Of a DNA stretch of 64,000 nt, positions 1 through 64,000 are shown piece by piece. The position numbers were made by a program, and so were the translations under genes. This DNA comes from Promethearchaeia archaeon (GTDB taxonomy: Archaea; Asgardarchaeota; Lokiarchaeia; Sigyniarchaeales; SOKP01). A model generated the notes under the pieces. It was given only the letters and a program-made list of their open reading frames with translations. It was not told the DNA's origin and made no database searches. How positions within the stretch are numbered: the first letter of the stretch is position 1; each line of letters starts with the position of its first letter. Location: positions 1 through 64,000 of the forward strand of contig JAHQWK010000012.1 of NCBI GenBank assembly GCA_029856145.1. Direction: 5' to 3'.

Positions 1-501
1 AGTTCTGGAGAACCAATATATAGCAGTCTGATTTCTGATGCATTACCCATTTACAATTTATTCTATGAATGGATGAATGAAAATAGTCTAAAAGATTCTC
101 TTTTTCTATTAGGACGTTCACTTGGGAGTGCTTGTGCCTCTGAGATTGGGGCCCATAATCCAAGTGGTTTACGTGGAATAATATTTGAAAGTGGATTTGC
201 TAGTATGTATAATATGATGACAAGATTATTTAGAGTTAGTGGTCCTGGTGTTACACCTGAGGGTTTGAGTGAATATTCAAATGATACAAGAATTAGAAAA
301 TTCCAAAAGCCAGTTTTAATTATTCATGGCACTGAAGATTGGATTATTCCTTTTGATGAAGGAAAACTAATCTATGAATGTATCCCTGGAGATGTTGAGA
401 AAAAATTAGTACTGATTGAAGGTGCTGGACATAATAATATCTTTTCTTTTAAGGAGGAATATACTACTCCGTTGAAAGATTTTATTCAAAAAAATAAATA
501 A
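1..501 (+). CDS. Alpha/beta hydrolase (ABHD13/17-like), 5'-truncated by the window
   Basis: Frame 1 is open from base 1; GRSLG nucleophile elbow, IHGTED and GAGHN complete the catalytic triad. Confidence 0.85.
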   Translation, partial: SSGEPIYSSLISDALPIYNLFYEWMNENSLKDSLFLLGRSLGSACASEIGAHNPSGLRGIIFESGFASMYNMMTRLFRVSGPGVTPEGLSEYSNDTRIRKFQKPVLIIHGTEDWIIPFDEGKLIYECIPGDVEKKLVLIEGAGHNNIFSFKEEYTTPLKDFIQKNK

Positions 502-607
502 TTACTAATCCTCACATATTCTTTAAAAATTGGACTAAAGATCATTTTATTACTATTTCAGTTTTTATTCAATCAAGAATAAACATCTTATTTTTAGTGA
601 ATAATTT

Positions 608-925
608 TTGCCTGAAAGAAATCTTAATTTTTGTCCATATTGTGGGAGGAAATTACCTAAATCTAAAAATTATAAGGCATATTACTGTTGTTTTTGTGGA
701 AAAAAATTTCAGCGTAGGCTAGAATTTTTAATGAAAAAAGTTCAATGTATAATTTGTCATAAGATAGTTGATCCAAATAGGCATATAACAATTAGATGTT
801 CTTATTGTGGAGGTATGTATCATTCTATATGTGTATCCTCTTGGTTGCTAAAATATAATGCATGTCCTATGTGCCAGAATGTTTTTCTTTTTCCAAATAA
901 GATTATACCTATAAGAAAAGAATAA
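608..925 (+). CDS. Zn-ribbon + C4HC3 RING-variant protein (putative E3 ligase-like)
   Basis: CPYCG..CCFCG ribbon; CIIC-x13-CSYC-x4-H-x2-C-x3-W-x6-CPMC. Confidence 0.75.
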   Translation: MPERNLNFCPYCGRKLPKSKNYKAYYCCFCGKKFQRRLEFLMKKVQCIICHKIVDPNRHITIRCSYCGGMYHSICVSSWLLKYNACPMCQNVFLFPNKIIPIRKE

Positions 926-952
926 GAAAAAATAAAAAGGATTTAAAATTAC

Positions 953-1585
953 TTATTTTTTTAAGATAAAAGCTCCTGTTTCAACAAACCAAAATAAGTT
1001 TGCAAAAAGAAATAACCACTCAGCAACAACTTTAGCTTCAACAAGTAAAGTTGGCTCCACTCTGTTAATAAAAAATAGTATAAAGTATAATAGAAAGAAA
1101 AATGCTACAACCACATTAAATAATGCTTGCCATAGAGGAAATTCTGATAGTTTATATTCAAGATAAGCATAACTAAATAAGTATAAAATTCCCGGGAAGA
1201 AGAAAACGTATTGTGCAATATCGTGTAAGGCATCAAAGTCTCTAGTATTGAATAACGCCAACATTAAAATACCTATGGCTGAAACAATACCTAAAATACA
1301 ACCAATCCCTGTTCCCTTAGTAGAAGCACCTTTTTCTTGCAAATATCTGGTAAAACCTAATATAAACATTATCATAAATAACCCAGTTATGAACCAACAA
1401 ACACTAAAGAAAATAGCTAAGTCATTCCATCCTGGTACAGCCAAATCACTAACAAAAGTGGTTAATAAACTGAAACCGTTATGAACTAACATCGCTGGGA
1501 TTGCTCCAATAAGAAAAATAGCAATTCCAATAAAACCAAAATAACTTGCATGAAGTTTTTCGAATACCTTATCTAATTTTTCCAT
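953..1585 (-). CDS. Frag1/DRAM/Sfk1- or DUF998-like multi-pass membrane protein
   Basis: About 6 hydrophobic segments with VSDLA, H-x2-A-x3-FF and C-terminal AEW motifs. Confidence 0.6.
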   Translation of the reverse strand: MEKLDKVFEKLHASYFGFIGIAIFLIGAIPAMLVHNGFSLLTTFVSDLAVPGWNDLAIFFSVCWFITGLFMIMFILGFTRYLQEKGASTKGTGIGCILGIVSAIGILMLALFNTRDFDALHDIAQYVFFFPGILYLFSYAYLEYKLSEFPLWQALFNVVVAFFFLLYFILFFINRVEPTLLVEAKVVAEWLFLFANLFWFVETGAFILKK

Positions 1586-1685
1586 GATTTTTTATCAATC
1601 TGATTTTAAAATTAATTTTTAAAAAGATATAGATCAGAAGTAATATTTATATTTAATAGAATAAGGAAGCTAGTTTATTGTATAA

Positions 1686-1904
1686 TTACTCGAACAAAAA
1701 TTCTGATATTAGAATTTTTTGGAATTTTGAATCTCTTTCTTCAAAAGTTATGCATTCTTCTCCAGAATAAATGTCTGGGAGAGAATTTTTTCTAAAGATC
1801 AATGAGAAGGGTATGATTAAATTTGAAATATTTAGAAAATCACTTGGACAATCTATTTCATTTCTACCAATTTGAATCTTTTTATTTAATACCTCTAAAC
1901 CCAC
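1686..1904 (-). CDS. Small hypothetical protein, IPFS-DIYSG family member 1
   Basis: Aligns with the ORFs at 2004, 2432 and 8008 (IIPFS...DIYSG.E.I.F.ER...IL..EF). Confidence 0.65.
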   Translation of the reverse strand: MGLEVLNKKIQIGRNEIDCPSDFLNISNLIIPFSLIFRKNSLPDIYSGEECITFEERDSKFQKILISEFLFE

Positions 1905-2003
1905 TTTTCATCTCACATTGATTTCTTTTTAATATTTCAATAAAAATTTATTCATTTAAATTGGAAGTCCCGACAAATTTAGTGATAAATCAAGAATCAA
2001 GAA

Positions 2004-2300
2004 TCATTCAATCAAGAATTCTTCCCTTAAAATATGTTTAAATTTAGAATTGAATTCTTTCTTTGAATTTTCTTTTTCAAGTGAATAGATATCAACTGGG
2101 AACTTTTCATTATAAATATTTAAGACTAATATTATCAAATTTGAAATATTGGAAAAGCATACTTGTGAATTTTTAGAATTAAATAAATCTGCTACGAGCT
2201 TGGAAAGTAAAATAAACTTCTTTCTTTGGATTATTTTTTTGTTAGATGGAGTTTCTTGTTTAAAAACATTTTGTAAAAAACTTTCTACTTTTCTTTCAAT
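2004..2300 (-). CDS. Small hypothetical protein, family member 2; not in ORF track (ATT start or degraded start)
   Basis: Manual translation: frame open 2321->2004, ending ...SNISNLIILVLNIYNEKFPVDIYSLEKENSKKEFNSKFKHILREEFLIE*. Confidence 0.55.
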   Translation of the reverse strand: MERKVESFLQNVFKQETPSNKKIIQRKKFILLSKLVADLFNSKNSQVCFSNISNLIILVLNIYNEKFPVDIYSLEKENSKKEFNSKFKHILREEFLIE

Positions 2301-2431
2301 TGTACGAGAATTTAAGCCCCTTTAGAATTAATCTCTTTTATGAAATATCTTTATAAAAATATAAAAACAGATTGTATTTTTCTAAAAAGTGTAAGCTAGC
2401 TTTAATGTCTCCATTTTAAGAACTAGTATAT

Positions 2432-2671
2432 TTAAGAAAAACATTTCACTAAATTCTTTTTATATGTTAAGAATTCCTGAATAAAAAGGGCTTGATATTT
2501 TGGATGTCTTTCGTTGAATGGGATATTTTCGGTTCCAATGTAAATATATTTTGATTTTGTAGATTCACTAATATTTGAAAAAGGAATGAATCCTCTTGAA
2601 TAATCTAAAATGAGTTGTTGATCTGTAGGTTCAAATCTTTCTTGAAATATTCTATCGATATCTCTAATCAT
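2432..2671 (-). CDS. Small hypothetical protein, family member 3
   Basis: FIPFS...YIYIGTENIPFNERHPKYQALFIQEF matches the family consensus. Confidence 0.65.
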   Translation of the reverse strand: MIRDIDRIFQERFEPTDQQLILDYSRGFIPFSNISESTKSKYIYIGTENIPFNERHPKYQALFIQEFLTYKKNLVKCFS

Positions 2672-2843
2672 AAATATTTTCTCTTAATGGAAGTTTTTAG
2701 ATTGTTTTAATGTTAATTACTCAAATAATAAATTGTATATATTTAAGAAACTAGAAAAACAAAGGTTTTTATATAAAAAGCTTTAAAATTCCACTTATTC
2801 TGGGGATTTAAAGGAATAAAATAATCATAAACCCCTTTATATC

Positions 2844-3065
2844 TTAAGAAATTCTTGTGTAAACAATGGAATTAGAAAATGTATATATATTATTTTTTCT
2901 TAAATTATTTTGATTAAAATTTAAAAGTAAAAGATTAAAAAAACCTGCATTTGATGAGAGTAATTTTTCAGCAGATATTGCAGCATATATTCCTAAATTT
3001 AACTCATATAGATCGAAATAAATAGATTCAAAATCTAACTTTTTAATTTCCATATTCATCTCCAA
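2844..3065 (-). CDS. Small hypothetical protein, possible distant family member
   Basis: Co-oriented in the same array; weak NLLLL...NIYT similarity. Confidence 0.35.
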   Translation of the reverse strand: MEMNMEIKKLDFESIYFDLYELNLGIYAAISAEKLLSSNAGFFNLLLLNFNQNNLRKNNIYTFSNSIVYTRIS

Positions 3066-3088
3066 ATTTATTCTTGATTTATTAATTT

Positions 3089-3409
3089 TTAATCAGATAC
3101 CCTTTCTACTTTAAAGCAAACAGGACGGATGCCATCAGGACAAGCGGTATAGATCATATTCTCTCCTGTCCAATCGGAGAAGTTCCCGCCACATCTTAAA
3201 ATGTTGATATTCTTATATAATCCATACCAAGCATGATGGCAGAATCCATCTGGCATGTTTCCTGTTTCATCCACAATAAACTCTAACCCTTCTTGCATAC
3301 CACATTTAGAAATTGGCTTTCCATCTGGACGGATAAATTCATGTCCAAGTATATCTTCGGGGCCAAATTGTTTTACCACAGTTATTTTAATCTTACTCAA
3401 TAATATCAC
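3089..3409 (-). CDS. TIGR04076-like Cys-containing protein
   Basis: KITV, C..GxEF, MPDGFCHHAW and ACPDGIRPVCFKVER motifs; real start probably the TTG before SKIKITV. Confidence 0.8.
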   Translation of the reverse strand: MILLSKIKITVVKQFGPEDILGHEFIRPDGKPISKCGMQEGLEFIVDETGNMPDGFCHHAWYGLYKNINILRCGGNFSDWTGENMIYTACPDGIRPVCFKVERVSD

Positions 3410-3430
3410 ACCTTTTTATTTTTTTCAAGA

Positions 3431-3742
3431 TTATTCGGGAATTCTTTCTAATTTGAAACAAACAGGTTTTCGTCCATCTGAACAAGAGACATGTTGAACT
3501 CCTTCTTCATGGCCATAAAAATTTCCATTAAAATAAAGCACAGACAAATCTTTATAGATATCTCTCCACGCCCAACCGCAAAAGCCTTCTGGCATTTTTT
3601 CGATATGTTCAACAATAAAGTCTTGACCTTCTTCAAAAGCACTACATGTCGAAATTTTAGTACCAGATGTGGAGTAAACTTCATGCCCAAATACATCAAT
3701 AGGACTAAATTTTTTAATTACTGTAATTTTTACTTTTGAAAT
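3431..3742 (-). CDS. TIGR04076-like paralog missed by ORF track (probable ATT start)
   Basis: Manual translation (I)SKVKITVIKKFSPIDVFGHE...CSAFEEGQDFIV..MPEGFCGWAWRDIYK...SCSDGRKPVCFKLERIPE*; colinear with 3089..3409. Confidence 0.85.
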   Translation of the reverse strand: MSKVKITVIKKFSPIDVFGHEVYSTSGTKISTCSAFEEGQDFIVEHIEKMPEGFCGWAWRDIYKDLSVLYFNGNFYGHEEGVQHVSCSDGRKPVCFKLERIPE

Positions 3743-3873
3743 TCTAATTCATCTCTTTCGGATTTTTAGAGTTTGAAAATATCGTAGTCATTATTTTATG
3801 GTTGAAATTTATATTAAACTCAATTTACCTTAAATTAATTAAGATAATGAAATTAGATAATTTATAGTTTAAA

Positions 3874-3890
3874 CCATTGAACTTCAATGG
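3874..3890. promoter_or_regulatory. Perfect inverted repeat CCATTGAA-C-TTCAATGG, candidate operator
   Basis: 8-bp arms with 1-nt spacer, intergenic, about 130 bp upstream of the TIGR04076-like pair. Confidence 0.4.
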
Positions 3891-3966
3891 AAGTTGGAAG
3901 ATTTTGTGAACTTTAAAATCAAATATCTATTAAAAAAAAGAAAAAAAAATATTGTTTATTTGTAGA

Positions 3967-5382
3967 TTAATCCTTTTTTACAAAGGAGATAATAAATATT
4001 CCGATTCCCATTATAATACCAACAGAGATCATAGCCCAACCATATGCTGCTTTACCAATTAAATCGTAGGTTAACATAACAGTGCCCCAAATAAAAGGAC
4101 CTAATGCTGAAGAAAGTTTTCCACTTAACTTAGAAAAACCAAAAAATTCTCCAAATTTCTCTTTGGGAGCGAGTTCTATTACCATGATTCGTTGTGCTAC
4201 CCATGTTCCTCCAAGAGCGGGACCTGCTACAATACCCATCAAAATACTCAATATAAAGGGGATATTTCCACCGATATCTATAGATTGCGTTGTAAATACT
4301 AATGTGACACCTAAACTTAACGCAATTCCCCACAAAACGCCTACAAGGTAAAATGTTTTTTTTGCACCATATTTTTGACCAAATTTTCCTACAAAATAAG
4401 TAAAGGCAACTGCTGACATGGTAGCGATTATTATAAAAAGGATAGCAAATAAGGTTGCTCCACCTGCGATAACCAAACCATCAGTAACTATTGGTGTCAT
4501 ATAGAGAACTATAACATTAGCAATGTCAGCGACAAAGAAATAACCAATAATAAAAATAAACATTGATTTATGTTTTCTTATATCCTTAAATGTACTACCT
4601 AACTGTTTGAAAGTGTTTTTGATTAATGTACCTATAGGTGGTCTTTTACGTATTTTCTGTTTTTCGCGAACATAAAGAAATGGAATTACACAAACTAAAA
4701 AAAGAACCATAGGTATAAGAAACGTAAACCAGTATCCTGCAAATCCATATTGTATCGGCGGATCTCCGGGTAATACAGGTGGAGTTGATACTGTATCGCC
4801 TAATAACTCTATTAATGGATACATAATAACGAGAGCGAGAATAGTACCCAGATAGCCCCAAGCAACCCCAAATCCTGCAACTTTTCCTATATCATCTCTC
4901 TTAGCAATAAATGGAAGCATTGCATCATAAAAAGTCAAACTAAATTGATAAGCAACATTTGCTATTACGTATAATATTAAAACTGTTGTTAGACTATGAA
5001 AAAATCCAAGTAAACTCGCAAAGAGAAGAATTATGCCTGTTAAACTTAGAACAAAAGGTTTTCGCTTTCCTACGTTATCACTTAGTGCCCCCAAAATAGG
5101 TACACAAATAGCCACTCCAAACTGCATTAAGAAACTGACCGTACCATAGAGGAAACTAACCTCACCATAAGACATTCCATATTCTAACTGACCAATCACC
5201 AGTATGTAACGATTAATAATTAAACTCACGATTACCATAGAGTAAATTGTGTTGGCTAGGTCATACATTGCCCAAAAGAACACATTTCGTCTATTAGTTG
5301 TGGTTTCATATTCTACTTCTTCATTACTAAGAATTTCAGAAGGAGTAGATATATCATTTTTTTCTTTTGACATATTATTCAC
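3967..5382 (-). CDS. MFS transporter (UMF1/Atg22-like)
   Basis: WAMYDLAN, GALSDNVGKRK, FYDAMLP and EFFGF motifs; about 12 TM. Confidence 0.85.
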   Translation of the reverse strand: MNNMSKEKNDISTPSEILSNEEVEYETTTNRRNVFFWAMYDLANTIYSMVIVSLIINRYILVIGQLEYGMSYGEVSFLYGTVSFLMQFGVAICVPILGALSDNVGKRKPFVLSLTGIILLFASLLGFFHSLTTVLILYVIANVAYQFSLTFYDAMLPFIAKRDDIGKVAGFGVAWGYLGTILALVIMYPLIELLGDTVSTPPVLPGDPPIQYGFAGYWFTFLIPMVLFLVCVIPFLYVREKQKIRKRPPIGTLIKNTFKQLGSTFKDIRKHKSMFIFIIGYFFVADIANVIVLYMTPIVTDGLVIAGGATLFAILFIIIATMSAVAFTYFVGKFGQKYGAKKTFYLVGVLWGIALSLGVTLVFTTQSIDIGGNIPFILSILMGIVAGPALGGTWVAQRIMVIELAPKEKFGEFFGFSKLSGKLSSALGPFIWGTVMLTYDLIGKAAYGWAMISVGIIMGIGIFIISFVKKD

Positions 5383-5589
5383 TTTTCGTTAGATTAAATT
5401 TATGAATACTAGTGAAATTTTATTGTTTAAAAAAGTTTATATAAAGTATTTTTATTTTTAACCCTCAATTTTCATTTAAATCATTTTTTTTGTAAAATGT
5501 TTTTATCAAACTTATTATCTAAATAAAATTTAGACTAATCTTGGCATTTTCTTTCTTAAAAAAGAAAAATATATAAAAAAATTAACTAC

Positions 5590-6921
5590 TTGTTTATTTT
5601 TAGATCATTTTTAATTTACCTACAAAATGTGAAAAAAGAGATGAATAAAACAAAATCTAGTTTCTCGTTTACTGAGCTAAAAAAGAAAATTGGTTCGAAA
5701 TCTCTAATCGCTCTTATTACAATCAACATATTGATAAATTTATTTTTTATACAGAGTCTGAGAGGCTTTTTTCCAGCTTTACGTATAGCATTATTTCATG
5801 TTGTATTTGGAGAAGAGGTTCTGGTGAATTTCATTTCCTTATTAGCTTTAATTTTCTTATTTTTGCCAGGTTTGACTAATACAATCTGTAAGAAGATTGA
5901 TAAAGGGCGTATAATGATCATATCTATTTATATCATTGTTATTGTGAGACTTTTTTGGGCTTTTCATTTACCATTTAATTTAGAATTAATTTATTCGGGA
6001 ATAATAATAGCGTGTTATGGTTTTTACATGAGCACATTCCTTACAGTATGGACAGAAGAAAGTGATGATATTGAAGTAAATCATAAAATTATAATCATTA
6101 TATTTTCCTTTTTTAGCGCCTTCCTTATTGACTATTTAATAAGAACAATTGGTTTTTCTCAAGATATTTCGCTATTACCACCAGGTTTAATCGCAGATTG
6201 GCGTCTAACACAGTACATTTGGTTATTTATTCAAATACCGTTAAGCATTTTATGTATATATTTAACAAAAATACATTTCCCGAGATTTTCAATAAAAAAT
6301 AATATATCTCCTAAAGAAGAGAATAAGAGCAATAATCGTAGTACATTATATTCTCTAATTTTTACAGGGATTGGGATGTTTTTATTCCTCCTATTTAATC
6401 TTTTTCTCTATCCAAGTGGAATTGGGCAATTTACTGACACTAATTATTTTTTCAATAATATTTTGAACATAGTTTCTGTAATGATTGTAATTTATATACT
6501 GGTTTATGTAAAAATCGAAATAATTTCAAATAAATTGATTATCGGAATCTTGAATGGTTTTATGATTTTATCGCTATGTTTATTCTTTACGATTGGAAAA
6601 GATTTAACGTATATTGCAAGTATTTTAATTTCAATTTCACTCATAGTCATGTATCTAAACTTCTATTTGTTATTCATCCGACTATCAAAAATAAATTTCA
6701 AATGGGAGAAAGTAAAAACAATTTCTAACGGTTTAACGATAGGATTAGCGTTTTTGGTATTGTTTTCCTTCCTACACGCTTTTACAACAGAGTGGGCAGC
6801 GATAATTACCGCGATGAGAGGTTTAGGACCCTTGATAATGATTTTAGCAGGAATTATTTTTTCTATTTCAACTATCTATGCAATTATTATTAAATCAAAT
6901 GAGGAGGTTATAAAAAGATGA
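5590..6921 (+). CDS. Polytopic membrane protein coupled to the EEP gene (Cwh43 TM-region-like)
   Basis: About 12 TM; ATGA overlap with the next gene; start may be ATG 5641. Confidence 0.7.
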   Translation: MFIFRSFLIYLQNVKKEMNKTKSSFSFTELKKKIGSKSLIALITINILINLFFIQSLRGFFPALRIALFHVVFGEEVLVNFISLLALIFLFLPGLTNTICKKIDKGRIMIISIYIIVIVRLFWAFHLPFNLELIYSGIIIACYGFYMSTFLTVWTEESDDIEVNHKIIIIIFSFFSAFLIDYLIRTIGFSQDISLLPPGLIADWRLTQYIWLFIQIPLSILCIYLTKIHFPRFSIKNNISPKEENKSNNRSTLYSLIFTGIGMFLFLLFNLFLYPSGIGQFTDTNYFFNNILNIVSVMIVIYILVYVKIEIISNKLIIGILNGFMILSLCLFFTIGKDLTYIASILISISLIVMYLNFYLLFIRLSKINFKWEKVKTISNGLTIGLAFLVLFSFLHAFTTEWAAIITAMRGLGPLIMILAGIIFSISTIYAIIIKSNEEVIKR

Positions 6922-7775
6922 ATAAAAAACGTAGAATCATTTTCATAAGTTTATTTTGTACGCCACTTATTATCTCTTTTGTGATGTTTGGTATCAGTGA
7001 GCTTCCTATAGAAAGCCCCTCTCCAAAAAATGAATTCAAGTTCATGACCTATAATATTCATTTTGGTGTAGGGATGGATGATTTATTAAACTTAGAGAGA
7101 ATAGCACAGAATATTCTAAGTGAAGATATCGATCCAGATATAATAGGCCTCCAAGAAGTAGAAAATGGAAGAATGACTTCCCAAGGAATAGATATGGCAT
7201 TCTGGTTGGCAAAAAGACTTAACATGTATTATTTTTATTTTCCTGCAGTAAATGAACATGCATACGGATTAGCACTTCTAAGTAAATATCCAATATTATC
7301 GGCAAGCGGATATCAGATTCCCAGTATTTCTTTAGAGAGGGTTTTAATTCATGGAGTTATTAAATTAAATGAAACTCTTGAGATAGATGTATTTGTAACC
7401 CACCTAGGGCTTATAAATTGGGATGAAGATTTGGCAGCTCAAGTTAATTTTGTTATTCAAAAAACAAATGAGGTTAATGTAACTTCTACAAAAATTCTCA
7501 TGGGGGATTTTAATTTGGAATATAACTCTTCTCAAATTCTTCCAGTATATGCATACTTTAATGATACATTAGGTGGAGTTCCAAGGCCTAAAACATTTCC
7601 AAGTATAAATTTATTTGATGAATCAACAAAAAGTATTGATTACATATTTGCAGCGGGATTTAAAGTCATTGTTGATGGTCATGCACTCACAGATTTTTTA
7701 CCAGGTAATAGTCCCTCTGAATTCGGTTCTGATCACTTGCCCGTGGTATCAACTTTAACCTTCTACCAAAATTAA
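6918..7775 (+). CDS. Membrane-anchored endonuclease/exonuclease/phosphatase (EEP) protein, Cwh43/PGAP2IP C-domain-like
   Basis: N-terminal TM; TYNIHFG, GLQEV, LLSKYPI, THL, GDFN, IDYIF and SDHLPV motifs. Confidence 0.85.
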   Translation: MNKKRRIIFISLFCTPLIISFVMFGISELPIESPSPKNEFKFMTYNIHFGVGMDDLLNLERIAQNILSEDIDPDIIGLQEVENGRMTSQGIDMAFWLAKRLNMYYFYFPAVNEHAYGLALLSKYPILSASGYQIPSISLERVLIHGVIKLNETLEIDVFVTHLGLINWDEDLAAQVNFVIQKTNEVNVTSTKILMGDFNLEYNSSQILPVYAYFNDTLGGVPRPKTFPSINLFDESTKSIDYIFAAGFKVIVDGHALTDFLPGNSPSEFGSDHLPVVSTLTFYQN

Positions 7776-7845
7776 ACAAAATTTTTTTCTTTTTCATTAC
7801 TTAATTTTATCCAATTATTAAATTTTAAAGAAAAAATAGTTGTGA

Positions 7846-7959
7846 TCAGTAATCATAAACCTTACATGTTGGGTTTGTAATTCCCCTATTGACGAGTCAA
7901 AACACGTGAAACAAAGTGAAGTAAAAGAAAAACTAGATATTAAAAAGGCAAAAGATTGA
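7846..7959 (+). pseudogene. Probable gene remnant (CWVCNSPIDESK... tail)
   Basis: Manual translation SVIINLTCWVCNSPIDESKHVKQSEVKEKLDIKKAKD*; no ATG/GTG/TTG upstream of the CxxC, stop immediately upstream. Confidence 0.35.
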
Positions 7960-8007
7960 ATCTTTGTATAGTTCTATTGAAATAAGGCATACTTTTGAAT
8001 TATCTAT

Positions 8008-8232
8008 TTAATGTAGTTTCATACAATTTGCAAACTCTTGCCTTAATATTATTTTATATTCAGGATTTCTTTCTTTAAACGGAATCTTTTCTGCTCCTGA
8101 ATAAATATCAGTAGATTCATATTTCCTAAAGAGTCGTGAAAAAGGAATAATAATTTCAGAAATATCAAAATGATCTTCAGAAAGTTCCTTATAAAAATTT
8201 TCATTATGTAATTTTCCTGAAATCATTTCCAT
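8008..8232 (-). CDS. Small hypothetical protein, family member 4
   Basis: IIIPFS..DIYSGAEKIPFKER..YKIILRQEF; SD-like GTGGT; 9 bp downstream of the RHH gene. Confidence 0.7.
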   Translation of the reverse strand: MEMISGKLHNENFYKELSEDHFDISEIIIPFSRLFRKYESTDIYSGAEKIPFKERNPEYKIILRQEFANCMKLH

Positions 8233-8241
8233 ACCACTTCC

Positions 8242-8667
8242 TTATTCTTTTATGATTAATTTTCCCCTAATTCGGAGTTTAACGCCTAACTTTTCTAACT
8301 TGTTTTTATGTTCAAAAATTATATTTCTTAAAATCTTACGGCTAATTTCTAGTTGTTCGGCTAAAATATCAAATTCAATCTCATTGAAAAGTTCTGAATA
8401 TCTCACTAGCTTTTGAATTGATTCTTGGATAACTTGATTATAATCAGTTATTTCAATTTCTCTGGTAATATCATTTAAATCTATATCATAATTGCTTTTT
8501 AATATATTTGGGTTGCCTTCAATCCAATTATGTATAAGATTACGAACTGTTTCTGAACGTGATTGCTTTCTTTTTTTTGCCATCGTGGTTATTACTCTTT
8601 CATCAAAGGCATCTAGACTGAAAGTAATTCTAGATAAATCTGATGATTTTTTTGTATCTGATGGCAT
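8242..8667 (-). CDS. Ribbon-helix-helix (CopG-like) DNA-binding protein with C-terminal HTH-like region
   Basis: RITFSLD...MAKKRKQSRSETVRNLI follows the RHH pattern. Confidence 0.75.
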   Translation of the reverse strand: MPSDTKKSSDLSRITFSLDAFDERVITTMAKKRKQSRSETVRNLIHNWIEGNPNILKSNYDIDLNDITREIEITDYNQVIQESIQKLVRYSELFNEIEFDILAEQLEISRKILRNIIFEHKNKLEKLGVKLRIRGKLIIKE

Positions 8668-8740
8668 ATATTAAGAAACCCGACAAAATTTTTTGCTTAT
8701 TATTTACATTTTTTTTCGAATATTTAAATGTTCGCCTTTT

Positions 8741-8783
8741 ATGATCATTTGATGCATCACTGAAGATGCATAGATTTATAAAT
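8741..8783. promoter_or_regulatory. Palindrome cluster plus TATA box in divergent promoter
   Basis: ATGATCAT, GATGCATC, GATGCATA followed by TTTATAAAT. Confidence 0.4.
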
Positions 8784-8813
8784 GAGGAGGATCATATAAT
8801 ATTCATATAATAT

Positions 8814-9494
8814 TTGAATATCATTTACATATTATACGGTCGTGTGTGTGAAATGTTAGAACTCTATACCACTCAGTATGAAGAATTAAACACCAAGGAA
8901 CGTATTACAATTGATTTAATAAAAGATGGTCAGGAATTTTTACAGCAATTTGATATCAATTCTGATTTTTTACTAGATACAATCTCGGTAGTCTATAAAT
9001 ATTTGAGAAATAATGGAAAAATTCCCCATAATCTATATAAATTCTTTGTCGCAGCATACTATATAATTTCTAGACACCCTTTTGCGTTTCCAGCTCATGA
9101 AACCAAGAAAGAATTTTGTCAAAAATTTAATCTTCCAGTGAGCGCATTAGAATATTGTGTAGAAAAAATAACAAATTCCTTAGATTACATCAAAATCTTA
9201 GATGACATGAATTTTCCCTATTTTGTTGATCCAAAACGAGATATTAGCTTAAAATTCATAAAAAACCTTATTAAATCTAAAGTGGATAAGGCAATGATGA
9301 CTTTTTTAGTATGGAACCAGCCAATTAACTCACAAATTCTTACTGAAGAATTAGTAAATGAAGCGATTTTTAAACAAAATGCTTTTCCTGAAGAATTATT
9401 TAGACAATTATTTGAAATCGCTTTCGAGTATGTCGAAAACGAGTTCTCGGACTATAAAGAGTATGTGAGAATGCAAAAAAAATTCTTTATATGA
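8814..9494 (+). CDS. Cyclin/TFIIB-fold-like protein lacking a Zn ribbon
   Basis: FFVAAYYIISRHPFAFPAHETKKEFCQKFNL resembles the TFB repeat motif AAxxYxxxR..P.T..E; likely start ATG 8853. Confidence 0.5.
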   Translation: MNIIYILYGRVCEMLELYTTQYEELNTKERITIDLIKDGQEFLQQFDINSDFLLDTISVVYKYLRNNGKIPHNLYKFFVAAYYIISRHPFAFPAHETKKEFCQKFNLPVSALEYCVEKITNSLDYIKILDDMNFPYFVDPKRDISLKFIKNLIKSKVDKAMMTFLVWNQPINSQILTEELVNEAIFKQNAFPEELFRQLFEIAFEYVENEFSDYKEYVRMQKKFFI

Positions 9495-9571
9495 ATTTTC
9501 CGTCATAATTGATTAATCTTTTCTAATTGCATATCCCAATCTTGAAGAGCTAATTCATTTGATATTGTATA

Positions 9572-10402
9572 TTACTTTTCTAAAAAATCTAAAATGATTT
9601 TATTTACCTCAGATGCTCTTGATACCGTCATAAAATGTCCAGCTCTTTTAATTATTTTGAAAGTACTATTCGGTATTCTCTTATCTATCTCAATCATTAA
9701 AGATTTGGGAATCAATCTATCATGAGAAGCAGCAACTAATAATGTATCATTTTTAATTTTATTTAAACGATCATATACATTATGTTTTTTCATCGCATTT
9801 CCTTGATTAATAATATCTTGGGCTCTGGATGGATTTAGTTTACTCTGTTCTATTAGATCTTCTAAAGAAAAAGCATTAAAAAATTTTTTTTTAGGATTTT
9901 GTTTAAGTTCTTGTCTGAACTTCTGATGGTAAATAAATGAAGATTTATTCCAAAATGCCTTGATTGTATCTGTTTGAAGTAGCTCAATCTCTTTTATCCG
10001 ATTCTTAATTATCAAGTTTACGACATCTTCATCATCAAATTTTGCATTTGTTGCTATTAAAACAAGTTTTTTTACATATTGAGGATATTTTAATACAAAA
10101 TTCTGAGCAATCATTCCCCCTAATGATCTACCAATTAGATGAGCTATCTCAATTTGTAAATGATCCATTAAACCCTTTATATCATCCACAAATAAATCCA
10201 TTGTATAAAGATAATTGGGTCTATCGGTTTTTCCAGTTCCTCTTAGGTCAAATGTAATTGTTTTATATTTTTCACTAAAATCTATTATTTGAGGCATCCA
10301 AATTTCTTTTTTTGAACCAAAACCATGGATTAATATGACTGGAAAGCCACTTCCTTTAATTTCATAGGAAATGTTAATTCCATTAGCAAATGCAAAACTC
10401 AT
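9572..10402 (-). CDS. Alpha/beta hydrolase (PcaD/MhpC-like)
   Basis: HGFG, FDLRGTGKT, GRSLGG and AGH motifs. Confidence 0.9.
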   Translation of the reverse strand: MSFAFANGINISYEIKGSGFPVILIHGFGSKKEIWMPQIIDFSEKYKTITFDLRGTGKTDRPNYLYTMDLFVDDIKGLMDHLQIEIAHLIGRSLGGMIAQNFVLKYPQYVKKLVLIATNAKFDDEDVVNLIIKNRIKEIELLQTDTIKAFWNKSSFIYHQKFRQELKQNPKKKFFNAFSLEDLIEQSKLNPSRAQDIINQGNAMKKHNVYDRLNKIKNDTLLVAASHDRLIPKSLMIEIDKRIPNSTFKIIKRAGHFMTVSRASEVNKIILDFLEK

Positions 10403-10569
10403 AATACTATAAAATAATTCAGTTTAGATAAGTAATTTAAATGGAAGATATAAATATGAGAAGTCGCATTAACTAATTATAATATCGATTTTACTGTTAT
10501 AAGAATACTTACCTATATATTAGATAAACTTCATATCTAATGAACATAAATTAAGTTGGGTTTGATTTA

Positions 10570-11166
10570 ATGCCAGTTTATAAAAATATTGTAGAGTTTC
10601 TTGAATTCATTAATATCAGTACTGAAAAATTCACCTTGTTTGAATGGAAACCAGGAAGTTCATTTCGAAGATTTGATTTAGATTTAAATATAATTAAAGA
10701 AAATCCTATCAGTGACATATTTTTTCATAGAGATAAAGGAAATATGAAACTTGTATATATTCGAAAACATAATCTAATATACACTGTGGGTGCAAGTCCA
10801 GCAGTTCAATATCAACTTTTAGAAGCGCTATTGGAATATGTTGATTTAAAATTTAATGAAACTTTTGATGTAGAAACTATCTTGTCATATGGAGATTTCT
10901 CTCCTGGCCTTTTTGATAATGAATTTATGGGAATCATTGAAGATATCATAAAGAATTTTGCAGATTTAGGATTAGTTAAACGAATTCATGTAGAATGTAG
11001 AGTATGTGGTACGGTTCTTCCTTTATTTGTAAAAAAAAGTTTCATTGAGAATGCAGAATCATACCCTGTTCCAATAGTATATAGTCATCGCGGTCACGCG
11101 ATATTATGTTTCATCGATCAAAACTATCATCACAGAGGAGTAGAGCTAGTAAATATTACAGGGTAA
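10570..11166 (+). CDS. Longin-like domain + C-terminal Cys2His2 metal-binding domain
   Basis: Beta-beta-helix YIRKHNLIYTVGA...QLLEALLEYVDLKF; CRVC...HRGH...FIDQN..RG.E. Confidence 0.5.
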   Translation: MPVYKNIVEFLEFINISTEKFTLFEWKPGSSFRRFDLDLNIIKENPISDIFFHRDKGNMKLVYIRKHNLIYTVGASPAVQYQLLEALLEYVDLKFNETFDVETILSYGDFSPGLFDNEFMGIIEDIIKNFADLGLVKRIHVECRVCGTVLPLFVKKSFIENAESYPVPIVYSHRGHAILCFIDQNYHHRGVELVNITG

Positions 11167-11249
11167 ATATAACTAAAACTAAATTTTTATCCCCTTTATC
11201 TTAAATCCTCAATAATGAATTTTAAAAACTTAATTAATATAATATACAT

Positions 11250-12308
11250 ATGGAAGAAAATCAAAATTCCAATAAACAACCTGAGCAATCATTTTTTGAG
11301 GAGATTATTAAAAAAACTAAGACTGGTATAACCTTTCCTAAAGCACTAAGAGATGAATTCTTTGAAGAAGACACTGATGTATATTTTAAACTAGTTGTCC
11401 CTAAGGAAAAAGATAAAATTATTTTAGAATTTCTATCAGAAGAGGATGCCGAAGAAATCTCTGAGAAATTGAAGCTAGTAAAATCTAAAACTGTCAGCAC
11501 TCTAAAAGCCCTAGATAAAAAAAAAATAGAAACTATTAAGAAAACTGTAGGTCCTAGCCCTGCTTGGGGTGAATATTTTGTATATGATTTTGAGGCAAAA
11601 GACAAAATCATTCCTATCCTAGAATCTGCCTTTTATAAATTTGCAGAGACACCTCTGCATTTAGAGGATGCTATGGGACGTGTTAAGTATGCGTTAGTTT
11701 CTTTTCTTTCGTCAACAAAAACTGAAAATGCTAAATTATATTTTGCTGTAGAAAAGTTCTTAATCGATATAATTGATAAATTTAACCAACCAAATTTACT
11801 AGATTGGATTTTTGAGAAGATTATTCCAAATGTTGACAGTAAATTTCTTTATGAGCAAGCTCTTTTGGAGCTTGTTGAAGCTAGTTTAAAATTTAAAAGG
11901 TGGGAGAAGGCAGAACTATATATATTCTATGTGTTGAAAAACATTGATAGCTATTCTAAGTCTGAAATGTATAATATCATGAATAGTTTTAAACAGTTGG
12001 TTAAGAAAGTTAAATATAACGAAAGATCAGATAAAATTGATATCTTGCTGAAGGAGAAATTACTTGAATATGGTAATGGGGTTGAAGATGCTGATTACAA
12101 AATTCAGATTGTAGAATTCCTTGAAGATTTACAATATATTGAACTTGCTTATGATCTTGCGAAGAAAATTCAGCTTAGTTTACCGTCTGAGAGTATGAGA
12201 ATAGAAGAGATTAGAAAAATAGTAAGACGATTACATACTACTCCCATTAGTGAAAATAAACCAAATTCAAGTCTAGATTTTGAAGAGGACGAGGGAAATA
12301 TTGACTAA
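11250..12308 (+). CDS. AbrB/SpoVT-like N-domain + alpha-helical repeat protein
   Basis: KTGITFPKALRDEF...KIILE resembles AbrB G.ITIPK.IR; remainder looks helical. Confidence 0.5.
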   Translation: MEENQNSNKQPEQSFFEEIIKKTKTGITFPKALRDEFFEEDTDVYFKLVVPKEKDKIILEFLSEEDAEEISEKLKLVKSKTVSTLKALDKKKIETIKKTVGPSPAWGEYFVYDFEAKDKIIPILESAFYKFAETPLHLEDAMGRVKYALVSFLSSTKTENAKLYFAVEKFLIDIIDKFNQPNLLDWIFEKIIPNVDSKFLYEQALLELVEASLKFKRWEKAELYIFYVLKNIDSYSKSEMYNIMNSFKQLVKKVKYNERSDKIDILLKEKLLEYGNGVEDADYKIQIVEFLEDLQYIELAYDLAKKIQLSLPSESMRIEEIRKIVRRLHTTPISENKPNSSLDFEEDEGNID

Positions 12309-13486
12309 TCGGTGTTATCTTCTTTTTTTTCTGTAACTTTTTTAAGTTCTTCCTCAACCCTTTTCATTTCGTCATGTTTAATTTTCTGTTCTTTTTGTTC
12401 GATAGATTTTTGCTTTAGCTCTAATTCAACTTGAGATAACGCTTTTTCCTGTTCTATAAGCTCCTCTTTTAGTATTAAAGCTTTTTCCCTTTCTAAAATT
12501 TCTTTTTCTTCTAAATCTTTCTCTCTTTCTTCTAATTCTAATTTCTTTTTCTTAATTTCTAAATCTTTCTTTTTTAATTCAATCTCTTTATCAATAATTT
12601 CCTCTTCTTTTTTCTTCAACTTTTTAGGGATTTTGATCTCTTTCTCGTCTCCAATTTCGCTTTCTTTTTCTAAGATTTCTTTCTCTTTTTCTTCTAACTC
12701 TAATTTTTTCTTTTTAATTTCTAATTTTTTCTTTTTAAGCTCAAATTCTTTATTTAATATTTCTGATTCTTCTTTATCTAAAAGTTCTATTTTTTCTTCT
12801 GCTTCAGATGATTCAATTTCTTCTTCTACAATCTCTTCAATCTTATCTATCGAAACGATTGACTTTAATATTTCATCAATAAGATCCTTAATTCTTTCAT
12901 TTTCGGCCATCTCTGAGATTTCTTTAGCATAATCGGTCAAAATTTTTGTCATAAATTTAGGAGATTTTATCCCTATAGCTTTTAAAGTCTGAAGAGCTTT
13001 TTCTACTACGAAATCTTTTTCATCACTCAATTTTATCAATATAGTTTTTATAAGAGATTCATTATCTATTATGGCATCTCCACCAGCCATATAAATTAAT
13101 AATTGTAAAGCAGCTTCTCGAACATTAGGATCATCTGAAGTCACTAAATTTTCACTATACGGAAGAAATAGATCACATTCTTTCTCACAAATCGTTTTTA
13201 AAAGCAGTAAAAAGGTGAATCGTAAGACTGGATCTCGCTTTGATAAATGTTCTAATAAAGATGGTATATCTATTATAAGATTTTCAATTAAGAAACGTAA
13301 TACAGTACGCCCACCATGTAAAGTTAGAAGTGTTTCTATTACATTCTCAAGTCTATCCAAGTATTCATTTTCATTAGCATCTCCAATATAAAGTCCAATT
13401 GTATGCACAGCATCATCAAATCTCCCATCTTTTACAAAATCTTTTATTTGAAGTATTTCTACTACTTCTTTTTCAGTATCATTCAT
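12305..13486 (-). CDS. HEAT-repeat (adaptin-N-like) + charged coiled-coil protein
   Basis: DPVLR, SDDPNVREAAL and LSDEKDFVVEKAL HEAT motifs; E/K-rich tail. Confidence 0.75.
   Translation of the reverse strand: MNDTEKEVVEILQIKDFVKDGRFDDAVHTIGLYIGDANENEYLDRLENVIETLLTLHGGRTVLRFLIENLIIDIPSLLEHLSKRDPVLRFTFLLLLKTICEKECDLFLPYSENLVTSDDPNVREAALQLLIYMAGGDAIIDNESLIKTILIKLSDEKDFVVEKALQTLKAIGIKSPKFMTKILTDYAKEISEMAENERIKDLIDEILKSIVSIDKIEEIVEEEIESSEAEEKIELLDKEESEILNKEFELKKKKLEIKKKKLELEEKEKEILEKESEIGDEKEIKIPKKLKKKEEEIIDKEIELKKKDLEIKKKKLELEEREKDLEEKEILEREKALILKEELIEQEKALSQVELELKQKSIEQKEQKIKHDEMKRVEEELKKVTEKKEDNTD
12500..12775 (-). repeat. Internal duplication of about 37 aa in the coiled-coil (approximate bounds)
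   Basis: EESEILNKEFELKKKKLEIKKKKLELEEKEKE versus KEEEIIDKEIELKKKDLEIKKKKLELEEREKD. Confidence 0.7.
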
Positions 13487-13519
13487 TTTACCACCATAAT
13501 TTTTTAAATCCTGTTTTTT

Positions 13520-14473
13520 TTATATCCAAAGAATATAATATTCGGTATAAATTCGGGTTGCAAAATTAAATATTAATCTTAAGTCTCTATGTCTTAGTTT
13601 TAACTTATCTCCTTCTTCAGTATAGTTATTCGTTAAGAGACTTACGTGTAAAATTATTTCTAAATTTTGATTTTTATCCTCATGTAGACTAATCTGATCA
13701 CAGTATTGTGTTAAAGCATTAAGATCTTCCCAAAATGTATTCCAAAAATATTGATCCATTTTGGAATCATTATCCTGTAATGGTTCTCGTGATATTTTTG
13801 TCAGTATATCATAAGGAACTTTGAGAGAAATTTCAACATGTTTAGAAGGGATAAATGCTAATTTTACTTCAGGAAAATAAATCTCAGCATAAAGTTGACA
13901 AATACCATTCAAAAGTTCAAGGCTCGTGATGCTTTCACGATTAGCATTACAAAGAACATATTTCTCATTTAAATATAAAACATGAATACGATCTTCAAAT
14001 TTGAATATCAAATAATTATCAGTTTTAAGATACTCAAACTTTTCATTCCTATTATGAATTCTATCATCAAATATCTTAAATGCATCTTCCAGTTTATTAA
14101 ATGAGATAAATTTATTTAATTTACGATAGTCTCCATGGAAAAAAACATCTAAAAAATCAATTAAATATAAATATGCATCAAAGGGTCTATATATAACCGT
14201 CTTATTCCTAAAAAACCTCTCAACAACCCCCTTATGGACGCTATAACAAAATTTGGGTAAATCGTCTATTTTGAGTTCACTTTTAATGCGTAGTTTCAAT
14301 AAATGTCTTCTTGAACATTTTGGTTGTAAAGTGCATGCTATTCTATCTCGCTCACAGTCATCAAAGCAGAGTTTGTCTATAGTATTCCGCAATAAATCAA
14401 TTAATTCTGATTTATTTTTTGTGTCTGATTCAGTGTTTAAATATTTTAAAATGTGCTCTTCTTTTAAAGGCAT
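13520..14473 (-). CDS. Hypothetical protein with N-terminal Cys cluster
   Basis: 317-aa ORF; C-x3-C-x6-C-x5-C...FCY. Confidence 0.7.
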   Translation of the reverse strand: MPLKEEHILKYLNTESDTKNKSELIDLLRNTIDKLCFDDCERDRIACTLQPKCSRRHLLKLRIKSELKIDDLPKFCYSVHKGVVERFFRNKTVIYRPFDAYLYLIDFLDVFFHGDYRKLNKFISFNKLEDAFKIFDDRIHNRNEKFEYLKTDNYLIFKFEDRIHVLYLNEKYVLCNANRESITSLELLNGICQLYAEIYFPEVKLAFIPSKHVEISLKVPYDILTKISREPLQDNDSKMDQYFWNTFWEDLNALTQYCDQISLHEDKNQNLEIILHVSLLTNNYTEEGDKLKLRHRDLRLIFNFATRIYTEYYILWI

Positions 14474-14680
14474 CTTTGTAAATTTCTAAATTTTAGTTTT
14501 ATTTACATTATTCTATGAAATAAAAAGAATTAAAATCTAATATTTTTTATTATTCTTCTAAATAAATATAAAAGAAGAGTAAAATATACATTCATTTAAT
14601 TATAAAAAATTATTAATTAACGTTTCTTCTATTCTTATAATAATAAACATATCCAAATATCATAATTAGGTTCAAAGAAT

Positions 14681-16255
14681 ATGTTGAGACAAATTCATAT
14701 CTTTCTAGAATCAGAATTATTATTTGTTAAAGATTATGCAAAGGCTCTTGGAAATGAAGAATTAAACAATGTAAAAACGATTATTCAAAAATATATTGAT
14801 ATGCCGATGCCAGGGAAAACTTTTCAAAGACCTATATCTAACTTTCAAATTTTTCATAGAGCATTCGAGAACTTATATTTTCTGTTTATAACAGATATTG
14901 TAGATTCTCTTCAATATTTTGATGCAATAATATTAAAAACAATTGATAAATTTAAAGTATTATTTCCAAAACCTTCTGAAATAACCCAATCTGGCCCTGC
15001 CAAAGATGAATTTATTGATTTCTTAGATCAAATTCAAAAGGAACTCCACTCAAAAATTTCTATAATTGGTCCCGCATATTCAGGTAAAACAACACTTTAT
15101 AATATGCTAAGAAGCGGTGAAGAAAAGACACTTATGGATTTCGCGAAAACATCAACTTTAGAAATAGATGGAATATGGTTTGATTTATGGGATTTCCAAT
15201 TAAACGATAATTTTTCTCTTTTGTGGTCGAAATTTGTACGTGGTTCTGATTTAATAGTACTCTTCTTTAATTTAGCTAATTATAATCTAAAGATGATCAA
15301 CCATTTCTTAAATTTACATAAAATCGAGAGTAATTACTCTAAATTATTGATTATTGGAAATAAAAGAGACTTAGTAGAAGATGCGGATCTGAGAAGAATA
15401 AAAAATGAATTAAGTATTCCTGATTTTAAAGAAATTTCTTTGAATGCTCCAGATGTGAAATCTGAAATTCATAAATATATTAATGAGGTTCTTGGCTTAA
15501 AGGAAAAGTTCCCTGAAAATTTTGAAGATCTAGTAAAAGAAGCAGATGATTTAGCTTTAGAAGGAAAAAAGATTCAAGCGTTAGCAAAGTATAAAGAACT
15601 GACTACTTTAAGTGAACTATATCAGAATATCATGTTTACAAAGACTTTAAAACAGAAAATTGAGGATATTAACAAAAAAATTAAAGAAGATATAAAGAAA
15701 AGAAAAGAGTTTGAAAAAACAAAAGCTTTCGACGTTGCAAAACCATTAATCTTTACACGAAAAGTTACAGTAAAACCACTACCACCTTCAGATGAACCAC
15801 AAGATATAAAATCTTTAGAAGAAGAACTCCCACCTGCACCTAAAAGACCTCCAAAAAAGTTAGTGTCATTTCAAATGCTAGAAAAAGAAACGGAATTAAA
15901 ACCTATTAAAGCGACTAAACCTCCTTTAAAAATCATTAAAAAAATTCCACCTCCCAAAGAAGTCCGTAAAGAGCCTCAACCCGCTAAAACTCCTGATACC
16001 ACATCACCCAAAGCAAAAATGCCAATGGAATTATTTGGACCACATGAAGAAATAAAAAAGGAAATGGATAAACCATTAGTTATAGATTTTACTAAGGAAC
16101 TACAAAAAATTATAACCGAAAAAGGAAGTTCTCTCAGTTTGACTTTGTGTCAAAATTTAATAACTGAATTGCAAAAATCTTTAGGGAGACCCATAACCCT
16201 TGAAGATATTAAATTAGCTGCTGAATTTTTCATCAAACAAGAAAAATTGATATAA
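14681..16255 (+). CDS. Longin + small-GTPase-like + helical + Pro-rich multidomain protein
   Basis: Longin-type N-terminus (LRQIHIF..FHRAFENLYFLFITD); G1 GPAYSGKTT, degenerate G3 WDFQL, G4 NKRD; Pro/Lys-rich linker. Confidence 0.8.
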   Translation: MLRQIHIFLESELLFVKDYAKALGNEELNNVKTIIQKYIDMPMPGKTFQRPISNFQIFHRAFENLYFLFITDIVDSLQYFDAIILKTIDKFKVLFPKPSEITQSGPAKDEFIDFLDQIQKELHSKISIIGPAYSGKTTLYNMLRSGEEKTLMDFAKTSTLEIDGIWFDLWDFQLNDNFSLLWSKFVRGSDLIVLFFNLANYNLKMINHFLNLHKIESNYSKLLIIGNKRDLVEDADLRRIKNELSIPDFKEISLNAPDVKSEIHKYINEVLGLKEKFPENFEDLVKEADDLALEGKKIQALAKYKELTTLSELYQNIMFTKTLKQKIEDINKKIKEDIKKRKEFEKTKAFDVAKPLIFTRKVTVKPLPPSDEPQDIKSLEEELPPAPKRPPKKLVSFQMLEKETELKPIKATKPPLKIIKKIPPPKEVRKEPQPAKTPDTTSPKAKMPMELFGPHEEIKKEMDKPLVIDFTKELQKIITEKGSSLSLTLCQNLITELQKSLGRPITLEDIKLAAEFFIKQEKLI

Positions 16256-16433
16256 ATAGAAAGAGTTTCAATTTCGAATTTTTAAGTCCGTGTTGTTAGT
16301 TCAATAAAAGTTCACAACACACTTCTTTTAAAATAATTCTATATTCAAATAAGTAATAGCATATTTTTTATGCAAAAGTTTACTTAATTTTGATAAAAAT
16401 TAATTAAAAAATATTCTAAATGAGATTTTAAAA

Positions 16434-17930
16434 ATGAGTGTTATTAAAGAACTTCGTGAATACTTTACTGAAATAATGAGATTGAATTATATACAAGCAT
16501 TACTTGGATGGGATCAAGAAGTAAATATGATGGGATACAAATCTGTTAAAGGAAGGTCAGAACAAAGAGCACTTATTACACAACTTATTCACAAAAGAGT
16601 GACATCAGAAAAAACAGGAAAATTAATAATTGAAGCTGGAAAACTCAAAGATCTGAATGATATTGATGCGGCAATGCTAAGAGAGGCAAAAAGAGAATAT
16701 GACCTAGAAACAAAATTACCAGAAGAATTGGTAATAGAAATAACAAAAACAACTGCCTTAGCACAGCAAGCATGGCAAAAAGCAAGACAAGAAAAGGATT
16801 TCAAACTATTTGTCCCATTATTAGAAAAACAAGTTGAATTACAGAAAGAAAAGGCAAAGAAACTTGAAACTCACCCAGATTTATATTCTACATTAATAGA
16901 CTTATATGAACCAGGTGTTACTTATGATTGGATTGCCAAAGTTTTCAATCCAATAAAACCTAAACTAATAGACATTGTAAAAAAGTTAAACTCTTCTTCA
17001 GATAAGCCTGATGATTCAATATTAAAGAAACCATATGATATAGATAAGCAATTTAAACTTAGTTTTGAAATAATAAAAAAATTTAATTTTGATTTAGGTT
17101 ATGGCCGTCAAGATAGATCAACCCATCCATTTACAACATCTCTTGCTCCACTAGATGTAAGAATTACTACCAGAACAAGAGAGGATTATCTAAATGAGTG
17201 TATATTTGGGACAATACATGAATGTGGACATGCACTTTATGAGATGGGGATTAAAGAAGAACTCCATGAAACAATTTTATGTACAGGTACCTCAATGGGA
17301 ATACATGAATCGCAAAGTCGTACATTGGAAAATTATATAGGGCGTTCCAAGGAATTTTGGACTTATTGGTATCCATCTTTTCAAAAATATTTCCCTGAGA
17401 TTCTAAAAAACTATCCGATGGAAGAATTTTACCGAGCTATAAATATTGTTCAACCTTCATTTATAAGAGTAAATGCAGATGAGGTAACTTATGGATTACA
17501 TATTATTCTTAGATTTGAATTAGAAAAAGATATTATAGATGGCAAAGTTCAGGTAAATGAATTACCCGAAATATGGAATTCTAGATTTGAAGAATTGTTA
17601 GGAATCGTTCCACCGGATGACGCAGAAGGTGTATTACAAGATATTCACTGGTCACATGGCTACTTTGGCTATTTCCCTACCTATTTTCTTGGAACTTTAT
17701 ACGGAGCGCAGATTTATAACAATGCGTTAAAAAAAAATCCAAGTTTACCTGAGGAATATAAAAAAGGTGAATTTTCCAATATAATGAACTACTTAAAAGA
17801 AAAGATTCATCAACATGGGGCTATTTATAGAGCTAATGATTTAATAAAAAGAGTCACTGGTGAAGACTTAAATCCAGATTATTTCTTTAAATACGTAGAG
17901 GAGAAATTTTATCCCATCTATGGATTATAA
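16434..17930 (+). CDS. Carboxypeptidase M32 (Taq family), copy 1
   Basis: HPF, DVRITTR, HECGH, HESQ, IRVNAD and QDIHW motifs. Confidence 0.95.
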   Translation: MSVIKELREYFTEIMRLNYIQALLGWDQEVNMMGYKSVKGRSEQRALITQLIHKRVTSEKTGKLIIEAGKLKDLNDIDAAMLREAKREYDLETKLPEELVIEITKTTALAQQAWQKARQEKDFKLFVPLLEKQVELQKEKAKKLETHPDLYSTLIDLYEPGVTYDWIAKVFNPIKPKLIDIVKKLNSSSDKPDDSILKKPYDIDKQFKLSFEIIKKFNFDLGYGRQDRSTHPFTTSLAPLDVRITTRTREDYLNECIFGTIHECGHALYEMGIKEELHETILCTGTSMGIHESQSRTLENYIGRSKEFWTYWYPSFQKYFPEILKNYPMEEFYRAINIVQPSFIRVNADEVTYGLHIILRFELEKDIIDGKVQVNELPEIWNSRFEELLGIVPPDDAEGVLQDIHWSHGYFGYFPTYFLGTLYGAQIYNNALKKNPSLPEEYKKGEFSNIMNYLKEKIHQHGAIYRANDLIKRVTGEDLNPDYFFKYVEEKFYPIYGL

Positions 17931-18084
17931 TTTTTTTATCGCTTATTATTTAATTTAAATATCTTTTTTTTTTATATTTTCACTTTAAACGCTTAATTTT
18001 AGAACTAAAAAACCGAAACATTTTTGTAGAAAAATACCTAGCATTCTCTATATATTTTACATATTACTACAAATTGATTAAATT

Positions 18085-19575
18085 ATGAATGCAATGAAAG
18101 AACTTTGGGAACATTTTAATGAAATAATGCGACTATATTATATTGAAGCTCTTTTAGGTTGGGATCAACAGGTTAATATGCCTAAAGGCTCAGTAAAAGG
18201 AAGAGCTGAGCAAATAGCACTAATGCGAAGTCTAATTCATTCAAGAATAAAATCAGATAAAACTGGTAAATTGATAAAAGATGCTGAAAAATTAGACGGT
18301 CTAAGTAAAATAGATTTAGCGATGATACGAGAAGCAAAAAGAGAATATGATCAAGCGACTAAAATTCCTGATGAATTAGTATCTGAAATTGCTAGGACAT
18401 CATCCTTAGGGCATATAGAGTGGGAAAAAGCAAGAGAAAAAAGTGATTTCTCAATATTCAAACCTTATCTCGAGAAAATTATAAAATTAAGAATAGAATT
18501 CGCCGAAAAACTTGATACAGGACCAACTTTATACTCAACTTTGTTAGATTTATTCGAACCAGGAGCTACTTATGATTGGATATTAAAAATCTTTAATGGA
18601 ATGAAACCTAAATTAGTGAAGATCGTTGACAAGCTTAATAGTGTTTCTGATAAACCTAATCAATCAATATTAAAGAAAAATTATGATCCTGAAAAACAGT
18701 GGCAATTAAGTCTTGATATAATAAAAAAACTCAATTTTGATTTTAATACTGGACGACAAGACAAAGCTACACATCCTTTTACAACCTCATTATCATCAAT
18801 AGATACTAGAATAACAACTAGGATCCGGGAAGACTATCTTCCTGATTGTCTTTTCTCAACAATTCATGAATGTGGTCATGCACTCTACCAAATGGGATTT
18901 AAAGAAGAAATTCATGAAACATTATTAGCTGAGGGATGTTCTATGGGTATACATGAATCGCAAAGTCGTATGTGGGAGAATTTTGTAGGGCGCAGTAAAG
19001 AATTTTGGACGTATTGGTATCCAATTTTTCAAAATGCTTTCCCAGAAAATTTAAAAGGTTATTCAATGGAAGATTTTCATAGATCAATAAATGTTGTTGA
19101 GCCTTCATTTATAAGAGTAGATGCGGATGAAGTAACTTATGGATTACATGTTATACTACGATTTGAATTAGAGAAAATGATAATTGAGGATAACCTTCAA
19201 GTAGATGAATTGCCTGGACTATGGAATGAAAAAATGGAAGAGTTATTAGGGATAATACCTCCTAACGATAGAGAAGGTGTTTTACAAGATGTACACTGGA
19301 CTTCTGGCTTCGGATACTTCCCCAGTTACTCCCTCGGAAACCTTTATGCTGCCCAAATATATAAGGATATTTTAAAAACAAATCCTTCTTTACCCCAAGA
19401 TTATGAGAAAGGAGAATTTTCGAATCTTTTGAATTACTTAAAGGAAAACGTACACCAATACGGTAAAATTTACAAAGCTCCCGATTTAATTAAGAAAATT
19501 ACTGGAGAAGATTTAAATCCCGATTATTTTATTAAATACGTGGAAGATAAATATTATCCTATTTATGGAATTTAG
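18085..19575 (+). CDS. Carboxypeptidase M32 (Taq family), copy 2
   Basis: HPF, DTRITTR, HECGH, HESQ, IRVDAD and QDVHW motifs. Confidence 0.95.
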   Translation: MNAMKELWEHFNEIMRLYYIEALLGWDQQVNMPKGSVKGRAEQIALMRSLIHSRIKSDKTGKLIKDAEKLDGLSKIDLAMIREAKREYDQATKIPDELVSEIARTSSLGHIEWEKAREKSDFSIFKPYLEKIIKLRIEFAEKLDTGPTLYSTLLDLFEPGATYDWILKIFNGMKPKLVKIVDKLNSVSDKPNQSILKKNYDPEKQWQLSLDIIKKLNFDFNTGRQDKATHPFTTSLSSIDTRITTRIREDYLPDCLFSTIHECGHALYQMGFKEEIHETLLAEGCSMGIHESQSRMWENFVGRSKEFWTYWYPIFQNAFPENLKGYSMEDFHRSINVVEPSFIRVDADEVTYGLHVILRFELEKMIIEDNLQVDELPGLWNEKMEELLGIIPPNDREGVLQDVHWTSGFGYFPSYSLGNLYAAQIYKDILKTNPSLPQDYEKGEFSNLLNYLKENVHQYGKIYKAPDLIKKITGEDLNPDYFIKYVEDKYYPIYGI

Positions 19576-19685
19576 ATTTTTTCCAATTTTTTTTTTATTT
19601 TATACAATAGTAGGTAAAACTTTATTTTTATAAAATCCTAATTTTAAGAAAAGATTGATAATAAAGTAATAAGAAAGAGTATTGT

Positions 19686-20282
19686 ATGCTATTACAGATA
19701 AAAAAATTTTCTGAAAAACTATTACTTCCTTTAGGTAAGAAGTTAGTAAAAATCCCTGCAAATTATATTACGTTATTTGGTTTAATTTCCGCAATTATTA
19801 CCTTTTTTGGATTCATTTTTCATTGTTTAATGATTGTAATCGTTTTTCTATTTATTACTGAATTTTTTGATCAATTAGATGGAGTAGTGGCAAGACTCCA
19901 AGGCCCTACTATATTAGGAGGTTTTTTAGACTCTACTTTAGATAGAATTGGAGATTTTTTCTTATTTATTGGTATCATTTTTGGAGGATATACAACACTT
20001 GAAATTGGTATTCTAGTTCTTATCGGGACATTTTTAACCTCATATACTAGAGCTAAGATTGAAGCTTTAGGAATAGATAATCTATATGGTGTTGGAATAA
20101 TAGAAAGGACTGATCGTGTACTAATACTATTCATAGGGTCGATATTCCAGATTTGGTTTCCCACAGCTATATGGTGGACCATGATAATCTTGGCAGTCGG
20201 GACTAATATAACAGCCCTTCAAAGAATCATCTATGCTTTTCGTAAGTTTTCTAAAAATAAAGAAAAAAAAATAATCAAATAG
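19686..20282 (+). CDS. CDP-alcohol phosphatidyltransferase (archaetidylinositol-phosphate synthase-like)
   Basis: DQLDGVVAR..G.FLDSTLDRIGD; SYTRAK.E and G..ER.DR motifs. Confidence 0.9.
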   Translation: MLLQIKKFSEKLLLPLGKKLVKIPANYITLFGLISAIITFFGFIFHCLMIVIVFLFITEFFDQLDGVVARLQGPTILGGFLDSTLDRIGDFFLFIGIIFGGYTTLEIGILVLIGTFLTSYTRAKIEALGIDNLYGVGIIERTDRVLILFIGSIFQIWFPTAIWWTMIILAVGTNITALQRIIYAFRKFSKNKEKKIIK

Positions 20283-20360
20283 ATTAATTTAGGTTTAACT
20301 TTTCACTCTGTGATTTAAAAAAACGAATATATCTTTCATTATACTTTTCGTATTACTACT

Positions 20361-21023
20361 CTAAAATTGCTTCCTACTAAATAAGAATAAATTTAAACTC
20401 ATTATTATAGTTGTAAGAGTTATTCCTAGAGTTAATGCTAACAATACAGGATCCAAGACTTCAATGAAGAAGGTAGGTAATATGATAAGAGAAGATAGTT
20501 GACTACCTAAATAAACTGATAATATAGCTGCTACAGGCACAGATGAAACTAAAACACCAAAGAAAATACCAATCGAGCACGTGATTGCCATTGAAGAAAT
20601 TCCGATAATTAGAGAGTCAAATGTCATATTTAAATACATTTCTGATAAATCACCAGTAAATCCATCAATTATAAGACCAACTATGAGAGATATTGATACG
20701 GCAATGACTAAACATGAGTATACTGCTAAAAATTTTGCTAAAATTAAACTGCTACGCTTAACCGGTCTGATTAAAAATAATTCATAAACATGATGAATTT
20801 TTTCACTAACGATTGAAGTGCTCAGCATTATTGCAGAAAGAGTTCCTCCTATACTTGAAACAACAAGAGAAACTAAAAATGAAATAGGCATTCCTTCCAA
20901 TTGACCTGGATTAATAAATTGCAGTAGAAATGATAATAAAGGTAAACCAAACCATAGCACAATCATAACTTTTGATTTTGCATATCCTCTCAATTCATCT
21001 AAAAAGAGTAATCTCAAGCTCAT
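20361..21023 (-). CDS. ABC-2 type permease
   Basis: About 6 TM; SE...ELFLIRPVKR..LILAK; overlaps the ATPase gene. Confidence 0.85.
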   Translation of the reverse strand: MSLRLLFLDELRGYAKSKVMIVLWFGLPLLSFLLQFINPGQLEGMPISFLVSLVVSSIGGTLSAIMLSTSIVSEKIHHVYELFLIRPVKRSSLILAKFLAVYSCLVIAVSISLIVGLIIDGFTGDLSEMYLNMTFDSLIIGISSMAITCSIGIFFGVLVSSVPVAAILSVYLGSQLSSLIILPTFFIEVLDPVLLALTLGITLTTIIMSLNLFLFSRKQF

Positions 21024-21970
21024 TCAGTTTCACCTCTTATATATTTTAAATAGACTTCCTCTAAGCTAGGCTTTAGAAGACTAAAACTTCTAATTCGACA
21101 TTTCTGCTCCGTCAATTTATTCAAAATTATATTTATAATTAAATCGATATCAATATCTGAATCTAGATGAATCAATTGCTTATTTGCGTTGATATTTTCT
21201 ATGGAAACGACTCCAGATACTTCTTCTAGTCCATCATAAAGGGAAGAATTTTTAGCTACAACAATTTCTAGTATATTTCCTACATGAAAGCTAGTTTGAA
21301 GTTCTTCAGGGGTTCCTATTTTCATTATTTGACCTTGATTTAAAATGCCAATTGTATTTGCAATATCTTGAACATCACTTAGAATATGTGAAGAAAATAA
21401 AATAGTAATACCACTTCTTGCTAATTTTTTTATGATTTCTTTGAACTGATATCGCATCTGTGGGTCTAAACCTGACAATGGCTCGTCCATTATTAAAATT
21501 TCAGGTTCATGAAGAAGAGCTTGTCCCAATCTTAATTTTTGAAACATTCCTCCCGACAAGTGAACAATTTTTTTATATCGAAAGTCAGTAAGACTAATTA
21601 ATTCTAAGATTTCTTGAGTTCGATTTTCAAGGTAGTCTGAACTAAGCCCTGAGAGACGACCAAATGTTTTAAAAGCATGATCAACAGTACGCCATTCTTG
21701 GAATCCTGCTTCTTGGGGATGATAGCCTATAAGTTTATGGAAATCTTTGCGATCCTTTTGAACATTTATTCCATATATATTGACCTGACCATTGAAATCT
21801 GTTATTAGCCCTACTAAAATCTTTATTGTAGTTGTCTTTCCAGCACCATTTGGACCAATATACCCAAATACTTCTCCTTTATGTATCTTAAAAGATATAT
21901 CATCTAAAGCTAGTAGATCTTTATAGTTTTTAGAAACATTCTTGAATTCAATGCAGATATCTTTGCTCAT
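21020..21970 (-). CDS. ABC transporter ATP-binding protein
   Basis: GPNGAGKTT, LSGG, DEP and SSH motifs. Confidence 0.95.
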   Translation of the reverse strand: MSKDICIEFKNVSKNYKDLLALDDISFKIHKGEVFGYIGPNGAGKTTTIKILVGLITDFNGQVNIYGINVQKDRKDFHKLIGYHPQEAGFQEWRTVDHAFKTFGRLSGLSSDYLENRTQEILELISLTDFRYKKIVHLSGGMFQKLRLGQALLHEPEILIMDEPLSGLDPQMRYQFKEIIKKLARSGITILFSSHILSDVQDIANTIGILNQGQIMKIGTPEELQTSFHVGNILEIVVAKNSSLYDGLEEVSGVVSIENINANKQLIHLDSDIDIDLIINIILNKLTEQKCRIRSFSLLKPSLEEVYLKYIRGETE

Positions 21971-22091
21971 TATTAAAAAGTGATCTAATAGTTACTATTA
22001 AGCTAAAAAATCATTGGTTTATTAATTAATTTATTCATCTTACAGTTTTAGAATGATTATGAAAAAATAATGTAAATAGTTTGTAGATCCT

Positions 22092-23243
22092 TTAATCTCT
22101 TAATCTAGGAGGAGGTACAAACACGGTTCTCATCCCTTCTAACAACGAAATGGCATTTTCTGGACAGAAATGAGCACAAACACCACAACCGATACACAAT
22201 TCTGCGTTACATTCCGCTTTATTATTGTCATCTCCTTGTATTGCATCTACTGGACACTTCTCTAGACAAGTACCACATCCAACACATTTGCTCTTGTCAA
22301 TTTTCGCTAAGAAATTAGTTGAGTTTATCATAGCTGTAACTCCCATCCTCCACCATTCAAGAGTTCCACAACAACATTTGCAACAATTGCAAATTGATGT
22401 CTCATCTCTAGCAATTCTGGAACCCGAGTGAAAAGCTTTATGGACTAATCCATCTTTCTCGGACTCTTTTAAAATTTCTAAAGCTTCTTCTTTTGAGATG
22501 GTTCTTGCAAAGCCCTGTTCTACGCAATAACGAGCAGATTTTCCAAACGTAAAACAATTTTCTCTTAATTCAGTCGTTTTGCATGATTTTCCTAATAAAT
22601 CTTTATGGTGTCTACAAAAACAATGACCCACAGCAATATCTTCGAATTTTTTAATAATTTCCTCTACTTCTTGAGTTGGGATTATTTGTTCTTCGGGAAC
22701 ATCTATTTCCTTATTGATAGATATTTGTATTTCCTCGTCAGAAACATTCTTATCCAAGATTGGAACTGTACGATCATAAGGTAGTAGAGTTTTAAAGTAT
22801 GGGGCTATTGTATCATAATTCTCCTGAATAAAATCGCGTAATTCTTCAAATAATTGAGTAAAAAGTCTAGCAAGTTTCTTCTCTTTTTCATTAAATTCCA
22901 ATTTATTCATAAAGGTATATTCAAATACTCCCACCATTACGAGAGGCATTAATCTGTATACCATGATACCAGCAGAGCTTGGTTGATTAAATATTAAACC
23001 TGTTTTAGAAAGTGTTTTAGTTAATCTATGAATTTGTTCTTCTGACATTTTACTGCTCTGTTTTAGTTGAACCATAGTTTGTGATGGATTTCGTTTAAAA
23101 GACATAACCAATTCTAGTTCTTCTTCAGTAATTAACATCTTTAGTATATTAATCATCGTATCCATTATAGGAAAAGGGAACAGTCCTGCTTTAACAATAA
23201 CTCTGGCAGCTTTTTTATAATTTAAATCTGACATTTTTATCAA
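22092..23243 (-). CDS. wHTH-like + Cys-rich + 4Fe-4S dicluster protein
   Basis: CFCR, ICNCCKCCC and two CxxCxxCxxxCP motifs; paralog of 46935 and 62106. Confidence 0.85.
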   Translation of the reverse strand: MIKMSDLNYKKAARVIVKAGLFPFPIMDTMINILKMLITEEELELVMSFKRNPSQTMVQLKQSSKMSEEQIHRLTKTLSKTGLIFNQPSSAGIMVYRLMPLVMVGVFEYTFMNKLEFNEKEKKLARLFTQLFEELRDFIQENYDTIAPYFKTLLPYDRTVPILDKNVSDEEIQISINKEIDVPEEQIIPTQEVEEIIKKFEDIAVGHCFCRHHKDLLGKSCKTTELRENCFTFGKSARYCVEQGFARTISKEEALEILKESEKDGLVHKAFHSGSRIARDETSICNCCKCCCGTLEWWRMGVTAMINSTNFLAKIDKSKCVGCGTCLEKCPVDAIQGDDNNKAECNAELCIGCGVCAHFCPENAISLLEGMRTVFVPPPRLRD

Positions 23244-23350
23244 AGATTTAATTATGTTTTTTAATTATTTGGTTAATAATTAACGTTAAAATTAATTGTT
23301 TACCTTATAAGTTATTATAGATCATTATAATTGTTTTATTTTCAAAATTT

Positions 23351-24676
23351 GTGATTAAGATGAATTGTTTAATTATTGGGCATGGCGCAAGAGAACATGT
23401 TATTGGTGAAACTCTTGTTAAAGGAGGGGCAAGTTTATTTGCCTTTATGAGTTTTAAAAATGCTGGATTAGAAGACTTGAGTAAAAAAGTTAAAATTCAC
23501 TCTGAGACTGATTTCAAAGAAATTATTGATTTTTCTAAAGAAAATAAAATTGATTTCGCTGTAATTGGGCCTGAGGCTCCATTGGTTGTTGGAATTGTTG
23601 ATGCACTTGAAAAAGGTGGAATCCCCTGCATTGGTCCTAAAATTGAGGCTGCTCAATTAGAGGGATCAAAAGTATTTACCAGAAATTTATTGGAAAAATA
23701 TAACATTAATTCAAATGTCAAGAGTAAAGTTTTTGATTCAATGGATGGAATTGAGAGTTACATTAAAGATATAGGGGAAGAAAATATTGTTGTAAAACCA
23801 GAAGGTTTAACTGGAGGTAAAGGTGTTAAAGTTTATGGAGATCACCTATTCTCAAAAGCAGATATTTTAGAATATTGTCAAGAATTGATAAAAAACAATA
23901 ATAGATTTCTTCTAGAAGAAAAATGTGTGGGTGAAGAATTCACCTTACAGACTTTTGTTGATGGAAAAACTGTTCTCGGCTCACCTTTAGTTCAAGATCA
24001 TAAAAGAGCATATGAAGATGATAAGGGTCCAAACACAGGAGGGATGGGATCCTATTCTATGGAAGATCATCTTATGCCATTTATCACTCAAAAAGATGTC
24101 GACAATGCCCTTGAAGATATGAAAAAAACAATAGCAGCCGTGCGAGCAGAAACCGGAGTAGAATATAAAGGTTTTTTGTATGGACAATTCATGAAAACAG
24201 TACATGGATTAAAACTAATTGAATATAACTCTCGATTTGGTGATCCTGAGGCAATGAATGTTTTACCCATTCTTAAGGGAAACTTGGTAGATATTTGTTG
24301 GATGATCATAAATGGGAATTTATCTCAGAATTTTAAATTTGAAAAGAAAGCCACAGTGTGTAAATATTTAGCTCCAGAGGGATATCCTGTTAATCCTAAA
24401 AGGGATGAGCAGATCAAAATAAACAGAGAAAAAATAAATAAATCTGGAGCAAAATATTATTATGCATCAGTTTATCGGGAGAGTGGAAAGATATTCACTA
24501 CAACTTCAAGAGCAATGGGGGTGTTAGGGATTGCTGATTCTTTAGAAGATGCAGAAAAAATAGCAGAAGCGGGTGTTAATTGTATTGAGGGAAAATTATT
24601 TCACAGAAAAGATGTAGGCACACGGAGATTATTACAGAAACGAATTGACCACATGAATTCTCTTTTAAACAAATAA
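23351..24676 (+). CDS. purD: Phosphoribosylamine--glycine ligase
   Basis: GAREH, IGPEAPL, LEGSK, GGKGV, QDHKR, GPNTGGMG and RFGDPE motifs. Confidence 0.97.
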   Translation: MIKMNCLIIGHGAREHVIGETLVKGGASLFAFMSFKNAGLEDLSKKVKIHSETDFKEIIDFSKENKIDFAVIGPEAPLVVGIVDALEKGGIPCIGPKIEAAQLEGSKVFTRNLLEKYNINSNVKSKVFDSMDGIESYIKDIGEENIVVKPEGLTGGKGVKVYGDHLFSKADILEYCQELIKNNNRFLLEEKCVGEEFTLQTFVDGKTVLGSPLVQDHKRAYEDDKGPNTGGMGSYSMEDHLMPFITQKDVDNALEDMKKTIAAVRAETGVEYKGFLYGQFMKTVHGLKLIEYNSRFGDPEAMNVLPILKGNLVDICWMIINGNLSQNFKFEKKATVCKYLAPEGYPVNPKRDEQIKINREKINKSGAKYYYASVYRESGKIFTTTSRAMGVLGIADSLEDAEKIAEAGVNCIEGKLFHRKDVGTRRLLQKRIDHMNSLLNK

Positions 24677-24747
24677 GAATCGTTTTTTCTTTTATATTCT
24701 ATAATCATTAAATTCTAATAATTTCTTGATAAATCTATACTTGAATT

Positions 24748-25230
24748 ATGAATTGGCATGAAAAAAACGCTGAATTTAACATCTTAATAAAACAACTTTT
24801 TCACGAAAATGATTGGCAAAAAAGAGCTGAAGCTGCTAGACAACTTGGTCTGTTAAAAGATCGCAGAGCCACTAATTTAATGTGTAGAGCTCTTAGATCA
24901 GAAAAAGACCATATGGTTGTTAATAAAATAATTGAAGCCATGGGTAGAATTGGTGATGGTAGAGCGACTTTAAGGATTATAGAAAAACTTAAAGAAGAAC
25001 AGGAGAAAAATGAAATTGATAAATTCAGAATATTATATATTATAGAAAGTTTAATGAAAATTAAAGATAAAAGAGCATTGTCATATTTAGGACCATTATT
25101 AGACTCTTCTGATGAAGATATAAAAGATTTGACTTTAAAAGCTTTTGACGTAATAGAACCAGATTGGAAAGAAATAATAGAAAGAGAAGGAAATAAATCA
25201 ATCCAGGAAATTTTTAGAATTAAGAATTAA
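24748..25230 (+). CDS. HEAT-repeat (PBS-lyase-like) protein
   Basis: DWQKRAEAARQLGLL.D.RA; EAMGRIGD.RA repeats. Confidence 0.8.
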   Translation: MNWHEKNAEFNILIKQLFHENDWQKRAEAARQLGLLKDRRATNLMCRALRSEKDHMVVNKIIEAMGRIGDGRATLRIIEKLKEEQEKNEIDKFRILYIIESLMKIKDKRALSYLGPLLDSSDEDIKDLTLKAFDVIEPDWKEIIEREGNKSIQEIFRIKN

Positions 25231-25362
25231 TACCTATTTACTTTTACAAGATTCATTTTTCTTATTTTTTAAATAATAAAGCCTTAATAAGTAGTTATTT
25301 AAGATTTCAAAATTCTCTATTTTATAAATTAGTAGGAATTATTCAATAAATAGAGAGCTATT

Positions 25363-26475
25363 TTGAAGGATAAACCATTTTGTTGTTGTTGGGATCTTGA
25401 AGGCCCTATTAGTGTTCTTGATTTTGCTGCTGAACTTAGTAAGAAGCTAAATAAAGCTTTAAAATTGAATACACAGAGATATAATATGAGAGAATTTTAT
25501 ACTATGATTTCAAAATACGATGACTATATTACTGATGTTCCTGGAGTCAAAAATAAATTAAGTATTCCTGAATATCAACCTGGAGATACACTAAGGTTAA
25601 TAGCTCCTTTATATATATTATGTTTTACAAATAATGATTTACTTGGCTTAGCAAAAGCAAACAAAGGACTATTACCGGGGTGTAAAAAATTAATGAAGAT
25701 ATTACATAAAGACTGGGATGTTTTCATAATTTCTACTAGTTATTCACAATTTGCTCATAATGTAGCATCCGCATTAAATATCCCAAAAGATCATGTGTAT
25801 TGCACTGAATTAAACCTTGAACGGTTAAAAAAAGAATTAGGAGATATAAATGATTCAATAAATTTGTTAATTCGAGAGATCTTTGAAAAATATCTTAAGA
25901 ATAATAAAGATCTTTATAGGGTTATCGATGATTTAAATGCTTTCTTCTGGTTAGGCAATGAATCTGAATATATTAAGATCATGAATAATATAAAGGTTAG
26001 AGGTGGTAGAAGAAAAGAAGCTGCTGTTGAAGAAATTTCTACACGAACAGGAATACCTATTTCAGAAATGATAGCATTAGGGGATTCGATTACCGATATC
26101 AATATGCTCCAAAGATTAAGAGATGAAGGTGGTATTGCGGTATCATTTAATGGAAATAGATTTAGTATTGAACATGCGAATGTTGCAATAACAACTACAA
26201 ATAGCCTGGGGGTTTTACCAATTTTTCAAGAAAAAGAATACATCAGAGATTTTTTGGGATCTTGGGAAAACAGTTTTAATAATTTTCAGAATGATCCAGA
26301 GAAAATTGTAGATGGGTTAATCTCTCAACAAAGTAAAGATTTTTTCATAAAATATAATTTTCTTCCTGAAATTGTGGCTTTAACAGACAAATCAGAGGAA
26401 CAAATAAGAGAAATAATTTTAAAACAAGAAGAAATGCGAAGGATTGTGAGAGGCTGGGCAAGTAAATTAAATTAG
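25363..26475 (+). CDS. HAD-superfamily hydrolase (COG4030/EhaR-like)
   Basis: DLEGP motif I, GDTLRLI.P, ISTSY, GDSITD and SFNGN motifs. Confidence 0.8.
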   Translation: MKDKPFCCCWDLEGPISVLDFAAELSKKLNKALKLNTQRYNMREFYTMISKYDDYITDVPGVKNKLSIPEYQPGDTLRLIAPLYILCFTNNDLLGLAKANKGLLPGCKKLMKILHKDWDVFIISTSYSQFAHNVASALNIPKDHVYCTELNLERLKKELGDINDSINLLIREIFEKYLKNNKDLYRVIDDLNAFFWLGNESEYIKIMNNIKVRGGRRKEAAVEEISTRTGIPISEMIALGDSITDINMLQRLRDEGGIAVSFNGNRFSIEHANVAITTTNSLGVLPIFQEKEYIRDFLGSWENSFNNFQNDPEKIVDGLISQQSKDFFIKYNFLPEIVALTDKSEEQIREIILKQEEMRRIVRGWASKLN

Positions 26476-26638
26476 ATTATATAAAAAAAAATTTATTTAT
26501 CTTTGTTATAGAAATTATCTCGAGTAAATTCCAAATAGATAAATATTATATTTTTATTCGTACAATTTTTATATAAGAAAAGAGTAGTTCTCTCTATTAA
26601 TTTTAATCCAAAAATTTTAAGTGGGGTAATGTTCAAAA

Positions 26639-29600
26639 ATGGCAAGCATGTATGAAAGCTACGATAAATTGGGTCAGATTTTTTCTAAAAATATTGATGA
26701 CCCTATGTTTATACTTAATGAAAAGTTTCAATGTGAATATTCTAATTCTCAATATTTTCTATTAAAACAAAAAATTAACGAATTTATACATCCGGAGGAT
26801 CTCAAGCGAGTAAACAGATTATTAAAAAATATTTTAAAATTAGGGTATGGAACAGAAGAAGCTCAAATTAAATATGAAGGAAATCAGTCTAAATGGTTTG
26901 AAATTAAAGGAAAAAGTTTTATAGATGGTGCAGATAACAAAAAAAAAGTTTTACTCATCTGTAGAGATATCACTAAATTTAAAAAACTCGAATTTGAAAT
27001 TAAAGAAAGTCAAGCTCGGTTTGGTGAATTAGCAGATTATGTACCAGAGATACAATTTTGGAAGCTTCTTCAAACAAGAGAAGGTAAAAGTGTAGTACAG
27101 AAGACTAGAGAAATGTTAGAATTAGTATTGGATAATATCCCTCAACTCATTTATTGGAAAGATACAAACTTGGTTTACATGGGATGTAATAAGAATTTTG
27201 CTCTTTTGAATAAAATACAAGAACCTACAAGTATAATTGGAAGAACTGATGAAGATCTAATTTGGCTTAAAACCAATATAAAACTTATTCAAGACAAAGA
27301 GAGTAAAGTTATGAAAAACGATAATGCTGAATATGATGCTATAGAATCATTAACTACAACTAGTGGCAAGCAAACTTGGTTTGAAATTAGTAGAATTCCA
27401 TTACATGACTCAAAAGGTAAAGTAGTTGGAATATTAGTTACCTATGAAGATATTACTATGCGTAAGATAGCGGAACAAAAATTAAAAGAATCAGAAGAAA
27501 AATATCGTGGAATACTTGATAATATCAATGAAAGTTATTTTGAAGTTGATCTGAATGGAAATTTTACATTTTTTAATAATGCTCTATGTGAATTGCAAGG
27601 GTCTTCAAGAGAGGAATTACTTGGTGCTAATTATGAGAATTTTGTTGATGAGAATAATAAAAAAAAGATTATTAAAGTTTATAGTGATGTTTTCGAGACA
27701 GGAAGACCAAAAACTAATTTCCAATATCAATTTCAAAAGAAAAATGGAGAACAAATAACATGTGAATCTTCGGTATATCTTAGATATGATTCAGAGGGAA
27801 ATAGAATAGGATTCAGTGGATTAGCAAAAAATATTACTGATAAATTCTCTCTCGAGCAAAAAATAAAGGAATCTGAAGAGAAATATCGTACAATATTCAA
27901 TTCAAGTCCGGACTATATTTTTATAACTGATATTAAAGGAGATATTTTAGATATGAATCCTGCGTTATTGGAACGAATAGGAATTACATTAGAAGAAACT
28001 AGGGGTAAAAATTTTTCAGAATTTTATGCTGGTGATGAATTTGACAAGTTACAAGGTGTAGGAGATTCATTAATTGCGGGTAACGAAATTACAGGCATTG
28101 AAATTAAAGCAAAAACTAAAAAGGGAGAGATTTTTGAATATGAAGTGAATGCAGTTCCATTAAAGGAAGATGGTAAAGTTACTAAAATTTTAAATTTAGC
28201 AAGAGATATAACTCTCCGAAAACAAACTGAACAGAAACTAAAAGAATCTGAGAAAAGATATCGTCATTTATTCGAGAGCTCTCCATATGCTATTTGGCTT
28301 GTGGATGAAAAGGGAACTATAATTGATTGTAATATGACTATGACAGATTTGCTTTCAGTTTTAGAAATGAAAGATCTAATTGGAAAAAAGTTTTATGAGG
28401 TTTTATCGGTTCTAAAAAGGCCTGAATATCTTATAAACATATTAAAAGATCAATTTAAAAGATTTCTAAATGGTGAAAGATTACGACCTTTAGAATTGCA
28501 AATAACTCGAGTTGATGGAAAAAAGATATGGGTATCAATACAGAGTTCACTAGTAAAAATTGGAAATAAAACTCTTACACAGGCAATAATTCGAGATATA
28601 ACTGAAAAGAAAAAAGCTGAACAAAAAATAAAAGATTCAGAAACTAAATATCGTCATTTATTCGAAACTATGCCATATTCAATTATATTAATCGATAGAA
28701 AGGGAAAAATTATTGATTGTAACCCTACTACTGAAAAACTTTTTAATAGGAAAATTGAAGGTTTAATAAATAGAAATTTCTTAGAAGTAAGCATAAAACC
28801 TGAGAAAATTTTACCTTTATTTAAACAGAGATTTCAATCTATTTTAAAAGGAATTGTTCCAGAACCACTTGAAGTTCAAATTTCTAGATCTAAAGATGGG
28901 AATTTAATATGGGTAAGTATAGATGATTCCCTTGTTGAAGTTGGAGGTCAGAATGTCTTTCAGGTAATAATACAAGATATTACAGAAAAAAAAATTGCTG
29001 AACAAGAATTAAAGAAATCCCAAGAAGAGTTAAAGACGCTAAATAGAGAATTAGAGCAAAAAGTGTTAGAAAGGACCAAGGATTTAATTGAATCTGAACA
29101 ACAATATCGTACGACAATAAATTCATTAAATGATCCACTCCATGTTGTTGATGAACAATTAAGAATTATTCTATCAAACTCTGCATTTGAATATTGGCTC
29201 ATTGATTTAGATATTGATAAAGAAATTGCAGGAAGGACTGTTTTTGAAGCGTTTCCGTTTTTACCTGATGAAGTTCGTAAAGAATATGAAGAAGTTTTTA
29301 ATAGTGGAAAGATGCTTCTTACAGAAGGGAGTCTTTTTTTAAATAATAAGGAAATTTTTACTGAAACTAGAAAAATACCAATTTTTAGCGAAAGTAAAGT
29401 TCGCCAAGTAATAACGATTATAAGAGATATTACTGAAAGTAAGAAAATGGAATTTCAGTTGAAAGAATCCGAAGAAAACTTTCGAAATATGATAACAAAC
29501 TTGGATGAGGGTTATTATAAAATTGAATGGATGGGGAATATGATTTACCATAATCCGGCGTTTAGTAAGATTGCGGGATATGAACTCAACGAAAGTTTTA

Positions 29601-30586
29601 TCGGTAAACCAATCCCATTCGCTTGGGAAAAACTAGAGGAACGTGAGAAATATAAGGAGGAATTATTGAATAATGGGTTTATTCGTAATTATAATCTCCC
29701 TGTCAAAAAAAGAAATGGTGTTAGAATTATTGTGCAAGCAAATGCTCATTTATTAAGAGATGATAATAATAAACCAATTAGTATAGAAGGAACTTTTACT
29801 GATATCACTGAGAAATTCAGATTGGAACAAGAATTATTAGAATCTGAAAAAAAACTAAGGCAACAGAATATTGAATTGAAAAAACTCGATAAAGTTAAAA
29901 ATGATTTCATTACAATGGCTGCTCATGAATTAAAAACACCTTTAATTTCAATTTCTGGATATACTGATTATATTTTGATGAAACATAGAAATCAAATTAA
30001 TCCAGAAATTACAACGGACTTATTAACTGTACAGAGAAATGTAAATCGATTAGAGGTTCTAATGGACCAGCTTTTAGATGTATTAAAAATTGATGAAAAT
30101 GAATTAAAATTACAGAAGGAACATATAAATGTCAGTAAAATAACTAATGATTGCCTTGATGAATTAAGTTATCTGATCAATGAAAAGAATCTTGAGATAA
30201 TATTAAATATAGAACCTGATATAATTATAAATGCGGATCCTACACGGATTTTTACAGTTATTACTAATTTAATTTCAAATGCGATTAAATTCACTCCTGA
30301 TTATGGTTGGATTGAATTAAATGCTAAAAAAGAAGCTAATCAATATGTTTTTGAGATAAAAGATAATGGAATTGGATTAGTAGGAGATGAATTCGAACGA
30401 TTATTTAAAAAATTTGAAAGGATTAAACCACCCATTATAAATGAACATATTAATATTAAAGATTCTGGGACTGGTTTAGGGCTTTATATTACTAAAGGGA
30501 TTATTACTGCACATGGAGGCAAAATTTGGGCAAGGTCAGAAGGAGAAAACAAAGGATCTACTTTCTCTTTTACATTACCAATATAG
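26639..30586 (+). CDS. Multi-PAS cytoplasmic sensor histidine kinase
   Basis: About 8 PAS/PAC units (DIT..K..E..LKESE..YR); H-box AHELKTPL, N-box NAIKFT, DNGIG, GTGLGL. Confidence 0.95.
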   Translation: MASMYESYDKLGQIFSKNIDDPMFILNEKFQCEYSNSQYFLLKQKINEFIHPEDLKRVNRLLKNILKLGYGTEEAQIKYEGNQSKWFEIKGKSFIDGADNKKKVLLICRDITKFKKLEFEIKESQARFGELADYVPEIQFWKLLQTREGKSVVQKTREMLELVLDNIPQLIYWKDTNLVYMGCNKNFALLNKIQEPTSIIGRTDEDLIWLKTNIKLIQDKESKVMKNDNAEYDAIESLTTTSGKQTWFEISRIPLHDSKGKVVGILVTYEDITMRKIAEQKLKESEEKYRGILDNINESYFEVDLNGNFTFFNNALCELQGSSREELLGANYENFVDENNKKKIIKVYSDVFETGRPKTNFQYQFQKKNGEQITCESSVYLRYDSEGNRIGFSGLAKNITDKFSLEQKIKESEEKYRTIFNSSPDYIFITDIKGDILDMNPALLERIGITLEETRGKNFSEFYAGDEFDKLQGVGDSLIAGNEITGIEIKAKTKKGEIFEYEVNAVPLKEDGKVTKILNLARDITLRKQTEQKLKESEKRYRHLFESSPYAIWLVDEKGTIIDCNMTMTDLLSVLEMKDLIGKKFYEVLSVLKRPEYLINILKDQFKRFLNGERLRPLELQITRVDGKKIWVSIQSSLVKIGNKTLTQAIIRDITEKKKAEQKIKDSETKYRHLFETMPYSIILIDRKGKIIDCNPTTEKLFNRKIEGLINRNFLEVSIKPEKILPLFKQRFQSILKGIVPEPLEVQISRSKDGNLIWVSIDDSLVEVGGQNVFQVIIQDITEKKIAEQELKKSQEELKTLNRELEQKVLERTKDLIESEQQYRTTINSLNDPLHVVDEQLRIILSNSAFEYWLIDLDIDKEIAGRTVFEAFPFLPDEVRKEYEEVFNSGKMLLTEGSLFLNNKEIFTETRKIPIFSESKVRQVITIIRDITESKKMEFQLKESEENFRNMITNLDEGYYKIEWMGNMIYHNPAFSKIAGYELNESFIGKPIPFAWEKLEEREKYKEELLNNGFIRNYNLPVKKRNGVRIIVQANAHLLRDDNNKPISIEGTFTDITEKFRLEQELLESEKKLRQQNIELKKLDKVKNDFITMAAHELKTPLISISGYTDYILMKHRNQINPEITTDLLTVQRNVNRLEVLMDQLLDVLKIDENELKLQKEHINVSKITNDCLDELSYLINEKNLEIILNIEPDIIINADPTRIFTVITNLISNAIKFTPDYGWIELNAKKEANQYVFEIKDNGIGLVGDEFERLFKKFERIKPPIINEHINIKDSGTGLGLYITKGIITAHGGKIWARSEGENKGSTFSFTLPI

Positions 30587-30722
30587 AGTATATTACAACA
30601 ATTAAAATTTTATTTTAATTAATTTTTCTTTAATATTACCAGAAATTTATTAATCTATTATAAAATATTATTGTTCTTTCAGAACTTAAATTAAGATATT
30701 ATTCTTTTGTTAAAAAACTCAT

Positions 30723-32852
30723 ATGGCCACATTAATTATTACAGAAAAAAAAAAAGCTGCGGAAGCAATTGCAAATGCTTTAGGAACAACAACAACAGTA
30801 AAGATTACGAAATCATTAAATATTTATGTTATTTCATCAAAAAATCTTTACGTAATTCCTTTACGTGGTCATATCCTTGAATATAGAAATACAGATATTT
30901 ATAAGAGTTGGACAAATCCACCTCCACGGGAAATATTAACAAACTCGAATTCTATTAAAAAATTTCAAATCAGCGGTTTGGGACCATATATTAAAGTAGT
31001 TAAAGAATATGGCAAAATTTGTAATCATTGTATAATAGCTACGGATGCCGATATCGAGGGATGTACTATTGGTTTATTTGACGCGCTTCCCTTTGTAAGG
31101 CAAGTAAACCCAAATATAAAAGTATCACAATTATGGCTTAGCTCCCTCCAAAAAGATGAAATTATAAATAAATTTAATAATCTTATAATTCCAAAATATA
31201 GTTGGGGTGAATCAGGAGAAGCAAGAGCAATTATTGATGCAATTATTGGTTTTTCAGCTACTCGAGAAGTAACAAACACTCTACGTCCATTATTAAATAA
31301 ATTCAGAGTTAGATTTACTTCAATTGGTCGTGTTCAGACTAGTCTTCTATATTTAATATATCTCAGAGACCAAGAAATTTTAAATTTTATTCCAAAACCT
31401 TATTTTCTAATTGATGCTGATTTAATTCACACAAATGTTGTTTTTAAAGCTCATCATCACCTTAATCCCTTCAATAAGGATCAAGAAGTTAAAGCAAGGC
31501 AAATCTTTCAAAAGATTAGAAATGAGAAGATTGGAAAGATAATAGATAATTCTAAGAAAGTAATTAGAAGATCCCCTCCAACTCCATTGAATACTTCAAA
31601 AGCTCTAGTATTATTAACAAAAAATTTAAGAATTTCTGCAAACCTTGCCATGCGAACAATGAATGCATTATACTTGAATCAAATAATTTCTTATCCGAGA
31701 ACAGATAGTGATGTTTACAAGTTAGATTTTAAGCATAAAGAAATCATCCAAAAATTTACCTTACATCCACATTTTAAAAACTATGCGTTAAACTTATTAA
31801 AGAATAAAAGAGTAAACCCAACCAAAGGAAAGAAAGATATGGGAGACCATCCCCCTATTACACCTCTTGAGAGTCTAGATATTAATAGTTCAAGATTTGA
31901 GAATAGTTTACAAAAAAGAGTTTATGATCTTCTTGCTCGTCATTATCTTGCTCTTTTTGGAGAAGATGCTCAGGAATCAAAGCAATTTTTAAAAATTTTA
32001 ATTAAAGATGAGCAATTTAATGCTCAATTTGTTTCATTAATTTCTTCAGGTTTCTTAGAAATTGCTCCCTTTCTTAAACCAAAATACGAAGAAGAGATCC
32101 AAATTATAGGTGATAAAATCCCAATAAAGGAGATATTATTTATCAAAAAAGAAACACAACCACCTCCTAGATATACTGATACATCATTGCTTAAACTAAT
32201 GGAAAAAAATCACTTAGGCACGAAATCAACTAGACCTGTTATAATTAAGCTATTACAGACTCGTGAATTAACAGAACGAATACAATATCATTATCATATC
32301 ACGAATTTAGGCAAATTTATTATTGAAAATTTAATTGAAATATGGTTACCATTTTTAAAACCAGATTTTACTAAAAAAGTGGAAGGAAAACTTGAAGAGA
32401 TTAAGAATAAGAAGAAAAATATAAAAGAGGTAGTAGATGAAATAAGAATGGAGTTTTTGCAACTATTTGACAAGTTCTTGATAAATAAACATAAACTAGT
32501 TTCTAAAATTAATAATTATAAGATTGATTATACCATCCCACTTACATCTTCAAATTGCCCCTTTTGTAATAAAAATCCTATGAAATTCATTAATATAAAA
32601 AATAAACGTTTTTTAGTTTGCTCTGATGATAATTGCAAACAATTTTTATCATTACCTAAGAATGGAAAATTACAATTATTAGATTCAATTTGTTCAATCT
32701 GTAATTTTAATATTTTCAAAATTACTCTTATGAAATATAAGAAACCTTATACTTACTACTTATGTCCTAAATGCTGGAATGAAGATCGTTCCAACTTTTG
32801 TTCTAATTGTAAAGAATTTAAAATTTATAAGGGACAATGCACAAAAAAATAA
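30723..32852 (+). CDS. topA: DNA topoisomerase type IA with C-terminal Zn ribbons
   Basis: TOPRIM EK, ATDADIEG, SIGRVQT, catalytic ISYPRTDS, DHPPITP, LGTKSTR. Confidence 0.9.
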   Translation: MATLIITEKKKAAEAIANALGTTTTVKITKSLNIYVISSKNLYVIPLRGHILEYRNTDIYKSWTNPPPREILTNSNSIKKFQISGLGPYIKVVKEYGKICNHCIIATDADIEGCTIGLFDALPFVRQVNPNIKVSQLWLSSLQKDEIINKFNNLIIPKYSWGESGEARAIIDAIIGFSATREVTNTLRPLLNKFRVRFTSIGRVQTSLLYLIYLRDQEILNFIPKPYFLIDADLIHTNVVFKAHHHLNPFNKDQEVKARQIFQKIRNEKIGKIIDNSKKVIRRSPPTPLNTSKALVLLTKNLRISANLAMRTMNALYLNQIISYPRTDSDVYKLDFKHKEIIQKFTLHPHFKNYALNLLKNKRVNPTKGKKDMGDHPPITPLESLDINSSRFENSLQKRVYDLLARHYLALFGEDAQESKQFLKILIKDEQFNAQFVSLISSGFLEIAPFLKPKYEEEIQIIGDKIPIKEILFIKKETQPPPRYTDTSLLKLMEKNHLGTKSTRPVIIKLLQTRELTERIQYHYHITNLGKFIIENLIEIWLPFLKPDFTKKVEGKLEEIKNKKKNIKEVVDEIRMEFLQLFDKFLINKHKLVSKINNYKIDYTIPLTSSNCPFCNKNPMKFINIKNKRFLVCSDDNCKQFLSLPKNGKLQLLDSICSICNFNIFKITLMKYKKPYTYYLCPKCWNEDRSNFCSNCKEFKIYKGQCTKK

Positions 32853-32861
32853 GCTATTTAT

Positions 32862-33200
32862 CTAAAAGAAATGCGTAGAATCAAATCTATAAGCTGCTCT
32901 TGTTAGCCCGACATAGTTATCATTAAGTTTATACAGCATTTTTCCATTTATAATTTTTTTCTGCAGATAATTGTTTTTAATATAATGATTCAACGATGAT
33001 ATCATCGTGCCCAAAGTGACAGCTCCGATAAATTCATGTCGCTTTTTTGTAGCTCTTATCAATTCTAGTTCAGAATGCCATTGCCCATCAAGAAGTGCTA
33101 TCAATATTTCATTTTTTATAGGAGTATTGATATCTTTAATTTTATTGAATAAATTAGAATAACTTGGCTTATAGTGCGGATTTTCTTCAAAATCTTCCAT
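32862..33200 (-). CDS. Winged-helix-like small protein
   Basis: EILIALLDG..SELELIR...helix...LQKK..NGKMLYKL wing pattern. Confidence 0.55.
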   Translation of the reverse strand: MEDFEENPHYKPSYSNLFNKIKDINTPIKNEILIALLDGQWHSELELIRATKKRHEFIGAVTLGTMISSLNHYIKNNYLQKKIINGKMLYKLNDNYVGLTRAAYRFDSTHFF

Positions 33201-33272
33201 ATTTAATTATCTCTTTAAAAATAATGAATTTAATATGAATTAATATTGAGATTTTTTATTTAACAAAATGTA

Positions 33273-33289
33273 TGATCTCAGTATTATTT
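33273..33289. promoter_or_regulatory. 17-bp motif TGATCTCAGTATTATTT, copy 1
   Basis: Identical to 46831..46847; both copies lie about 70 bp upstream of a minus-strand start. Confidence 0.45.
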
Positions 33290-33320
33290 AGATATTTCCT
33301 CAGTAATTCAATATAGATAT

Positions 33321-34442
33321 TTATAGTAAATTTGGTGGTATTCCTTCATTATAATACTTCACCCGCGTAATCCAATTCTGAGAAAATTCTGGAATGGTAC
33401 CAAGTATAGAGCCACCCACCCACACAGAAAATGTTCTCTCCATCGGAGCGATAATTCTGATTCCTAGATTTTTTTTCTTTCTCCTTGCTAATTCTAATTC
33501 TAATTCTTGATAAATACGCGATTTTATATTAGGGAACATTGAGGATCCTCCTGAAAGAAAAATATTATTCAATAAATCTGGACGAATATCTAAATCACAT
33601 GCATCTATAACGTCCATAATGGCTACATGTAACGAATCTTCTTCCAACTCTGAAGATGGTTTAAATAATAATTCTGGTACCATAAATCGTTCTTTATTAA
33701 GTGAGATAGTTGAACCATCAGGCAAAGAGTATTCTTTCTCATATTGCTCAATACGTTTCAGATCTTCATTATAATCTAATGAGACAAAACAAGCTTTCTC
33801 CTTTAATGCCCTTACTAATTCTCTACGAATTGAAGAATCAACAGACCATCCAATGGATTCTAAAGTCTGTTCCATATAACGAGTTAATACTCTTCCACCT
33901 ATGTCTAAAATCCGTACTGCATGTTCTAACTTATATCCTTCATAGATCGGGACAATTCTTGTATTACTATCTCCAATCTCTACAATCAAACCTGTTTGAA
34001 ATCCTCCAGAGTAAAGAGTTAACATAGAATCTAAGACAGGATAAAATGCCATACATTGATATCGTTCTAAAAACAATTCAAAAATTTTCTCTAAATCTTT
34101 ATATGGAAATAAAGGATGTACCGCAAATAGTACATTAACAAGCGTTGGGTCTACTCTTAAGTTATAAAAGATATAATCAATAATATTTGCTAAATGGTTC
34201 CAATCTACGACAATTCCCTTTTCAATTGGATGAAAAATTTTATACAATCCAATTGATTGAATTTCGTCTCCTACATATATTTCATCTTCACGAGACTCTT
34301 TGCCCCCATAATTGACACCAACATCTTGATATTTAGGTTTTCCAACCATTGTAAGGAATACTTGGGAGGGTGTATCTTCACCCGCGAATCCAATTTTTGT
34401 TGAAAATTGACCGATATCAAGAACAACTGTAAGATTTCCCAT
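33321..34442 (-). CDS. Divergent actin-family (Arp-like) protein
   Basis: KIGFAGED.P, YVGDE, PIE.G...DW, VPIYEGY, GGR.LT, KEKACFV, YSLPDG, ERF..PE.LF.P, CDLDIR.DL..NI.LSGGSSMFP, SVWVGGSIL. Confidence 0.95.
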   Translation of the reverse strand: MGNLTVVLDIGQFSTKIGFAGEDTPSQVFLTMVGKPKYQDVGVNYGGKESREDEIYVGDEIQSIGLYKIFHPIEKGIVVDWNHLANIIDYIFYNLRVDPTLVNVLFAVHPLFPYKDLEKIFELFLERYQCMAFYPVLDSMLTLYSGGFQTGLIVEIGDSNTRIVPIYEGYKLEHAVRILDIGGRVLTRYMEQTLESIGWSVDSSIRRELVRALKEKACFVSLDYNEDLKRIEQYEKEYSLPDGSTISLNKERFMVPELLFKPSSELEEDSLHVAIMDVIDACDLDIRPDLLNNIFLSGGSSMFPNIKSRIYQELELELARRKKKNLGIRIIAPMERTFSVWVGGSILGTIPEFSQNWITRVKYYNEGIPPNLL

Positions 34443-34567
34443 GCCTTAATATTTCTAAATTTAATTGAAGATAATTACCCTAAATAACTATATCTAATAT
34501 ATTATTTTAATTATTTAAAAAAATTCTATGCAATTTATCAAAAAAAAGAAGAAAAATCTTAAGTTTC

Positions 34568-35233
34568 TTATTCTCCTCTCATGATTTTCTTCAGACGATT
34601 TAGCTCATCCAACATCTCATCTCGAAGAGAACCTAAGCCTCCACCAACTTTTGGAGCTACTGAGGGTGCTGCTGGAGCTGGAGGTCCAGGTCTTTTTGCA
34701 AATGCCGGTGCTGCTGGAGGTCCTGCACTTGGAGGGCCACTAGGTGCTTTAGGAGGTCCACCGCCAGCAGGAGGTAATTTCGGAGCTGGAGGTAAATTAG
34801 GTTTTTTGGGAGGTCCGCCACCACTTGGTGCAGTAGGTGGGCCTGCTTTCTTAGGAGGACCCGCACCGGGAGGTTTAGGTGCAGAAGGAGGTCCCCTGCC
34901 AGGAGGTGCAGGAGCTGCTGGGACGGTAGCTGTTGGTGCTGCTGTTGGTGCTGCGGCAGGACTTCCACTACTTAATAAAGAGAATAAGGTACTTGCTGCT
35001 GCGGTTTTAGCTTCACCACCTGTTGGGGCAACAATTTTTTTAGAGGAAGTACTCACAGTTTGAACATCTTCAACAACAGAAACTTCCTTCAAATCTTTCT
35101 GAGCTTTAGCCAATGATTTAATAAAGTCGTTTATTCCTTTTACAGTATCTCCTAAATCATCTGCTAAAGAAGTTAAACCTTTTTTCATAAAATTAATTAC
35201 TCGTTCAATCTTTTTCTGTTCTTTTGAAACCAT
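34568..35233 (-). CDS. Coiled-coil + proline-rich + C-terminal amphipathic helix (WH2/VASP-like) protein
   Basis: Heptad-like N-terminus, about 110-aa Pro/Gly/Ala tract, C-terminal GGGLGSLRDEMLDELNRLKKIMRGE; SD GAGGA. Confidence 0.8.
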   Translation of the reverse strand: MVSKEQKKIERVINFMKKGLTSLADDLGDTVKGINDFIKSLAKAQKDLKEVSVVEDVQTVSTSSKKIVAPTGGEAKTAAASTLFSLLSSGSPAAAPTAAPTATVPAAPAPPGRGPPSAPKPPGAGPPKKAGPPTAPSGGGPPKKPNLPPAPKLPPAGGGPPKAPSGPPSAGPPAAPAFAKRPGPPAPAAPSVAPKVGGGLGSLRDEMLDELNRLKKIMRGE

Positions 35234-35495
35234 GTTCTACTCAATTCCTCTAATATTATTGTAAAATTGATTAAAATTAAAATTAAAATTACTATTTATA
35301 ACCTTTATATTTTTATTATATTAATATGTATTTATATTTTTATTCCATTCTTTTTCAACTCTATAAATCCCAATATTACGTACATCTAGAAAAAACATTA
35401 ATTATTAAAAAACCTAAACTAATAATATTATATAACATATTTCATTAGTAAGTTTAAAAATTATTAAAAACTCAATTAGAATAAATTTAAAAGGT

Positions 35496-35771
35496 TTGCA
35501 TAAAATGCCTAAGCGAGAACTATTCATTAAGCGGGTTTATGAAATAGTAAATGAGCTTAAAATTCCCCTAATCGATGAAAGAGTCTATGATAGTGTTAAA
35601 TTCAGTACGGGGGCAGCTGTAGCAGCGGTTATTTTCAGATTTGAGGAGGATGAATCAGTAATACGTGGATTTCTGGGTCTTGCTGAATACTTTCACACAG
35701 TAGTGATAAAGAGAAAGGATGAGTTCTATATTCCCCACGCTTCCATTCTCTTCAGACTTATAAGTGCTTAG
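35496..35771 (+). CDS. Small hypothetical protein
   Basis: Clean globular-looking ORF; likely start ATG 35505. Confidence 0.7.
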   Translation: MHKMPKRELFIKRVYEIVNELKIPLIDERVYDSVKFSTGAAVAAVIFRFEEDESVIRGFLGLAEYFHTVVIKRKDEFYIPHASILFRLISA

Positions 35772-35945
35772 GGTAAGCTATCTATTTTTAATCCTCTCTT
35801 TCTTTTATAAAAATCTTTTTTTTACTTTTCTTCAATGTCATTAATTTCAAGAGCAATAATTTGAAATTTATCTTTGAAATTAAAAAAAAACTATTATATC
35901 TATGGAATTGAATTTTAATGTTTGGTTTATATTCAGACTAAAGAT

Positions 35946-36644
35946 TTAAATGTTTATTATGTAATATTTAGAACTGTTTATTATCTCTAATACCTCTGTT
36001 TCAGGTACATCATACCAATGTCTATAAGCATCAGCAACAGCAAACCAAAATGTATTCCTTATATTAGGGCAAATAATCTCATAAACTTCATTTTGTATTC
36101 TTTTGATAGTTCTTAAGGGAGCAGTTGGTACGGCAATATAGATTTTATTTGGATTATATTTTTTTATCATTTTGATTCCAGCTAACATTGTAAACCCTGA
36201 GGCTAATCCATCATCGAGTAAGACAATATTTTTATTTTGTATGTTTTTAACATATTGTTCTTGTAAATTCAATTCTCTTCTATAATATTTGATTCTTTGT
36301 TGTATCTCTTCTTTTGTAGTTACAATTGAATCATTTATCTGTTTTTCAGAAAGGTTTAATTGGCTCAATAGAGGTTGGTTAAATAACACAGTGCCATCTG
36401 TTGTAATTGCACCAAATCCCGCTTCAGTATTATAGGGAATTTTTAATTTCCTGACAATTAAAATATCATAGTGAATATTAAATTGCGAACAAAATCCTTC
36501 TGCTATTGGAACTCCACCATTTGGAATGGCAAAGCAGAAAAAATCTTTAGGATTTTGTGAAATTTGAATATAAAATTCCTCATTATTATCTTGAATATAT
36601 TCTGTGAGTATTTTTCCTGCTATAAATCTAGATTCATACTTCAT
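35946..36644 (-). CDS. Type I phosphoribosyltransferase family protein
   Basis: IPNGGVP, VRKL..P.N.EAGFGA and PRPP loop VLLDDGLASGFT. Confidence 0.9.
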   Translation of the reverse strand: MKYESRFIAGKILTEYIQDNNEEFYIQISQNPKDFFCFAIPNGGVPIAEGFCSQFNIHYDILIVRKLKIPYNTEAGFGAITTDGTVLFNQPLLSQLNLSEKQINDSIVTTKEEIQQRIKYYRRELNLQEQYVKNIQNKNIVLLDDGLASGFTMLAGIKMIKKYNPNKIYIAVPTAPLRTIKRIQNEVYEIICPNIRNTFWFAVADAYRHWYDVPETEVLEIINSSKYYIINI

Positions 36645-36823
36645 GGAATTTACTATTAAATAGTAGTATATTTATAATTAATAAAATTCCTTTTGTTTCA
36701 GTTATTGAGGTTCTTAGTCTTATATTTAATAAAGGCAATTATCTGATATATTTATATATATGCAGTAGGATTAGTATTGTAACTTTATTATATTAATAAC
36801 CCAAAAATAATTGATGAGAATAT

Positions 36824-37645
36824 ATGAAGAAGTCTCTCATAATTTTAGTATGCTTATTAGGCCTCTTTTTCTTTTTACCATTTATAAATTTCTCTATGGC
36901 AATTCCTCCCGATTATATTGGAGTTCAAGTAGGGGAAGAATATACTTGGACTTTTAGAGTAAACGTAAATACATTTACAGAGTACGCAACAGATATGGGT
37001 CAAACAGTTCCAGCAGAAATCTCAATGTTTGAAACTATGAGTTCAGTCCAATTGAAGGGTATAGTAGCGTCGATTAGTGATGAAATTCCCGGAATATCTT
37101 ATGATTATGTTATAATTAATTTATCCTTATACATGAATGTACCGGGATATGGGTGGATGGACTTTCAGGATTTTGGAGAGTATCTACCTGTTTTTGTGTT
37201 GAGCAATGAAACATCTAATTATTTTAATAGTACTATGAATGCAATGGAAACTGAAATGTTACCTCCCCCTATTGGTTTTGCCTTACCATTTTTAATTGTC
37301 CCTCATAATCTAAACTGGACAGATGCAGTCCAAGGCTTAAATGATGTAGTTCAGGATTTTACTGGAGGAGTTACTGGATTGGCTTTAGAAGAATTTGGAA
37401 ATGGTTTTAAAATAACAATACCTGCACAAACTATTAATACTTTTGCTATGCAACAAATGGACTATATTGCTCAATGGAATGATAAAGGGGTTTTTGGCCA
37501 AGGTCAAATACTCTATGGAGGTGCAACCATGATGTCTATTAATGTACCTGAAAGTGAAATTCCCGGATATGAAATCACAATTCTTCTTGGCGTACTTGGT
37601 GTCAGCACATTAGGATTATTTTATTATATAAAGAAAAGGAAGTAA
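36824..37645 (+). CDS. Secreted/surface protein with Loki-CTERM-like anchor
   Basis: Signal peptide; YIGVQVGEEYTW; C-terminal EIPGYE + TM + KKRK. Confidence 0.8.
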   Translation: MKKSLIILVCLLGLFFFLPFINFSMAIPPDYIGVQVGEEYTWTFRVNVNTFTEYATDMGQTVPAEISMFETMSSVQLKGIVASISDEIPGISYDYVIINLSLYMNVPGYGWMDFQDFGEYLPVFVLSNETSNYFNSTMNAMETEMLPPPIGFALPFLIVPHNLNWTDAVQGLNDVVQDFTGGVTGLALEEFGNGFKITIPAQTINTFAMQQMDYIAQWNDKGVFGQGQILYGGATMMSINVPESEIPGYEITILLGVLGVSTLGLFYYIKKRK

Positions 37646-37663
37646 TACCCTAAATTAAAAATC

Positions 37664-37674
37664 TTTTTTTTTTT
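37664..37674 (+). terminator. Oligo-T archaeal terminator candidate
   Basis: T11 run about 20 bp after the stop codon. Confidence 0.4.
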
Positions 37675-37730
37675 AATATTTTTTAAATATTATTATAATA
37701 GAAATTATATAATTTATCAATCAGATTAAC

Positions 37731-38006
37731 ATGGAACTTTTTGATTCGATACTATTTATTTTCTTTATTTTAATTCTATTGTGGGTTATTAAAGCCGACT
37801 TTCTATTCATAATTTTAGGGATTGCTGCATTTTTATATTTTCTAATTATCCTATTCTCAGAAAATCCTTTAACAGTTACACTTTCCATTCTGAATTTTAT
37901 TTTATTAAATCCTTTAGGATTATTACTGATTTTTACTCCATTAATTTTGTATATCTTAAAAGAAGGTATGAAAAGATATTTAAGTCAAAAGAGAGAAAAA
38001 ACTTAG
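37731..38006 (+). CDS. Small membrane protein
   Basis: About 3 hydrophobic segments and a basic tail. Confidence 0.55.
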   Translation: MELFDSILFIFFILILLWVIKADFLFIILGIAAFLYFLIILFSENPLTVTLSILNFILLNPLGLLLIFTPLILYILKEGMKRYLSQKREKT

Positions 38007-39659
38007 TTACTCAATTTTATTTAATTTTCTAATACCTAAATATATCATTAATAACGCTATTATACCGGAAACTCCTAGATTGACTAACAGGATATATATT
38101 ATACCTATTGAAGCAGTAATGAAAGGGGATAGATTTGGCATAACAATAAAGAGAGTTATTAGTAATGATAATATCTGAAATACGAGAATAAGATAAATAT
38201 TAAAAAGAACATCCTTACCTCTTTCCTCAAATAAAGGTTTAATACATTGTATTGCTAATGCTTCTAAAAGAATTTCTACACTATATATCATAAACGCAAG
38301 AAAAAACACTAAAACCAATAAAAGGTCAATTTGAAATAGAAAAGCAAAGAATATTGTTAAGCTGATATCCAGAAAGAGGATTAATATAAATATAACAAAT
38401 AAATAAGAAAAAACTAATGAATTTATTCCGCGAGGTGATTTCTTGTATACAAATAATAGTTCTTTTGATCTGATCAAAATTGAAATTCCTATTAAGATAC
38501 TAAAAATTAAGCTTCCAATCCATGCTATTATTAATACTAATAAAAATCTATGCTGAAGAATTTCCATAATCAAACTTATACCTAACGGATTATCTTCAAG
38601 AATTATAGTAGATTGGCTTAAGGAAACAGATAAAAAAACACCGATAAATCCAATAAAAACAGTACTATAAATTAATTTAGCATAATTCTCTTTTTTTCTC
38701 AAAAATTCTTTAAAATGGATAATTACTAAGCCTGTCCATTTACTCGGAGTAATCTTTCTTATAAATTGATAAAATTTACTTTCCTTATAGATTATTTTTG
38801 ATTTTTTTTCAATATTTCTTTCTAAATTGTAAAAAACATTAGCCTTTTTATAAGATATATAAAATATTAATAGAGGTATGATGATTGCTAACCCAAGATT
38901 AAGCCAAATATTTAAAATATATGGAACTACTAATGATGGGTTTATAATATATAAAATAATATTAGAATACCAAAAAGAAGGAAAAAAAAGCATCCAGACT
39001 TTGAAGTTTGGATAATTTGTGATAAACTCAAATAGAAAATGGAAAATATAAAATATTGAAATTACTATAAAAGATAAAATTACAAATACCCAGTTATCAA
39101 GTTCTCTTATCTTTTTACTTTTATAGATTCTGTTTTCAATCCAATTAGATAATATGGTTCCCACTAATAGAGCAAACATTGATAGTGTAAAAGTAATAAT
39201 ATAAAATCCAATATAATGAAAGAATGCCATTTCAGGATTTATCTGTCTCAATAAACTAGTTCCTAATGGGCCAATTCCTAATAAAAATAGGAAATAAAAA
39301 GGCAATTGACCAACAAATTCACCTGTAAAAATATCTCCTGGTGTAATTGGAGAAGCAATGATCGTATCTTTTAAACCAATTTCGGCTTTTCTATATAGAA
39401 GGAATAAAGGATAAATTGTGTACATTACAAATAACATCATAAATGAATATTCTAAGATTAGATTTATAAGAACTTCAAATTGTGCAGAGTAAAACTTTAA
39501 AAGCTCAGGTAGTATTTCATCGAATAAAACCGGACCTAAGAAAGCTGCCCAAAGCAAGAAAAATGTATAAATCAAAATGAAAAATAGTCTACGATTTTTT
39601 CTTACACGAAAAGTCTTTAATCGGATCTCATTTTTCGCTATTATCTTCCAAAGAGGCAA
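38007..39659 (-). CDS. Large polytopic membrane protein (double ABC-2 permease-like)
   Basis: IAKNEIR and IHFKEFLRK repeat starts, ASPI..DIF.G, about 12 TM. Confidence 0.7.
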   Translation of the reverse strand: MPLWKIIAKNEIRLKTFRVRKNRRLFFILIYTFFLLWAAFLGPVLFDEILPELLKFYSAQFEVLINLILEYSFMMLFVMYTIYPLFLLYRKAEIGLKDTIIASPITPGDIFTGEFVGQLPFYFLFLLGIGPLGTSLLRQINPEMAFFHYIGFYIITFTLSMFALLVGTILSNWIENRIYKSKKIRELDNWVFVILSFIVISIFYIFHFLFEFITNYPNFKVWMLFFPSFWYSNIILYIINPSLVVPYILNIWLNLGLAIIIPLLIFYISYKKANVFYNLERNIEKKSKIIYKESKFYQFIRKITPSKWTGLVIIHFKEFLRKKENYAKLIYSTVFIGFIGVFLSVSLSQSTIILEDNPLGISLIMEILQHRFLLVLIIAWIGSLIFSILIGISILIRSKELLFVYKKSPRGINSLVFSYLFVIFILILFLDISLTIFFAFLFQIDLLLVLVFFLAFMIYSVEILLEALAIQCIKPLFEERGKDVLFNIYLILVFQILSLLITLFIVMPNLSPFITASIGIIYILLVNLGVSGIIALLMIYLGIRKLNKIE

Positions 39660-40061
39660 TTATGATTTTCTCTTTTTCTTTATTTTTCAATTATATTAAA
39701 TTAAATAATGATTAAGAATAATTTTTTTTAAATAAATTTGTTTAATAAATTAGAAATTGAAAAAAGGCTTTTTAATTTATTTGCTTTTATTTATATATTT
39801 TTAGTTTATTTTACTAATTTAGCAATTTTAATCACAAAAAAAAGTATAATCTTTAATAGATTTTACTTTTAATCAAGTTGTGAACATAAATTATATAATA
39901 AATTTGATGAATTTAGGTTTAACTAAATATTTAAATAAGAAAATATTTAATTATCTTAAATAGAGATCAACAAATTTTAATTAAAATATCCCCTTAAAAT
40001 ATTAATAAAAGATGGCTCAAAATCAAATTTCTGAAACAACAGATTCTGATGAGGATGGCAT

Positions 40062-40616
40062 ATGGAGAATCAAGACTCTAAAAGTAAGATTGTTAAAGAA
40101 ACATTCCCATCAGAACTTATATCTATTATTGGAGATATCCTAGCAGGTATATTACTCTCACTTTTAATTTTGCCATTTAATAGTTTTCCGGTTTTAATTT
40201 TAATGGTTCCAGCACTTCTCTCTCTTAGAGGTAATTTGAGTGGGCCATTCATAGCCAGAACATCTCGGGATTTGATTATAGGAGATTTTTCTAAGAGAAC
40301 TTGGATTGAAAATGTACTAGCAACTTATACTCTATCAATATTTACAGCGATTTTCATAGGGATATTTTCCATAATTCTAAATTTTGCGTTTTTCAAATTA
40401 TTTATACTCCCCACTGTGCATTTTATTCTAATTCCAATCATTTCAATTGTTTTAACTTTATTAATTTCAATTCCTTGCTCAACTGGATTGAACTATTTAG
40501 CTTTCAAAAAAGGTTTAAACCCAAATAACATAGTAAATCCTGTTATGACCGCGATTGATGATTTTTCTACTGTATTTTTTTTTCTTTTAACAATAATAAT
40601 GCTGGGGGTGCCTTAA
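40062..40616 (+). CDS. MgtE-type integral membrane domain, half 1
   Basis: VPALLSLRGN..G, GLNPNNIVNP.MTAIDD. Confidence 0.85.
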   Translation: MENQDSKSKIVKETFPSELISIIGDILAGILLSLLILPFNSFPVLILMVPALLSLRGNLSGPFIARTSRDLIIGDFSKRTWIENVLATYTLSIFTAIFIGIFSIILNFAFFKLFILPTVHFILIPIISIVLTLLISIPCSTGLNYLAFKKGLNPNNIVNPVMTAIDDFSTVFFFLLTIIMLGVP

Positions 40617-40628
40617 ATTAAATATTAT

Positions 40629-41168
40629 ATGAAAATTTTCAAAGAATCAATAATTATCGTGATTATCTCTTCCTTAATGGGTTTAATTTCCGGCACACTT
40701 TTATCATTTAATGAAGATCTATTATATACAATTCCTATAATGCTCTTAATAATTCCCGCATTGAACTCTTTGATAGGGGATTTATCAACTGTTTTAGTCT
40801 CTAGATTAACTACACATCTTTATATTGGAACAATACCTCCAAAAATTCAAAAATCAGAAAGATTAATAGAAGATTTTTATGGATTAATCATAACCCTTTT
40901 ATTAAGCTTAGCATCTCTGTTATTTCTAGGATATTTAATTGGAATAATATCAGGTATCAGAATTGTAAATCCATTATTAATGATTTTAATTATTGTTGCT
41001 ACAATTTTATTAATTTTTTTCATAATGTTCTTAACATTGTTTATAGGCGCCATATTCTTATTTAAGCGAGGTAAAGATCCAAATAATTTTTTAATTCCAT
41101 TTGTTACCTCTTTAGCGGATTTTCTAACGCCTTTTTTCTTAATACTATTTATAATAATATTTATATAA
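40629..41168 (+). CDS. MgtE-type integral membrane domain, half 2
   Basis: IPALNSLIGD..SRLTT.LYIG, GKDPNNFLIPFVTSLAD. Confidence 0.85.
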   Translation: MKIFKESIIIVIISSLMGLISGTLLSFNEDLLYTIPIMLLIIPALNSLIGDLSTVLVSRLTTHLYIGTIPPKIQKSERLIEDFYGLIITLLLSLASLLFLGYLIGIISGIRIVNPLLMILIIVATILLIFFIMFLTLFIGAIFLFKRGKDPNNFLIPFVTSLADFLTPFFLILFIIIFI

Positions 41169-41205
41169 AATCAAATTTATATGAAAAATGAGTGAATAAA
41201 ACAAT

Positions 41206-42453
41206 ATGACTAAACCTAGGAAAAAATTTAAATATAAACCACTTTCCCTTAAAGATATAATCCGGGAAATGAAGCAAAATATTGATTTAATGATAGATTG
41301 GGCTTATAGTGCAATTAAATTTGGAAGTAAAGAACTTGCTGATGAAGCTTATAAAATGGAACAAAGAATTCATGAGCTTACATTTTTACTCAATTTCCAA
41401 ATTATTCAAGCACATCCAATAGGACTGGATGGAGCAAAAAAATTAGAGCCTATTGTAGTTATGGGATATGCTATTGACAAAATTTCTGATGCTTTATCAG
41501 ATATTGCTAGAGTCGTGTACATTAATAAAGATATATCATATTTTATTCAATTGTTTAGTGATATTAGTTATGTGCCTGAACCAATAGTTAAAATAATTGT
41601 AAATAAAGGGTGTGACTTTATTGGACAAATTAGAAAAGATGTACATTTTAGATCTAAACATGGAGTCGATTTAATTGCAATACATAGAGGAAATAAATGG
41701 TTATTTGAAAGAGATGAAGTAGTATTAACAGATGACATTTTAATTGTTAAAGGAGAGATTCAACCTATTATAGAATTGAAAAAATTGAGTAATGATTTGG
41801 AACCTTTTTCTTTTGATATTGGAGAAAAGGAGAAAGAACAAATAATTGATCTTGATAATGTAGAAATTTGTGAAAAAGTTGAGGAAATTCAAAGAAATTA
41901 TGTTTTAATAACAGATATTTCAGAAACTATGATTGAATTAGCATTAGTAGCATTATTCTTTAATAATGAAGAACTAGCAGAAGATGTTCTAGAAATGGAG
42001 GAATTAATGGATGGGTTAAATATCGCATTAGAAAAAGATCTTTTAGATTTAGCAAAACTGGTAGAAACCCCTCGCGATCTCACAGGAATAATGAGAATTG
42101 TATTTAGCTGTGAACTAATATCTGATGCTGCAGCTCATATTGCAGAAATAATCCTTAAAGGATTTGAACCACATAAGATTTTACAACAAGCTATTCGAGA
42201 AACTGCAGAAATAGTAGTACGAGAAACATTATCTGAAGATTCTTATTTTAAAGGTAAAACATATGACGAATTACAAGATAAACGATATAAACGAGGATTT
42301 CGTATTATTGCTTTAAAGCGAAAAGATAAATGGATTTATCGATTTAAACAGGATTTCATTTTTGAAGAAGATGATCTACTTATAGGGTTAGGACCTTTAG
42401 AAACTGTTATGCAATGGCGAAAATGCGTGAATCCAGAAAAATATAAAGAATAA
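41206..42453 (+). CDS. Duplicated PhoU + TrkA-C (RCK_C) protein
   Basis: MID.AYSA....KELADE...E repeated; GVDLIAIHRG and GFRIIALKR RCK_C motifs. Confidence 0.85.
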   Translation: MTKPRKKFKYKPLSLKDIIREMKQNIDLMIDWAYSAIKFGSKELADEAYKMEQRIHELTFLLNFQIIQAHPIGLDGAKKLEPIVVMGYAIDKISDALSDIARVVYINKDISYFIQLFSDISYVPEPIVKIIVNKGCDFIGQIRKDVHFRSKHGVDLIAIHRGNKWLFERDEVVLTDDILIVKGEIQPIIELKKLSNDLEPFSFDIGEKEKEQIIDLDNVEICEKVEEIQRNYVLITDISETMIELALVALFFNNEELAEDVLEMEELMDGLNIALEKDLLDLAKLVETPRDLTGIMRIVFSCELISDAAAHIAEIILKGFEPHKILQQAIRETAEIVVRETLSEDSYFKGKTYDELQDKRYKRGFRIIALKRKDKWIYRFKQDFIFEEDDLLIGLGPLETVMQWRKCVNPEKYKE

Positions 42454-42486
42454 TTAAAATAAAAATTTGAATGCTTCAAGAAATTC

Positions 42487-42882
42487 ATGAATAATTTATT
42501 AGAAGTCAGGTTTATATCCGAGAAGAGGGGTAAAGGAGTTTTTGCGAAAAAGAATATAGAAAAGGATACAATTATAGATTTTGCCCATATCGTCCCAATT
42601 CCAAATAGAGATTATAAAAAAATTAAAAAAACAATTTTATTTAATTATTGCTATATTTGGGAAGATCCAAAACATAAACCCGAATTTACAAATGCAATTT
42701 CGCTCAGTATAAGTCAATTTATAAATCATTCTTATGAACCAAATGTTAAATATATGTACGATTATGAGAATAAAGCAATAGAATTTTCTTCAATTAGACA
42801 TATTTCTCAAGGAGAAGAATTACTTGTAAATTACAATGGATTAATTAATGATAAAAGTCCTGTTTGGTTTGATGTAGAATAA
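42487..42882 (+). CDS. SET-domain protein, copy 1
   Basis: RGKGVFAKKNI, FINHSYEPN, I.QGEEL.VNY. Confidence 0.9.
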   Translation: MNNLLEVRFISEKRGKGVFAKKNIEKDTIIDFAHIVPIPNRDYKKIKKTILFNYCYIWEDPKHKPEFTNAISLSISQFINHSYEPNVKYMYDYENKAIEFSSIRHISQGEELLVNYNGLINDKSPVWFDVE

Positions 42883-42996
42883 TCTATATACCTAATAATA
42901 TAATTGTTTTAATTAAGAAATCACAATTATGGTAAAAAATTTAATTAAAAAACCTCCTATTATAACTATATAATTTGTCAGTGTGGTGAAGTCTCA

Positions 42997-43395
42997 TTGA
43001 ATAAGCTAATAGAGGTAAAAAATATCTCTGCAAAAAAAGGGAAAGGAGTATTTGCTAAAAAGAATATAGGAAAGGGAACAAAGATAGATATTGCTCATAT
43101 CATCCTTATTTCTAATAAAGAATGGGATTTAATTGAAGACACTGTTTTATCTAATTATTCTTATGAATGGGACGATCCTAATTGTAAAGGAGAATATGAA
43201 TCAGCAATATCCTTAAGTGTTAGCCAGTTTATAAATCATTCTTATAATCCGAATGTGAAATACGTCTACGATTATAAAAATAAATGTATTGAATATATTA
43301 CAATTCAAGATATTTCTAAAGACGAGGAAATAACAGTAAATTACAATGGAGAACCCTTGAATAAATCTCCTATATGGTTTAAGGTAGAAGAATGA
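42997..43395 (+). CDS. SET-domain protein, copy 2
   Basis: KGKGVFAKKNI, FINHSYNPN, DI..DEEITVNY. Confidence 0.9.
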   Translation: MNKLIEVKNISAKKGKGVFAKKNIGKGTKIDIAHIILISNKEWDLIEDTVLSNYSYEWDDPNCKGEYESAISLSVSQFINHSYNPNVKYVYDYKNKCIEYITIQDISKDEEITVNYNGEPLNKSPIWFKVEE

Positions 43396-44277
43396 TTATT
43401 TTTTTCTTAACGATTTAAGTGTTTTCAAATTCATAATATCTTCCTTCAAATCTTTGCCTTTCGGAGTTTCTAAAATACCTGGCATATTTCTAAATCTTTC
43501 ATCATTAATGAAAAAACCAAATGGTTCTTTTCCTATTTTTCCTTGACCAATATGAGTATGTCTATCTACTCTCGAGCCACATTCCTTATCTGTATCATTT
43601 AAATGAAATGCAAAAAGATATTTTAAACCAATAATATCATCAAATTCATTCCACATTTCTTCATACCCTTTTTTTGTTGTAAAATCGTATCCTGCGGCAA
43701 AGACATGAGCAGTGTCAAAACAGATTCCAATTCTATTTTTATTTTGTATTTTAGCTATTATCGTTTTAAAATGATGGAATTTATTACCTAAACCTTTCCC
43801 TTGACCAGCAGTAGTTTCAAGTAGTATAATAACTTTTGAGGATATTGTTGACTCTATCAATTTATTTATATGATCAGCAATTTGAGTCAATGCTTCTAAT
43901 TTAGTAATTTCCTTTTTATCACTTATAGGAATAACTCCAGGGTGCATATTTTCGTATTCTATAGTTAACTGATCTACTTTTGTTAGCTCGTCAATCATAG
44001 CATTATATGATTTTTCTAATTTTTCCTTGTCTAAGCTAGCCAAGTTTACTAAATAACTATTATGAGAAATAACAGGCCATATCTCATCTTTCAATTCTTC
44101 CTTCTTATTTATAAAATCACCAATCTCTTTTTGCTTTAAGGGGCCAGAGGTCCAACCACGTACATTTCTAACAAAAACTTGAATTGCTTCACAACCTAAT
44201 TCTTTGCCGCTCTCGAATGCCATATATTTTCCTCCTGAAACACTCATGTGTGCGCCAATTCTCAATAAAATCACCAA
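43396..44277 (-). CDS. nfo: Endonuclease IV
   Basis: GAHMS, H.SYLVNL, HPG, LETTAGQG, CFDTAH.FAAG, HLND, DRH..IG.G, ILETP. Confidence 0.95.
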   Translation of the reverse strand: MVILLRIGAHMSVSGGKYMAFESGKELGCEAIQVFVRNVRGWTSGPLKQKEIGDFINKKEELKDEIWPVISHNSYLVNLASLDKEKLEKSYNAMIDELTKVDQLTIEYENMHPGVIPISDKKEITKLEALTQIADHINKLIESTISSKVIILLETTAGQGKGLGNKFHHFKTIIAKIQNKNRIGICFDTAHVFAAGYDFTTKKGYEEMWNEFDDIIGLKYLFAFHLNDTDKECGSRVDRHTHIGQGKIGKEPFGFFINDERFRNMPGILETPKGKDLKEDIMNLKTLKSLRKK

Positions 44278-44390
44278 ATTGATTAGTGTTTTTTGTTTAG
44301 TATATTATATATACTTTATTTTCTTTTTTATTGATTAAATTTATTTGATAAATCCAATTTTAATTAAATAAAAGAAAATATGCTTTCAAA

Positions 44391-45038
44391 TTGATTATGA
44401 GTGAATTTTATCATCTTAAACATTTGCAAAAAGACCAAATTGAAGCAGCAAGTAGAGTGGCCGCTCGTGCATTCTACAATGATCCTTTATTCGTTTATTG
44501 TTTTCCAGATCCTATTGAAAGAAAGATTAAAAGTGTTACTCACTGCGAATTGCTGATTTTAGCTGGAATTTTATCCGGTGAAGTATATATTACATCAAGT
44601 GATATTGAAGGTGTTGCTGTGTGGCATCCTCATGGAATAAAAGATCAGAAAATGGGGAAACAATCCAAGGAGATCATTAGAAGATTGCGAAAAGTCAAAA
44701 GAGAGAATCTTTCAGATCCTTTATTTATAGAGAGAATGGGTATCTTTAATGAAATTGTTAATTCATTTCAAAATGAACATGTGAATTTTTCTCATTGGTA
44801 TTTAAGCATTATTGGCCTAGATCCTATACATCAAGGAAAGGGCTATGCCAGTAAGTTATTAAAAATGAAACTTGCTGAAATTGATAAGCAAAACTTACCT
44901 TGTTATTTACATACTGAAAATGGAAAAAATATTCAAATCTATGAGCATTTTGGATTTGAACTTGTTGGAAAAACAAAGGTTCCTAATTCTAATTTTTATT
45001 TTCATGGAATGCTTCGAAATAAGAAAAAAGTTGATTAG
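44391..45038 (+). CDS. GNAT N-acetyltransferase
   Basis: AF.NDP, HWYLSIIG.DP.HQGKG.AS, YLHT.N..N...YEHFGF. Confidence 0.9.
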   Translation: MIMSEFYHLKHLQKDQIEAASRVAARAFYNDPLFVYCFPDPIERKIKSVTHCELLILAGILSGEVYITSSDIEGVAVWHPHGIKDQKMGKQSKEIIRRLRKVKRENLSDPLFIERMGIFNEIVNSFQNEHVNFSHWYLSIIGLDPIHQGKGYASKLLKMKLAEIDKQNLPCYLHTENGKNIQIYEHFGFELVGKTKVPNSNFYFHGMLRNKKKVD

Positions 45039-46765
45039 AAGTTATGTTCATCTAATCTTTTCCAAAAATTTTCTAATTCTGCTTTTTCAAAAGTAAACTT
45101 CAAACCTATTGGTTCAGACTGTTCTTCTCTGAAAAATTCAGGCACTTTATTCATTTCTTGTGTAATCCCTGCCTTGTTATTAAACTTAATTTCAGTTTTT
45201 ATAATTTCTATTCCAATTTTGATTACATCATCTCTAGTTAAAGTTAAATTATACATGGCATTAATTGCATTCGCTATTATTTCCATGTTTTCATAGCTTG
45301 GGCCAATAAAATAACAACAGCCCATAGAATCCAAAATTGCTGTATAAATCTGTAGTTCGAAAGATAAATCAAGTTTATTCTCATTTTCAGTTAATTCTCC
45401 ATAGTTTTTATGTTGACTTGGAACTCTTCCGGCAATAGCTGCTCCAGCAGTATGGTCTGCTCCTTGAGGGGAGGTTACGTAAGTAACTCCCATTGCTTTA
45501 AAGACTCTACTATCATAAGCGGAAATTCCTTGCCCTTTAACTTGAGGAATTCGCTTTGCATTAAGTTTTTCTCCAATAATTTTAACACCATTGCTATATA
45601 ATTGCCCTTCTTCCGTATTATTTCTTATTTCATCATCCAAGATTTTAAAAACTTTTTCGGCATTTCCCCACTCTACTTTTCCACAATCCATAGCAACACC
45701 AACTGTTCCACCAAACTCAATTGTATCAAGCCCTAAATCATCACAAAGATGATCAATTTTAGCTAAACTATCTAAATCGTCAATCATCAAATTACTGCCA
45801 TTTAAAGCCATTGTTTCATATTCTAGACTTGATGTAAGATGATTCCCTTGCTCATCAACAACTAGATTTGAACATTTTATTACACATGTGGGAGAACAAG
45901 CTAATCTCTTTTTACCTCCTCTCGCAACTACAAGTTCATGAAGTCTTTCTCCTGAAATATTATCAATTTTATCATAAGATCCCATTTGAAAATTTTTTGT
46001 AGGTATACCTCCGTATCCACTCATACCCTTCATCATTAAAGAGGTACCAAATGTAGAAAACACTTCTTTCGAAGAAGCCAATTGTTTAGCAAATGGTTTA
46101 GATCCTTCTCTGAATTTTTTAATATCATGCATTTTTACTTTGGAAGTTTTTGAGGGAATTATCACTATTGCTTTAATTCTTTTAGAACCCATTACAGCTC
46201 CTAATCCACCCCTAGCAGCATGTCTACTTGGGTATCCTTCCAAATCATTTGCCGCTACTGTAGCTGATTTCATCAAATGTTCACCCGCAGGGCCAATAGA
46301 GTAAATACCAATATTTTCTCCATATTTTTGTTTTAATTTCGAATATAGTTCATAATTACCTAAACCTTTATATTCTTCTGCTGACAGAATCTTAATACCA
46401 TACTCATCAATTAAGATAAGTTTTAATAGTAGTGATATATCTTCTAGCACTATTGCTCTAATACCATGTCTTGCTAACATCATGGCAGGTCTTCCCCCTA
46501 CATTGGCTTCTTTTATCCCATTAGTTAAAGGACTTTTCGCTCCTACTGATGTACGTGCAGAACAAGGAAATGGACTGCCAGCAAGAATTCCATTGGCAAG
46601 AATTAATTTATTTTCGTTTCCTAAAGGATTACATAATGGTGGTACTTCATCATGAATAATCTGAGAACTCAACCCTCTAGCACCACGTAATAAATATTTT
46701 GAATTTGGAGTAATTTCTTCAAATTGAATATCTTCATTCTCAATGTTTATTCTTACTATTTTCAT
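45035..46765 (-). CDS. Aldehyde:ferredoxin oxidoreductase family (tungsten)
   Basis: KSPLT.GI.E.N.GG, IGPAGE, AARGGLGAVMGSK, EYET, CDDLGLDTIE, GADH. Confidence 0.92.
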   Translation of the reverse strand: MKIVRINIENEDIQFEEITPNSKYLLRGARGLSSQIIHDEVPPLCNPLGNENKLILANGILAGSPFPCSARTSVGAKSPLTNGIKEANVGGRPAMMLARHGIRAIVLEDISLLLKLILIDEYGIKILSAEEYKGLGNYELYSKLKQKYGENIGIYSIGPAGEHLMKSATVAANDLEGYPSRHAARGGLGAVMGSKRIKAIVIIPSKTSKVKMHDIKKFREGSKPFAKQLASSKEVFSTFGTSLMMKGMSGYGGIPTKNFQMGSYDKIDNISGERLHELVVARGGKKRLACSPTCVIKCSNLVVDEQGNHLTSSLEYETMALNGSNLMIDDLDSLAKIDHLCDDLGLDTIEFGGTVGVAMDCGKVEWGNAEKVFKILDDEIRNNTEEGQLYSNGVKIIGEKLNAKRIPQVKGQGISAYDSRVFKAMGVTYVTSPQGADHTAGAAIAGRVPSQHKNYGELTENENKLDLSFELQIYTAILDSMGCCYFIGPSYENMEIIANAINAMYNLTLTRDDVIKIGIEIIKTEIKFNNKAGITQEMNKVPEFFREEQSEPIGLKFTFEKAELENFWKRLDEHNF

Positions 46766-46830
46766 AGTTGAACAATAATAGCTAAAATTATTTTATCTTT
46801 TCTCTTATATCTTTTATGTATGGATGAAAT

Positions 46831-46900
46831 TGATCTCAGTATTATTTTACTTTTTAAAAATAATTCGAGATTAAAATATCGAGAGATCTCAGATTATTTA
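46831..46900. promoter_or_regulatory. 17-bp motif copy 2 (46831-46847) plus variant GATCTCAGATTATTT (46885-46899)
   Basis: Upstream of the AOR gene; exact match to 33273..33289. Confidence 0.45.
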
Positions 46901-46934
46901 GAATTATCTGTGAAAGTAATCTATTCTTCTGTAT

Positions 46935-48068
46935 CTATTTGATTCTTCTTATTTTTCCATAATCTTTGTCTTCTTTCCTTTGTTCTTGAAGAAAGGCTTT
47001 TCTCTTAGAAATAGCTTGGTACAATTCTGGAAGATTTTCAGGAGGTATAGATTCTGTTGATTTTTTTACTAACTGTCGCGCTTTATTAGGACAAGTTGGG
47101 ACACAAACTCCACATCCAATACAATAGCCTAGATTAACTTCACAAATCCCATTCTCATTAATTTTATTCGCGTCCATATGGCATCTAGTAATACATTCGT
47201 TGCATCCTGAACATTTCTTCTCATCAATTTCTACGAAATAATTTGAATTAATATATTGAGCGGGATTGACATATTTTTTAAGATTATTGAGGACCACACA
47301 AGAACATCCACAACAGGAACATATCATAAATGGTTTTTGGGCATTACTAGGGCAAATTACCATTCCCTTGTCTTGTGTCATTCGCAATATTTCAAGTGCT
47401 TCTTCTTTTGTAATCTCACGACCTTGTTCAAGAAAAATCCGTGGATTAACACCAATTGAAATACAAGTTTCTATTGGATGATCACAACCTTGTCCTTGAA
47501 CTTCTTTTGATTGTCTACATATGCAAGGGCATAAGTATAATGTTTTATCAACCTTATCTATTATAGTTTTAATCTCATCAAAATTAGAAACATTATATTC
47601 CAGACTGATACTTTTCTCTATGGGAATGGTTCTCATTTGTATAATACCATTTTCTAACATTGCAGATACAAACCCTTCATCCATGTATTGGTCAAGATCT
47701 TCAGAAAAATCTTTAGTTAGTTTATCTATTTGATAATCATAAAATCCTACCATTAAAAAAGCGATAGAATAATAATTTGTTCCATCTCTTCTTCGAATCC
47801 AATTAATTGATCCTTTTTTCGCTAATGTTAGAAGTGCTTCCGAGAATTGCTCTATTGTCCAACCTTTCTTTTTGAAAGGTCTAAACATTGCCCTTGGTTC
47901 TTGAGGTATAATCTTTAGATTTAACGCAATTTCAGCTTCTTGAGGAGTAAATAGATGTTTTAAAATCCTAATTTCTACACCAGATTTCGTCTCTGGATAA
48001 TCAATTGGAAGAGAATCTAAATATTTCTGAAGCTTTCGATAAATTAATTCTTCACTATTGGAACTCAT
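46935..48068 (-). CDS. wHTH-like + Cys-rich + 4Fe-4S dicluster protein
   Basis: YRKLQKYLD.LP.DYP.T..GVE, CICR, ICSCCGCSC and two ferredoxin motifs. Confidence 0.85.
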   Translation of the reverse strand: MSSNSEELIYRKLQKYLDSLPIDYPETKSGVEIRILKHLFTPQEAEIALNLKIIPQEPRAMFRPFKKKGWTIEQFSEALLTLAKKGSINWIRRRDGTNYYSIAFLMVGFYDYQIDKLTKDFSEDLDQYMDEGFVSAMLENGIIQMRTIPIEKSISLEYNVSNFDEIKTIIDKVDKTLYLCPCICRQSKEVQGQGCDHPIETCISIGVNPRIFLEQGREITKEEALEILRMTQDKGMVICPSNAQKPFMICSCCGCSCVVLNNLKKYVNPAQYINSNYFVEIDEKKCSGCNECITRCHMDANKINENGICEVNLGYCIGCGVCVPTCPNKARQLVKKSTESIPPENLPELYQAISKRKAFLQEQRKEDKDYGKIRRIK

Positions 48069-48388
48069 AGAAATTACTTATTTTTTATTTTATAAAAATT
48101 TGTCACTTAGATTTCTTTTGATCTAAATTCTAATAATTGAAATTATTTTATTATTAGTTCAATTTTAGATGAATATTTTCCCATTATTTTCCCCTAATTA
48201 ATAAAATTGAAGAAGTATTTGTATCTTTTTTTTCAAAAAGTATTAAAAATTTTCAGATCGTAACAAAGATTTATAAAGCCAACTTTCGTATATTAGCATA
48301 TCACGGATATTAAATTATTATTAAAATTTTAATAACAGTGATGTGTGTAGTTGACGCTTTTTTAGCAACTTATTACTTGTGAAAAATC

Positions 48389-49315
48389 ATGAATGAACAG
48401 TATCGTACTTTTTTGAAAAATAACAAAATCGATGAAAATTCAATCCCTCAAACTAAATGTTGTAAAAATCCATTTATCGAATCTAGGGATGGCAATAAAG
48501 TTTGTTTAAATTGTGGGGTAATCTTTGAGAGAACCTACGTTGGAAATGAACGAAGAGCCTACACAATTGAAGAAATACAGAGCCGTCGCAGAACAGAACC
48601 GCGCTGGAGGGATTTTGGACCCAGAACTATGCTCCCGACGACTAAAACAGATAGTAAAGGCAAAAGTATTGGCGCTAAGGAGCAAGCTCTTTTCTCTCGT
48701 CTCTCGAAAATTCAGAATTCGCTAATTTCAAGTATTGAAAGAAACTTTTGGGAAGCAAAGCCAAAATTAAAAATGTTAACATCGAAACTCAATGTACCCG
48801 AATATATAGCAGAAACAGCTTGGAAGATATATAGCTTGGTTGCAAAAAAGAAATTAACAATGGGGAGATCAATAAATGGATTTATTTCAGGATCGCTATA
48901 TGCTGCTATTCGCGTTCATGACTTTCCACGGCTTTTAGATGAAATATGTGAAGCATCATTAACTCCAAGGAGGACAGTTCATAGAAGTCTAGCGATGATT
49001 ATTCGTGAGGTATTACCTGAGCTTAAATTAAGATATCAACCAATTACTGCTGAATGTTTAGTATTCCGTTTTGGTAATGAATTAGATTTACCGATATCAA
49101 TACAAAAAAACGCAATAAATATGTTAAAAGATGCATCAAGAAATGGTTTAAAACGAACTGGGAAAGATCCAAAGGGTTTAGCTGCTGCTTGCATATATAT
49201 CGCAGCTAAGAATGGTTTAATCCGTAAAACACAATCACTCGTAGCTAACGTAGCAAAGATCACAGAGGTTACATTGCGATCTCGTGCTAAACAAATAAAG
49301 AGTAAATTATCTTAA
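48389..49315 (+). CDS. tfb: Transcription initiation factor IIB
   Basis: Zn ribbon CC..CLNCG, E.RAY B-reader, ERN, GRS, GKDPKGLAAACIY, TQ..VA..A..TEVTLR. Confidence 0.95.
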   Translation: MNEQYRTFLKNNKIDENSIPQTKCCKNPFIESRDGNKVCLNCGVIFERTYVGNERRAYTIEEIQSRRRTEPRWRDFGPRTMLPTTKTDSKGKSIGAKEQALFSRLSKIQNSLISSIERNFWEAKPKLKMLTSKLNVPEYIAETAWKIYSLVAKKKLTMGRSINGFISGSLYAAIRVHDFPRLLDEICEASLTPRRTVHRSLAMIIREVLPELKLRYQPITAECLVFRFGNELDLPISIQKNAINMLKDASRNGLKRTGKDPKGLAAACIYIAAKNGLIRKTQSLVANVAKITEVTLRSRAKQIKSKLS

Positions 49316-49338
49316 ATTTTTTTTGTTATTTTGATTAT

Positions 49339-49908
49339 TTAATCATGTTTTTCAGCTTCTTCTTGTAAGAGAGACCATTTTATACCAACTGCAGTTATGC
49401 ATAATCCAAGAAGTAACAAAAAGCAATTCACTGAAATAAAGAAAACCCAAAATATCGCGGGCATAATTGAGGTGATAGAAATACTAAAAAGAGCATTTTG
49501 AAACGAAATAGTCGTAAACGTTGTGCTGATATTAGTTTTCCCTAATAACACTAAGAAGTCCATTTTAACAAAAGCTCCTAATAAACCTACCATCCCGATG
49601 ATAATAATAAGCTTTGTTAATGGCTTGCTTTCAATATTTTTTTTTGAAGAGACTTTAAATATGAAAATCCCCAGAATTAAAAAACAAAACATTGAGATAA
49701 TTACAAATAACCATAATAATGTCCCTGAAAATGGAAAGATCGTGGAAGAGTAAACAAATTCCGATAATAAGATGGTATTTCCATCCAGAATAAAGGGCGT
49801 AAAATTTAATAATACTATATAAGCTACCTCGATTAAAGAAATTATTATTAATATTGAACCAACGATTTCAAGAAATTTAAGAACTTTTTCATATTTCATA
49901 TTTAACAC
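49339..49908 (-). CDS. Four-TM membrane protein
   Basis: Four long hydrophobic segments. Confidence 0.65.
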   Translation of the reverse strand: MLNMKYEKVLKFLEIVGSILIIISLIEVAYIVLLNFTPFILDGNTILLSEFVYSSTIFPFSGTLLWLFVIISMFCFLILGIFIFKVSSKKNIESKPLTKLIIIIGMVGLLGAFVKMDFLVLLGKTNISTTFTTISFQNALFSISITSIMPAIFWVFFISVNCFLLLLGLCITAVGIKWSLLQEEAEKHD

Positions 49909-50049
49909 ATTTAAATCTTTTAAAAAAGCAAGAAAATTTTTTATGTAATTATACTTATTATTGTTTTTGAAATTAATAAAAATTTTTAATATTATTGTTT
50001 TTTAATCAAATCTATTTAATTATAATTAATCTTTCATAAATGTTTTATA

Positions 50050-51015
50050 TTGAAAAAGAAAAAAAAATCTGATTCGGAAATCTCAAATTGTTCTCATAAA
50101 AATATGAAACAAGACAGTGGATTTATTGTTTGCCAAGATTGTGGACTGATTATGGAAGATAATGTAGCTTTTGAAGATACCGTATCAACCAGTGATTTTT
50201 TTACAGATTCCCAGAGAGATTACGAAAGAAGAATCAGAGTAAGTGATTCAAAAGCACTCCAAGATCCTGTCATTAAAGAGAAATATGACCGAATTAAAAC
50301 TCTTGAAAAATGGTTCAGAGACTATGAATCTGATTTTACTGAACAAAAAAAAACAATTGAATTACTAAAAAGCCATGGAATTGGATTAAACATTGATAAC
50401 GTTAAAAATAAGGAAATTAAGGATCGATATTTGAAGTATAATAAATATCACCGCCATAATTATCAAAATATGGTGATAATTTTTCTAGCAATTGTATGGA
50501 TGCAAATAAAGGACACTACAAATATTAGGATTGAGCAATTCATTAATGTTTCTAGGGAATTAGGTCATAAAATAAATAAAAAGATGTTAAATAATGCTAT
50601 GTTAAAAATCAAACGAACTGAAAAGATATTTAAAGAGAAGAAGAGTACTAAAGAACTAGAGAATGAGATTAAAAATAAAATCAAAATTGTCTTTCAGAAA
50701 GACTTAAATCATATTCCGTACGAGAAAGTCCAAGAGTTTTTTTTCAATAAAGGTGAATATGAAAAAACTAAAATCGATATGCAGTTATTAGCTGACAAAA
50801 TATTGAATAAAATCTCTTATCGCCAGATTCAGAGTCTTAATTACAAAGCTTTTACTGCTGGATTAATTTATTATATAGGGCAAACTCTTGAAAACAGAAA
50901 AATTTTCACTCAAAGTCTAGTAGAAAGTACTAGTAAATTTTCAAGTACGACAATTCGGAAAAGATATCACGTTCTAAAAGATCTCTTAGGAGATCCTCAA
51001 GCACTTAACATCTGA
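50050..51015 (+). CDS. Divergent TFB-like protein
   Basis: CSH..VCQDCGL Zn ribbon; C-terminal AFTAGLIYY...FTQS.V....S.TTIRKRY cyclin/HTH motif. Confidence 0.75.
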   Translation: MKKKKKSDSEISNCSHKNMKQDSGFIVCQDCGLIMEDNVAFEDTVSTSDFFTDSQRDYERRIRVSDSKALQDPVIKEKYDRIKTLEKWFRDYESDFTEQKKTIELLKSHGIGLNIDNVKNKEIKDRYLKYNKYHRHNYQNMVIIFLAIVWMQIKDTTNIRIEQFINVSRELGHKINKKMLNNAMLKIKRTEKIFKEKKSTKELENEIKNKIKIVFQKDLNHIPYEKVQEFFFNKGEYEKTKIDMQLLADKILNKISYRQIQSLNYKAFTAGLIYYIGQTLENRKIFTQSLVESTSKFSSTTIRKRYHVLKDLLGDPQALNI

Positions 51016-51099
51016 TTTGAATAACAATTTCTTAAGCCTAAATCCTTAATAACCTTACAAACAATATTAAATAATATTTATATTAGAATCACAGTTTAA

Positions 51100-53979
51100 A
51101 TGATTAAGATGTCATTATCTGAGAAACAAAATGAAGTCTATTATTATAATCAACCAATTGAGGATTTAGTAAAAAATTTTAATACTAATATTGAGAAAGG
51201 ATTAAATTCCTCCGAATTACATGAAAGATATCAAAAATCAGGGTATAACGAATTACCAAAAATTAAAAAATCTATTTGGAAAATTTATCTTGCTCCAATC
51301 TTCAATTTTTTAATTGTTATTCTCATTATTGCTGGGATTATAATTGTAATATTAGGGTCTCCAAGTGAAACAATAATAACTTTCACAGTAGTGATAATTA
51401 ACTCAATTACAGCTATAGTTCAACAATTTCGTGCACAAAAAGCTCTAGAATCCTTAAGAGAAATCTCTGCCTTAAAAGCAACCGTTTTAAGAGACGGAAA
51501 GCAGATCGAAATTAGAACAAAAGAATTGGTTCCAGGAGATATCGTAATGTTAAGCCAAGGAGATAAAATACCAGCAGATAGTAGAATAATTGAATTTATG
51601 GATTTTAGTGTTGATGAAGCTCCTCTCACAGGAGAGAGCGAACCTGTAGAGAAAAATAGTTATATTATAGAGAAAAAAGATATACACCTCCAAAATCAAT
51701 CAAATATGATATTTATGGGAACATATGTACGAACAGGAAGGGCTAAAGGATTAATTACAGGAACAGGCGTAAAAACGGAAATTGGAAAAATTTCGCAGAC
51801 ATTAAATGAAATGGGAAGTATTGAAGATATTCCATTAACCAGAAAGTTAAATCGTTTAGGGTATATTCTCGGAACGATTGTGATAATAAATCTTATTATA
51901 TTATTAACTTCTAAACTAATGATTCTAGGTATTGAAGGGAATTTGATCCAAAATGAAATAATTGAAGCAATTACAGATTCAATAATTAGGTCAATGAATA
52001 TAGTACCCATAAATTTACCTTTACTTTCAACTCTAGTTCTTATTACAGGCGTTTTAATCATGGCTCAAAGTGGAGTAATTATTAAAAATTTGTCCGCTAT
52101 CGAATCTCTTGGACGAGTATCGGTTATTTGTTCTGATAAAACAGGAACTATCACCAAAAATGAAATGACAGTGGAAAAGTTCTGGATAAATGATCAAGAA
52201 TATGAAGTTTCAGGATCTGGATATGATGCTACTGATGGTTTAATCTTTCAGAACCACAAACCAATTAATTTAACTGAAAACGAGACATTCATGAAGTTTC
52301 TTAACTCTATAGTAATAAATAATAATGCTCGTTTAGAATTTGAAGATATTAAAGTTAGATTAAAGAATATTAAAGAAAAGGCGGTAAGAAGGGCGCTAGG
52401 GTCCCCCACAGAAGCGGCATTATTAGTATTAACTGAGAAAGCTGGTTTACATCCTTATGATATTAAAAATAATTATATAATTACTAAAGAATTTTCATTT
52501 AGTTCTGAAGATAAAAGAATGACAACTATATGTAAGCCTTTGGGAGATAAGGATGAAATTTTTGCCTTTTCAAAAGGCGCACCTGAAAGAGTGTTAGAAG
52601 TATCTTCACAAATTGAAATTAACGGAATTTTGAAGGATCTTAACCAGATATATAAAGACTCAATTCTAGATAAAATCGATGAGCGAGCAAATCAAGGCTT
52701 TAGAACTTTAGCAATTGCATATAAAAAATTAAATAAGATTGATGATCTAAAAAGAGAAGAAGTTGAAAATAATTTAGTTTTCTTAGGTTTTGTTTCTATT
52801 ATGGATCCTCCACGACCAGGAGTTAAAAAATCTGTTGAAGAGTGCCAAAATGGAGGTGTAAAAGTAATAATGGTCACAGGAGACCATCCAGCAACAGCAA
52901 AAACTATTGCATCACAGATGGGGATTTTTAGAGAAGGAGATTTGGTCGCAACAGGCAATCAAATAGAAAATATTCCTCTCTCAGAATTCAATAAAACATC
53001 AGTATTTGCTCGAGTTGAACCTAATGATAAACAAGTAATAGTAGAGACTTATCAAAAACAAAAATTAATATGTGCTATGACAGGGGATGGCATCAATGAT
53101 GCTCCTGCTTTAAAACTAGCAAATGCAGGAGTTGCGATGGGGATTACTGGTACCGATCTTGCTAAAGAAGCCTCTGATATGGTAATTACAGATGATAATT
53201 TTTCTTCAATCAAACAAGGTGTTAAAACAGGAAGAGGAATCTTTGCTAAAATCAGGACAATTATTTTTTTCTTTATTTGCACTAATATTGTAGAAGGGAT
53301 AATATTTTTTACTTTCGAGCTTATAGCACCTTTCATAGGATTCGAACTTTTTGCATCAAACTGGCAACATATTTATATCTTTGGTATAGTCCATTCTCTT
53401 CCAGCTTTAGCTTTAGTAATTGATACACGTCCGAAGGATATAATGATTGAACCACCTAGAGACGAAGAAGAATTATTAAATAAGAATATGTGGATTATGC
53501 TATTAATTCAAGCTTTTCTAATTGGTTTAGGATTAATTCTTTCTTTGCAACTGACTTTAAATGGATTTATTCCATTAAATGAATGGAATTTAAACCCAAA
53601 TATTAGTTATATCGTCTCAGGACAAGAATTGGCTCAAAAAGCAAGAACAATGTTTATTACTACAATATTCATTGTTGAAACCAATTTCATATGGACCTTT
53701 AGAAGACCAAATAAATCTCTTTATAGAAGTATCAAAGAAGAATTAAGCCTTTCTTTATTGGTTATATGTTTATTTACGTTAGCCATACATATATTGTACA
53801 TTTGTTTTTCCCATATCGTTAATTTTTATGTGAATGATGTATTTGGGTTGAATCTACAGATAAATTTCATGTTTCTTAGTGGTACAGATTGGTTATTTTG
53901 TATTTTGCTAGCATTACCAGGAATAGTTGGTATTGAAATTTTTAAATACTTTGCTCGAGGTAGAAATATTCATTTTTAA
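51100..53979 (+). CDS. P-type ATPase (P2A-like scaffold, atypical TM4), copy 1
   Basis: LTGES, CSDKTGT, KGAPE, DPPR, TGD, GDGINDAPAL; TM4 VPINLP. Confidence 0.95.
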   Translation: MIKMSLSEKQNEVYYYNQPIEDLVKNFNTNIEKGLNSSELHERYQKSGYNELPKIKKSIWKIYLAPIFNFLIVILIIAGIIIVILGSPSETIITFTVVIINSITAIVQQFRAQKALESLREISALKATVLRDGKQIEIRTKELVPGDIVMLSQGDKIPADSRIIEFMDFSVDEAPLTGESEPVEKNSYIIEKKDIHLQNQSNMIFMGTYVRTGRAKGLITGTGVKTEIGKISQTLNEMGSIEDIPLTRKLNRLGYILGTIVIINLIILLTSKLMILGIEGNLIQNEIIEAITDSIIRSMNIVPINLPLLSTLVLITGVLIMAQSGVIIKNLSAIESLGRVSVICSDKTGTITKNEMTVEKFWINDQEYEVSGSGYDATDGLIFQNHKPINLTENETFMKFLNSIVINNNARLEFEDIKVRLKNIKEKAVRRALGSPTEAALLVLTEKAGLHPYDIKNNYIITKEFSFSSEDKRMTTICKPLGDKDEIFAFSKGAPERVLEVSSQIEINGILKDLNQIYKDSILDKIDERANQGFRTLAIAYKKLNKIDDLKREEVENNLVFLGFVSIMDPPRPGVKKSVEECQNGGVKVIMVTGDHPATAKTIASQMGIFREGDLVATGNQIENIPLSEFNKTSVFARVEPNDKQVIVETYQKQKLICAMTGDGINDAPALKLANAGVAMGITGTDLAKEASDMVITDDNFSSIKQGVKTGRGIFAKIRTIIFFFICTNIVEGIIFFTFELIAPFIGFELFASNWQHIYIFGIVHSLPALALVIDTRPKDIMIEPPRDEEELLNKNMWIMLLIQAFLIGLGLILSLQLTLNGFIPLNEWNLNPNISYIVSGQELAQKARTMFITTIFIVETNFIWTFRRPNKSLYRSIKEELSLSLLVICLFTLAIHILYICFSHIVNFYVNDVFGLNLQINFMFLSGTDWLFCILLALPGIVGIEIFKYFARGRNIHF

Positions 53980-54102
53980 ATTTCTCTTAGATAGAAATAT
54001 TTAATTTTTTAAATCATGATTATTATAGGTTATTTATTATATTGATAAGAATTTTGAATTCACTTATCATTAATTATTCTTAAAAATTGTGGAAGAACCA
54101 CT

Positions 54103-56991
54103 ATGGAATCTACAGAAAAGAATTACTATAATCTTCAATTAGAGCAAATTTATGAAAAATTTCAAGCTAACCCTGATAAAGGTTTAACTGAAAAAGAAGC
54201 TAATAAGAGATTAGAAAAATATGGTTTTAATGAAATCCCCAAAGTATCAAAAGGTTTTATTAAAATCTATTTAGCGCCACTGTTCAACTGGTTAATAGTT
54301 ATTTATCTAATTGGATCTTTGATTTTATTTTTAGCAGCGATCTTTGGAGGAGAAGGAAATCTATTCTTTGTTGGCTTAACTTTAGGAGTTGTATTACTGA
54401 ATTGTATAGTTGCAATTATTCAACAATATAGAGCAACAAAAAAGTTAAAGGCTTTACGTGAGTTAACTGCTCCTACTTCAACTATAATTAGAGATGACCA
54501 AAAGAAAGAAATTCCGACTAAAGAAATAGTTGTAGGAGATTTATTAGAACTAAATCAAGGTGATAAAATACCAGCAGATGCTAGAATTATTGAATCGTAT
54601 AACATGGTGGTAAATGAAGCCTCATTAACTGGAGAATCTGAGCCTGTAAGAAAATCAGAATCGGGAAAACCATTACATAAAAAAGAGATTTCAATAGGAG
54701 AACGCAGTAATATGGTATTTTATGGTACTTACATTAGTACAGGAAATGGTAAATCAATTGTTGTAAAAACTGGGGGAGATACTGAAATTGGTAAAATTTC
54801 TCATGGGTTAGAAGAAGCTGGTACAAGCGAGATTCCAATACGACAGAAAATGAACCATTTTGGAAAATGGCTGGGTTTAATAATTTTTATCTTTTGGTTT
54901 ATTACATTGATAATTCTTTGGGTAGCAAGAGGGTATGTTGATATAGTAGGAAGTATGAATTCTGCTCTCGATTTGATGCCCCTTAATATTCCGCTGCTTT
55001 CAACTATTGTTTTGATAACAGGAGTCTTAGCTATGGCACATCATGGTGTTATTATAAGAAACCTCGCTTCAGTTGATAGTTTAGGCCGTGTAAGTGTAGT
55101 TTGTTCGGATAAAACTGGCACTTTAACTAAAAACCAGATGTCTATACAGCATATTTGGACAAATGGGTCAATATTTAGAGCTACTGGTAGTGGGTATGCT
55201 CCAGATGGAGATATTATTTTAATGGATGATGTAAAAAATCCTCTTTATGTTAAACACATGGATGAATACCCTTATCTGAAATTATTGTTAACAGCAGGCT
55301 TTTTAAATAACAATTCAGCATTGATTAAAAATGAAATTGAAATTTCGGGTAGAATAATTCCCAAATGGGATGTCGTTGGTTCTCCTACAGAAGGAGCACT
55401 AATGGTTTTATTTCAGAAAGGTATGGGTGATTATCTTCTCGATGATTTTGAAGCGATTACTGAATATCCTTTCGATTCTTCAGTAAAGAGAATGACTAAA
55501 CTTTATAAACGAGAACAGTCATATTATTCATTTACAAAAGGAGCAAGTGAAGTTCTAATCCCACTTTGTACAAAGATCTTATATAATGATAGTGAGATCG
55601 AATTCAATGAACAAATTAAAAACAAAGTAATGGAAATTGTAAATCTTTATGCAAATCAAGGTTATAGAATATTAAGTCTGTGCTATAAAGTAATGGATAT
55701 AATTCCACCTGAAGGAGATGAAGGAAGAAAAGTAAGTGAATCAAATATGGTTTACATTGGTTTTGTAACAATTCTGGATCCTCCAAGAGAAGGAGTTAAA
55801 GAATCTGTAAATCAATGTCATGAAGCGGGTGTGGATGTTATAATGATCACAGGAGACTCTCCTGCTACTGCGCGCGCGATTGCTTCACAAATTGCTATTG
55901 CAACAGATGAGAATAAAACTGCTGTAGAAGGTAAAATGGTTAAGGATATTGAGTCATATGAAGAATTCAATCCAATTAGAGTATTTGCAAGAGTTTCTCC
56001 TGAACATAAAGAGGATATTGTTGAAAAATATCAAGAACAAAAAAAAGTAGTCGCGATGACTGGAGATGGTGTAAATGATGCTTTGGCACTAAATATGGCT
56101 GATGTAGGAATCGCAATGGGTATTACGGGAACGGATGTAGCTAAAGAAGCTTCCGATATGGTCATTTCAGATGATTCTTTTAATTCAATTGTTACAGGAA
56201 TCCATCAAGGAAGAGGAATATTCGCAAGAATTCGTGCTGTTGTCTTCTTTTATATTTGTATTAACATTTTTGAGGGAATAGTACAATTTATTTTATTTGT
56301 AATTTTGGAATTGCCATATTTCTTAAATGAAGCCTTTTATTTCCAATGGATATTTCTCACCATAACAGTTCATACATTTCCAGGATTAATCCTTACTTTT
56401 GATACTATTTCTAAAGATGTTATGAAAGAAAAACCACGGGATTCTGAAGAGATTCTTTCAAAAAATACATTTGGATTATTATTTATATTTGGTATTCTAC
56501 TTGCAATAAGTATGGTTATTGTTTATTCTATAACTATGAGCGGAATATATCCAGTTGTTCCTGGAAATTATCCCCAAGATTATCTTTATTTCATTAAAGA
56601 CCCTGAATTAATACCCCCCGATATTTTTGGGTTACCAATAGAAGAAATTAGAAAAATCGGAAAAACATTAACCATGCTGATGGTAACGTTATTTTTCTGT
56701 GAGACTTTTCTTGTAATTCAGATTAGACGGCCGAATAAATCCTTAATTAAGAGTCTAATTGAAGATCGAAATAAATTTATGTTTTTTCTAATTGGCTTTT
56801 TATTTTTTGTGTTGATCGCTTTAATATATATTCCCGGTGTTCAAGTTACATTAGCATCATGGGGTATTAATTTTATGTTCATGTTTTTGACAGGTTTAGA
56901 TTGGTTAGTGTGCTTCTCAATTTCATTAATCTGTATTGTTTCCTTTGAGATTGTCAAATTTGGCGCCCGTAAAATGGATATAAAGTTCTAA
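54103..56991 (+). CDS. P-type ATPase (P2A-like scaffold, atypical TM4), copy 2
   Basis: LTGES, CSDKTGT, KGASE, DPPR, TGD, GDGVNDA; TM4 MPLNIP. Confidence 0.95.
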   Translation: MESTEKNYYNLQLEQIYEKFQANPDKGLTEKEANKRLEKYGFNEIPKVSKGFIKIYLAPLFNWLIVIYLIGSLILFLAAIFGGEGNLFFVGLTLGVVLLNCIVAIIQQYRATKKLKALRELTAPTSTIIRDDQKKEIPTKEIVVGDLLELNQGDKIPADARIIESYNMVVNEASLTGESEPVRKSESGKPLHKKEISIGERSNMVFYGTYISTGNGKSIVVKTGGDTEIGKISHGLEEAGTSEIPIRQKMNHFGKWLGLIIFIFWFITLIILWVARGYVDIVGSMNSALDLMPLNIPLLSTIVLITGVLAMAHHGVIIRNLASVDSLGRVSVVCSDKTGTLTKNQMSIQHIWTNGSIFRATGSGYAPDGDIILMDDVKNPLYVKHMDEYPYLKLLLTAGFLNNNSALIKNEIEISGRIIPKWDVVGSPTEGALMVLFQKGMGDYLLDDFEAITEYPFDSSVKRMTKLYKREQSYYSFTKGASEVLIPLCTKILYNDSEIEFNEQIKNKVMEIVNLYANQGYRILSLCYKVMDIIPPEGDEGRKVSESNMVYIGFVTILDPPREGVKESVNQCHEAGVDVIMITGDSPATARAIASQIAIATDENKTAVEGKMVKDIESYEEFNPIRVFARVSPEHKEDIVEKYQEQKKVVAMTGDGVNDALALNMADVGIAMGITGTDVAKEASDMVISDDSFNSIVTGIHQGRGIFARIRAVVFFYICINIFEGIVQFILFVILELPYFLNEAFYFQWIFLTITVHTFPGLILTFDTISKDVMKEKPRDSEEILSKNTFGLLFIFGILLAISMVIVYSITMSGIYPVVPGNYPQDYLYFIKDPELIPPDIFGLPIEEIRKIGKTLTMLMVTLFFCETFLVIQIRRPNKSLIKSLIEDRNKFMFFLIGFLFFVLIALIYIPGVQVTLASWGINFMFMFLTGLDWLVCFSISLICIVSFEIVKFGARKMDIKF

Positions 56992-57080
56992 AACTCTCAA
57001 TTTTTTCTTTTATTCTTTTAAAAATCTTAAATCTAAATAAAACAATTAATTTTTTATTTTGACATTAATTTCTTTCTTCT

Positions 57081-57626
57081 ATGTTAAGAGGAGAGAGAGT
57101 AAAATTATGTCCTATTAAAAGGGAATATATAGAATTCTTTCTTAAATGGTTTAACGATCCAGAAATTACTCAATATCTTGTACAATATCGTCCAATGACT
57201 CGAATGATGGAAGAAGAATGGATGGAGAATCTTAAAAACCGTAAGGATAATATTCATTTGTCTATTGTAATTCCTCATGATGATGGTTCAGAAAAGCTAA
57301 TTGGAAATTGCGGACTACATAATATTGACTGGAAAAATAGAGTGGCTGAAGCTGGAATAGTTATTGGAGAAAAAGAATATCAAAGTAAAGGATTTGGAAC
57401 TGAGGCGATGGAATTATTATTAGATTATGGTTTTAAAACTGTGAATTTAAACAGAATCGAATTATATACATATGCTTTTAATGTTCGAGCTTTAAAATCT
57501 TATAAAAAAGTTGGATTTATAGAAGAAGGAAGAAAAAGACAATTTATCTGGTCTAATGGAAGATATCATGATGCAATAATGATGGGGATTTTAGCAGAAG
57601 AATGGAGTGAGAGAAAAAAAAAATAG
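57081..57626 (+). CDS. RimJ/RimL/SpeG-type GNAT acetyltransferase
   Basis: L.GERV.L, IDWKNR.AE.GI.IG, KGFGTEA, N.RA..SYKKVGF..EG. Confidence 0.9.
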   Translation: MLRGERVKLCPIKREYIEFFLKWFNDPEITQYLVQYRPMTRMMEEEWMENLKNRKDNIHLSIVIPHDDGSEKLIGNCGLHNIDWKNRVAEAGIVIGEKEYQSKGFGTEAMELLLDYGFKTVNLNRIELYTYAFNVRALKSYKKVGFIEEGRKRQFIWSNGRYHDAIMMGILAEEWSERKKK

Positions 57627-57636
57627 GTAAAAATGG

Positions 57637-58719
57637 TTATCTTTCCAATTCTTTAAAGTAGGGGATAATTTCATCCCGAAAGATTTCATAAACCCGATTA
57701 ACGTCAGGACCTCGGTTCATAAGAATCATTGAAGTCGCGCCTGCTTCTTTAAATTTTTCTATACTTGAAATAACATCATCTGTAGAACCTAAACAGTTAG
57801 TATCTTGAAGGATTGTTTCAGGAAGGTTATCTACACATGATAATTGCTCATTAATATCCTTTACTTGCATGTCAAAATTATGAATTGTATAATCCGTTGG
57901 AAGACATAAATCGGGGTATATTTGATTAGTTTTTGTTGGATTCAGAACATATGAAACTCTAAAGAATTCACAGCGTTTAACAGCATTTTCCGGAGTTTTA
58001 TTATCTATAGCCACAAAGCAATTATAAGTATAATCAATTTCTTCTGGATTTCGACCTATTTTTTTAGCTGCATCAACAATTTCTTTTTTATTTTCTTTAA
58101 ATGTTTTAGGTGACTCTACAAAGGGATACCATCCATCTCCTAATTCACCAGTCATTTGACGAGTTTTAGGACCGTTTGCTGCAATATATATAGGAGGAGT
58201 ATTTTGAATAGGTTTAACTTGGATATAAGCGCGGCGTATATTACCCCAGAAATCACTTTTTCTACTTACTTTGCGTTTTGTCCAAAAATCTCTTAATAAC
58301 TCAATATATTCTCTTAATTTCGTTATAGATTTATCACGATTCAATCCATACATATCAACATTCATTTTTTCACCTGCACCGAGACCTATCATAGCTCTTC
58401 CATTTGAAATTTGGTCGAGAGTAGCAACTTTTTGAGCCATTAGTGCAGGATGAAACCGATGAGGATCAGAAACACCAGTACATAATTTAGCTTTAGTAGT
58501 GATCATTGCGATTGAGGTGAGAAACATAAAAGCATCAAAACAAGTACCTGGTCCTGGAGGTAGCATTACTGTATGATCTGCATAAAATACATATTCAAAA
58601 CCGCATTGCTCGGCTTTTTTAGCTCCTTCATACATATAATCAAGCCGAGGGGTGGGAACTGGGATTGAAAATCCAAACTTCATAATAATTAAAATTGTTT
58701 GAATCTTAAAAACTTCCAT
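57637..58719 (-). CDS. LLM-class flavin (probably F420)-dependent oxidoreductase
   Basis: ADH, GV.DP.R.HPA..AQ..ATLD.IS.GR...GLGAG, PPIYIAA.GP, GELGDGW. Confidence 0.9.
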   Translation of the reverse strand: MEVFKIQTILIIMKFGFSIPVPTPRLDYMYEGAKKAEQCGFEYVFYADHTVMLPPGPGTCFDAFMFLTSIAMITTKAKLCTGVSDPHRFHPALMAQKVATLDQISNGRAMIGLGAGEKMNVDMYGLNRDKSITKLREYIELLRDFWTKRKVSRKSDFWGNIRRAYIQVKPIQNTPPIYIAANGPKTRQMTGELGDGWYPFVESPKTFKENKKEIVDAAKKIGRNPEEIDYTYNCFVAIDNKTPENAVKRCEFFRVSYVLNPTKTNQIYPDLCLPTDYTIHNFDMQVKDINEQLSCVDNLPETILQDTNCLGSTDDVISSIEKFKEAGATSMILMNRGPDVNRVYEIFRDEIIPYFKELER

Positions 58720-58803
58720 GTTCTCCTTACATTTGGGTTAGATTTTAAACTAAAAGGGCAAGCTATAAATTATTATTAGATAATATATTTTTAGAATCAA
58801 TTT

Positions 58804-59949
58804 TTGGAAAGTGATATTATGGATATTAGTGATATAAAAATTGGTACTGAAGGAAGTTTCATTGGCCCTCTTGAAAAAGGAATTGCCCAAGTAAAAAGGA
58901 TAGAAGAGAACGGGTATGATTCGGTATGGTTTGCGGACCATTTGATGGGATGGACACCAGATAGTATATGGACACCTGATATTCTTAGAGCTGCTGAATT
59001 TGTAGATAGCCCACATATATTTCATGAAGTATATTCAGTCATGGCTGCTGCTGCTTGGAATACAAATAAAATTAAACTAGGTACAAGCGTGACTGAAACC
59101 TTTCGAAGACATCCTGCTGTTTTAGCTCAAACATTACTAACCCAAGATCACATCTCAAAGGGAAGAGTAATATTAGGTATCGGAGCTGGAGAAGGTGAAA
59201 ATGTAGTACCTTATGGTATTAAATGGGAGAATCCTGTAGGTAGATTAGACGAATCTATTCAAATAATTAAGTTATTGTGGAAGAGCGATAAGAAAGTAAA
59301 CTTTGATGGAAAATTTTGGAAATTGAAAAATGCTGTTCTTAACCTGAAACCATTCGAAAAAGGTAAATATCCTCCTATTTGGATAGCTGCACATGGACCC
59401 AAAATGCTTGATTTAACCGGAAGATTAGGGGATGGTTGGTTACCTGCATATTCTGATCCAGAATCATATAAATTTAGACTAAATCATATCAAAAATTCAG
59501 CAAAAAAAGCAAACAGAGATCCAAATGAAATTGTCCCAGCACTATTTAGTTTCCTACTAATCGATGAAGAACATAATGTCTGTGATGATATGCTTGAAAA
59601 CCCCGTAATTAAAAATCAACTATTAACTATGCCTCCTTCAATGTATAAAAAGTATGGAGCAATTCATCCTTTTGGAGAAGATTTTTATGGACTACTTGAA
59701 TATATCCCGACAGAATATGATAGAAAAACAGTATTAGAAGCAATAGATAAAATCCCCGCAAAAATGTGTGATGATAATACTTTACATGGGACACCTGATG
59801 AAGTTATCAGTAAAATTGAAGAATATGCTAAAGTGGGTCTAAAACATATTGTTTTTTATAATACAACTTATTTAGCGGATATTACTAAAATTAAAAGTTC
59901 ATTTGGCTTATTGAAAAAAGTCCTGCAATATTTTCACGATGAGAAGTAG
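58804..59949 (+). CDS. LLM-class flavin (probably F420)-dependent oxidoreductase
   Basis: VWFADH, RRHPA..AQ..LT.DH.SKGR.ILGIGAGE, PPIWIAAHGP, GDGW. Confidence 0.9.
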   Translation: MESDIMDISDIKIGTEGSFIGPLEKGIAQVKRIEENGYDSVWFADHLMGWTPDSIWTPDILRAAEFVDSPHIFHEVYSVMAAAAWNTNKIKLGTSVTETFRRHPAVLAQTLLTQDHISKGRVILGIGAGEGENVVPYGIKWENPVGRLDESIQIIKLLWKSDKKVNFDGKFWKLKNAVLNLKPFEKGKYPPIWIAAHGPKMLDLTGRLGDGWLPAYSDPESYKFRLNHIKNSAKKANRDPNEIVPALFSFLLIDEEHNVCDDMLENPVIKNQLLTMPPSMYKKYGAIHPFGEDFYGLLEYIPTEYDRKTVLEAIDKIPAKMCDDNTLHGTPDEVISKIEEYAKVGLKHIVFYNTTYLADITKIKSSFGLLKKVLQYFHDEK

Positions 59950-59955
59950 AAGAGG

Positions 59956-60801
59956 TTGATAGACTTGTATATTGATTGTCATGCTCACATATTTTTTAGC
60001 CCGATCCCTAAAGAAGCTATTGATAAAGATATCAAGGGTGAAATACCGACACCTACCATAGACTTTATAAATAGAATGATATCTAATGCAAAAAAAAAAG
60101 GAGTAAGCCATATTGTTGGAGTTATTAGTAATCCAGACGAGTTCCCAAGATATAAAGAACAATTGAAGCTTGAAAATATTATAAATATTATTGGTATCTC
60201 AAGAAATAAATCGCTAGAAGACCAAGCATATATGATTTCGTTATTAAGAAAGGAAATTGAGAGAAAAATACCTCATGGGATCGGAGAGATTGGATTGGAA
60301 TATCCCTATGATTTTGATAAGTTAAAGGAACATGAAGAAAAAGAAATTAAGAAAAGACAGCAGGAATTATTTAGAAAACAAATTCAAATTGCTAAAGAAA
60401 TTGCGATTCCTATTGTCGTTCATGCTGGATATGGTACAGATAAAGATATTGTGAAAATGTTAAAACAAGAAAAAGCAGATGATGTAGGGGGCCAAATTCA
60501 TGGCTATATGTCTAATAAAGAGTTAGTTAGTGAATTACTTGATCTAGGCTTTTACTTTTCGTTTGGATATTTCCATCCGAGAGAAGAGGAATTACGAACG
60601 ATTATTGAGATAACTCCAATAGAAAAGATCCTTATTGAAACAGATTCTCCATATCATCTAATAGAATCTCCTAAAAGATTTATTCTTCCAGAGGATGTGG
60701 TGCCAATTACAAAGGAAATTGCTAAATTAAAAGAAGTTAATCCTAAAACTTTTGCTAACCAGGTAATGAAGAATAGTAAGGAACTTTTTAATTTCAATTA
60801 A
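59956..60801 (+). CDS. tatD: TatD family hydrolase
   Basis: IDCHAH, GIGEIGL, F..QI..A, VVH, IH and ETDSPY motifs. Confidence 0.85.
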   Translation: MIDLYIDCHAHIFFSPIPKEAIDKDIKGEIPTPTIDFINRMISNAKKKGVSHIVGVISNPDEFPRYKEQLKLENIINIIGISRNKSLEDQAYMISLLRKEIERKIPHGIGEIGLEYPYDFDKLKEHEEKEIKKRQQELFRKQIQIAKEIAIPIVVHAGYGTDKDIVKMLKQEKADDVGGQIHGYMSNKELVSELLDLGFYFSFGYFHPREEELRTIIEITPIEKILIETDSPYHLIESPKRFILPEDVVPITKEIAKLKEVNPKTFANQVMKNSKELFNFN

Positions 60802-60804
60802 TTT

Positions 60805-61137
60805 TTAGAAAACTGTAGTATGTTTTAGAAACACATTTTTTATCCTTTTCAACATCGATCCTTCTGCACCCCATGTTACTCCTAATAATCCATGTCTTCC
60901 TCCTGCAACAACAATAACAATTTGATATCTATTCTCATCAATAGGATCAATTATTATTGTCGCTGCTAAATTTGATTCAATTCTAAAATAAAATTTTTCG
61001 GCTACAAGTACAATTGTACCACCATTATTCGTTTCGTATCGAGACAGAGTATTAGTCTCTTGGCGAATATCTGCAATTATGCCATCTAATTCCATTCGGT
61101 TAATTATAAATTTATCACTTTCCATTTTTAAACTCAA
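60805..61137 (-). CDS. Hypothetical protein (DUF6054-like)
   Basis: EKFYFR..S....TIII, VAGG..G.....WGAE pattern, recalled from memory. Confidence 0.55.
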   Translation of the reverse strand: MSLKMESDKFIINRMELDGIIADIRQETNTLSRYETNNGGTIVLVAEKFYFRIESNLAATIIIDPIDENRYQIVIVVAGGRHGLLGVTWGAEGSMLKRIKNVFLKHTTVF

Positions 61138-61236
61138 TTTGATTGTTTAAGCCCTTAGGTTAAATATAAAATTTTAGGATTAAAAACTTAATGTTTGTGT
61201 GAAGGATAGATTTAGCATTGATTAATATAAAAAAAA

Positions 61237-62034
61237 CTATTTAAATCCCTGACAGAAAGCATCCACATTTTTGGGCAATACAGAATGATTATATCCTCCT
61301 TCAAGTAAGGCATAACGTCTCCCTTTACATAAGTTTTCTGAATATTGTTTCATTAGCCTACCTAATTCAGTATAATCTTCGGGATATAATTTATGTCCCC
61401 AATCGTCAATGCCTTCATCGAATCCAGCGCTAGCTACAAATATATCGATATTATCTAGGTTTTTCATATAAGATTTGACTTCTTTGATATAACCTGTCCT
61501 CCCACTTGAATAAGGATTAAGAATCTTTACTTTAAAATCATCATTTCTATTAGTTAATATATTTATATTTCCATCCCCCGTGTGAAGATCAAAATCAAGT
61601 ACAAAAGCTGACTTGATTTTTTTTTCAGAATAGAGCTTTAAAAGGCTTATACTAATGTTATTGAAGTAACAGAAGCCCCAACATGAGTCTGACGAGGCAT
61701 GATGACCCGGAGGTCTTATTACCGCAAAAACTGGACTACCCTTAAATGCTTCTTCAGCAGCCATTATTGCTCCACCAGCAGCTAATGAAGCTAATTCATA
61801 TAATAACGAATTACTTTTTATGTTTTGAAGATGCCTTTTGGTATGAACTCTTAGAATAACTTCATCTGTTGCAGGATTCGGGGTTATAATCTCATATTCT
61901 TTGTTTTCTGAGATCACTTTCATAATACCTTCCAAGCGCCCCACGGCTGCAGCTGGGTCCCAAGCATACTCAGAATTATAATATTTTTCATGAAATACAA
62001 TTTTCATAGTTTTTTCATCAATATTTAATTGCAT
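61237..62034 (-). CDS. Histone deacetylase/AcuC family Zn deacetylase (compact)
   Basis: RPPGHHA, GFCYFNN, DFDLHTGDG, SAGFD and LEGGY motifs. Confidence 0.92.
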   Translation of the reverse strand: MQLNIDEKTMKIVFHEKYYNSEYAWDPAAAVGRLEGIMKVISENKEYEIITPNPATDEVILRVHTKRHLQNIKSNSLLYELASLAAGGAIMAAEEAFKGSPVFAVIRPPGHHASSDSCWGFCYFNNISISLLKLYSEKKIKSAFVLDFDLHTGDGNINILTNRNDDFKVKILNPYSSGRTGYIKEVKSYMKNLDNIDIFVASAGFDEGIDDWGHKLYPEDYTELGRLMKQYSENLCKGRRYALLEGGYNHSVLPKNVDAFCQGFK

Positions 62035-62105
62035 TTAAAAAAGTATATGATGAATATTATTTTAATTATTTTTTTAAATTAAAAAGCAGTTTTAGGAAAA
62101 TTGAA

Positions 62106-63200
62106 ATGATCAATGAAGAATTGGATATATATCGACATTTACAAAAACATTTAGATCAATTCCCAATAGGTTATCCTGCAACTACAACTGGAATTGAATT
62201 AAAAGTTTTAAAACATCTTTTTACTGAAAAAGAAGCGATTATTGCTACAAAATTAAGTTGGTCATATGATCCACTTGAGAATATCTATCTCCGAGTTAAA
62301 GATGTGGAAATTTCATCTGAGCAATTGGAACTAATACTTAATGATATGGTTAACAAAGGAACAATTAAATATAAAATTGAAAATGGCAAAAAACTATATG
62401 CAAATATTCCACTTGTAGTTGGAATGTTTGAATATCAAGTAAATAAGCTTACAAAAGAATTCTTAGAAGATTTTGAAGAATATTTAATGACTTCTTTTGG
62501 TGCTGAATTAGTAGGGACAAAAATCTTTCAATTTCGCACGATTCCTATAGAACAAGGCATTAAACATGATCAATACATAGCAAATTATAATGAAATTAAA
62601 CAAGTCATTGAAAACATTGAAGAACCAATTGGAGTAACAAATTGCCTTTGTCGCCAAGGTAAAGAACTTATTGGAGATCCATGTAAGAAAACATCACTCA
62701 AAGAAACATGTTTTTATTTTGGGAAAACAGGACAATTATTTATAAATGAAGGATGGGCACGTGCAATAAGTAAAAAAGAAGCTCTTCAAATTTTAAAAAA
62801 AGCAGAAATTGATGGCCTAGTACTCCAATCTGAAAATACAATAAATCCTGAATTCCTCTGTAGTTGTTGTGGATGTTGCTGTGAGATCTTAGCAAGATTA
62901 AAGTTTATACCTCGTCCATCCAGAATAATAACAAGTAATTATTATGCGGAAATCGATAATGATTTATGCGTAGGATGCGGAACTTGTGTAGATAGATGTC
63001 ATCTTAATTCTATAAAACTTGTTGATAATATAGCCAAAATAAATCTTAAACGATGTATTGGATGTGGCGTATGTGTTCCAACTTGTACGGAACAAGCTAT
63101 TCAACTGAAGAAAAAAGAGGACGAAATAATTCCTCCCCAAAACCCTGAAGAACTCTATACAAAGATTATGGATAAGAAACAGCAACTAAGAAAAAAATAA
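62106..63200 (+). CDS. wHTH-like + Cys-rich + 4Fe-4S dicluster protein
   Basis: YRHLQKHLD.FPIGYP.T.TG.E, CLCR, LCSCCGCCC and two ferredoxin motifs. Confidence 0.85.
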   Translation: MINEELDIYRHLQKHLDQFPIGYPATTTGIELKVLKHLFTEKEAIIATKLSWSYDPLENIYLRVKDVEISSEQLELILNDMVNKGTIKYKIENGKKLYANIPLVVGMFEYQVNKLTKEFLEDFEEYLMTSFGAELVGTKIFQFRTIPIEQGIKHDQYIANYNEIKQVIENIEEPIGVTNCLCRQGKELIGDPCKKTSLKETCFYFGKTGQLFINEGWARAISKKEALQILKKAEIDGLVLQSENTINPEFLCSCCGCCCEILARLKFIPRPSRIITSNYYAEIDNDLCVGCGTCVDRCHLNSIKLVDNIAKINLKRCIGCGVCVPTCTEQAIQLKKKEDEIIPPQNPEELYTKIMDKKQQLRKK

Positions 63201-63237
63201 ATGAATAATAAATGAATCAATGCCTTAACAAAAGGTA

Positions 63238-63999
63238 TTATTTAGAGCCAAATGCAAAAATTACAGATTTCTGAAAAATATATTCTCCTTCTTTTTTAAA
63301 AGTTTCAACCCCTTGAGGTAAGATGTTTTTCTTAAGATCATTAAGCTTATTGGGATCATGATTTAGGGTATATCTCATTATCCACGCGGAATTTTCCATT
63401 ATTTCCCACCATTCCTCAATAGATTTATAAATTATTTGAAAATCTTTCGAAAAAATTCTTATCTTGTTAAACCCTGCGTCTTCCATAATTAATTTAAACC
63501 CTTCAACTGACTCTTTGCTATAACTGATGGATATGTTCTCAATTTCATCAAGTTTTTTAATATTTTTATATATGAGATATTTTTGGAATAATCCTCTTGC
63601 GGTTTCTATATCTTGTTGGTATGCCCATGTACTAAAAGCAGCTTCTCCTCCTGGTTTTAATACTCTAAAAATTTCTTTCATTTTTGCATTTTTATCGATA
63701 AATCGATTACTTTCAAAATCAAAGACATCACTAAATCCTATGAATCCACAAAAAATGTTGTCAAAACTATTATTTTCGAACTTTAGATTGGTTGCATCCA
63801 TAATCTGGAATTTTACATTTTCTATAGCAATATCTTTAAATTTATTTCTTGCTTGGGATATTTTATTCCCATTTTTATCAATACCAAATAATTGACAATT
63901 CTCACCCAAATTTTCAGCAACCGCAACTAAACAAGCCCCACCTCCTGTACCAACATCAAGTATCTTTCCATCAAGTGTTAGAGTTGCTAATTTTACTAA
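63238..63999 (-). CDS. Class I SAM-dependent methyltransferase, 5'-truncated by the window
   Basis: Frame open to the window end with ILDVGTGGG motif I; MDA..L.F..NSFD and EIFRVLKPGG. Confidence 0.9.
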   Translation of the reverse strand, partial: LVKLATLTLDGKILDVGTGGGACLVAVAENLGENCQLFGIDKNGNKISQARNKFKDIAIENVKFQIMDATNLKFENNSFDNIFCGFIGFSDVFDFESNRFIDKNAKMKEIFRVLKPGGEAAFSTWAYQQDIETARGLFQKYLIYKNIKKLDEIENISISYSKESVEGFKLIMEDAGFNKIRIFSKDFQIIYKSIEEWWEIMENSAWIMRYTLNHDPNKLNDLKKNILPQGVETFKKEGEYIFQKSVIFAFGSK

Positions 64000-64000
64000 T

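Follow-up and report, generated by a model that had tools for sequence, protein, structure and literature searches.

MIM1-like tails of Asgard ESCRT-III proteins have been described together with their binding to MIT domains (PMC7240154), and PMC10936438 reports that ESCRT docking modules of Asgard archaea are fused, in a patchy distribution, to longin and other domains, and identifies no Asgard orthologues of Vps27 or of Bro1/Alix. For actin, three actin-related proteins (Arps) are listed for L. ossiferum, of which UYP44126.1 is one (PMC9834061), and a Lokiactin co-immunoprecipitation (co-IP) from this species shows, in its rows with log2 ratios from +10 to -1.06, gelsolins and a profilin to be enriched (bioRxiv 10.1101/2025.11.30.690169, Suppl. 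Table 2). Machinery for filament nucleation has so far not been found in Asgard archaea (PMC9433394). The proline-arm family described here is a candidate for this gap, or for the missing Vps27/Bro1/Alix role.

The window, that is, the whole stretch of 64,000 nucleotides that was analysed, comes from a Promethearchaeia archaeon (contig JAHQWK010000012.1), and the features discussed below are located in it as follows.

34568..35233, minus strand: proline-arm gene, 221 aa, soluble form (open reading frame; single copy in the genome)
35084..35224, minus strand: N-terminal coiled-coil helix, aa 4-50, of the soluble form only (AlphaFold2 pLDDT ~90-97; heptad)
34970..35014, minus strand: short amphipathic helix, aa 74-88, containing STLFSLLS (AlphaFold2; class conservation)
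34643..34963, minus strand: disordered Pro/Ala/Gly arm, aa 91-197 (36% proline; AlphaFold2)
34580..34636, minus strand: end helix, aa 200-218 (AlphaFold2; conservation across the phylum)
34540..34556, minus strand: T-rich tract, 12-28 nt past the stop codon of the 221-aa gene, a probable archaeal terminator
33321..34442, minus strand: gene of a divergent Arp, 373 aa (open reading frame and PF00022 match)
35505..35771, plus strand: unnamed 88-aa alpha/beta protein, divergently transcribed, the deepest conserved neighbour of the proline-arm gene

A sequence-only reading of the window had described two co-oriented genes 125 bp apart, the second of them actin-family, and this is borne out by the open reading frames and by the full-length match of the Arp to PF00022 (E 1e-89). 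The AlphaFold2 model of the 221-aa protein, which was built on 37 homologues, contains three helices (residues 4-50, 74-88 and 200-218) with disorder between them. In the N-terminal helix, hydrophobic residues follow a clean heptad pattern between I9 and V51, the short amphipathic helix has two leucines, L83 and L87, that are kept across the class, and the arm carries the motif LPxxPx(L/K)P in 55 of 71 class sequences. The longest proline run is two residues in the 221-aa protein and four in nine of the 71 class members, and the runs of five or more that were sought with profilin in mind occur in none of the 71; runs of five to seven are found in some proline-arm proteins of other classes. The protein stops three residues past the end helix. 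The heptad helix, the STLFSLLS segment, the proline arm and the C-terminal helix that had been read from the letters are all recovered by the model, the heptad and the composition. A Pfam search with the 221-aa protein returned no match, and fold searches with the full model returned generic helices only (Z up to 5.6).

An orthologue of the N-terminal 90 residues, almost always single, was found in 132 of the 161 genomes of the class, and a profile of the last 34 residues matched 335 of 400 Asgard genomes, mostly once in each. The conservation is far beyond chance, and the C-terminal helix, whose conservation in homologues was in question, has 12 invariant columns among 30 class members. In the search beyond Asgard archaea, the 80 matches listed were labelled Asgard or archaeal, save for one record with a bacterial title. 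A Nanopelagicaceae-titled record with a Loki-type helix (locus L238) is probably a mislabelled Asgard bin. The literature search found no description of the family or of its accessions, and Atlas feature searches with the family returned only unnamed Asgard clusters. What emerges is a nameless protein that most Asgard archaea have retained, mostly in single copy, and whose docking helix hardly varies; for these reasons it probably belongs to core Asgard cell biology.

Full-length products of the family occur in two forms. The soluble form, which starts with the coiled coil, is found throughout the class of the window and in five further families. The membrane form has one or many transmembrane helices, followed by a hairpin domain and then by the same arm and end helix. 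Homology between the two head types was considered and is not supported (HHalign 5%). The accessions of cultured species are UYP44328.1 and UYP44135.1 in L. ossiferum and UJG39821.1, a membrane form, in Heimdallarchaeum aukensis. The L. ossiferum orthologue was placed at UYP44328.1 (NEF87_000613) through its two flanking accessions, and in the proteomics of this species it corresponds to GNAMCCOK_00620, the offset having been checked by molecular weights. The neighbourhood of the L. ossiferum orthologue also encodes, a few genes away, a probably secreted protein of 3420 aa that adjoins a small GTPase (locus L203, G016:C1:712448-722710). Across several classes, the membrane form is found in a conserved neighbourhood of its own (loci L140-L157), in which the neighbours are a gene that is ribose-5-phosphate isomerase-like by sequence and one for a PIN/ATPase/KH protein. 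P0025 (549 aa) contains the entire soluble protein, preceded by an N-terminal transmembrane helix and followed by a C-terminal TIR domain.

The gene of the 88-aa protein lies within a few kb of the proline-arm gene, mostly adjacent to it, in 24 of 61 loci, four of them outside the class. Every one of the 14 genomes that encode a full-length soluble form has it, and it was not found in any of the 18 whose full-length product is the membrane form, a comparison that comprises few independent lineage splits and in which a divergent homologue could be missed. Its sequence is very conserved, and the model has a confident fold (pLDDT 92) that found no clear match in the PDB (Foldseek E 0.3 or worse; best Z 4.0); similarity in the Atlas to parts of DUF5305 and UPF0182 proteins (TM 0.63-0.66) is a lead only. 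The 88-aa protein is a candidate partner of the coiled coil of the soluble form. In the upper part of the L. ossiferum proteome, the orthologue of the 88-aa protein (GNAMCCOK_00427) is abundant, with an average of 20.7 versus 21.7 for Lokiactin, and GNAMCCOK_00620 is missing, so that a simple 1:1 complex of the two proteins fits poorly.

The linkage of the proline-arm gene to the Arp differs among the three related Lokiarchaeia families (f1-f3) in which Arp orthologues were found. All 21 wide loci of f1 have the Arp on the strand of the proline-arm gene and no more than 6 kb away from it; in five of them the two genes are direct neighbours, and in the genus of the window they are adjacent in 18 of 29 loci. 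A PIG-L gene often separates them in f1, where the conserved syntenic block also includes a wHTH gene and topoisomerase I. Outside this family, f3 included, the distance between the two genes is 44-273 kb; in L. ossiferum, UYP44126.1 is separated from the proline-arm gene by 273 kb and from the 88-aa gene by 10 kb. A conserved linkage of the pair, which had been proposed as a check, is real within f1 and does not extend elsewhere. The T-tract follows the stop codon of the proline-arm gene in 39 of 51 f1 loci, as compared with 5% of the tightly coupled gene pairs of this genome and 44% of the pairs with gaps of 80-300 bp, which makes it likely that the 221-aa gene and the Arp are transcribed separately. 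A scan for sigma-70-type promoters was set aside, given that its model is unsuited to archaea.

The Arp is 42% identical to the Lokiactin of the same genome and is the orthologue of UYP44126.1 (50% identity, same clade, support 100). In a quick version of the actin tree, computed without eukaryotic sequences, it falls outside the Lokiactin clade and in a clade of its own (support 100), and the best 60 PDB sequences that it matches are all actins. Its nucleotide site is altered, in actin numbering, at Q137D, H161R and H73K, with DIGQF as P1 loop and EIGDS as P2 loop, and groove residues are altered as well. By analogy with the chemistry of actin, these three substitutions and the altered phosphate loops would make the Arp probably a poor ATPase. 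Orthologues of the Arp (at least 49% identity) were found only in f1-f3, while the best match in the other genomes tested, many of the genomes searched being incomplete and several closed, was 37-45% identical, the level of conserved actin or of other paralogues. Given that the end helix is pan-Asgard and the Arp orthologues are confined to f1-f3, the Arp is not what conserves the helix, and judging from these distributions the partner of the end helix is probably not the neighbouring Arp. A second actin-related clade of Lokiarchaeia, with proteins of ~490-560 aa that carry a C-terminal extension, comprises L003 (G000:C24:73917-74855), L083, L085-L087, L105 and L106; its P1 loop, D-I-G-x-A/G-x-x-K, presumably recalls that of eukaryotic Arp10/Arp11.

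These observations bear on the proposal that the pair is a nucleation module, in which an NPF- or VASP-like protein would be encoded with its own Arp. The shared strand in all the wide f1 loci, with direct adjacency in five, the adjacency in most loci of the genus of the window and the presence of the three genes within ~45-270 kb in f3 speak for such a module. Nonetheless, the pair is often split by PIG-L or other genes within a block that is syntenic as a whole, a terminator-like tract lies between the genes, WH2, central and acidic motifs are missing from the 221-aa protein, the Arp has no equivalents of Q137 and H161, and the end helix is unchanged in lineages where no Arp orthologues were found. 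The module is mostly unsupported by the range of the Arp, the T-tract and the missing WH2 and acidic motifs, and we consider it highly improbable. We read the 221-aa protein instead as having the layout of an adaptor with a partner other than the Arp, at a probability of roughly 85%.

The core of the end helix can be written L-R-x-E-M-L-x-E-L-x-R-L-K-x-hydrophobic. Among 40 diverse helices from across the phylum, L203, M207 and E210 are invariant and L208, L211, R213, L214 and K215 nearly so, and the hydrophobic face is formed by positions 200, 203, 207, 208, 211, 214, 217 and 218. The helix recurs, in one to three copies within disordered stretches, in Ras-like GTPase, Cys-motif, longin-like, LRV and TIR proteins, and reuse in varied proteins is the behaviour of portable docking peptides. 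In P0001, P0005, P0008, P0019, P0041 and P0042, one to three copies of the portable helix accompany a CPxC...CCxC motif and a Ras-like GTPase or longin-like domain, and a second, related helix (L-x-x-E-L-R-x-L-F) is often found downstream in these families. Docking, rather than oligomerisation, appears to be the function of the end helix. Were it a homo-oligomerisation helix, forming a four-helix bundle as in the VASP tetramer, the proteins that reuse it would co-assemble with the scaffold; the broad hydrophobic face flanked by conserved E and R would suit the higher-order coiled coils, and single proteins do carry tandem copies of the motif. Such a role is improbable, however, because the helix has only 19 residues and no VASP_tetra match, and its near-invariant charged positions across the phylum would fit a fixed partner better.

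The sequence-only reading had also likened the end helix to WH2 and to VASP_tetra, and profile searches matched neither. WH2 (PF02205) gave no match in the 221-aa protein, in 30 helix sequences (E up to 10) or, for this protein, in the genome-wide search, and the VASP_tetra profile (PF08776) did not detect the end helix. The further idea that helix and LKK form an actin-binding WH2 motif does not hold, given that the tetrapeptide is LKKI in only 9 of 40 helices (LKEI, LREI, IKEI, LKAL and LKSI being among the others), that LKK lies inside a continuous helix reaching residue 218 with a linker of two residues, where WH2 has ~4-5, and that the hydrophobic residues after LKK are conserved. An acidic tail with tryptophan, looked for as the mark of an NPF, is absent from the 221-aa protein, and neither this protein nor any of the 71 class sequences contains a tryptophan. 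No EVH1 domain was found, the N-terminus being a single long helix without a Pfam match. The short spacing, the PP-only runs and the missing acidic tryptophan motif had been entered as caveats from the outset, all correctly. The proposed order of oligomerising head, proline arm and helix stands, as that of a real and strongly conserved protein, and the identity as an NPF or VASP is not supported, with no WH2 or VASP_tetra match and no acidic or tryptophan motif. PDB searches with helix profiles returned generic coiled coils only and no match to arcadin-2. A match of one orthologue to CCDC53, a subunit of WASH, was below the cut-off (E 0.012) and was discarded as an effect of coiled coil and proline bias.

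The end helix could also bind the groove between subdomains 1 and 3 of Lokiactin, as the helix of arcadin-2 does on crenactin, and so tether or feed filaments at the membrane, with the link to the Arp being secondary; this is somewhat unlikely. Actin assembly adaptors are built in the same way, from a membrane anchor, a proline arm and a helix. The register L-x-D/E-E-M-x-x-x-L is one that we take to resemble those of the F-actin-binding helix of VASP and of the central helices of WASH. Both likenesses would agree with binding to Lokiactin, as would the linkage of the proline-arm gene to an actin homologue in f1. Crenactin in Pyrobaculum is controlled by a C-terminal helix (PMC5173319), and Lokiactin and the end helix are both pan-Asgard (PMC9834061). 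What weighs on the other side, besides the missing WH2 and VASP_tetra matches and an LKK that is variable and lies within the helix, is that the proline runs are mostly PP and that the profilins of Loki and Odin were reported not to bind the polyproline of VASP (PMC8410842). The co-IP rows with log2 ratios from +10 to -1.06 (bioRxiv 10.1101/2025.11.30.690169, Suppl. Table 2) do not contain GNAMCCOK_00620, nor do they contain the Arp, GNAMCCOK_00418, which is also absent from the upper proteome. Given that GNAMCCOK_00620 is likewise missing from that upper part, its absence from these co-IP rows may be a matter of non-detection and is weak evidence. It is unlikely that the family goes back to the last Asgard ancestor as a link from membrane to actin, made up of an anchor (a membrane anchor with an ESCRT-I-like hairpin, or the coiled coil together with the 88-aa protein), the proline-rich arm and an actin-groove helix that would be a forerunner or analogue of the helices of VASP and WASP, the whole being paired only later with a lineage-specific Arp.

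The comparison with ESCRT concerns both ends of the protein. The ending hydrophobic-x-x-E-L/I-x-x-L-K, preceded by a proline-containing linker, is found in 26 of 32 Asgard ESCRT-III tails, the MIM1 register is present in all 40 end helices, and the string ELNRLK is common to the end helix and to the Vps4-adjacent ESCRT-III of this genome. With a matrix of ESCRT tails, the 40 helices score a median of 7.7 bits, which is the 98th percentile of the tails of the genome and near the 99th of their own shuffles (8.2), versus a leave-one-out median of ~26 bits (range 8-33) for true ESCRT-III tails; in the reverse test, with the helix matrix, ESCRT tails reach at most 3.9 bits versus 52 for the helix. 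Residues L203, R204, L208, I217 and M218 are conserved in the end helix and absent from MIM1 tails. These data suggest a resemblance of the end helix to the MIM1 tails of ESCRT-III, without membership. MIT domains were found in 21 of 22 genomes tested, and within 8 kb of the proline-arm gene no ESCRT gene recurs as a neighbour. Genome G277 has two ESCRT-III genes at a distance of 10-15 kb from its proline-arm gene (G277:C1:2271544-2286894), with no general pattern.

At the other end, the hairpin of the membrane form aligns with ten Asgard steadiness boxes, chosen by PF09454 with only one above the cut-off, at an HHalign probability of 94% (E 1.3e-7, 52 columns), and the controls gave 5% and 0.5%. 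A helical hairpin with a G-x-I turn, as expected of a steadiness box, is present in membrane-form orthologues, and the soluble protein of the window shows no such hairpin (HHalign 0.5%). Direct Pfam matches of the membrane form to Vps23_core are weak and sub-threshold (E 0.07-0.2). Similar hairpins occur in other Asgard membrane proteins, and the best PDB match is a ribophorin-like domain (8whn, E 3e-4).

Taken together, the data suggest that the proline-arm protein is a disordered adaptor with a helical docking motif, belonging to an undescribed family. In such an adaptor, the head would act as anchor, either through one or more transmembrane helices and a hairpin like the ESCRT-I steadiness box, or as a soluble coiled coil with the 88-aa protein as its probable binding partner; the long proline-rich arm would give reach, and the end helix would dock in a groove of a partner that is conserved across the phylum. 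As to this partner, we tentatively propose ESCRT, with the end helix as an extended MIM1-like peptide for an MIT domain (of Vps4 or a paralogue) at sites of membrane remodelling, and place Lokiactin second. The evidence favours membrane remodelling by ESCRT a little more than actin nucleation. The helix may also dock on some other conserved protein, for example a Cdc48-type ATPase, a part of the proteasome or a protein of the tubulin family, which would agree with a motif that is a family of its own and that passes neither the MIM1 nor the WH2 test outright; no positive evidence was found for any such partner, and this is quite unlikely.

Set beside the closest known systems, the proline-arm protein shares with the MIM1 tails of Asgard ESCRT-III (PMC7240154) a terminal amphipathic helix in the hydrophobic-x-x-E-L-x-x-L-K register after a proline linker, including ELNRLK, but it has no ESCRT-III core, its helix has a longer and more hydrophobic face and scores 7.7 versus ~26 bits, and its gene is not in ESCRT clusters. 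The hairpin of the membrane form, at 94%, resembles Asgard steadiness-box proteins (PF09454; PMC10936438), whereas the soluble form of the window has no hairpin, and the accessible portion of PMC10936438 does not describe its combination with a proline arm and this helix. With WASP/WAVE/WASH (PF02205) and Ena/VASP (PF08776) it has in common the order of oligomerising head, proline-rich arm and terminal amphipathic helix; it differs from them in having no profile match, LKKT, long polyproline, acidic tryptophan tail or EVH1/WH1 domain. Arcadin-2 of Pyrobaculum (PMC5173319) likewise has an archaeal C-terminal helix that is functional and a gene near an actin homologue, but PDB searches gave no sequence match to it, and the proline-arm gene is linked to a divergent Arp in one family only. 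As for the L. ossiferum Arp UYP44126.1 (PMC9834061), the downstream gene of the window is its orthologue, whereas UYP44126.1 itself lies 273 kb from the proline-arm gene.

What the first reader, a model, noticed from the sequence alone, without database searches (positions are those of the whole stretch)
33321..34442. Actin paralog with rewired nucleotide site and filament interfaces
By-eye alignment to actin: P1 loop DNGSG->DIGQF, H73->K, TEAPLNP->AVHPLFP, catalytic Q137->D, D154->E, G158->S, H161->R, hydrophobic plug FIGM->SELE, longer D-loop (YQDVGVNYGGKESRED), basic insert RRKKK, and no HRKCF end. Q137 and H161 are established hydrolysis residues. Inference: not the conserved filament-forming Lokiactin but an Arp-like, hydrolysis-impaired seed, cap or scaffold subunit.
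Basis: partly seen in the sequence, partly recalled or inferred. Interest (0 to 1): 0.7.

Follow-up and report, generated by a model that had tools for sequence, protein, structure and literature searches.

The report
Catalytically dead Asgard actin-related protein
This gene encodes a real, conserved side-branch actin of Loki-type Asgard archaea that has lost actin's ATP-splitting and several filament-building residues; its cousin is already listed in the literature as an untested actin-related protein, and it may act as a rare seed or cap for the cell's main actin filaments.

Summary
Observation confirmed: an intact 373-aa actin-fold gene (minus strand) with every listed substitution. It is one of four actin homologues in a Lokiarchaeia genome and only 40% identical to the genome's own Lokiactin. 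It is the ortholog of Ca. Lokiarchaeum ossiferum UYP44126.1, already catalogued as an Asgard ARP (PMC9834061) but never characterised.

The clade has 100/100 support, dN/dS about 0.04, and was found only in two families of one order. H161R is invariant; Q137 is always lost (D, G, S or E); H73, E107, R177 and G158 are lost; ATP/Mg-binding residues are kept. This fits a lost catalytic switch, not a rewired one.

Filament donor contacts M44, R62, A204 and E205 are lost; acceptor residues mostly remain, but the cleft is remodelled. The plug, longer D-loop, RRKKK and D154E are not clade-wide or not diagnostic. The upstream proline-rich gene is adjacent in one family only.

Best guess: a low-abundance, non-self-polymerising ARP that seeds or caps Lokiactin pointed ends (0.4); rival: monomeric scaffold (0.3). 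Nothing biochemical is shown. The scan noted the same substitutions before in other genomes.

The parts
33321..34442 (-). Asgard actin-related protein gene, 373 aa (ortholog of L. ossiferum UYP44126.1)
34395..34418 (-). Phosphate-1 loop, residues 9-16 (D11, G13, K18 kept; S14>Q, G15>F)
34278..34334 (-). D-loop, residues 37-55: base (P38, K39, Y40, hydrophobic 43) kept, tip hypervariable, M44 lost, length 16-23 across the clade
34251..34256 (-). K61/R62 equivalents S63-I64; R62 is R/K in all 30 Lokiactins, aliphatic in the clade
34218..34220 (-). Sensor loop H73>K75 (variable in the clade)
34116..34121 (-). Pro-rich loop E107-A108>V108-H109
34029..34031 (-). Catalytic Q137>D138 (D, G, S or E in orthologs)
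33996..34013 (-). Clade signature YSGGF(Q), residues 144-149: Y143 kept, S145G, R147F, T148Q; remodelled barbed-end cleft
33957..33980 (-). Phosphate-2 loop, residues 155-162, ending in invariant H161>R162
33825..33830 (-). A204>I205 and E205>R206, pointed-face subdomain-4 contacts
33636..33665 (-). Hydrophobic-plug region, residues 260-269; G268 lost, one residue shorter in most of the own family
33582..33596 (-). D286-x-D288-x-R290 motif kept (residues 283-287)
33468..33506 (-). Helix extension with clade-wide 4-residue insert (P322 lost); basic only in the own family
34568..35233 (-). Upstream co-oriented proline-rich gene (221 aa; N-terminal helix, middle helix, poly-Pro arm, invariant C-terminal helix); neighbour in the own family only, partner status unproven
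32862..33200 (-). Downstream co-oriented 112-aa gene of no Pfam/NCBIfam family; syntenic in 77 of 80 own-family loci, not beside the ARP in the sister family

Best explanation
A lineage-specific actin-related protein of one Lokiarchaeia order, kept under purifying selection beside the canonical Lokiactin. Shown from sequence: actin fold, retained adenine/ribose/Mg-phosphate residues, lost hydrolysis and phosphate-release switch, lost donor contacts on the pointed face. Inferred: it binds ATP as a structural cofactor, hydrolyses it slowly or not at all, and does not self-polymerise like actin (about 0.75 for this much). Further inferred and speculative: as a rare subunit it offers a barbed face on which Lokiactin subunits dock and then stays at the pointed end, i.e. 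a stable seed or pointed-end cap, working like Arp2/Arp3 or Arp11 without being one (about 0.4 for the whole statement). An activating partner probably binds the remodelled subdomain 1/3 cleft; the neighbouring proline-rich protein is one unproven candidate.
For: Separate clade, 100/100, stem about 1 change per site, outside Lokiactin; nesting in Lokiarchaeia Lokiactins rejected at p-AU 0.003 and 0.002 on an L-INS-i alignment. Kept in both families: D11, G13, K18, G156, G182, R210, K213, E214, G301, G302. Lost: S14, G15, H73, E107, A108, Q137, G158, H161, R177. Q137, H161 and A108 govern hydrolysis (PMC10062479); Arp4 with a similarly altered site uses ATP structurally (PMC3510490). Of the long-pitch contacts listed in bioRxiv 10.1101/309534, donors M44, R62, E205 (100% conserved in 30 Lokiactins) are replaced by D/G/S, I/L and R/Q, plus A204>I/V, while acceptors L142, Y143, I165, Y169, D286, D288, R290 are kept. 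D-loop length floats from 16 to 23 versus a fixed 19 in Lokiactin. dN/dS 0.026-0.065; intact in 86 of 93 own-family genomes and found in all 10 sister-family genomes examined. The L. ossiferum ortholog is transcribed severalfold below Lokiactin (PMC9834061) and is not among the roughly 2,000 most abundant proteome rows held (bioRxiv 10.1101/2025.11.30.690169 Table S2), which fits a sub-stoichiometric role. Gelsolins and a weak profilin match exist in the genome.
Against: The pointed/barbed asymmetry is only partial. Donors P38, K39, V43, I64, T202, D244 are kept, and acceptors T148 (lines the M44 pocket), F375 and partly E167 are lost, with R147F, A170K and T351E/D added, so a Lokiactin D-loop may not fit. 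D-x-D-x-R is also kept in Arp1 and Arp2 rows and, from my own knowledge, in non-polymerising nuclear Arps, so it is weakly diagnostic. The ortholog (GNAMCCOK_00418 by my mapping) is not among the stored Lokiactin co-IP rows, log2 ratio +10 to -1.06, with 841 rows cut; weak, because abundance is low. Loss of Q137 lowers hydrolysis but does not by itself stop filament formation (Q137A filaments are described). Gene neighbours differ between lineages. No biochemical data exist.
Confidence: 0.4

Rival explanations
1. Monomeric, ATP-locked scaffold subunit of a complex unrelated to Lokiactin filament ends (works like nuclear Arp4), binding a partner helix in its remodelled barbed cleft.
For: Clade-specific invariant residues cluster at the hinge helix and cleft (S141T, S145G, R147F, S350P, H161R), a sign of selection for a new partner. 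Both filament faces are damaged. Not in the stored Lokiactin co-IP rows. Arp4 precedent.
Against: No candidate complex identified; neighbours vary (proline-rich gene, 112-aa gene, PIG-L deacetylase, small GTPase). Only a 4-residue insert, unlike the long blocking insertions of Arp8. P38/K39/Y40, D244 (with the LPD motif) and the W-loop aromatic stay conserved.
Confidence: 0.3
2. It forms its own slow, stable filament or co-polymerises sparsely into Lokiactin filaments, with compensating interface changes and possibly an alternative Asp/Arg catalytic pair.
For: Full-length actin fold without large insertions; about half of the long-pitch contact residues kept; R161 invariant and D137 in 98% of the own family. 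Bacterial actins use an acidic residue at this position (own knowledge).
Against: Position 137 is G or S in most of the sister family; the D-loop tip is unconstrained in sequence and length; within the same genome pairs it is 49-68% identical where Lokiactin is 88-97%, unlike a self-polymerising actin; low expression.
Confidence: 0.15
3. A decoy or buffer that binds profilins/gelsolins through an actin-like cleft and tunes free regulator levels.
For: Y143, Y169, I345, L346, F352 kept; gelsolins and a weak profilin match in the genome.
Against: A buffer should be abundant; the ortholog is not. The C-terminal residues that profilin contacts (own knowledge) are missing, and E167 is variable.
Confidence: 0.07
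4. A true archaeal ortholog of eukaryotic Arp2, a remnant of a proto-Arp2/3 nucleator.
For: One AU test did not reject an ARP+Arp2 clade (p=0.625; the constrained tree scored higher than the free one), and ARP+Zn-ribbon ARP+Arp2 was not rejected (p=0.13, 0.18).
Against: On a better alignment ARP+Arp2 alone is rejected (p=0.018, 0.009); both are long branches; Arp2 keeps Q137 and H161; found only in two Lokiarchaeia families, not in the other Asgard genomes searched.
Confidence: 0.03

Closest known systems
Ca. Lokiarchaeum ossiferum UYP44126.1 (NEF87_000411), one of three Asgard ARPs in Rodrigues-Oliveira et al. (PMC9834061)
   Same: Same clade (100/100), 50% identity, 373 aa, shared S14Q, G15F, R62 loss, YSGGF signature, H161R, 4-residue insert.
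   Different: It has G at 137, D154 but no D157, a 16-residue D-loop and a non-basic insert; it sits beside a small GTPase, about 272 kb from the proline-rich gene. Function untested in both.
Lokiactin (e.g. UYP47028.1; this genome's C7 gene)
   Same: Actin fold, adenine/ribose/Mg residues, K39/Y40 at the D-loop base.
   Different: 40% identity; Lokiactin keeps Q137, H161, H73, M44, R/K62, E205, is pan-Asgard, highly expressed and filament-forming.
Zinc-ribbon-insert Asgard ARP (UYP44711.1 type; this genome's C24 gene)
   Same: Likely sister clade (99/83, weaker with more taxa); also lost Q137; insertion at the same 316-330 site.
   Different: Keeps R62, has lost D288/R290 and partly D286, carries a double zinc ribbon; 32% identity.
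Eukaryotic Arp2/Arp3 and dynactin Arp11
   Same: Proposed mode of action only: a non-self-polymerising actin paralog that stays at a filament's pointed end.
   Different: Arp2 keeps Q137/H161; no orthology shown; ARPC2/ARPC4 not found in 21 genomes searched (no positive control). Arp3 and Arp11 were not sampled.
Nuclear Arp4
   Same: Altered P1/P2 loops and loss of Q137/H161, with ATP probably structural (PMC3510490).
   Different: No large insertions, no HSA-domain match in the genome, no chromatin-remodeller context.

Membership tests
Actin family (PF00022) | Profile score above cut-off and actin fold | tested here: met
   301 bits vs cut-off 27; TM about 0.88 to solved actins
Lokiactin | Falls within the pan-Asgard conserved actin clade | tested here: not met
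   Outside in all free trees; nesting rejected (p 0.002-0.003), though not (p 0.187)
Lokiactin | Retains Q137, H161, H73, M44, R/K62, E205 | tested here: not met
   All 100% in 30 Lokiactins, all lost in the clade
Lokiactin | Forms two-stranded filaments in cells | not testable with these tools
   Needs purified protein or cryo-ET
Asgard ARP clade of UYP44126.1 | Monophyly with UYP44126.1 | tested here: met
   L150 = UYP44126.1 by exact look-up and primer match; clade 100/100
Asgard ARP clade of UYP44126.1 | Shared signature residues (YSGGF, H161R, 4-residue insert) | tested here: met
Arp2 (Arp2/3 complex) | Orthology (clade with Arp2) | tested here: inconclusive
   Never in free trees; AU p=0.625 vs 0.018/0.009; long branches; only near-identical Arp2 rows sampled
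Arp2 (Arp2/3 complex) | Retained Q137/H161 hydrolysis pair | tested here: not met
Arp2 (Arp2/3 complex) | ARPC2/ARPC4 partner subunits in the genome | tested here: inconclusive
   Not found in 21 genomes searched; no positive control rang
Arp3 / Arp11 | Orthology | not tested
   No such sequences were returned by the session's searches
Arp1 (dynactin) | Clade with Arp1 and actin-like active site | tested here: not met
Nuclear Arp4-type | Degenerate catalytic site with kept nucleotide pocket | tested here: met
   against PMC3510490; a resemblance, not orthology
Nuclear Arp4-type | HSA-domain remodeller partner | tested here: inconclusive
   No PF07529 match in own genome (97% complete); no positive control

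The most novel reading that the evidence does not exclude
An independently evolved archaeal nucleator: the hydrolysis-dead ARP templates Lokiactin filaments from its barbed face and stays as a pointed-end cap, perhaps switched on by the helix-bearing proline-rich protein. This would be a convergent analogue of Arp2/3 plus a WASP-type factor in Asgard archaea.
Probability: 0.15. Interest if true: 0.85.

Novelty: new member of a known kind. Interest (0 to 1): 0.4.

Why it matters
Asgard archaea crawl on a dynamic Lokiactin cytoskeleton, yet the regulators characterised so far are mainly profilins and gelsolins, and the papers I found name no dedicated ARP-type nucleator or pointed-end cap. Every L. 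ossiferum ARP is uncharacterised. This analysis narrows one of them to a testable hypothesis (ATP bound but not turned over, pointed-face donors lost, cleft remodelled) in a clade with a cultured host. If it seeds or caps Lokiactin, actin paralogs were specialised into filament-end machinery in archaea independently of Arp2/3. If not, it is one more catalogued divergent Asgard ARP.

Tried and rejected
Complex prediction of the ARP with residues 172-221 of the proline-rich protein: no answer (score 0.00; no support and no evidence against).

RNA search: no RNA holder listed; four runs marked 'RNA? probably DNA'. Their contigs cover the proline-rich and 91-aa genes, leave the ARP almost uncovered and none bridges the two genes; this says nothing about expression.

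Rejected: 'rewired Asp/Arg catalytic pair' as a clade feature, because 137 is D/G/S/E. Rejected: plug, longer D-loop, RRKKK and D154E as defining features. Rejected: the proline-rich gene as an obligate operon partner; it lies 44-272 kb away in sister-family genomes and exists in Lokiarchaeia where this ARP was not found.

Atlas, Pfam and NCBIfam searches named neither the proline-rich, the 112-aa nor the 91-aa protein. Sigma-70 promoter scan is uninformative for an archaeon. Fold search cannot separate actin from Arps. Deep tree placement depends on alignment and taxon set; constrained trees came from short searches. ARPC2, ARPC4 and HSA searches rang nowhere, controls included. Paper searches found no biochemical or structural study of this paralog; Stairs and Ettema 2020 was not read.

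Full report
Observation. The stretch 33321-34442 is an intact minus-strand ORF of 373 aa. It scores 301 bits on Pfam Actin, and its AlphaFold2 model (pLDDT 82.8) matches solved actins at TM about 0.88.

Context. The genome (3.55 Mb, 97% complete) has four actin homologues: a canonical Lokiactin on C7, this gene, a 506-aa ARP with a double zinc ribbon, and a 398-aa divergent ARP. The query is 40% identical to its own Lokiactin and 42% to eukaryotic actin, whereas Lokiactin is 60% identical to eukaryotic actin. Related loci come from Promethearchaeota records.

Identity. Orthologs are intact in 86 of 93 genomes of the own family; six of the seven exceptions also lack the upstream gene, which suggests assembly gaps. 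They occur in all 10 sister-family genomes examined. Two sister-family orthologs not used in the clade profile score 527 and 540 bits, while nothing in 18 genomes from outside the two families exceeds 378 bits; top outside hits are Lokiactins in the tree. So it was not found outside these two families in the genomes searched. The ortholog in the 6.04-Mb genome G257 is UYP44126.1 of Ca. Lokiarchaeum ossiferum, by exact look-up and by the paper's qPCR primers. PMC9834061 lists it as one of three Asgard ARPs, transcribed severalfold below Lokiactin. The kind is therefore known; the function is not.

Phylogeny. The orthologs form one clade (100/100) on a stem of about one change per site, outside the Lokiactin clade (95/83) and outside eukaryotic actin, Arp1 and Arp2. 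The zinc-ribbon ARP is its sister at 99/83. Support falls to about 85/74 when more divergent Asgard ARPs are added (the printed labels are shifted one node by re-rooting, and I read them accordingly). AU tests disagree by alignment. With the automatic alignment neither ARP+Lokiarchaeia Lokiactin (p=0.187) nor ARP+Arp2 (p=0.625) was rejected. With L-INS-i and stricter trimming both were rejected under LG+F+G4 and LG+C20 (0.003/0.002 and 0.018/0.009), while ARP+zinc-ribbon ARP+Arp2 was not (0.13/0.18). Conclusion: not a Lokiactin; deep placement unresolved. Arp3 and Arp4-11 were not sampled.

Selection. dN/dS against nine orthologs is 0.026-0.065. In the same five genome pairs the ARP is 49-68% identical while Lokiactin is 88-97%. 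It is a maintained gene under looser constraint than a polymer-forming actin.

Nucleotide site (197 own-family, 7 sister-family, 30 Lokiactin sequences). Kept: D11, G13, K18, G156, G182, R210, K213, E214, G301, G302. Lost in both families: S14 (Q), G15 (F/Y), H73, E107, A108 (H/N), Q137, G158 (S/A), H161, R177. H161R is invariant. Position 137 is D in the own family but G, S or E elsewhere. D154E is typical of the own family; the sister family mostly keeps D154 and loses D157. Q137, H161 and A108 control hydrolysis in actin (PMC10062479), and Arp4, with a similarly changed site, uses ATP structurally (PMC3510490). Inference: nucleotide is probably still bound and the hydrolysis/phosphate-release switch is lost. 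A new catalytic Asp-Arg pair is unlikely as a clade trait. Several unrelated divergent Asgard ARPs also have R at 161.

Filament faces. I scored the long-pitch contacts given in bioRxiv 10.1101/309534. Donor (pointed) face: M44, R62 and E205, each fully conserved in Lokiactin, become D/G/S, I/L and R/Q; A204 becomes I/V; D-loop length ranges 16-23 versus a fixed 19. P38, K39, V43, I64, T202 and D244 are kept. Acceptor (barbed) face: L142, Y143, I165, Y169, D286, D288, R290 are kept; T148 and F375 are lost, E167 is variable, and R147F, S145G, S141T, S350P are new clade invariants. The donor losses are more radical, but the asymmetry is partial, and the cleft looks re-specialised rather than simply preserved. 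The 4-residue helix extension is clade-wide, its basic charge is not.

Neighbours. In 80 own-family loci a proline-rich gene lies upstream in 72 (53 of 56 with at least 3 kb of flank), a 112-aa gene downstream in 77, and a PIG-L deacetylase in 38. In the sister family the proline-rich gene is 44-272 kb away, and most ARPs follow a Ras-type small GTPase. The proline-rich gene also occurs in Lokiarchaeia where this ARP was not found, usually beside a 91-aa gene. So gene order does not establish an ARP-nucleation-factor module. This agrees with earlier follow-ups in the scan, which I checked here.

Published proteomics. In Table S2 of bioRxiv 10.1101/2025.11.30.690169 the ortholog maps to GNAMCCOK_00418 (accession offset, anchored by the mass of gene 00420). 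It is absent from the stored rows: about the 2,000 most abundant proteins, and co-IP rows with ratios from +10 to -1.06; the rest of both sheets was cut. The proline-rich ortholog, most likely 00620, is also absent from the stored rows. This fits low abundance and gives no support for Lokiactin association.

Mechanism. Shown: fold, conservation pattern, range, orthology. Inferred with fair confidence (about 0.75): ATP-binding, hydrolysis-impaired, not self-polymerising. Inferred with low confidence: a rare pointed-end seed or cap for Lokiactin (0.4 overall), against a monomeric scaffold with a dedicated cleft-binding partner (0.3), a slow own or mixed polymer (0.15), a regulator decoy (0.07) and a true Arp2 ortholog (0.03).

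Verdict. A real, well-conserved but already catalogued type of Asgard ARP; new member of a known kind. The residue-level reading makes it testable in a cultured relative. Interest 0.4; 0.85 if it proves to be an archaeal nucleator (probability about 0.15).

Noticed in passing
window 34568-35233 (-): Proline-rich protein found across Lokiarchaeia (127 of 138 genomes had a match, some weak): N-terminal amphipathic helix, a middle helix, poly-Pro arm and an invariant C-terminal helix ending in LKKI. No Pfam family. Single copy here.
   Followed up: partly
window 35496-35771 (+): 91-aa protein of no known family; the most constant neighbour of the proline-rich gene across the class (L125, L131, L133, L134, L137, L140), in varying orientation. 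The Atlas gives only its own cluster.
   Followed up: partly
window 32862-33200 (-): 112-aa protein downstream of the ARP in 77 of 80 loci, convergent with a type IA topoisomerase; looks winged-helix-like by eye only. In two sister-family genomes the match lies inside longer frames (349 and 806 aa).
   Followed up: partly
L003:1477-2997 (G000 C24): 506-aa ARP with a double zinc ribbon inserted at the 316-330 site. It shows roughly the mirror pattern: keeps R62 but has lost D288/R290 and partly D286. The two paralogs could be complementary end-binding subunits; untested.
   Followed up: partly
L086:3545-5681, L150:2809-4089 (sister family): The ARP follows a Ras-type small GTPase and a divergent 452-494-aa protein with a C-terminal zinc ribbon. 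In L. ossiferum the GTPase (GNAMCCOK_00419) is abundant and the larger protein (00420) is marginally enriched in the Lokiactin co-IP (log2 1.01, adjusted p 0.047).
   Followed up: partly
L015, L085:7114-7866, L092:7162-7908: A PIG-L family deacetylase lies directly upstream of the ARP in many own-family loci and in one sister-family genome, so it may be the older neighbour; it is not next to the ARP in this window.
   Followed up: partly
L151/L163 (G235 C2) and L233/L236 (G028 C391): Actin-like genes whose first ~56-62 residues lie in a long separate frame (1,647-1,667 aa) about 3-4 kb from the rest: possibly split or interrupted by an insertion.
   Followed up: no
L216/L219 (G185 C66), L213/L218 (G002), L175, L176: Other Asgard genomes carry tandem or fused divergent actins (tandem pair; 700-860-aa fusions).
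   Followed up: no

Follow-up and report, generated by a model that had tools for sequence, protein, structure and literature searches.

It is the transport site that distinguishes one class of P-type ATPases from another, and the locus described here raises the question of what is carried by two tandem pumps in which that site has been altered. The window, that is the whole stretch of DNA analysed, comprises 64,000 nucleotides of a contig from a Promethearchaeia archaeon (JAHQWK010000012.1). An initial annotation of the two genes had read a flippase-like fourth transmembrane segment on a calcium-pump scaffold and proposed an uncharacterised substrate class, possibly lipid or organic cargo, which might be informative about a transition from P2 to P4 pumps.

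Gene organisation and conserved motifs

The two genes and the residues discussed below were located as follows.

51100..53979, + strand: gene A (P0001, 959 aa), complete ORF for a P2A-like P-type ATPase of the His-type family
52006..52020, + strand: gene A TM4 PINLP (P303-P307), in which I304 and N305 take the places of SERCA E309 and G310
52135..52149, + strand: gene A phosphorylation motif DKTGT (D346; residues 346-350), found by motif search
53284..53295, + strand: gene A TM5 N729-I-V-E732 (NIVE), kept equivalents of SERCA N768/E771
53392..53394, + strand: codon of gene A His765 in TM6, a residue that takes the place of SERCA D800 and is invariant across the family
53677..53679, + strand: gene A TM8 Glu860 codon, equivalent of SERCA E908
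53980..54102, + strand: AT-rich spacer of 123 bp between genes A and B, read from the sequence
54103..56991, + strand: gene B (P0002, 962 aa), complete ORF for a second pump of the same His-type family
54979..54993, + strand: gene B TM4 PLNIP (P293-P297), found by motif search
55108..55122, + strand: gene B phosphorylation motif DKTGT (D336), found by motif search
56263..56274, + strand: gene B TM5 N721-I-F-E724 (NIFE), found by motif search
56371..56373, + strand: gene B TM6 His757 codon, found by motif search and alignment
56701..56703, + strand: gene B TM8 Glu867 codon, found by motif search and alignment

Genes A and B are intact P-type (Post-Albers) ATPases with the whole catalytic machinery. 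The features that define the superfamily (TGES, DKTGT, KGA, DPPR, GDGxND and the E1-E2 domain set) were present in both ORFs, as had been read initially, and all five Pfam domains (Cation_ATPase_N, E1-E2_ATPase, Cation_ATPase, Hydrolase and Cation_ATPase_C) were found in each protein. In gene A the motifs were TGES at residues 177-180, PINLP at 303-307, KGA at 492, DPPR at 569, GDGIND at 662 and IVHSLP at 763-768. In gene B they were TGES at 176, PLNIP at 293-297, KGA at 479, DPPR at 559, GDGVND at 654 and TVHTFP at 755-760. The two proteins shared 42% identity. In the window the pair is accompanied by two TFIIB-like genes, a GNAT gene and two luciferase-like genes, and in Thor-type genomes the family genes were flanked by subtilase, ketopantoate hydroxymethyltransferase (PanB), MFS and PHP genes. 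Comparison of the window with the Thor-type genomes showed no conserved neighbourhood partner, and the gene context gives no clue to the substrate.

The rebuilt ion site

The site equivalences were confirmed by alignment with 103 PEGLP representatives and with the ordinary pump of the same genome (P0273), which keeps all Ca ligands (PEGL, TNFDE, NIATD, E). The TM4 proline lies 43 residues ahead of the phosphorylated Asp in both genes, and the alignment bore out the substitutions first noticed there: E309 of SERCA is replaced by Ile or Leu, and the TM6 signature N-x-x-T-D (N796, T799, D800) by FGIVH in gene A and TITVH in gene B. By position, the changes were E309 to I/L, G310 to N, N796 to F/T, T799 to V and D800 to H. 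The equivalents of N768, E771 and E908, and with them the TM5 N-x2-E and the TM8 Glu of the initial reading, were retained in both genes.

The same pattern holds across the family. The M4 Glu was missing from all 31 family representatives, so that the PEGLP motif expected of P2A pumps was absent; the E309 position was occupied by I, L, V, F or W and the N796 position was hydrophobic. The M6 His had a frequency of 1.00 in the family, with no exception among 31 diverged representatives, compared with 0.90 for Asp at the same place in PEGLP pumps. P303, N305, E732 and H765 (gene A numbering) were invariant among 29 diverged members, N305 and H765 being the family-specific invariant positions and E732 and E860 the retained ones. 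Of 120 close homologues, 118 had PINLP, and the pattern as a whole far exceeds chance. In these alignments, site II of the SERCA type is dismantled, and the site-I ligands (M5 Asn and Glu, M8 Glu) are kept and joined by the M6 His and the M4 Asn. In the cytoplasmic entry region, E109 of M2 was replaced by Gln and Q56 of M1 by Pro; the neutralised acid suits a monovalent ion no less than a divalent ion. An AF2 model (pLDDT 82.5, pTM 0.74) had ten helices, with the M4 helix broken at residues 300-305 and unwound at P303-N305, and the M6 helix broken at residue 765.

Phylogeny and distribution of the family

The PINLP/His signature marks a real family with its own clade beside the ordinary PEGLP pumps. 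The split from 103 PEGLP representatives had a support of 100 in FastTree and an SH-aLRT of 100 in IQ-TREE, and the Asgard clade had 99; these trees held 25-103 PEGLP representatives without a eukaryotic or other-class outgroup and were unrooted with respect to P2B/C/D, P3, P4 and P5. The P-type phylogeny proposed at the outset thus separates the family from PEGLP pumps in an unrooted tree. Gene A grouped with P0123, P0124 and P0125, and gene B fell in a different deep subclade with P0138; the two genes are ancient paralogues. Gene A orthologues were 68-88% identical over more than 100 Asgard-labelled clusters, and this identity across many genomes points to strong purifying selection on the family. 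The view that the pattern reflects selection rather than decay is likewise supported, since it was kept in two anciently diverged paralogues and in hundreds of genomes.

At family-level score, members were found in 283 of 400 Asgard genomes (~71%) and in 17 of 33 families, with one to four copies per genome and more than 30 clusters at 50% identity. This count uses a recalibrated score of the family model, in which members reached 1056 bits or more; each of the 18 matches inspected at 700-905 bits was a pump with PE[GAS]LP together with NLVTDGLP. A threshold of E ≤ 1e-100 does not separate the family because ordinary pumps of other archaea reach 650-855 bits with the same model. In a contig scan keyed to the generic DKTGT/GDGxND motifs, the matches listed were ordinary pumps, 30-37% identical, and were uninformative on distribution.

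The survey of archaea for the signature placed the family in Asgard archaea and in a sister clade with Thermoplasmatota labels, which has PWSFP and the same His. A 'Korarchaeota' label on P0139 was the only one of its kind within the Thor/Promethearchaeota clade and was taken as a mislabel or a transfer. Sharing with sediment Thermoplasmatota would make the family an ancient archaeal invention, or one transferred between both groups, and not eukaryote-related. No description of the His-type family was found in the literature on Asgard P-type and P4 ATPases and on FUPA families.

Class membership and nearest known systems

Genes A and B probably represent a 'His-type' offshoot, not described so far, of the class of P2A calcium pumps. 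The P2 architecture (Cation_ATPase_N and _C domains, ten TM helices and nearest fold) was present. The solved relatives closest by sequence were LMCA1, SPCA1 and SERCA, and the top Foldseek matches of the AF2 model were SPCA1 in E2P (TM 0.77/0.82), SERCA2b in E2-BeF3 and LMCA1. The NCBIfam models gave, for genes A and B respectively, 483 and 476.5 bits with TIGR01522 (PMR1-type, cut-off 798.3), 464 and 427.8 with TIGR01116 (SERCA-type, cut-off 703.4), 352.5 and 351.9 with TIGR01647 (P3A, cut-off 615.5) and 253 and 228 with TIGR01657 (P5, cut-off 618), all below the cut-offs; in addition, M4 is PINLP and not the PP(E/A)LP of P5 pumps.

With the P2A pumps (LMCA1, 6zhf/9euq; SPCA1/PMR1, 8iwt/7yam; SERCA1a/2b) the family shares domain order, ten helices, catalytic motifs, the unwound M4 P-x-x-x-P, the M5 NxxE and the M8 Glu. 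It differs from them in the M4 Glu (I/L/V/F/W) and the Gly that follows (Asn), in the loss of the M6 N-x-x-T-D with Asp changed to His, in M1 (Gln to Pro) and M2 (Glu109 to Gln), in scoring below every equivalog cut-off and in forming a separate clade. P3A H+-ATPases have Ile at the same place in M4 (P-I-x-x-P, PIAMP) and follow a single-site pump logic. P3A pumps (AHA2, Pma1 and archaeal relatives) also have TGES in common with the family, but their M6 Asp is the proton acceptor, whereas the family has His there and no M5 Arg. P1B-4 Co2+/Fe2+/Zn2+ pumps (SPC ... HEGxT) have as a metal ligand a His of their last core helix, which corresponds to M6. The likeness to P1B-4 is an analogy for a transition-metal site and not homology of the site. 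P1B-4 pumps are a different class, with 6-8 helices and an M4 Cys, and lack the N- and C-terminal domains of the P2 type.

A specialist review of 2023 (PMC10654040) lists the known P-type classes, groups prokaryotic P2A pumps in a single family and foresees that more families will come to light in prokaryotes. Its P6 ATPases (mycobacterial CtpE) are P2-like with the M6 Asp replaced, and an altered transport function has been proposed for them (Palmgren 2023, PMC10654040). CtpE keeps PEGL and has Ile at M6, whereas the His-type family has lost PEGL and has His at M6, and CtpE-like representatives sat within the PEGLP group in the alignment. Overall, the site of the family matches no described class, in keeping with the uncharacterised substrate class suggested initially.

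Candidate substrates

The His-type pumps are probably single-site pumps for one small inorganic cation other than Ca2+. An ion pocket rebuilt around a His suggests that the cargo is a small ion other than calcium, and with the canonical pump P0273 in the same genome a second and a third Ca pump would not be needed. In such a cycle, one non-Ca2+ cation would enter from the cytoplasm and bind in the predicted Glu-His-Glu(+Asn) pocket, would be occluded upon phosphorylation of D346 and would be released outside in E2P, and protons picked up by the His/Glu set would probably go back as counter-ions. Genes A and B, as ancient paralogues with the same pocket residues, are more likely to have diverged in regulation or kinetics than to carry different classes of cargo. 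As for the cation itself, there is a slight lean towards a divalent transition metal such as Fe2+, Mn2+, Zn2+ or Co2+, a tentative assignment to which Na+, K+ or H+ come close in likelihood. By analogy with P1B-4, the M6 His may be a transition-metal ligand. Against such a cargo, transition metals are already served in this genome by three CDF genes, VIT1 and a P1B pump of the CPC type.

The possible monovalent cargo would make these proteins housekeeping pumps that move Na+ out and/or K+ in, or H+ out, with one monovalent ion bound and the His as a titratable built-in counter-ion. A built-in positive residue replaces an ion in H,K-ATPase (Lys), P3A pumps (Arg) and LMCA1 (Arg). The predicted Glu-His-Glu pocket holds only two negative charges, has two acidic residues fewer than SERCA and has Gln for E109 on the entry path. 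Of the K+ and Na+ transport families searched, namely TrkH/KtrB, Kup, KdpB, a two-TM K-channel pore, a CPA Na+/H+ exchanger (NhaP), NhaC and NhaA, none was recognisable in the 97%-complete genome. The genome does contain CorA, MgtE-like genes, CDFs and VIT1, alongside a Ca pump and a heavy-metal pump. Pump copy number also peaks (2-4) in the order without Na_H_Exchanger. However, there was no phyletic complementarity: TrkH was missing in 45 of 45 representative Asgard genomes with or without the pump, and Na_H_Exchanger occurred in 12 of the 17 families that have the pump and in 10 of the 16 that lack it. In addition, coordination of Na+ or K+ by His is unusual.

It is unlikely that genes A and B are ordinary Ca2+ (or Ca2+/Mn2+) pumps working on the remaining site-I residues. 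Ca pumps were the best-scoring named families and structures, the N768/E771/E908 equivalents are retained and the public annotation is 'Ca2+-transporting ATPase' (TC 3.A.3.2.21-like). Relatives have also been named Ca2+-ATPase (PMC7997004). However, the equivalog scores stood well under the cut-offs (483 vs 798, 464 vs 703), the same genome has a fully canonical Ca pump (P0273) and the equivalents of E309 and D800 are both gone in every member. These two residues are indispensable in SERCA, SPCA, PMCA and LMCA1, and pumps for one Ca keep site II and not site I, whereas the His-type family retains the site-I residues instead.

A transporter of lipid or bulky organic cargo, as a prokaryotic analogue or precursor of the P4 flippases, is very improbable. 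It is suggested by TM4, where PINL matches the P4 motif PISL at three of four residues with a hydrophobic residue in place of Glu, and by the position of the Asgard archaea as sister group to the eukaryotes. P4 pumps (ATP8A1, Drs2p) have Ile after the M4 Pro as in PINL, and PINL/PLNI share with PISL the Pro, the hydrophobic residue and Leu/Ile. However, Ser is changed to Asn and the second Pro (P+4) of the P2-type PEGLP is retained, and P4 pumps are not alone in having a hydrophobic residue behind the TM4 Pro: P3A pumps have Ile there too. Against a flippase pocket, that of the family is polar and invariant (N305, N729, E732, H765, E860), as expected for an ion site. The P4 model TIGR01652 gave 125.2 and 109.8 bits for genes A and B (cut-off 431.25), the A-domain has TGES in both genes and not the P4 DGET, and the structure prediction proposed earlier turned out nearest to SPCA1, SERCA2b and LMCA1, the best 50 solved structures being all P2A or P2C with no P4 among them. 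The sister clade is Thermoplasmatota and not eukaryotes. CDC50/LEM3 (PF03381) was found in 0 of 11 genomes including that of the window, in a search that had no positive-control genome. The lipid cargo and the P2-to-P4 transition of the initial annotation are therefore not supported by the P4 score, fold, motif and pocket evidence, nor is a reading of genes A and B as forerunners of eukaryotic lipid flippases. Least probable of all is a non-transporting derivative that would turn over ATP as a sensor or regulator. The loss of the classical ion ligands speaks for it, but all catalytic and coupling motifs are retained, the family is widely conserved with one to four copies, and an invariant new set of polar membrane residues together with those motifs argues for a conserved binding site.

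Significance

No described class has a site like that of this large and strongly conserved family, whose members nevertheless all go under the annotation 'Ca2+-transporting ATPase'. The balance tips narrowly towards a new functional P-type class on the P2 scaffold, which would be either the first transition-metal P2 pump, with a Glu-His-Glu site, or the missing Na+/K+/H+ housekeeping pump of Loki-type Asgards. The latter, if true, would fit genomes in which neither a known Na+/H+ antiporter nor a known system for K+ uptake is seen. The analysis removes a tempting but unsupported story of flippase origin. Identifying the ion would correct hundreds of annotations, would provide a natural experiment on the conversion of a two-Ca site into another site and would close a gap in the picture of ion handling in the archaea most closely related to eukaryotes.

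Pump genes and neighbouring genes in the window

The window comes from an Asgard archaeon, is AT-rich (G+C approximately 29%) and carries two P-type ATPase genes in the same orientation, which are listed below with other genes of the window.

Features of the window
40062-40616, + strand: small ORF of 184 aa, MgtE membrane domain PF01769 (55-57 bits for this and the next ORF)
40629-41168, + strand: small ORF of 179 aa in tandem with the preceding one, MgtE membrane domain PF01769
48389-49315, + strand: TFIIB-related gene (Pfam)
49339-49908, opposite strand: ORF of 189 aa between the TFIIB-related genes, zero Pfam matches
50050-51015, + strand: TFIIB-related gene (Pfam), the pair lying directly upstream of the pumps
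51100-53979, + strand: gene A (protein P0001), ORF of 959 aa
53980-54102, + strand: AT-rich spacer of 123 bp, read from the sequence
54103-56991, + strand: gene B (protein P0002), ORF of 962 aa
57081-57626: GNAT acetyltransferase, adjoining the luciferase-like pair
57637-58719, - strand: luciferase-like oxidoreductase
58804-59949, + strand: luciferase-like oxidoreductase, divergent from the preceding one
59956-60801: TatD-type hydrolase, adjoining the luciferase-like pair

Genes A and B each encode the full P-type ATPase domain set and share 42% identity. All motifs named in the initial annotation (TGES, DKTGT, KGA, DPPR, GDGxND, TM4 PINLP / PLNIP, TM6 FGIVH / TITVH, TM5 N-x2-E and the TM8 Glu) were found in the two genes at the register it described, including the TM4 Pro 43 residues before the phospho-Asp. 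Close homologues bear the labels Promethearchaeota, Lokiarchaeota or Hermodarchaeota. In the TFIIB-related pair, one protein has TFIIB cyclin repeats and the other (321 aa) produced just a weak TFIIB zinc-ribbon match. The luciferase-like oxidoreductases are probably F420-dependent. The MgtE membrane domain was the sole match of the two small ORFs, which lack the cytoplasmic N and CBS domains that normally accompany it. They may be an MgtE-like Mg2+ channel pair of split or minimal form.

Conservation of the altered ion site

Both pumps belong to a His-type family, P2A-like pumps with a hydrophobic residue at the SERCA E309 position, Asn next to it and an M6 His at the D800 position. TM4 was PINLP in 118 of 120 close homologues, and a search covering 1.84 billion cluster representatives produced approximately 32 full-length clusters (50% identity) with TM4 P-[ILVFW]-N-[ILF]-[PV], after which ordinary PEGLP pumps started below approximately 520 bits. 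An alignment of 29 diverged members showed P303, N305, E732 and H765 (gene A numbering) to be invariant and E860 nearly invariant. The E309 position carried a hydrophobic residue (I, L, V, F or W) throughout. Set against 103 PEGLP representatives, 31 His-type members are distinguished by N305, where 90% of PEGLP pumps have Gly, by H765 (90% Asp), by P66 of M1 (93% Gln) and by Q109 of M2 (97% Glu), with L308/L309 also among the positions setting them apart. Compared with SERCA, site II is dismantled, the M5 and M8 ligands of site I are retained, and a His and an Asn are added to them. This conservation among close and diverged homologues bears out the proposal that the odd transport site is real and under selection.

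Phylogeny and distribution

Trees were built with FastTree (135 representatives) and IQ-TREE (LG+G4, SH-aLRT; 63 representatives). In both trees, which comprise these two groups of pumps, a long, fully supported branch split the His-type family from the PEGLP pumps. Genes A and B were placed in separate deep subclades, so the tandem did not arise by recent duplication. A basal PW[SN]FP clade (cluster representatives P0149 and P0223), which retains the M6 His, M5 NxxE and M8 Glu, was sister to the Asgard clade (supports 97 and 99, joint branch 100). Eight NCBI names within it include Thermoplasmatota, so the family is not strictly Asgard-only, insofar as MAG labels are reliable. The only 'Korarchaeota' label was nested within a clade of Thor/Promethearchaeota names, where it probably reflects a mislabel or a transfer. 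Among the distant matches, P0153, P0164, P0183 and P0212 (1550-1700 aa) have two DKTGT motifs with PEGL in the second half and, by sequence, look like two P-type ATPases fused together.

Family-model scores were bimodal across 45 representative Asgard genomes. His-type members scored 1056 bits or more, each of the 18 matches inspected at 700-905 bits was an ordinary PE[GAS]LP + NLVTDGLP pump, and other archaeal phyla had ordinary pumps at 650-855 bits. By this criterion the family was present in 283 of 400 Asgard genomes (hand count of E = 0 rows) and 17 of 33 Asgard families, and absent from complete genomes of several families, e.g. the single-contig, 100% complete G117 and the 98% complete G303. 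The tandem pair was found in all six genera of the window's family and in one other family; neighbouring families had three to four dispersed copies, and a single copy was found elsewhere. The largest expansion seen was in two closed genomes from the order to which the window's genome belongs (G135:C1 and G143:C1), with three to four dispersed His-type copies and two to three ordinary PEGLP pumps, in lineages that likewise have no Na_H_Exchanger.

Class assignment

Among NCBIfam models, none of which reached its curated cut-off, the scores were 483 bits for PMR1-type, 464 for SERCA-type, 419 for P2D, 414 for P2B, 370 for P2C, 352 for P3A, 323 for P3B, 253 for P5 and 125 for P4. In the AF2 model (pLDDT 82.5, pTM 0.74), the M4 helix unwinds at residues 300-305 and M6 breaks at residue 765, a predicted P2 ion-site architecture. 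The closest solved folds to this model were SPCA1 in E2P, SERCA2b in E2-BeF3 and LMCA1, followed by P2C pumps, with no P4 pump in the best 50 solved-structure matches.

The His-type family is undescribed in the literature found. Asgard orthologues were given merely as putative Ca2+-ATPase in the Saier-lab Asgard transportome (PMC7997004). The Palmgren 2023 review places prokaryotic P2A pumps in a single family, adds a P6 class (CtpE, with PEGL retained and Ile in place of the M6 Asp) and anticipates further prokaryotic families (PMC10654040).

Candidate transported ions

A pocket of His, two carboxylates and amides would fit Fe2+, Mn2+, Zn2+ or Co2+, and in P1B-4 pumps an M6 His likewise serves as a metal ligand. 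Against a transition metal, CDFs, VIT1 and a P1B pump are already present in the window's genome, and acidic residues along the entry path are neutralised. About equally probable is Na+, K+ or H+. TrkH, Kup, Kdp, two-TM K-channel pores, NhaP, NhaA and NhaC were not found in this 97%-complete genome. Against a monovalent ion, phyletic complementarity was not seen: TrkH/KtrB (PF02386) was found in none of the 45 representative Asgard genomes, and NhaP was present in 12/17 families with the His-type pump versus 10/16 without. K+ uptake and Na+ expulsion in these archaea have no evident route through known families.

Ca2+ is an unlikely cargo, as both residues required by every known Ca pump are lost and a canonical Ca pump with all ligands (P0273) is encoded in the same genome, which also encodes a CPC-type P1B pump. 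Lipid or organic cargo, raised as a possibility in the initial annotation, is highly improbable. Counting against both a flippase and a P2-to-P4 intermediate are the P4 score against that of the PMR1-type model, fold matches without P4, TGES in the A-domain, the retained P2-type second Pro, the polar and invariant pocket, and CDC50 not being found in 11 genomes including the window's own, searched without a positive control. P3A H+ pumps (PIAMP) have the same Ile, so Ile after the M4 Pro is not diagnostic of lipid transport.

Gene neighbourhoods gave no clue to the cargo. From the pocket, genome inventory, failed complementarity and uninformative neighbourhoods, we infer that genes A and B probably encode pumps for a non-Ca inorganic cation, with a transition metal and Na+/K+/H+ about equally likely. 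They would be single-site cation pumps that follow the standard E1/E2 cycle and bind the ion through Asn/Glu of M5, His of M6, Glu of M8 and Asn of M4, together with backbone.
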